From a virus (Monodnaviria; Loebvirae; Hofneiviricota; Faserviricetes; Tubulavirales; Inoviridae): a stretch of 8,834 bases of DNA. The translations under genes and the position numbers were made by a program. Within the stretch, counting starts at the first letter, position 1. Each line of letters begins with the position of its first letter. The stretch lies in IMG/VR virus record IMGVR_UViG_2531839441_000001; one strand, given 5' to 3'. This document shows, one piece after another, positions 1 through 8,834 of this stretch. The notes beneath the pieces were generated by a model. The model ran no database searches. It was not told the DNA's origin and saw only the letters and a list, made by a program, of their open reading frames with translations.

Positions 1-252
1 ATGCCAAGCCACAGCCAGATGATGCGGTGGCAGTGGGAGCACATTGATTTTCGCGAAGGTATTGCCTGGATGTCATGGCTGTGGTGCGCAGAGGCCGGAC
101 GCCGTGCCGTCGAGATAATCGACGAGGTTGATATAAACGCAGAGGACGGGCCGAAGCAGTTACGCAAAGCAGAAGCAAAGGCAAAGGCACTACTCGCAGC
201 CGCCAAGCTGAATAGTTTAAAACATTCGCCATTTGGAGATGACAAGCAATGA
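1..252 (+). CDS. hypothetical protein, probably C-terminal part of a longer ORF entering from the left edge
   Basis: Frame is open from position 1 to TGA at 250-252; the ATG at position 1 may be an internal codon. Stop overlaps the ATG of the next ORF (ATGA at 249-252). No recognisable motif; C-terminus is Ala/Lys-rich and helical-looking (KAEAKAKALLAAAKL). Confidence 0.35.
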   Translation: MPSHSQMMRWQWEHIDFREGIAWMSWLWCAEAGRRAVEIIDEVDINAEDGPKQLRKAEAKAKALLAAAKLNSLKHSPFGDDKQ

Positions 253-842
253 CACTGATCCGCACAGAAACCAAAGACAGCAAACGGGCCGCAGACCCAT
301 TACACGACCTGCGTAGCAAGCCGTTTTCTGAGTGGGGCGAAGATGAAATCAGGCGTTTTGATCTGACTGACGCGCTCCTTGAGTTTGTCTATACAGACAC
401 ATCCAGCCCGTTCGGTATCGGCATGACCTTCGATTATACGGAGTGTTGGGAGTTAGGTATCCGTGACGATTGCCTGGTAATAACGCGCGTTAAACCAGTG
501 CATCCAGAGTATGCGAAACACTGGAATATGCGCGGGGTGATGACTGATGCCACCCGCTTCCACGCAGACAAGTGGGTTGGATACAGTAAGGTTCTTGCCT
601 GGGTGAGCTTATCGCACAAAGACACTTTCGCGGGTTCAAAACGGTTCCAATACTTCCAGACGATGTATGAACTTGAACGCCAGTTTAATTCAACTCTTCC
701 GGTTGGCGGCCTTCCTTTCGTTGATACTGAGCGATCTGGCAAGCTGTTCCAGCGTGATGACTTTTCTGAGGATAGTCACGCAAACGATCCGAAGTTGGTT
801 AATGATGACTACGTGCCAGCGCCACCGGAGCAAGTCGATTAA
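249..842 (+). CDS. hypothetical protein, 197 aa, unknown function
   Basis: Uninterrupted ORF with ATG overlapping the upstream stop (translational coupling); no signal peptide or hydrophobic segment; acidic C-terminus (DDFSEDSHANDPKLVNDDY). No family recognised by eye. Confidence 0.5.
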   Translation: MTLIRTETKDSKRAADPLHDLRSKPFSEWGEDEIRRFDLTDALLEFVYTDTSSPFGIGMTFDYTECWELGIRDDCLVITRVKPVHPEYAKHWNMRGVMTDATRFHADKWVGYSKVLAWVSLSHKDTFAGSKRFQYFQTMYELERQFNSTLPVGGLPFVDTERSGKLFQRDDFSEDSHANDPKLVNDDYVPAPPEQVD

Positions 843-894
843 AGTACACGCGCAGCCAACGCCAGGGGCATCCAGACTGGCGGAATATATCCAT

Positions 895-990
895 AGTGCG
901 CATTAGATATATGCCGTTATGTTGAATCGGGTGCGGCGAAAATGGCGAGCGCCGCGCCCGATTTACACATAACGCTCTTGTGCGCATTGT
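895..990. other. dif-like forked stem-loop A, candidate XerCD attP-type site
   Basis: AGTGCGCATTA (895-905; E. coli dif XerC arm is GGTGCGCATAA) + 11 nt + TTATGTTGAAT (917-927; dif XerD arm is TTATGTTAAAT). 14-bp GC-rich stem 925-938 pairs with 950-963 around an 11-nt loop (939-949); 7-bp stem GTTATGT (916-922) with ACATAAC (967-973); outer stem through the palindromic TGCGCA core (897-902 with 981-986); asymmetric internal loop of about 10 nt versus 5 nt. Confidence 0.5.
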
Positions 991-1040
991 CAGGAGTCAT
1001 TTGTCTCACACGGACACCTTAATTCAGCTACCACAATGCC

Positions 1041-1135
1041 AGTGCGCATAATGTGTTACACGTTATGTTGAAAAGGCCGCTGCGATACTCTCCACCGCAG
1101 CGGCCTTTTTACACATAACGTCATTGTGCGCACTG
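1041..1135. other. dif-like forked stem-loop B, paralog of A, candidate XerCD attP-type site
   Basis: AGTGCGCATAA (1041-1051, 10/11 to dif XerC arm) + 10-11 nt + TTATGTTGAAA (1063-1073). Perfect 14-bp stem 1071-1084 with 1096-1109 and 11-nt loop 1085-1095; 7-bp stem GTTATGT (1062-1068) with ACATAAC (1113-1119); 11-bp outer stem 1041-1051 with 1124-1134 (one G-T). Same architecture as A, with different but still complementary distal-stem sequence (covariation). Confidence 0.5.
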
Positions 1136-1356
1136 GCCCTCAGTTCTCCGGTCTGAATTCGTCGCCCTGATAAGCAGGTTTTAGCAATGGGAAAACAGGT
1201 GGCTCCTGTTATCGATGCAGAATGTCCTGACCTCAGCCGTACCGCACCGCAGCGAGTGGAGGCGGAGAAGGACGACGGAGGAGGACGCCGACAACGACAG
1301 GAGCGAGGGCGGTGCGGCTGTTGTTCAAATTTGTTATATCGTAGCTTGCTATTTTA

Positions 1357-1722
1357 TTATGGCCTGTAATAGATATTTAAACTTTTAAATTCTTTGTATT
1401 GCTCCTTCGTTGGCGCATCTACTTTTATATTTTTCGTTGCCTTTACAACCATATTGCATAGCTCATAATCACCTTTTATATTTCGAATCCCGTTCATTTT
1501 TCCATCCATTTCTAAATTTATTTTGAATTCACATATTCTACCTTTGTATCGTTTTGTGTTTTCTTTTTCTATGTGCTTTTGTATTTCTTTTCTCACCTTC
1601 CCCAGATATTGGTCTTTTTTGCAGTTGTTATTATTGCATCTGTATGTTTCATAATTACTTTTTGCATTCGCGCTTAGTGTCACACCTATTAGCATCAATG
1701 CTATTTTCATTTTTTTCTTCAT
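1357..1722 (-). CDS. secreted TolA C-terminal domain (domain III)-like protein, 121 aa
   Basis: Minus-strand ORF with RBS GAGGG about 6 nt upstream of ATG. N-terminal signal peptide MKKKMKIALMLIGVTLSANA. Remainder (YLGKVRKEIQKHIEK...YKGRICEFKINLEMDGKMNGIRNIKGDYELCNMVVKATKNIKVDAPTKEQYKEFKSLNIYYRP) aligns by eye with the remembered E. coli TolA C-terminus (YAGQIKSAIESKF...YAGKTCTLRIKLAPDGMLLDIKPEGGDPALCQAALAAAKLAKIPKPPSQAVYEVFKNAPLDFKP), including both Cys and the terminal [FY]-[KR]-P. Lies in the AT-rich cassette. Confidence 0.65.
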   Translation of the reverse strand: MKKKMKIALMLIGVTLSANAKSNYETYRCNNNNCKKDQYLGKVRKEIQKHIEKENTKRYKGRICEFKINLEMDGKMNGIRNIKGDYELCNMVVKATKNIKVDAPTKEQYKEFKSLNIYYRP

Positions 1723-1784
1723 GTACCCTCATTGTTTTTGAAGCATTATTTTTATTTAACAATCTTCATATTGTCTGATGATTA

Positions 1785-1973
1785 TTATTTTTTTTGTGTG
1801 ATTTCATTCTTTGAAATCATATCTTGCTTTGCATCGTTCAAATATTGGTCTATCAGATAATTTACAATCTCTGACCATTTTGTGACTTTTCCTGTTTTTG
1901 CTGTGATGTCTACAGCTGCTCGTTCTATTCTCAGGTATCTCTCGTTGCTTATACCAATACTTTTTCTGCTCAT
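1785..1973 (-). CDS. small DNA-binding regulator, ribbon-helix-helix-like (candidate phage repressor)
   Basis: 62-aa minus-strand ORF with RBS AGAGGGTG 4 nt before ATG. N-terminal beta-strand-like basic segment (RKSIGIS) followed by two predicted helices (NERYLRIERAAVDI; WSEIVNYLIDQYL), typical of Arc/CopG-type RHH proteins. Divergent from the replication gene, like rstR/rstA in CTXphi. Confidence 0.55.
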   Translation of the reverse strand: MSRKSIGISNERYLRIERAAVDITAKTGKVTKWSEIVNYLIDQYLNDAKQDMISKNEITQKK

Positions 1974-4110
<2,137 letters not shown>

Positions 4111-4156
4111 CAATAACTGTCCCTGAGTGAGTTTTTAACGTTGAGGAGTCTGATTT

Positions 4157-4582
4157 ATGAGTGAGTTTTACGATAGTTTTCCGTTTCCTTCCCCTGATGG
4201 TTTTGCTTCAGGCATGACAATGGCGGGATATTTTATTCATGTGGCCGTTACAAATGATGATGAGTTAAAGCCCGGCAGTTCTCATTATGACCCTGAGGCA
4301 AAACCCAAATATGCCATTGTTATTGCCTATCCGTATGAGGACCGGAAATTAAAAGTTCGTCGTGAGGAGCATGAAAGATTTTCCTGTACTGAGGAGGACT
4401 TTAAATTCCTTAATTCGTGCTCTGACCTGCGGGGTAAACCTGTTTATCTCACGGTGGATGTTAATTCATGGTCAACCGGTTCAGAACGTCATGGTGTCTG
4501 GTATCGTTTTATTTCCGGTTCCATGAAACGTTTTGATGGTAAACCTGTTGGTCCTTTACTTCCTGGAAAGGAGAAACTGTAA
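4157..4582 (+). CDS. hypothetical protein, positional analog of the ssDNA-binding protein (gV / RstB)
   Basis: 141-aa ORF directly after rep with RBS GAGGAG 8 nt upstream of ATG; no hydrophobic segment. No sequence similarity to M13 gV recognised by eye, so the function is inferred from gene order only. Confidence 0.55.
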   Translation: MSEFYDSFPFPSPDGFASGMTMAGYFIHVAVTNDDELKPGSSHYDPEAKPKYAIVIAYPYEDRKLKVRREEHERFSCTEEDFKFLNSCSDLRGKPVYLTVDVNSWSTGSERHGVWYRFISGSMKRFDGKPVGPLLPGKEKL

Positions 4583-4605
4583 TTATCATTCGCCTTAATG
4601 AGATT

Positions 4606-4707
4606 ATGTCAGTAGCGGAATTTTTTATTCTTATTCTCTTTGGCGCTGTGCCAGTGCTGATATTTTCACTGGCTTTTATTGGTGGAGTCATTACGGGAAG
4701 GCGTTAA
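4606..4707 (+). CDS. 33-aa hydrophobic peptide, pVII-like minor coat protein candidate
   Basis: ATG 4606 to TAA 4705-4707: MSVAEFFILILFGAVPVLIFSLAFIGGVITGRR. Single membrane helix with basic C-terminus, same length as M13 pVII (33 aa, ends GGQR), in the gVII/gIX position between gV and gVIII. Below the 60-aa cutoff of the ORF track. Confidence 0.45.
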   Translation: MSVAEFFILILFGAVPVLIFSLAFIGGVITGRR

Positions 4708-4709
4708 TA

Positions 4710-4868
4710 ATGCTTTCTGAGGCAAATTTTCTTGTGACAATATCCGGCGTGGGTTCTTATCCTCCGCTTGTTGCACTTTTTGGTATATGGGCCATCAGCT
4801 GGCTTGCCGGTTTTGGCTTCGGGTATGTGTTTTCCCTGACAAAAACACTTTTTTCATCTTTTTTGTAA
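4710..4868 (+). CDS. 52-aa hydrophobic peptide, pIX-like minor coat protein candidate
   Basis: ATG 4710 lies 2 nt after the stop of the 33-aa ORF (TAATAATG): MLSEANFLVTISGVGSYPPLVALFGIWAISWLAGFGFGYVFSLTKTLFSSFL, ending TAA 4866-4868 just before the coat-gene RBS. Hydrophobic and small, as expected for pIX. Confidence 0.35.
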   Translation: MLSEANFLVTISGVGSYPPLVALFGIWAISWLAGFGFGYVFSLTKTLFSSFL

Positions 4869-4888
4869 TAATACAGGAGTTATATATT

Positions 4889-5164
4889 ATGTCTGTTCGT
4901 GAAAAAGCAGTTACGTTCGTAAAAAAACCTCTGGTCATTGCATCTTCCCTGATGCTGGCGTCCGGTCCTGTTCTGGCTGATGATGTGAGTTATACCCCCG
5001 GACAGGCAGTTATCAGTAAAGCGATGATTGACCCGGTGGTGAACTCCATTTTGTCAACGCTGGGCGTGGTGGGAACCGCAGCATTTCTTTTACTGGGCTT
5101 TGGCGTTTCTTTAATGATTGGTTTCCGCGTAGTGAAATCCCTCTTCAGAATGGCATCTTCCTGA
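4889..5164 (+). CDS. major coat protein precursor (pVIII-like), 91 aa
   Basis: RBS AGGAG (4875-4879) then ATG 4889. Signal peptide MSVREKAVTFVKKPLVIASSLMLASGPVLA; mature part has an acidic N-terminus (DDVSY), a hydrophobic core (GVVGTAAFLLLGFGVSLMIGF) and a basic C-terminus (RVVKSLFR), the canonical inovirus major-coat architecture. The track ORF 4787-5164 is an upstream extension of this frame. Confidence 0.8.
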   Translation: MSVREKAVTFVKKPLVIASSLMLASGPVLADDVSYTPGQAVISKAMIDPVVNSILSTLGVVGTAAFLLLGFGVSLMIGFRVVKSLFRMASS

Positions 5165-5185
5165 TGCTGTTTAATTAATAATACA

Positions 5186-5206
5186 GGGGCCGTGCGCCCC
5201 TTTTTT
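5186..5206 (+). terminator. rho-independent terminator after the coat gene
   Basis: GGGGC (5186-5190), loop CGTGC, GCCCC (5196-5200), followed by TTTTTT (5201-5206). Same position as the strong terminator between gVIII and gIII in Ff phages. Confidence 0.6.
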
Positions 5207-5219
5207 ATCAGAGGTCATT

Positions 5220-6254
5220 ATGCGGCTGTTATTTCTGCTTTTATTTCTTCCGTTCTTTTCATCTGCTGAATCATTCACAAGAACATTTGTGCCTTTTAAA
5301 TTAACTGAAGCTGATGAGGTCTGTATTTCCCGCCCGGCGCTGCAGGGGGTCACACTTTCCGGAGCGTTTCGCAGTGATAATACATGGTATGCCGTTCTGG
5401 ATGGCTGTATTTATAGGGCGACAGGTGTGATTGTTGGCAGTGAAACAGGTGATGTCGCCGCTGACTGGATCCCTGTGGCAGCTTATGAGCCTTCGGATGG
5501 TGATGGCGGGGACGGGGATAACAGCGGCGGCAACGGAGACAACAGTTCCGGTGATGATAATGATAACGCTGTATCCGGTCAGGTTTCTGCTGTCTATTTG
5601 CTTGAACTTGCGGATACACTGAGGAGACAGGAGTGTGATAATAATCCGCTGTTAATCTGTGGTTCGTTTTCAGGATATTATCCCCCGCGGAAAACTATGC
5701 CTTTATCTGAGTTGCGCGCTCACGCAAAATATTACTCCTGCACTCCCAACGGTTCCGGCTGGCAGAACCTTTATAACAGCACCTGTTATTTAAGGGAGGG
5801 TTATAAAATTGAGGACGGGAAAATTGTTCCTGACAACGGTAATGAGGAAGATAACAACGGTAGTGAAGATAATAATTCCGGCAGCGAGGGCGGTAATAAT
5901 TCCGGTGGTGGAAATACCGGGAGTGACGGCAATGATAATAACACCGGAAACGGGGATGACGGTCTTTCTGATGAGTGGGGAAGAAAAATATATTATCTGC
6001 TGAATGCCGGACTGCCTGCCATCGGAGACAAAATTGACAGCTTTCATAGCAGCTACATTGAACTTCAGAATAAAACCCTTGTTACCATGGATTATATGAC
6101 AGAAAGGCAGGTGAAATATTTACACAGCATTGATGAAAAATTTGGTGCACTGACAGAGCCGGATAAAAACTACTCTTCGTCTCAGGCGCAGTTTAACAGC
6201 ACCATGCAGGGGATTATTGAGAACGGTATAAGTTCAGTGGAGCAGGGCGTATAG
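5220..6254 (+). CDS. pIII-like adsorption/minor coat protein, 344 codons ending at an in-frame TAG
   Basis: RBS GAGG then ATG 5220; signal peptide MRLLFLLLFLPFFSSA. N1-like domain (DGCIYRATGVIVGSETGD...WIPVAAYEP; compare M13 pIII N1 EGCLWNATGVVVCTGDET...WVPIGLAIPE). Two Gly/Asp/Asn/Ser-rich linkers (about 5494-5568 and 5836-5965) flank a Cys-containing middle domain. Frame stops at TAG 6252-6254 inside the C-terminal domain. Confidence 0.85.
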   Translation: MRLLFLLLFLPFFSSAESFTRTFVPFKLTEADEVCISRPALQGVTLSGAFRSDNTWYAVLDGCIYRATGVIVGSETGDVAADWIPVAAYEPSDGDGGDGDNSGGNGDNSSGDDNDNAVSGQVSAVYLLELADTLRRQECDNNPLLICGSFSGYYPPRKTMPLSELRAHAKYYSCTPNGSGWQNLYNSTCYLREGYKIEDGKIVPDNGNEEDNNGSEDNNSGSEGGNNSGGGNTGSDGNDNNTGNGDDGLSDEWGRKIYYLLNAGLPAIGDKIDSFHSSYIELQNKTLVTMDYMTERQVKYLHSIDEKFGALTEPDKNYSSSQAQFNSTMQGIIENGISSVEQGV

Positions 6255-6293
6255 GACCGGATTCAGGAACTTATTCCCCTGATTGAAGATTAT

Positions 6294-6545
6294 GTGCCTG
6301 TGCTTAATTTTTCCGGCATTATTCCTCAGGGCTTCTTCGGCAATAACAGGGATGTCTGTGTGCCACTGGATTTAAGTTTTTCATTCCGGCCTTTCGGGGG
6401 GGAGGAAATGCCCTTTAATCTCTCCACGGAAGGTGTCTGTCGTATTTATGACGATTATCTGCGGGAGGTTATTCGCTTTTTTATTTATGTCATCACCGCA
6501 GTGTCATTAGTCATCCTGGTTGATAAATCATTATCCGGTAGGTAA
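6294..6545 (+). CDS. pIII C-terminal membrane-anchor segment, in the same frame as 5220-6254 downstream of the TAG
   Basis: Same reading frame as the pIII ORF (codons continue 6255 onward: DRIQELIPLIEDYVPVLNFSG...). Contains MPFNLSTEGVCRIYDDYLREVIRFFIYVITAVSLVILVDKS (compare M13 pIII C-terminus KPYEFSIDCDKINLFRGVFAFLLYVATFMYVFSTFANIL). Track start 6294 is a GTG, not a convincing independent start. Confidence 0.6.
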   Translation: MPVLNFSGIIPQGFFGNNRDVCVPLDLSFSFRPFGGEEMPFNLSTEGVCRIYDDYLREVIRFFIYVITAVSLVILVDKSLSGR

Positions 6546-6547
6546 AT

Positions 6548-6907
6548 ATGCCAGCTGTTTTTATGGGACTGACGGTCTTTTTTAAGGATATGATGATATT
6601 TCTGGTGCCGTTTATTTTCCGGTGCCTCCTGCGTTTTTTTCTCCTCAAGTCCGTGATTGCGCTGACCACGGTCGGGGTCTGGTATGGGTTTTACAGCGTT
6701 TTTATTTCCTTCGTGAATGAAAAGTTTTCTTCCCTGATGCTGACCTCTCCGGTATTCACGCATCCGGTCTGGATCAGCGTGTCCAGCCTGTTTCCGGATA
6801 ACCTTCCGGTCTGCCTGAATATTATTACCGGCGCATGGTCGCTGTATTTTGCCTTCCGGGTGAAGGCTTTCATTCTCGGAAAACTGACACTGGGTTTAAT
6901 GAAGTAG
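6548..6907 (+). CDS. pVI-like minor coat / membrane protein, 119 aa
   Basis: ATG 2 nt after the preceding stop; strongly hydrophobic multi-helix protein of pVI size (M13 pVI is 112 aa) in the gVI position between gIII and gI. Confidence 0.7.
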   Translation: MPAVFMGLTVFFKDMMIFLVPFIFRCLLRFFLLKSVIALTTVGVWYGFYSVFISFVNEKFSSLMLTSPVFTHPVWISVSSLFPDNLPVCLNIITGAWSLYFAFRVKAFILGKLTLGLMK

Positions 6908-6914
6908 GGGTGTT

Positions 6915-8171
6915 ATGGCTGTTTACTGGGTGACAGGAAAAATGCGCAACGGGAAGGGGCTGTTCTGCTCCATGGTGGCAAAACAGTTTTACCGTCGCGG
7001 ACACAGAATTGCGGCAAATTACCCGCTTGATACTGAAAAAATGGACCCGGCTTCATCGCATCCGGTGACCGTGCTTCCGGCCCGTCCTCGTCCTGAAGAT
7101 TTCTGGGCGCTGGGGCGTGGTTGTGATGAAAATGAGAAGGAGCGGTTTGGTGCGTTATTTCTGGATGAGGTCGGAACATGGCTTAACGGCACATCTTCCG
7201 GCCGGGAATACCTGGAATATTACAAATGGTTTGTACAGTCCGGGAAACTGGGCTGGGATGTTTATATTCAGGTGCAGGATGAATCCGCCGTTGACAGCAA
7301 AATATTTAAATCCACGGGTGAGCTGATTGTCCGCTGCCGTCGTCTTGATCGTATTCGTGTCCCGGTCGTGTCCGATATTCTGGAACTCTGCATGCCGGAT
7401 AAGTTTGGCGATACGGGCAGCCGGAAAGGGCTTCTGCCGCACCTGATTTCGGCAAAAATTTATATCGGTGTTCCCCGGGCGAATTCCCGTCCCAATGAAT
7501 CCCGCGTTTTTTATGCGCCGTCCTTTTACGGTATCCATCCGACGAACATGGTATTTGATGACGGAATGGAACTGCTCGGAACGGGTGAGCATCAGCGGGT
7601 CTGTGATATGCGCGCCATGTATTCCCTGTTGCCCGGCAGAACCCTCCGGCAGTTCCGGCGGCTGCGTGAGCGGCAGGAGAAAGGGGATTTGCAGACCTTC
7701 ACGGCAGAGGAACGAAAGGAGCAGCAACAGGCGCGCCGTAAAAAACTGTTGTCCGTTGTGGTGGGTGGCCTGTTTTTCTGGTTCTGGGGACGTCTTGTGC
7801 TGGATTTTTTCTCCGGCACACCTGATGAGCCGGCTGCAACGGTCATGCAGGCACCACCACAGGTAATCACCACTGAAAAAGCGCCGCCTGTACCACAGGT
7901 CGCATCTCCGGCAGAACTGCCGCTTTCCCGTGTCTGGCGGCTTTCCGGTCATATGCGTGACGGCAACAGGCAGGGGGTTTTTATTCTGCGCAGTAACAGC
8001 AACGTCACGCGGCTTGTGCGCAGTGAACTGCCGTATGAAGGGCTGCTTACTGTACTGGAACTGGATGGCGAACACATCACGTTTCACAGCGGGTCAGGCA
8101 GTGAACCTTCCCCGTCGCGTTCGTCCGGCAGCGGTGCCGGGGGGATGTCCGTTTCTCTCACCACACCATAG
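6915..8171 (+). CDS. pI / Zot-family phage assembly NTPase, 418 aa
   Basis: N-terminus MAVYWVTGKMRNGKGLFCSMV (M13 pI: MAVYFVTGKLGSGKTLVSV); LFLDEVGTWLNG (M13 LVLDECGTWFNT); KLGWDVYIQVQDESAVDSK...RCRRLDRIRVPVV (M13 KLGWDIIFLVQDLSIVDKQ...YCRRLDRITLPFV); one transmembrane segment LLSVVVGGLFFWFWGRLVLDFF, then a Pro- and Ser/Gly-rich periplasmic tail. Confidence 0.9.
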   Translation: MAVYWVTGKMRNGKGLFCSMVAKQFYRRGHRIAANYPLDTEKMDPASSHPVTVLPARPRPEDFWALGRGCDENEKERFGALFLDEVGTWLNGTSSGREYLEYYKWFVQSGKLGWDVYIQVQDESAVDSKIFKSTGELIVRCRRLDRIRVPVVSDILELCMPDKFGDTGSRKGLLPHLISAKIYIGVPRANSRPNESRVFYAPSFYGIHPTNMVFDDGMELLGTGEHQRVCDMRAMYSLLPGRTLRQFRRLRERQEKGDLQTFTAEERKEQQQARRKKLLSVVVGGLFFWFWGRLVLDFFSGTPDEPAATVMQAPPQVITTEKAPPVPQVASPAELPLSRVWRLSGHMRDGNRQGVFILRSNSNVTRLVRSELPYEGLLTVLELDGEHITFHSGSGSEPSPSRSSGSGAGGMSVSLTTP

Positions 8172-8180
8172 GGACAGAAT

Positions 8181-8834
<654 letters not shown>

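Follow-up and report, generated by a model that had tools for sequence, protein, structure and literature searches.

Phages that exploit the Xer system are thought to be tied to dif. In the dif1 and dif2 tropism variants of CTXphi, the choice of target depends on the centre bases adjacent to the XerC cut. TLCphi alters dif for CTXphi, and elements that change the dif centre affect which one integrates next. CTXphi (Vibrio cholerae) integrates through a folded single-strand site, attP(+), by a XerC-only exchange that replication resolves. This site combines two inverted dif-like sites, attP1 and attP2, whose centres measure 12 nt and 5–7 nt, respectively, and the CTX model requires the bases flanking the XerC cut to pair once a strand has been exchanged (PMC4246890). 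A CTX-type classification has been published (PMC3089051, PMC4266046), with Ypf and CUS-1 listed as related members of the class (PMC4246890); in both, the XerC/XerD sites are described as inverted pairs, with dif left intact at the 3' end (PMC4266046). A Ypf-like prophage located away from dif has been noted, the mechanism not being given (PMC7307601).

The window analysed here, a DNA stretch of 8,834 nt, presents a natural E. coli case of apparent delivery elsewhere than at dif. Two adjacent hairpins, A and B, stand at the left end of a filamentous prophage lying within a CPZ-55-family prophage (Table 1). In all likelihood, both are CTX-type attachment sites of this prophage, which has a Phage_GPA-type Rep, and A would be the one that entered a dif-like site of the CPZ-55-family element. 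The organization resembles that of CTXphi in several respects: two inverted dif-like sites with a long and a short centre (11/5 nt here against 12/5–7 nt), a left junction at which a host XerC arm continues into the hairpin and a right one with regenerated dif, no integrase, tandem arrays, and first centre bases that match the target. It differs by a shorter hairpin (~94 nt instead of ~150 nt), by XerD arms separated by a 14-bp stem and an 11-nt loop instead of ~90 nt, by the E. coli host and the Phage_GPA-type Rep, and by the presence of two adjacent hairpins with different centre triplets, one of them used off dif. With YpfPhi (Yersinia pestis) and CUS-1 (E. coli O18:K1:H7) the locus shares the B hairpin family, whereas its phage body is that of a different inovirus. 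Hence, the hairpin type is already known from CTX, Ypf and CUS-1; the new elements are the side-by-side pair with different triplets and the integration off dif. In the literature searched, no description was found of a second hairpin or of off-dif integration by a CTX-type route.

Table 1. Positions of the hairpins, their Xer arms and centres, and the surrounding genes in the window.
Feature	Position	Strand	Evidence or remark
CPZ-55-family prophage flank	1–842	+	invaded element between eutB and eutA, outside the phage
yffO-like ORF	1–252	+	Sf6_terminase-like when the gene is full-length
yffP-like ORF	249–842	+	CPZ-55-family flank
Filamentous prophage	from 895 rightward		hairpins, leftward ORFs, replication, coat and Zot genes
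Hairpin A, left end of prophage (hybrid attL by sequence comparison)	895–988	+	fold, Xer parse, three-way comparison
A top strand, XerC arm	895–905		AGTGCGCATTA
A top strand, centre	906–916		GATATATGCCG
A top strand, XerD arm	917–927		
A distal stem	925–938/950–963		
A loop	939–949		
A bottom strand, XerD arm	962–972		
A bottom strand, centre	973–977		
A bottom strand, XerC arm	978–988		
Spacer between hairpins	989–1040	+	comparison with L004, L005, JNE25-005
Hairpin B, intact dif-specific attachment hairpin	1041–1134	+	native arm AGTGCGCATAA
B top strand, XerC arm	1041–1051		
B top strand, centre	1052–1062		TGTGTTACACG
B top strand, XerD arm	1063–1073		
B distal stem	1071–1084/1096–1109		
B loop	1085–1095		
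B bottom strand, XerD arm	1108–1118		
B bottom strand, centre	1119–1123		
B bottom strand, XerC arm	1124–1134		
B stem, outer extension	to 1038/1137		
Secreted TolA C-terminal-domain protein ORF	1357–1722	−	phage accessory/regulatory region (1357–1973)
62-aa protein ORF	1785–1973	−	phrog_2503
Phage_GPA-type replication initiator (origin nicking)	2128–4110	+	PF05840 6e-48, phrog_91 4.5e-123
Phage body	4157–8474	+	141-aa protein, small coat proteins, gene VI-like
Gene III (Phage_Coat_A)	within 4157–8474	+	TAG at 6252 interrupts frame
Gene I (Zot)	6915–8171	+	
Gene IV start	8181–	+	truncated by IS100 at ~8475
IS100 (IS21 family), istB end	8475–8834	−	cuts gene IV, ends source contig

Positions 1–908 of the window are 99.9% identical to E. 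coli TOK-001, where the CPZ-55-family element is uninterrupted, and K-12 yffO/yffP are 86% identical to the window flank. The phage body (4561–8474) shares 93.6% identity with the metagenome contig L094. At the megablast level, only the IS100 end of the window matched phage GenBank/INPHARED records, the phage body being without match. No integrase domain was found among the phage ORFs of the window, i.e., in the visible part of a phage cut at gene IV, and no DUF3653/XafT-like domain in its small ORFs; XafT is the activator of TLC-type elements, which exchange first on the XerD side and have a degenerate XerD arm. The rightward coding strand is presumed to be the packaged (+) strand, as set by the Phage_GPA-type initiator. 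The top-strand Xer site, like the structural and replication genes of the phage, points in the XerC-to-XerD direction of the target, and this orientation fits (+)-strand use.

Two forked hairpins had been proposed in the initial annotation, and the Xer-site parse places both there, with a length of 94 nt each (Table 1). Folded as single-stranded DNA, the region 880–1150 reached −78 kcal/mol, compared with −37.7 ± 3.4 kcal/mol for shuffled sequences (z −11.9, 0/200). The minimum-energy structure consists of two separate hairpins, so that a single large hairpin in which A would pair with the 3' arm of B was rejected. Folded alone, A reached −30.7 kcal/mol (z −5.9) and B −37.7 kcal/mol (z −10.8). 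Since the minus strand of the same region folds nearly as well (z −9.6), folding alone cannot single out the substrate strand. The two hairpins form a 95-nt direct repeat, 72% identical, with starts 146 nt apart. The architecture claimed for them was recovered, namely a GTGCGCA outer stem, a 7-bp GTTATGT/ACATAAC stem, a 2x3 internal loop, a 14-bp stem and an 11-nt loop. The asymmetric loop, given as about 10 versus 4–5 nt, kept its asymmetry with 11 versus 5 nt in the Xer-site parse, but the minimum-energy fold of B shows a 6-nt bulge on one strand instead. Likewise, the distal 14-bp stems, said to differ in sequence yet to be fully paired, are 100% complementary in B but 93% in A, owing to one G.T. 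A search of Rfam with positions 700–2200 returned nothing credible, the best hit being a plant miRNA model at 27 bits against a threshold of 140 bits. The GC-rich stretch 1205–1335, considered as an origin or packaging element, was rejected on a non-significant folding score (z −0.5).

A 32-pair structure served to evaluate compensatory changes among 16 different variants of A and B, drawn from viral contigs as well as E. coli genomes. Eight pairs are altered on both sides; the distal stem accounts for five of them and the XerC-arm stem for three. Paired cells amount to 98.8% in these variants, versus 92.2% in shuffles and 25–55% with slid partners. In the distal stem, the double-sided changes all fall on the A-versus-B split and hence represent few independent events. 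In the XerC-arm stem, compensated changes occur within each hairpin type, as illustrated by AGTGCGTATAA pairing with TTGTACGCACT among the A variants.

Read as recombination sites, each hairpin comprises two inverted sites made of a XerC arm, a centre and a XerD arm, the top-strand site having an 11-nt centre and the bottom-strand site a 5-nt one. The top strand of A reads AGTGCGCATAA GA(T/C)ATATGCCG TTATGTTGAAT and its bottom strand AATGCGCACAA GAGCG TTATGTGTAAA, the corresponding strands of B being AGTGCGCATAA TGTGTTACACG TTATGTTGAAA and AGTGCGCACAA TGACG TTATGTGTAAA. E. coli dif, as seen in UTI89, is GGTGCGCATAA TGTATA TTATGTTAAAT. The alignment of the arms with host dif holds, 8–10 of 11 positions matching, and positions 4–6 of the A centre (ATA) are identical to dif. 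The proposal of a CTX-type single-strand attachment site agrees with every feature testable in silico, including the 11/5-nt inverted sites and the dif junctions of the B family. A VGJ-type attP, which is a single double-strand site of 28–29 bp with a 6–7-bp centre and a usable XerD arm, was rejected: as a duplex, the top sites have 11-bp centres, and if the centre is taken as 6 bp, the 11 bp that follow (TGCCGTTATGT or ACACGTTATGT) bear little resemblance to the XerD arm.

Hairpin B belongs to a widespread enterobacterial inovirus family, and a hairpin of the B family abuts the hipA flank in ~197 of the 5,426 complete E. coli genomes. It lies directly after hipA in UTAK-18, 16F5M1D1 and UTI89; in UTI89, an O18:K1:H7 strain, the hairpin of the dif-integrated prophage is 84% identical and dif is regenerated. 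The use of the B hairpin at dif junctions was observed in UTAK-18, 16F5M1D1, JNE25-001 and EC12. At the left junction, the host arm GGTGCGCATAA is joined to the phage centre (GGTGCGCATAA followed directly by TGTG...). At the right junction, where the prophage or array ends, the arm AGTGCGCATAA of the phage is followed by TGTATA TTATGTTAAAT and then by the chromosome, dif being regenerated. By their sequences, these left and right junctions correspond exactly to both products that would be expected from a XerC-side single-strand exchange. In a pattern scan of viral contigs, the top centre began with TGT in all B-type copies (46/46, from 41 contigs) and its later bases varied freely, as expected of an unpaired bulge whose first bases must match dif. 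One left junction does not conform, having TGTA where the native copy has TGTG.

Host dif was not the integration target in the window; the comparison with TOK-001 points to a dif-like site in a CPZ-55-family prophage. In TOK-001, the uninterrupted element reads ...ATATCCAT AGTGCGCATTA GATTCA TTACGTTAAAA ACGACATGG..., each arm of the site matching dif at 9 of 11 positions. The window follows TOK-001 through AGTGCGCATTAGAT, is phage from AGAT onward and continues ATATGCCGTTATG.... A three-way comparison shows that it equals TOK-001 up to 908 and the native phage module of L094 from 905; the A-spacer-B module of this contig, which has a different flank upstream and retains the native arm AGTGCGCATAA, is 99.1% identical over 895–1327. 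The informative bases are only T904, derived from the target, and those from 909 onward, derived from the phage, and therefore the crossover took place within 904–909. The predicted XerC cut, between 905 and 906, falls inside this interval. At position 904, the window arm has T and the phage-native arm A; the resulting T.T is one of only two non-pairing cells of the XerC-arm helix across the 16 variants, and T costs 2.2 kcal/mol relative to the native A. The same insertion is present in at least 10 draft assemblies, apparently of one clone, which argues against a misassembly. Judged from these comparisons, A is a hybrid attL carrying the XerC arm of the target and the prophage starts at 895–905. 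B has kept its native arm. Of the three origins suggested for the tandem (a junction between two dif-integrated elements, a hybrid attL standing beside an attP, or a duplication), the second thus suits the window.

The site of the CPZ-55-family element is probably a genuine, working Xer site, since it coincides with a homology breakpoint between variants of the element found in eut. In other strains it reads GATACA or GATTCA with TTATGTGAAAA, and it is absent from K-12 CPZ-55. Other variants inserted in eut carry AGTGCGCATAA CGTACA TTACGTTAAAA in this position; they are homologous to its right, towards the tape-measure gene, but have an unrelated flank and gene module to its left, so that the target site marks a module boundary. 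A dif-like site with 18/22 arm matches is, however, not exceedingly rare by chance, being expected ~0.3 times per genome by our estimate. The target resembles the plasmid Xer sites pSC101 psi and ColE1 cer and the pdif modules of Acinetobacter, as it is a 28-bp Xer-type site on a mobile element, at a module boundary; it differs from them in being missing from the K-12 element. The centre of pSC101 psi, GATCCA, starts with GAT like that of the CPZ-55-family target. The right junction was sought through contigs with the gene IV fusion protein, the yffP-like protein or the tape-measure homologue, and none showed it; these contigs end in IS100, carry an IS1 deletion or belong to uninterrupted elements of another variant. 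No left junction joining a dif arm to A was found in complete E. coli genomes with a chimeric query (hipA flank, dif arm and A), the best full-length matches being B-type junctions at ~82%.

The first three centre bases relate the two hairpins to two different targets. The top-strand TGT of B matches the TGT of dif at 3/3 positions and the TGA of its bottom strand at 2/3. In the same way, the top-strand GAT of A matches the GAT of the CPZ-55-family target at 3/3 and the bottom-strand GAG at 2/3, while A against the TGT of dif gives a poor 1/3. On the basis of one natural event, we infer that the GAT and TGT triplets would decide the target and could explain the use of A here. Among the relatives of A, the first centre triplet is GAT, GAC or GGT, and such variation weakens the idea of a single fixed target. 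A scan for GAY-centred Xer sites yielded no site through which A could act as the dif hairpin in another enterobacterial host, and apparent GATATA-centred dif-like sites were encountered in other phyla.

The tandem is not confined to this locus, its A-spacer-B module being present in further strains as well as in metagenomes. On viral and metagenome contigs, it lies between gene IV and the regulatory module, it accompanies phages with different Rep modules, and some array ends read as A and spacer followed by an arm joined to dif. Its occurrence elsewhere at 99% identity with the native arm indicates that it travels as one unit and predates the insertion. Hairpin A is rarer than B. A 22-mer specific to A had no match in 185,579 species-representative genomes; three metagenome and three viral-contig matches were obtained, each within its native phage surroundings. 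The same phage also exists in copies devoid of A, some within the same assemblies, and the 3' part of the spacer (~1009–1040) is the flank that precedes hairpin B in the copies lacking A. Hairpin A and the spacer form an arm-to-arm unit of 146 nt here and of 184–202 nt in the EC12/700481 lineage. In dif arrays, a second A unit, 462 nt long, is joined through its 3' arm to the sequence that lies downstream of gene IV. From this arrangement, A and the spacer look like the collapsed remnant of a separate A-type element that would have been caught between tandem prophages. Rolling-circle replication running across the junctions of an array would subsequently have brought such A units into hybrid phage genomes, a process documented for CTXphi (cited in PMC7307601).

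The mechanism that we infer for this insertion is taken from the CTX model. On the packaged (+) strand, each site would fold into a forked hairpin whose stem would imitate a Xer site, with the XerC and XerD arms as duplexes on either side of a mismatched centre (11 nt facing 5 nt). The folded hairpin would be bound by host XerCD, XerC would exchange one strand with the double-stranded target at the border between arm and centre, and replication would fix the insertion. The left product would consist of the target XerC arm and the rest of the hairpin, and the right product of the phage arm with the centre and XerD arm of the target. In the window, the exchange would have occurred through A at AGTGCGCATTA GATTCA TTACGTTAAAA, and B, 146 nt downstream, would have been carried in intact.

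Hairpin A might instead be mainly a packaging signal, a minus-strand origin or a terminator, its use for attachment being a one-off illegitimate Xer event and its Xer-like arms the result of a duplication of B. It stands just downstream of gene IV, the position of the packaging hairpin in Ff phages, most relatives do with B alone, and an A-made left junction was seen in one lineage only; the unfixed first triplet of A also goes in this direction. G+C-rich distal stems followed by T runs resemble two-way terminators, and the packaging signals of Xanthomonas integrative inoviruses are short G+C-rich hairpins (bioRxiv 10.1101/2023.12.30.573655). However, A has kept all four Xer arms and the 11/5-nt geometry, including the compensated change of AGTGCGTATAA with TTGTACGCACT in its XerC arm, its arm marks array ends in three strains, and its triplets match the target in the same pattern (3/3 plus 2/3) as those of B match dif. 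A consensus scan for promoters and terminators flagged neither hairpin, 11-nt loops being beyond its limit. Besides, a role in packaging, as an origin or as a terminator can coexist with attachment in A. Overall, an essentially accidental use of A as an attachment site appears unlikely to us.

Two further scenarios concern the history of the junction. The tandem could result from two successive integrations, in which an A-type element came first and collapsed to 146 nt, a B-type phage then entering the regenerated site. Tandem arrays of different elements are normal at dif, collapsed A units are present there (the 462-nt and the 146-nt unit), and A with the spacer makes an exact 146-nt arm-to-arm unit. 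Nevertheless, an identical 146-nt unit with the same deletion ends is joined to B elsewhere at 99% identity, so the collapse predates the insertion, and B, with TGT in its top and TGA in its bottom centre, is no match for the GATTCA centre expected of a regenerated site. A single integration of a circle carrying A-spacer-B is simpler, and the scenario in two steps is quite improbable. A junction made by microhomology or homologous recombination, or by chimeric assembly, would dispense with Xer altogether. We hold this to be very improbable: although AGTGCGCAT and AGAT are common to target and phage at the junction and the source, a draft assembly, contains the phage a second time, the exact shared runs of 9 and 4 nt are too short for assembler joins and ten assemblies agree on the junction. 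Furthermore, the breakpoint lies in a 4-nt interval that includes the XerC cut, and the two good Xer sites involved are correctly oriented to each other. The reading of A as a CTX-type site that entered the CPZ-55-family element is the one retained.

If the triplets decide the target, one phage can hold two integration addresses, filamentous phages can use any mobile element with a Xer site as a landing pad and possibly as a vehicle, and prophage finders restricted to dif will miss such insertions. The specificities of the CTXphi dif1/dif2 variants reside in separate phages, as opposed to apparently two in one genome here. We tentatively envisage a single phage with two hairpins, one tuned to TGT (dif) and the other to GAT (the Xer site of a CPZ-55-family prophage or satellite), that could lysogenise at either; A may have been captured from a different IMEX lineage, and GACATA or GATATA centres might decide which hairpin is used next. 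These centres come from two E. coli strains, in which the array ends consist of the A arm, GACATA or GATATA, and TTATGTTAAAT, the same flank in UTAK-18 having TGTATA. The retention of GAC or GAT before ATA-TTATGTTAAAT does not fit a XerC-only exchange resolved by replication. Such ends could have arisen through a XerD-side exchange, positions 4–6 (ATA) being common, through a full two-strand exchange with a heteroduplex centre, or through a deletion at the TATAT microhomology. Finally, the distal stem of B is flanked by AAAA and TTTTT, a context in which a second role as a two-way terminator is possible.

At the end of the prophage arrays of E. coli 16F5M1D1 and 700481, i.e., tandem filamentous prophages integrated at dif, the usual centre of the dif site, TGTATA, is replaced by GACATA or GATATA, and the altered dif is fused to the arm and flank normally found before hairpin A, the hairpin at the left prophage junction. 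Such centres are not predicted by a simple XerC-only scheme, in which a CTX-type single-strand exchange at the XerC side is resolved by replication. A modified centre would alter which hairpin is able to integrate next.

A 28-bp Xer-type site was also observed upstream of the tape-measure gene in the element that separates eutB from eutA. This site coincides exactly with the homology breakpoint between variants of the element, the left modules of which are unrelated, and its centre varies (GATTCA, GATACA or CGTACA). It is absent from CPZ-55, the eut-inserted element of K-12. Xer-mediated exchange of modules, or resolution of multimers, may take place at this site.

Coordinates of the features in the window and in the comparison sequences (L-numbers; L002, UTAK-18; L094, metagenome contig with hairpins A and B)
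Feature	Location	Strand	Remarks
Altered chromosomal dif	L015:9464-9491; L016:12561-12588		Comparison: L062:716-743
eut-element Xer-type site (target)	L001:6895-6922; L012:1536; L013:1536; L096-L105:9734-9761		Equivalent: window 895-908 + lost sequence
G+C-rich segment	window 1213-1326; L002:4313-4425; also L094
TolA C-terminal-domain ORF	window 1357-1722	(-)	PF06519, 4.5e-12
TGCA-repeat cluster	window 2005-2095
In-frame TAG in gene III	window 6252-6254
IS100	window 8475-8834
TTATGT...ACATAA hairpin	L002:11795-11875; L106:19330-19410
Repeated unit at dif	L002:4000-25771
B-like hairpin remnant	L009:3003-3072

Gene III of the window prophage is interrupted by an in-frame TAG, leaving 344 aa and a separate 83-aa ORF; it is unbroken (441 aa) in L004, a related phage copy. 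IS100 cuts gene IV short, and the prophage is incapable of virion export. Because the same IS-bearing phage nevertheless turns up in another context within the same assemblies, intracellular movement or an assembly ambiguity is suggested.

Just inside hairpin B, the dif-specific hairpin, lies a G+C-rich segment of 115 nt, common to phages with different replication modules at about 99% identity, whose fold is no better than that of shuffled sequences (z -0.5), one 12-bp stem excepted. The filamentous prophage also encodes a 121-aa protein with a TolA C-terminal domain and a signal-peptide-like N-terminus. Since TolA is the co-receptor for many filamentous phages, this protein is a candidate superinfection-exclusion decoy. 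Direct and inverted TGCA-N4-6-TGCA repeats, operator- or iteron-like in appearance, cluster within the divergent region from the 62-aa ORF to the Rep gene.

In UTAK-18, an 11.2-kb unit repeated at dif comprises a complete inovirus and a second module with A units, B, the TolA-domain ORF and a Phage_GPA Rep, devoid of structural genes; the arrangement is reminiscent of an RS1-like satellite or of a composite hybrid phage. Related phages carry an additional hairpin downstream of gene IV, outside the window, with a TTATGT...ACATAA stem and, ahead of it, a reversed XerC-like arm, ATTTGCGCAC or ATTTACGCACT; a terminator-like hairpin and the attachment region follow downstream. Finally, a remnant of a B-like hairpin, retaining only the distal stem and the 3' arm without the 5' arm, occurs on IncF-type plasmids (L009, with roughly 480 occurrences across E. 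coli plasmids). It has a fragment of IS200C and a gene of the STM4504 family beside it, and looks like a fossil filamentous-phage attachment region.

Follow-up and report, generated by a model that had tools for sequence, protein, structure and literature searches.

The open reading frame (ORF) at positions 1357–1722 of the window (the whole 8,834-nucleotide stretch of DNA that was analysed) encodes a free-standing, signal-peptide-bearing TolA domain III (TolA-III) without domains I and II of TolA, and the element that carries it is a dif-type inovirus (filamentous) prophage of E. coli. TolA domain III is what filamentous phages and group A colicins take hold of in order to enter a cell. A plausible explanation, with about an even chance of being correct, is that the prophage protein would be a periplasmic decoy that competes for TolA-III ligands, lowering superinfection and colicin killing of the lysogen.

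The ORF at 1357–1722 and its product

The minus-strand ORF starts with ATG, is preceded by a GAGGG Shine-Dalgarno sequence at 1730–1726, and encodes a product of 121 aa (the stop codon is counted in the coordinates). The RefSeq label of this protein in relatives is 'cell envelope integrity TolA C-terminal domain-containing protein' (WP_001687335.1). The ORF and its parts are as follows.

1357–1722, minus strand: ORF for a putatively secreted TolA-III (Pfam, NCBIfam, PDB, structural model, Foldseek)
1663–1722, minus strand: predicted signal peptide, aa 1–20 (MKKKMKIALMLIGVTLSANA), from direct reading of the translation, with SPase I cleavage after A-N-A
1372–1623, minus strand: TolA C-terminal domain, aa 34–117, with the disulfide pair C64/C89 (Pfam, Foldseek)

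Residues 1–20 were read directly as MKKKMK, IALMLIGVTL and SANA, followed by K. On inspection they provide the basic n-region, the 10-residue hydrophobic core and the A-N-A cleavage motif of a Sec-type signal peptide, as the sequence-only reading had claimed, and a lipobox cysteine is absent from them. With these features, the putative export product is most likely a Sec-exported, soluble, periplasmic protein.

The Pfam TolA C-terminal profile (PF06519) matched aa 34–117 over profile positions 11–94 of 96 (E 4.5e-12), with a score of 46.5 bits against a gathering threshold of 25, and a phmmer search of the PDB returned E. coli TolA-III (1S62, 3QDP, 2X9A_B and 1TOL; E ~6e-6). In the phmmer alignment, the two cysteines and the C-terminal motif F-K-x-x-x-[LI]-x-[FY]-[KR]-P coincide with those of E. 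coli TolA-III; C64 and C89 align with E. coli C363 and C388, and they are invariant in alignments A3 and A4. The NCBIfam TolA models (PRK09510 and TIGR02794) aligned with the ORF only over their last ~90 positions (298–386 of 387), and the full-length TolA architecture was not found (scores of 61.9 against a cut-off of 213 and 43.8 against a cut-off of 59.45). This, together with the length of 121 aa, agrees with the earlier claim that the membrane anchor and domain II of TolA are missing.

An AlphaFold2 model built from a 36-sequence alignment has block-mean pLDDT values of 84–95, mostly >90, over aa 40–120, and values <50 for aa 1–27. It replaced a single-sequence model, which was discarded (pLDDT 59). 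The top Foldseek match of the model in the PDB was 3QDP (E 8.5e-7, TM 0.85, rmsd 1.5 Å over 86 columns); further top matches, 2X9A_B, 1TOL and 4G7X_B, are also TolA-III, and those to TonB-CTD were far weaker. The likeness to TolA-III that had been seen by eye, including the cysteines and the C-terminal motif, is thus borne out both by the profile search and by the predicted structure.

The helix-1 motif Y39-x-G41-x-V43-R44-x-x-I47 corresponds to Y340, G342, I344, K345 and I348 of TolA, and the segment L115-N-I-Y-Y-R120-P121 of β3 to A415-P-L-D-F-K420-P421. The prophage segment is rich in β-formers and has no internal proline; it is modelled as a strand at 114–119, and the edge strand runs on to P121 (nt 1360). 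The known docking surface of TolA-III appears to be kept in outline, and binding of ligands is a prediction from it.

The fold, the disulfide pair, the helix-1 motif Y-x-G-x-[IV]-[KR]-x-x-I and a β3 strand ending in [KR]-P are common to the prophage protein and E. coli TolA-III. However, the two are only ~28% identical, and the surface side chains are therefore largely different. As both the membrane anchor (domain I) and the long helical domain II are missing, TolQR cannot energise the prophage protein. A predicted cleavable signal peptide of its own and an additional CxxxxC pair (C29, C34) set it further apart, and it is encoded outside the tol-pal operon: a tol-pal location was not found, and in all contexts seen the gene is flanked by inovirus genes and attP-like sites.

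The inovirus prophage and its regulator module

The view that the gene belongs to a prophage was confirmed by Pfam and PHROG matches to an inovirus core set (Rep, ssDNA-binding protein, pVIII, pIII, pVI, pI (Zot) and the pIV secretin), by attP-like sites, and by a gene order colinear with that of intact relatives. The main features are given below.

895–989 and 1041–1135: two attP-like hairpins of inverted dif-like XerC/XerD half-sites (repeat search and reading)
about 895–910: left prophage junction; homology to relatives starts at 895
1330–2127: exchangeable AT-rich module (31.7% GC; rest of the phage, 49.6%)
1785–1973, minus strand: 62-aa ORF, putative phage regulator/repressor, upstream of the TolA-III ORF in the same leftward unit
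1974–2127: control region between the divergent genes, with TTGCA(C/T) repeats that resemble operators at 2020, 2036, 2072, 2080 and 2088
2128–4110, plus strand: replication initiator of the Phage_GPA type (Pfam PF05840, E 6e-48; phrog_91, E 4.5e-123)
5220–6254, plus strand: pIII with Ff-type N1, truncated by CAG>TAG at 6252–6254
6915–8171, plus strand: pI / Zot-type assembly ATPase (Pfam Zot, E 8.8e-10; phrog_1675)
8181–8474, plus strand: 5' part of the pIV secretin gene (phrog_1012, phrog_36604), interrupted by IS100 from about 8475

The left junction lies at a pseudo-dif site of a CPZ-55-like prophage. With up to 3 mismatches allowed, no consensus E. coli dif site was found in the window, where the sites consist instead of dif-like halves that have diverged. 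Other copies of the prophage adjoin hipA, near dif on the E. coli map, and tandem arrays were also seen. Judging by the paired inverted dif-like XerC/XerD sites and the junctions, the element is of the dif-integrating type.

The copy in the window is defective, given the nonsense codon in pIII, which in intact relatives extends to 6545 (441 aa), and the interruption of pIV by IS100 (IS100/IstB matches begin at 8469–8475, and homology to the relative L002 ends at 8474). The TolA-III ORF is still intact in copies in which pIII and pIV are already broken. The gene is present in four of the 72 E. coli genomes with related sequence (4 of 5426 overall), where it co-occurs with two different pIII N1 variants and is therefore not tightly matched to one pIII.

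The N1-like motif reported earlier in the pIII of this element was substantiated by matches of its N1 to Pfam Phage_Coat_A (E 4.6e-8) and, in the PDB, to the g3p N1 domains of fd and IF1 (3DGS, E 2.3e-6; 2X9A_A, E 2.5e-5). The β-strand ATGVIVG corresponds to ATGVVVC (V44) of M13, the strand that pairs with TolA β3. Given this homology to the fd and IF1 N1 domains, pairing strand included, the phage lineage probably uses TolA.

The TolA-III gene and the 62-aa ORF form a leftward unit that diverges from the replication gene and runs opposite to the replication/structural operon. The 62-aa ORF matched phrog_2503 (unknown function; E 5.5e-29) and gave no match in Pfam, NCBIfam or the PDB, and no repressor family was assigned. 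Five of the 14 TTGCA sequences of the window lie in the 154-bp control region. L002 has a DUF2726 gene and a 60-aa ORF in place of the TolA-III module; the 60-aa protein is a homologue of the 62-aa ORF with a diverged N-terminal half, and the control region of L002 contains GTTAAC repeats instead of TTGCA. From its position, the intergenic TTGCA repeats and the swap of regulator and repeats in relatives, we infer that the 62-aa ORF encodes a repressor. The description of the TolA-III gene as the neighbour of a repressor-like gene thus stands as regards the leftward unit and its small ORF divergent from the replication gene. A ribbon-helix-helix reading of the 62-aa ORF has the pattern of residues as its sole basis, and 'repressor' is therefore kept as a presumptive name.

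This arrangement is similar to the rstR / ig-2 immunity region of CTXφ, in which a small regulator also diverges from the replication gene and varies between otherwise near-identical dif-integrating inoviruses, with tandem arrays. However, no similarity between RstR and the putative 62-aa regulator was detectable, and here a cargo gene (TolA-III or DUF2726) is added to the module. The TolA-III gene has the traits of a moron, namely an atypical GC content (31.7% against 49.6%), a position on the strand opposite to the virion operon and location in a swapped module. Since it is strongly AT-rich, it is probably of foreign origin. A promoter/terminator scan detected no sigma-70-like promoter on the minus strand, nor any other informative signal there.

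Orphan TolA-III genes on other mobile elements

With the ORF alone as query, a word-indexed protein search returned only its own cluster. The five best full-length matches (110–124 aa) in an exhaustive HMMER search are other short proteins, not true TolAs, and four of the five carry signal peptides or lipoboxes. Most short 'TolA' database entries (100–230 aa) were set aside as fragments or frameshifted calls of genuine tolA. The protein also matched phrog_5772, which comprises phage proteins of unknown function (E 1.2e-11, aa 25–117 against profile positions 29–124 of 128), and so did all the lambdoid, plasmid and other inovirus orphans.

Two divergent soluble homologues (29–30% identity) are each convergent with an M13-pIV-type secretin. 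An unrelated E. coli inovirus prophage has one of them at its end; the other is on a metagenome contig, which breaks off within the secretin. A lambdoid phage encodes a lipoprotein homologue between Q and its lysis genes; DNA of this homologue was found in 888 of the 5426 complete E. coli genomes (about 16%, or roughly one in six). A plasmid search matched 317 records, two of them chromosome-sized Proteus records; the remaining ~315 plasmids are mostly conjugative Klebsiella plasmids and encode soluble or lipoprotein forms. Conjugative plasmids number 238, and their hosts are therefore exposed to pilus-specific inoviruses. Some of the plasmid genes adjoin the gene for an Exc2 lipoprotein (bacteriocin plasmid) or a bacteriocin-type exporter.

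Like the phrog_5772 orphans labelled 'tolA', such as the 142-aa lipoprotein encoded by phage mEp460_ev081 and the 119–145-aa proteins of Klebsiella and Serratia plasmids, the protein of the window is a stand-alone TolA-III with an export signal, is encoded on a mobile element and has no described function. It differs from them in being soluble (SPase I type) rather than lipid-anchored and in being far more diverged (21–30% identity), and its gene lies in the regulator module of an inovirus, whereas theirs occupy the lambdoid Q-lysis site or are borne on plasmids. A tblastn search of INPHARED phages gave nothing at E ≤ 1e-3 and a single lambdoid match at E 3e-3. No relative was found in IMG/VR with either the ORF or the inovirus-type orphan alignment, no viral protein of the TolA-III fold in BFVD, and no family at E ≤ 0.01 among the PADLOC-DB 2.0 defence models.

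Phages and plasmids carry a far larger set of orphan TolA-III genes, to which the gene of the window belongs; given the breadth of this set, a general envelope-protection role is more likely than a role tied only to its own pIII. It is tentatively suggested, as a possible rather than a probable reading, that the exported orphans of inoviruses, lambdoid phages and plasmids may form one widespread class of periplasmic co-receptor decoys, currently masked by mis-annotation as 'tolA', through which these mobile elements would shield their hosts against invaders that depend on Tol, namely filamentous phages (pilus-specific and others) and group A colicins or klebicins.

Possible roles of the exported TolA-III

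In the mechanism proposed for the decoy, the AT-rich accessory gene that the dif-integrating inovirus prophage carries in its leftward, regulator-side unit would give rise to a Sec-exported soluble TolA-III, which would compete for the ligands of the β3 edge strand and first helix of host TolA-III. For an incoming TolA-dependent filamentous phage the ligand would be pIII N1, and for a group A colicin its translocation domain. Both would be captured before reaching the membrane-anchored, energised TolA, and superinfection and colicin killing of the lysogen would be reduced. At a high dose, the protein would compete for TolB too, and the outer membrane would be loosened. The mechanism presumes that the gene is expressed in the lysogen, that its product binds these ligands and that protection results.

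The prophage protein has the same architecture as the periplasmic TolAIII, with the signal of ribose-binding protein, that Levengood-Freyermuth et al. (1993) and Wan and Baneyx (1998) are said to have engineered. That construct reportedly led to tolerance to group A colicins, said to be colicins E1, E2, E3 and A in the 1993 work, and to leakage of periplasmic proteins. The engineered TolAIII is an overexpressed host fragment, whereas the prophage TolA-III is a natural, highly diverged phage gene known from sequence.

G3p-N1, ColN and TolB all bind β3 of TolA-III by backbone β-strand addition; the side chains of β3 matter little, and prolines alone abolish binding (PMC4339652). As the Kd for TolA-III is 1 µM for ColN and 40 µM for TolB (PMC4339652), a decoy could trap invaders before disturbing Tol-Pal. 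Occupation of TolA by periplasmic N1 or pIII results in colicin A tolerance and a 4-log fall in phage uptake (PMC10424213), and the envelope is perturbed by signal-sequence-fused TolAIII in the periplasm (PMC6195910). Like superinfection exclusion by Ff pIII, in which periplasmic N1 occupies TolA, the decoy would target the N1–TolA-III interaction, with a block of phage uptake and colicin tolerance as the expected outcome. However, in Ff a phage ligand blocks the host co-receptor, whereas here a surplus, non-functional co-receptor domain would soak up the ligand.

Besides these precedents, the decoy is favoured by the TolA-III identity and fold, the outline of the docking surface, the N1 of the phage's own pIII, the moron traits of the gene, the recurrence of such genes on other mobile elements and the short proteins that head the exhaustive HMMER search. 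Several points count against it. Ff phages already keep superinfecting phage out by means of pIII, so there is no evident need for a second mechanism. The gene is rare within this phage lineage and accompanies two N1 variants, and periplasmic TolA-III could be costly via leakiness of the outer membrane. The lack of matches in PADLOC, IMG/VR and BFVD and of a detected sigma-70-like minus-strand promoter belongs on the same side, as does the low identity (28%) to E. coli TolA-III with its consequence for the surface side chains. A functional study of a phage- or plasmid-encoded TolA-III was not found in the literature, which gave annotation-level remarks only (PMC2833190, PMC11125564).

The exported domain might instead be a self-antidote: it would bind the N1 that pIII of the resident phage exposes to the periplasm of a producing cell and keep host TolA free, allowing chronic virion production without the Tol-Pal defects caused by pIII (leakiness, detergent sensitivity). 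Periplasmic N1 or full-length pIII does sequester TolA and alter detergent and colicin phenotypes (PMC10424213), the N1 of this phage is of the TolA-binding type, and soluble TolA-III is encoded beside pIV of one other inovirus prophage and beside the pIV-type secretin on the metagenome contig. This role is nevertheless unlikely: the gene lies on the strand opposite to pIII, in the regulator-side unit, and would therefore not be co-induced with the virion genes, the lambdoid-phage and plasmid homologues have no pIII to neutralise, and the ORF remains intact where pIII and pIV are already broken.

It is quite unlikely that the protein is a dominant-negative modulator of Tol-Pal, whose competition with TolA, for TolB and perhaps also for further partners, would loosen the outer membrane, the benefit being more vesiculation or periplasmic leakage that aids filament extrusion or alters host surface phenotypes. 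Engineered periplasmic TolAIII has been used to make E. coli leak periplasmic proteins (PMC6195910), and TolB binds the same β3 site (PMC4339652, PMC8928145), but the TolA–TolB affinity is weak (40 µM) and high expression would therefore be needed. Moreover, envelope damage is costly to a lysogen, inoviruses already own a secretin channel, and the association with bacteriocin and conjugative plasmids is explained no better than by protection. There is only a slight chance that the gene is a passenger without current function, i.e. an AT-rich piece of DNA that was acquired horizontally, may be silenced and is carried along in the variable module while the prophage decays. The defective state of the window prophage and the rarity, strong AT-richness and missing promoter prediction of the gene are in line with this. 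However, the reading frame is undamaged; a good Shine-Dalgarno sequence precedes it, its signal peptide and the two structural cysteines are preserved, and the domain is modelled with high confidence. Divergent homologues are also retained as intact, predicted exported proteins on many unrelated elements, which argues for selection.

The proposed decoy is comparable to the lipoproteins Cor of lambdoid phages and Llp of T5 and to PfsE of Pf4, which are likewise small exported prophage proteins at the envelope and protect the lysogen at the envelope stage of infection. Those proteins bind and inactivate a host receptor or pilus component, whereas the prophage TolA-III is a copy of the receptor domain; superinfection exclusion by an exported receptor-domain copy was not found in the literature searched. 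If the decoy explanation is true, the host would be protected by mimicking the receptor rather than by masking it. Orphan TolA-III genes, routinely labelled just 'tolA', are carried by about one-sixth of complete E. coli genomes and by hundreds of clinical Klebsiella plasmids. Were these genes to modulate import via Tol or the integrity of the outer membrane, this would have a bearing on phage and bacteriocin therapy, and also on plasmid ecology (defence against male-specific phages) and on the permeability of the pathogen envelope.

State of the prophage copy and its integration site

The filamentous prophage is inserted in a CPZ-55-like prophage; the features are as follows, with plus-strand genes assigned by Pfam and PHROG.

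1-894: CPZ-55-like prophage with yffO and yffP homologues, lying within the eut operon
~895 onward: filamentous (inovirus) prophage
895-989 and 1041-1135: two attP-like hairpins, each a GC-rich stem flanked by dif-like XerC/XerD half-sites in inverted orientation
1357-1722, minus strand: gene for the C-terminal domain III of TolA (TolA-III), 121 aa, ATG start
1785-1973, minus strand: 62-aa ORF
Between the minus-strand ORFs and the plus-strand genes: 154-bp control region
Plus strand: GPA-type replication initiator, G5P-like protein, pVIII, pIII, pVI, pI/Zot and the start of the pIV secretin
8541-8834, minus strand: IstB ATPase ORF of IS100

The hairpin units, 95 nt each and 72% alike, are reminiscent of the attP that CTXphi-type phages form by folding of single-stranded DNA. 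Set against an uninterrupted copy of the site, the window shows the insertion at the pseudo-dif AGTGCGCATTAGAT|TCATTACGTTAAAA (window 843-935; locus L003, 6893-6925), with the crossover within the central region. This pseudo-dif in the CPZ-55-like prophage is a secondary, non-dif integration site. Further copies of the same phage, often as tandem arrays, adjoin hipA, near dif.

The pIII gene has a CAG>TAG nonsense mutation at 6252-6254 (codon 345 of 441), and pIII runs to 441-442 aa in the intact relatives UTAK-18 (L001) and ESC818 (L002); hence, the anchor and assembly domain at the C-terminus is missing from the window copy. The pIV secretin gene is cut at ~8475, after ~98 codons, by IS100 (IS21 family), an arrangement also seen in draft genomes L008, L009, L013 and L014. 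Given these two lesions, the window copy is defective. The TolA-III ORF in it is intact.

Identity of the exported TolA-III protein

The sequence-only reading had given the position and length of the ORF, a signal peptide, a likeness to TolA domain III that takes in both cysteines and the C-terminal motif, and the lack of a membrane anchor and domain II, all of which held. A Shine-Dalgarno sequence, GAGGG, lies 4 nt 5' of the ATG, and residues 1-20 (MKKKMK/IALMLIGVTL/SANA) were recognised by inspection as a Sec/SPase I-type signal peptide without a lipobox cysteine. Pfam PF06519 matched with E 4.5e-12 and 46.5 bits (cut-off 25), covering 84 of the 96 profile positions. Against PDB sequences, phmmer found E. 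coli TolA-III (1S62, 3QDP, 2X9A_B and 1TOL) at ~6e-6; the two cysteines and the C-terminal motif fall in register.

Structure prediction, which had been proposed together with the profile search, led to the same domain. A single-sequence AlphaFold model was set aside (pLDDT 59); a better one, built with a 36-sequence alignment, gave block-mean pLDDT values of 84-95 across residues 40-120, and >90 in most of that stretch. Its top PDB matches were all TolA-III, namely 3QDP (TM 0.85, rmsd 1.5 Å), 3QDR, 2X9A_B, 1TOL and 4G7X_B, whereas TonB C-terminal domains matched far more weakly. The identity as a TolA C-terminal domain is thus confirmed, well beyond chance, the Pfam, NCBIfam and phmmer comparisons being three independent tests of it.

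The ORF was rejected as a TolA orthologue: it has neither membrane anchor nor helical domain II, lies outside any tol-pal operon, and aligns only to the last ~90 positions of the NCBIfam full-length TolA models, with scores far under both equivalog cut-offs. Its product is almost certainly an exported orphan TolA-III encoded on an inovirus prophage, the export signal being assigned by inspection. The RefSeq label, 'cell envelope integrity TolA C-terminal domain-containing protein', is accurate.

The mature protein further includes an extra cysteine pair, C29-NNNN-C34 (residues 29-34, window 1621-1638), N-terminal to the TolA-III domain. This pair is not present in TolA and falls in a low-confidence part of the model.

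The exchangeable module and relatives on other elements

The two minus-strand ORFs lie in a module (1330-2127) of 31.7% GC, as compared with 49.6% in the rest of the phage, which is the sole differing part among otherwise 99%-identical relatives. In ESC818 the slot (L002 9465-10449) includes a 60-aa ORF that is homologous but has diverged over its N-terminal half, intergenic repeats GTTAAC in place of TTGCA, and a gene for a DUF2726 protein of 188 aa, which has a hydrophobic N-terminal segment and a weak REase_MTES_1575 match. The exchange has the look of a heteroimmune module swap in which the cargo differs. The layout is similar to that of the heteroimmune rstR region of CTXphi, which supports the 62-aa ORF as a phage regulator and TolA-III as co-transcribed cargo. 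The TolA-III gene had been described as lying beside a repressor-like gene; the adjacency stands, and since the 62-aa protein matched no family or structure in Pfam, NCBIfam or PDB, it is termed here a candidate repressor. Within this phage lineage the TolA-III gene is rare, being present in 4 of the 72 complete E. coli genomes that contain related sequence (4 of 5426 overall).

In UTAK-18 (L001 3947-25201), the tandem unit measures 11,181 bp and combines two distinct modules for replication and regulation, one of HTH and RstA-like Rep genes and the other of RHH-like, TolA-III and GPA Rep genes. This could reflect either a composite phage or one accompanied by an RS1-like satellite.

When 1.84 billion representatives were searched exhaustively with HMMER, just 39 matches reached E <= 1e-3. 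The best five full-length matches were short proteins (110-124 aa, 29-38% identity), none of them a true TolA. Among 26 matches retrieved, ~7 had SPase I signals and 12 had lipoboxes, the others being fragments or having no recognisable signal. The window ORF and the inovirus, lambdoid and plasmid orphans all match phrog_5772 ('unknown function'). P0079 and P0163 (233 aa) are lipoproteins in which a TonB_C-like domain (PF03544) is joined to a TolA-III domain.

The genes for two divergent soluble homologues, P0160 (117 aa, metagenome) and P0161 (120 aa, E. coli), directly adjoin, in convergent orientation, an M13-pIV-type secretin gene (phrog_1012, E 1e-85 and 4e-36). The P0160 contig stops within the secretin gene, so that an inovirus is presumed there. 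P0161 belongs to a different, unrelated inovirus in a complete genome (L018 11012-22102), which, together with an IS110-family transposase, separates dmsA from dmsB. Its genes encode Rep, a G5P-like protein, a 500-aa putative pIII, pVI, Zot, a homologue of TraX (the F-pilin acetylase), the secretin and then TolA-III; the TolA-III gene is AT-rich here too (29.5% vs 46.7% GC) and reaches 11 copies in a single genome. The element has 47 matching places in eight genomes, up to 11 per genome.

In the lambdoid phage mEp460_ev081, a 142-aa TolA-III lipoprotein (lipobox IIGC; L004 3812-4240) is encoded between Q and the lysis genes; of 5426 complete E. coli genomes, 888 contain its DNA. The label 'tolA: cell envelope integrity protein TolA' carried by these copies is a systematic mis-annotation. 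On plasmids, tblastn matched 317 records, two being chromosome-sized Proteus records; 287 were from Klebsiella and 238 conjugative. In the contexts viewed (L005 1518-2441, L006 4992-5351, L007 4100-5396, L019 4220-5249 and L020 4890-5249), soluble TolA-III genes on MOBH conjugative plasmids lie beside psiA or overlap its end, and others are paired with a thioredoxin-fold gene or adjoin an HlyD/ABC bacteriocin-type exporter. Another adjoins an Exc2-family lipoprotein gene on a 6.2-kb ColRNAI bacteriocin plasmid, whose other products include a bacteriocin-like protein with a lysozyme domain and a colicin lysis protein.

Possible role in the periplasm

An N1-like motif, N1 being the TolA-binding domain, had been noted in the pIII of this phage, and this was borne out by a Pfam Phage_Coat_A match at the N-terminus (E 4.6e-8) and by alignment with PDB entries for N1 of the fd and IF1 g3p, including 2X9A_A, the chain crystallised together with TolA-III. 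The strand ATGVIVG is equivalent to ATGVVVC of M13, which includes V44 and pairs with TolA β3 (PMC4339652). Given this homology and strand, the phage lineage probably uses TolA as co-receptor. The pIII of UTAK-18 (L001 6723-8051) differs from that of the window (5220-5500) almost only in N1, e.g. ATGNVIVGGDSGTVSANW as compared with ATGVIVGSETGDVAADW, the remainder being identical, which suggests recombination or diversifying selection on N1. As UTAK-18 has TolA-III with another N1 variant, a decoy would not be bound to one N1 type.

In TolA-III, β3 (A415-K420) and the first helix form the docking surface for G3p-N1, colicin N and TolB, which bind by backbone β-strand addition, in which side chains count little and only prolines in β3 abolish binding; the affinities are 1 µM for ColN and 40 µM for TolB (PMC4339652; PMC8928145). 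Periplasmic N1 or pIII occupies TolA, reducing phage uptake by 4 logs and giving colicin A tolerance (PMC10424213), and periplasmic TolAIII exported by a signal sequence makes cells leaky (PMC6195910). The ORF retains the helix motif (Y39, G41, V43, R44 and I47, corresponding to TolA Y340, G342, I344, K345 and I348), and its β3, L-N-I-Y-Y-R-P, is proline-free, rich in β-formers and a strand in the model. According to Levengood-Freyermuth et al. in 1993, periplasmic TolAIII reportedly also confers tolerance to colicins E1, E2, E3 and A.

Taken together, the published binding, the periplasmic effects and the retained docking motifs favour the product acting as a periplasmic competitor, to which we give an even chance. 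Such a decoy would capture the epitopes with which the pIII of arriving inoviruses and group A colicins bind TolA, and the affinity gap to TolB would let it protect while sparing the cell a full tol phenotype. The association with conjugative plasmids would fit a decoy because pili expose hosts to TolA-dependent male-specific phages, and that with bacteriocin plasmids would also fit.

That the protein instead counters the pIII of its own resident phage would suit the other inovirus prophage and the metagenome secretin contig, but is unlikely, fitting poorly with the lambdoid and plasmid cases, the opposite-strand placement of the gene and its retention in a copy with a broken pIII. Deliberate dominant-negative action on Tol-Pal, loosening the outer membrane, is backed by laboratory overexpression; being costly and needing a high dose, it is less probable again. 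Least probable, by a little, is a silent passenger, as export signals, cysteines and fold are intact across many divergent copies.

The TolA-III domain was already annotated and the orphan family is present in PHROGs. Full-text literature searches turned up passing remarks only, for example the naming of a 'putative colicin uptake protein TolA' in a prophage of Cronobacter (PMC2833190), and no functional study of phage or plasmid orphan TolA-III; searches of PADLOC, IMG/VR and BFVD gave nothing comparable to the ORF product. If it is a decoy, this protein would represent envelope-level prophage protection by copying a co-receptor domain, not by masking the receptor.

Follow-up and report, generated by a model that had tools for sequence, protein, structure and literature searches.

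The window analysed here, a stretch of 8,834 nucleotides (nt), carries an inovirus prophage that spans positions ~895 to 8474. Over this interval, its identity to a prophage of E. coli UTAK-18 amounts to 99.6%, and that to the prophages of about 20 further complete E. coli genomes to 96-99%. Its genes follow the order Phage_GPA-type replication endonuclease, small open reading frames (ORFs), gVIII-like gene, gIII, gVI-like gene, Zot-family gI and, from position 8181, the GspD-type secretin gene gIV. The features, with the evidence for each in parentheses, are as follows:

895 to 916, plus strand: hybrid attL junction, combining a dif-like pseudo-site of a CPZ-55-like prophage (AGTGCGCAT TAGAT...) with phage attP (...ATATGCCGTTATGTTGAA) (match boundaries).
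2128 to 4110, plus strand: replication endonuclease of the Phage_GPA type, 660 aa, intact (PF05840; length as in relatives).
5220 to 6254, plus strand: truncated gIII ORF, 344 codons followed by TAG (ORF list, sequence, Pfam PF05357, PDB matches).
6252 to 6254, plus strand: amber codon TAG (codon 345), arisen from CAG (Gln) via a single C-to-T transition at 6252 (CAG in relatives).
6255 to 6545, plus strand: orphaned 3' part of gIII, 96 codons followed by TAA (frame, ortholog alignment).
6548 to 6907, plus strand: gVI-like gene, 119 aa, intact, starting 2 nt past the gIII TAA (ORF list, relatives).
6915 to 8171, plus strand: gI, Zot-family assembly ATPase, 418 aa, intact (PF05707; length as in E24377A).
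8181 to 8474, plus strand: remaining 5' part of gIV (secretin), codons 1-98 out of 406 (100% identity over 294 nt to the start of the 1221-nt gIV that relatives have intact).
8475 to 8834, minus strand: end of IS100kyp (IS21 family), interrupting gIV (end of the match to relatives at 8474; istB identity; PF01695).

The left flank of the prophage (1-894) belongs to a CPZ-55-like prophage (yffO/yffP homologs) situated between eutB and eutA. Relatives of the inovirus often lie in tandem and adjoin hipBA, i.e., they occupy dif. The prophage in the window is not at dif; it occupies a dif-like pseudo-site, which is present in unoccupied, likewise dif-like form in TOK-001 as AGTGCGCATTAGATTCATTACGTTAAAA (positions 6894-6925 of L014: AGTGCGCATTA-GATTCA-TTACGTTAAAA). 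This unoccupied site matches the window up to position 908 and the phage match begins at 895, a configuration that, from the sequence, looks like XerCD-type integration at a secondary site. The phage end itself contains several pairs of dif-like half-sites in both orientations (896-927, 966-993, 1043-1075, and 1109-1136), an arrangement that recalls the folded attP of CTXphi.

The replication module (window 2128-4582 versus positions 4638-6376 of the E24377A and TW10573 copies, L002 and L003) has been swapped between otherwise near-identical phages, such that the window encodes the 660-aa Phage_GPA-type endonuclease together with a 141-aa ORF, and E24377A and TW10573 carry a "replication initiation factor" gene; the structural module from ~4600 onward is common to all three. 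A 121-aa ORF on the minus strand (1357-1722) encodes an N-terminal signal peptide followed by a TolA C-terminal domain (PF06519, E = 4.5e-12), the host domain that is bound by pIII N1 during infection. The product of this ORF could be a periplasmic decoy, acting in superinfection exclusion or colicin protection, and in some relatives a DUF2726 gene fills its slot. At the 3' end of gI, a 1-nt indel at 8139 relative to UTAK-18 yields a gI of 418 aa instead of 422 aa and alters the overlap with the gIV start; as the 418-aa form also occurs in E24377A, this is a polymorphism and no lesion.

A preliminary description of this DNA had claimed that gIII is split by an in-frame amber codon, and our analysis bears this out: bases 5220-6545 form a single 441-codon frame encoding an inovirus pIII, which is broken solely by the TAG at 6252-6254 (codon 345). 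All sequence strings quoted in that description were found in the window. From the ATG at 5220, the 344-codon ORF runs to ...ISSVEQGV, where it terminates at the TAG, and the base directly 3' of this stop is a G, as had also been noted. Past the TAG, the frame remains open for 96 sense codons (DRIQELIPLIEDYVPVLNFSG ... VCRIYDDYLREVIRFFIYVITAVSLVILVDKSLSGR) up to a TAA at 6543-6545, with a hydrophobic segment at residues ~416-436 of the read-through frame. The preliminary description was thus right in placing the anchor-bearing C-terminal part of the protein beyond the stop. A random run of 96 codons is expected to be stop-free in only ~1% of cases ((61/64)^96). The stronger argument that the downstream frame is not due to chance is that its 96 residues correspond to the C terminus of intact 441-aa orthologs at 95/96 positions.

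The two parts of the gene divide the protein as follows. The truncated ORF begins with a signal peptide and the N1 domain, continues with a linker rich in acidic residues, Asn, and Gly, an N2-like region, and another linker, and ends ~94 residues into the C domain. The orphaned 3' part encodes the C-terminal hydrophobic anchor and, according to a low-confidence secondary-structure prediction, a beta-hairpin flanked by two conserved cysteines (C380...C407), and bears G412D at a position where Gly is otherwise invariant. The truncated polypeptide therefore lacks the membrane anchor, which intact orthologs carry within a single ORF of 441-442 aa. Upon inspection of the sequence and of the ortholog alignment, we saw nothing suggestive of a dedicated start for the orphaned part. 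Two candidates for internal re-initiation were rejected: an in-frame GTG at 6294 is preceded by just a weak GAAG, and an in-frame ATG at 6408 has a GGAGG merely 2 nt away and codes for part of the conserved GGEEM motif, so that intact orthologs have this ATG too.

Identification of the gene at 5220-6545 as that of pIII is supported by sequence similarity and gene order. Residues 3-73 match the N1 domain of Pfam PF05357 (Phage_Coat_A) with E = 4.6e-8 (~5e-8) and 33 bits versus a cut-off of 20.8, sequence and profile searches of the PDB returned the g3p N1 domains of fd, M13, and IF1, and gIII lies between the gVIII-like gene on one side and gVI, gI (Zot), and gIV on the other. The same PDB searches matched nothing outside the N1 domain, and the pIII of entry 8b3o was matched only in its N1 region. 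An AlphaFold2 model of a full-length ortholog, built with 16 closely related sequences, had a mean pLDDT of 40.6 and contained predicted helices, a hairpin at 385-403, and a terminal helix. This model is at most suggestive of an equivalence to the C domain of f1 pIII (helices, Cys-flanked beta-hairpin, M helix) and, as a weak prediction, would place the stop inside a C-domain helix. In a phage collection, neither gIII DNA (distant mode) nor the pIII protein (tblastn) found a match, so no characterised phage was usable as a reference; we take this collection to include IKe and I2-2, which the integrated inoviruses termed UPphi resemble. The linkers of pIII (window 5490-5570 and 5835-5965; GDGGDGDNSGGNGDNSSGDDNDN; NGNEEDNNGSEDNNSGSEGGNNSGGGNTGSDGNDNNTGNGDDG) are rich in Asp, Asn, Gly, and Ser, unlike the GGGS/EGGGS repeats of Ff and UPphi, and linker length differs among relatives.

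Comparison with relatives established the polarity of the mutation. Over 7580 nt, the window differs from its closest relative, UTAK-18, at 33 positions (99.6% identity), one of which is 6252, where T replaces C (TAG versus CAG). Codon 345 specifies Q in UTAK-18, E24377A, and TW10573, and all 6 relatives that were aligned at 6252-6254 read CAG. When complete E. coli genomes were searched with a 61-nt probe centred on the TAG, 54 places in 19 genomes were found, with a best match of 60/61; these copies read CAG, and none had the TAG. Among 17 cluster representatives, which reach down to 52% identity and include E. albertii and Edwardsiella, 15 have Q and 2 have K at this position. The stop is thus no conserved feature of gIII; the codon had been CAG and became TAG in the window lineage.

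We then considered the carriers of the stop. The window is identical to contig AQCT01000102.1 of draft assembly GCA_000354435.2, and the exact 344-aa truncated product was found on 13 contigs from at least 10 NCBI draft assemblies, as well as in the Logan assembly of SRR446850. The carriers are short-read draft assemblies with the WGS prefixes AQCO to AQCW and AQEX; because these prefixes are consecutive, they represent one sequencing batch and are evidently clonal. Their origin in a single short-read batch, together with the CAG of one sibling assembly, might suggest a sequencing or assembly artefact concealing a true CAG codon. However, the exact truncated protein recurs in all of these separately assembled genomes and in the independent Logan assembly, and an identical substitution error recurring across so many assemblies is very unlikely, such that we give the artefact explanation almost no credence. 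The preliminary description had itself envisaged that orthologs carry a sense codon and that this copy contains a sequencing error; the former is correct (CAG or AAG), and the latter is not. The TAG allele is thus real yet narrow in its distribution, being confined to one clonal group.

As the preliminary description rightly held, full-length pIII would require suppression of the stop. We found no tRNA or tmRNA gene and no Rfam family at gathering score in the window, and the 100 nt 3' of the stop fold no better than shuffled sequences (z = 0.47), which speaks against a stimulatory RNA structure. A UAG followed by G is reportedly not a notably leaky context in E. coli, which argues against efficient misreading here. 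A suppressor of the supE type would place Gln at this codon and thereby recover the wild-type residue. One may propose functional read-through, in which the UAG is usefully decoded by near-cognate tRNA-Gln or by a host amber suppressor (supE-type glnV) and both truncated and full-length pIII are made; with CAG as the original codon, Gln at this position would give back the wild-type sequence, and few copies of pIII suffice per virion (five in f1; PMC10175506). Against this proposal, the stop is conserved in no ortholog, the window offers none of the elements searched for, and gIV is disrupted, so virions could not leave the cell anyway. Nothing points to a suppressor in the wild host. We consider functional read-through extremely unlikely, and joint production of the two forms of pIII by such a route no less so; the suggestion of a read-through or suppression system in the preliminary description is unsupported, since the stop is unconserved and the window has neither a tRNA gene nor a downstream RNA structure. 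A conserved stop would have meant the first natural read-through pIII, a conclusion that the comparative data rule out.

A second lesion affects gIV. The match to relatives stops at 8474 and the junction with IS100kyp lies at 8474/8475, after gIV codon 98, with the gIV remnant running into the insertion sequence to form a 116-aa fusion ORF that ends at 8531. On the minus strand, an ORF at 8541-8834 encodes the IstB helper ATPase (PF01695, IstB_IS21) and shares 98-99% identity with istB genes annotated as IS100kyp on many plasmids. The product of gIV is the outer-membrane channel through which every virion has to pass. In Ff phages, virions cannot leave the cell without this secretin (PMC10175506), and because IS100kyp cuts the gene encoding it, this prophage copy is defective irrespective of gIII.

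The order of the two lesions was resolved by using the 116-aa gIV-IS fusion ORF as a unique marker of the insertion and by looking up its cluster for carriers. TAG-carrying contigs of sufficient length all show the same gIV-IS junction. Besides these, the look-up returned two contigs with an intact 441-aa gIII, namely, AQFI01000015.1 (strain BCE008_MS-13, copy L020) and AQDK01000088.1 (strain 2861200, copy L027). Over 4.65 kb, the BCE008_MS-13 copy differs from a TAG copy (L019) by one base, i.e., position 6252, at which BCE008_MS-13 has CAG. Since BCE008_MS-13 retains CAG with an identical junction, the IS insertion preceded the nonsense mutation: the insertion in gIV is older than the amber codon, and the prophage was already crippled when the latter arose. 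The IS100kyp junction, common to strains with intact gIII (BCE008_MS-13 and 2861200), is accordingly an older lineage marker.

Substitution patterns were examined by polarising changes with up to seven relatives. Private to the window lineage were 7 nonsynonymous (N) and 2 synonymous (S) substitutions, or 8 N if E158K is added, a change whose private status comes solely from the protein alignment; the other differences between the window and UTAK-18 comprised 5 N and 12 S. Fisher tests of the private against the remaining N:S counts yielded p = 0.018 (8 N) and p = 0.046 (the stricter 7 N), both resting on small numbers. E158 and G412 are invariant in 17/17 representatives and are replaced by K and D, respectively, in the window. 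These few counts may point to relaxed constraint on the window lineage. Both replacements also occur in a sibling with an intact ORF (K158 in BCE008_MS-13; D412 in both BCE008_MS-13 and 2861200), and so do not postdate the stop.

The sibling draft assemblies (copies L019-L027) vary from the window at a few sites (5510 and 7663-8105). Several of their alleles are known from other phage variants (e.g., 5510 T, 7727 G, 7835 G, 7933 A, 7964 T, and 7968 G), a pattern that may reflect a related inovirus in the same host, which either recombined with this copy or was mixed with it during assembly. The copy in strain 2861200 is a mosaic with 28 differences from the window, despite sharing the IS junction. 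L022 and L025 contain single-base deletions that resemble errors of draft assembly.

A co-resident phage is central to another explanation, in which a second, intact related inovirus, located for instance at dif, supplies pIII and pIV in trans. The copy in the window would then persist and might be packaged as a cheater or satellite, with its nonsense mutation neutral through redundancy. Related inoviruses are indeed often multi-copy or tandem in E. coli, occupying a median of 3 and up to 8 places per genome, and the sibling alleles at the six phage-polymorphic sites listed above hint at co-resident copies or recombination; such a rescue was also proposed by Shapiro and Putonti for a UPphi prophage with an early gene III stop (PMC7307601). 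On the other hand, a second copy could not be shown in the source assembly, and the allelic differences could be draft noise of the kind indicated by the single-base indels in L022 and L025. We regard a complemented copy as unlikely, and its persistence or packaging with a neutral stop as similarly so. In any case, the allele would still be one of loss of function, so complementation refines the reading of gIII as a pseudogene and does not replace it.

If expressed, truncated pIII should be a soluble periplasmic N1-N2 fragment and, by analogy with Ff phages, may affect Tol or superinfection. It could be argued that this anchorless fragment has been domesticated, i.e., that it is expressed and kept as a shield of the host against superinfection by related inoviruses or against Tol-dependent colicins, a role that periplasmic N-terminal fragments of pIII play in Ff systems. 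The truncated ORF does retain its signal peptide, and its N1 domain is a homolog of the N1 that binds TolA in fd and IF1; moreover, N-terminal pIII fragments are said to have well-established phenotypes in the Ff system. Yet the allele is limited to one clonal batch with a near-isogenic CAG sibling, with no sign of spread or recurrence, and there is no independent nonsense allele among 54 other copies. Moreover, full-length pIII itself confers exclusion in Ff, leaving truncation without an obvious benefit. Domestication therefore appears to us very unlikely, and it is a highly improbable proposition that the fragment, perhaps together with the TolA-domain protein (1357-1722), is expressed and modulates Tol or blocks superinfection or Tol-dependent colicins, with the allele under selection rather than drift.

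The combined data are very probably explained by the decay of a defective inovirus prophage, in which a nonsense mutation has recently abolished the function of gIII and made it a pseudogene. The disabling mutation is restricted to one lineage, orthologs are intact, and a second lesion, IS100kyp in gIV, is present. Against this reading, the remaining prophage genes (rep, gV-like, gVIII, gVI, and gI) are intact in length, so that any decay is recent. In the sequence of events that we propose, the inovirus would have integrated, presumably via XerCD, at a dif-like pseudo-site inside a CPZ-55-like prophage beside the eut operon. IS100kyp then entered gIV after codon 98, leaving a copy unable to export virions alone. 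On this crippled background, a C-to-T change turned gIII codon 345 from CAG (Gln) into TAG in one clonal E. coli sub-lineage. The expected main product would be a 344-residue pIII without its last 96 residues, and hence without the Cys-flanked hairpin and membrane anchor, and full-length pIII would arise only from background misreading of UAG. The data establish the mutation with its polarity and its confinement to one lineage, the IS lesion, and which of the two came first; relaxed selection on this copy, and the absence of any function for which the truncated protein would be kept, are what we infer. The locus is accordingly best labeled as a gIII pseudogene in a defective inovirus prophage, neither as two genes nor as a recoding site, and it provides a tidy, datable case of stepwise prophage decay, in which knockout of the secretin gene by an insertion sequence came first and a nonsense mutation in the attachment gene came second.

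With respect to known systems, the resemblance to programmed read-through, as in the A1 protein of Qbeta, is formal only, consisting of an in-frame stop in a virion-protein gene followed by a long open extension. Programmed cases preserve the stop among relatives and yield two functional products, whereas the stop in the window occurs in a single clone and is replaced by a sense codon in all relatives.

A closer likeness is to the gene III amber mutants and pIII C-domain truncations of Ff phages (f1/fd/M13), which share with the window phage a signal peptide, a TolA-binding N1 domain (PF05357), low-complexity linkers, a C-terminal anchor, and the gene order gVIII-gIII-gVI-gI-gIV. The predicted C-terminal hairpin and the anchor lost in the window would correspond to the parts that Ff pIII needs for virion incorporation and release; incorporation of f1 pIII depends on the Cys-flanked hairpin, the L4 linker, and the M helix, and truncations of the C domain abolish infectivity (PMC10175506). 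The two systems differ in that similarity is detectable in N1 only, the C domain of the window protein having no sequence match to f1 pIII, in that its linkers are Asp/Asn/Gly/Ser-rich and not GGGS-like, and in that the mutation is natural and lies in an integrated prophage, rather than being laboratory-made.

The UPphi phages offer the nearest parallel in kind. In these integrated enterobacterial inoviruses, early stops sometimes interrupt genes I-IV, gene III among them, and the authors who described a UPphi prophage with an early gene III stop considered it probably nonviable in the absence of complementation (Shapiro and Putonti 2020, PMC7307601). Like the phage in the window, they are filamentous prophages of E. 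coli and its relatives that integrate in dif/XerCD fashion. The window phage is nonetheless not a UPphi phage, given that its pIII has no tblastn match in the phage collection and that its replication gene is of the Phage_GPA type and accompanied by an accessory gene that is TolA-like. Premature stops in the core genes of integrated inoviruses are thus a previously described and ordinary phenomenon, to which the gIII amber codon described here adds a further case.
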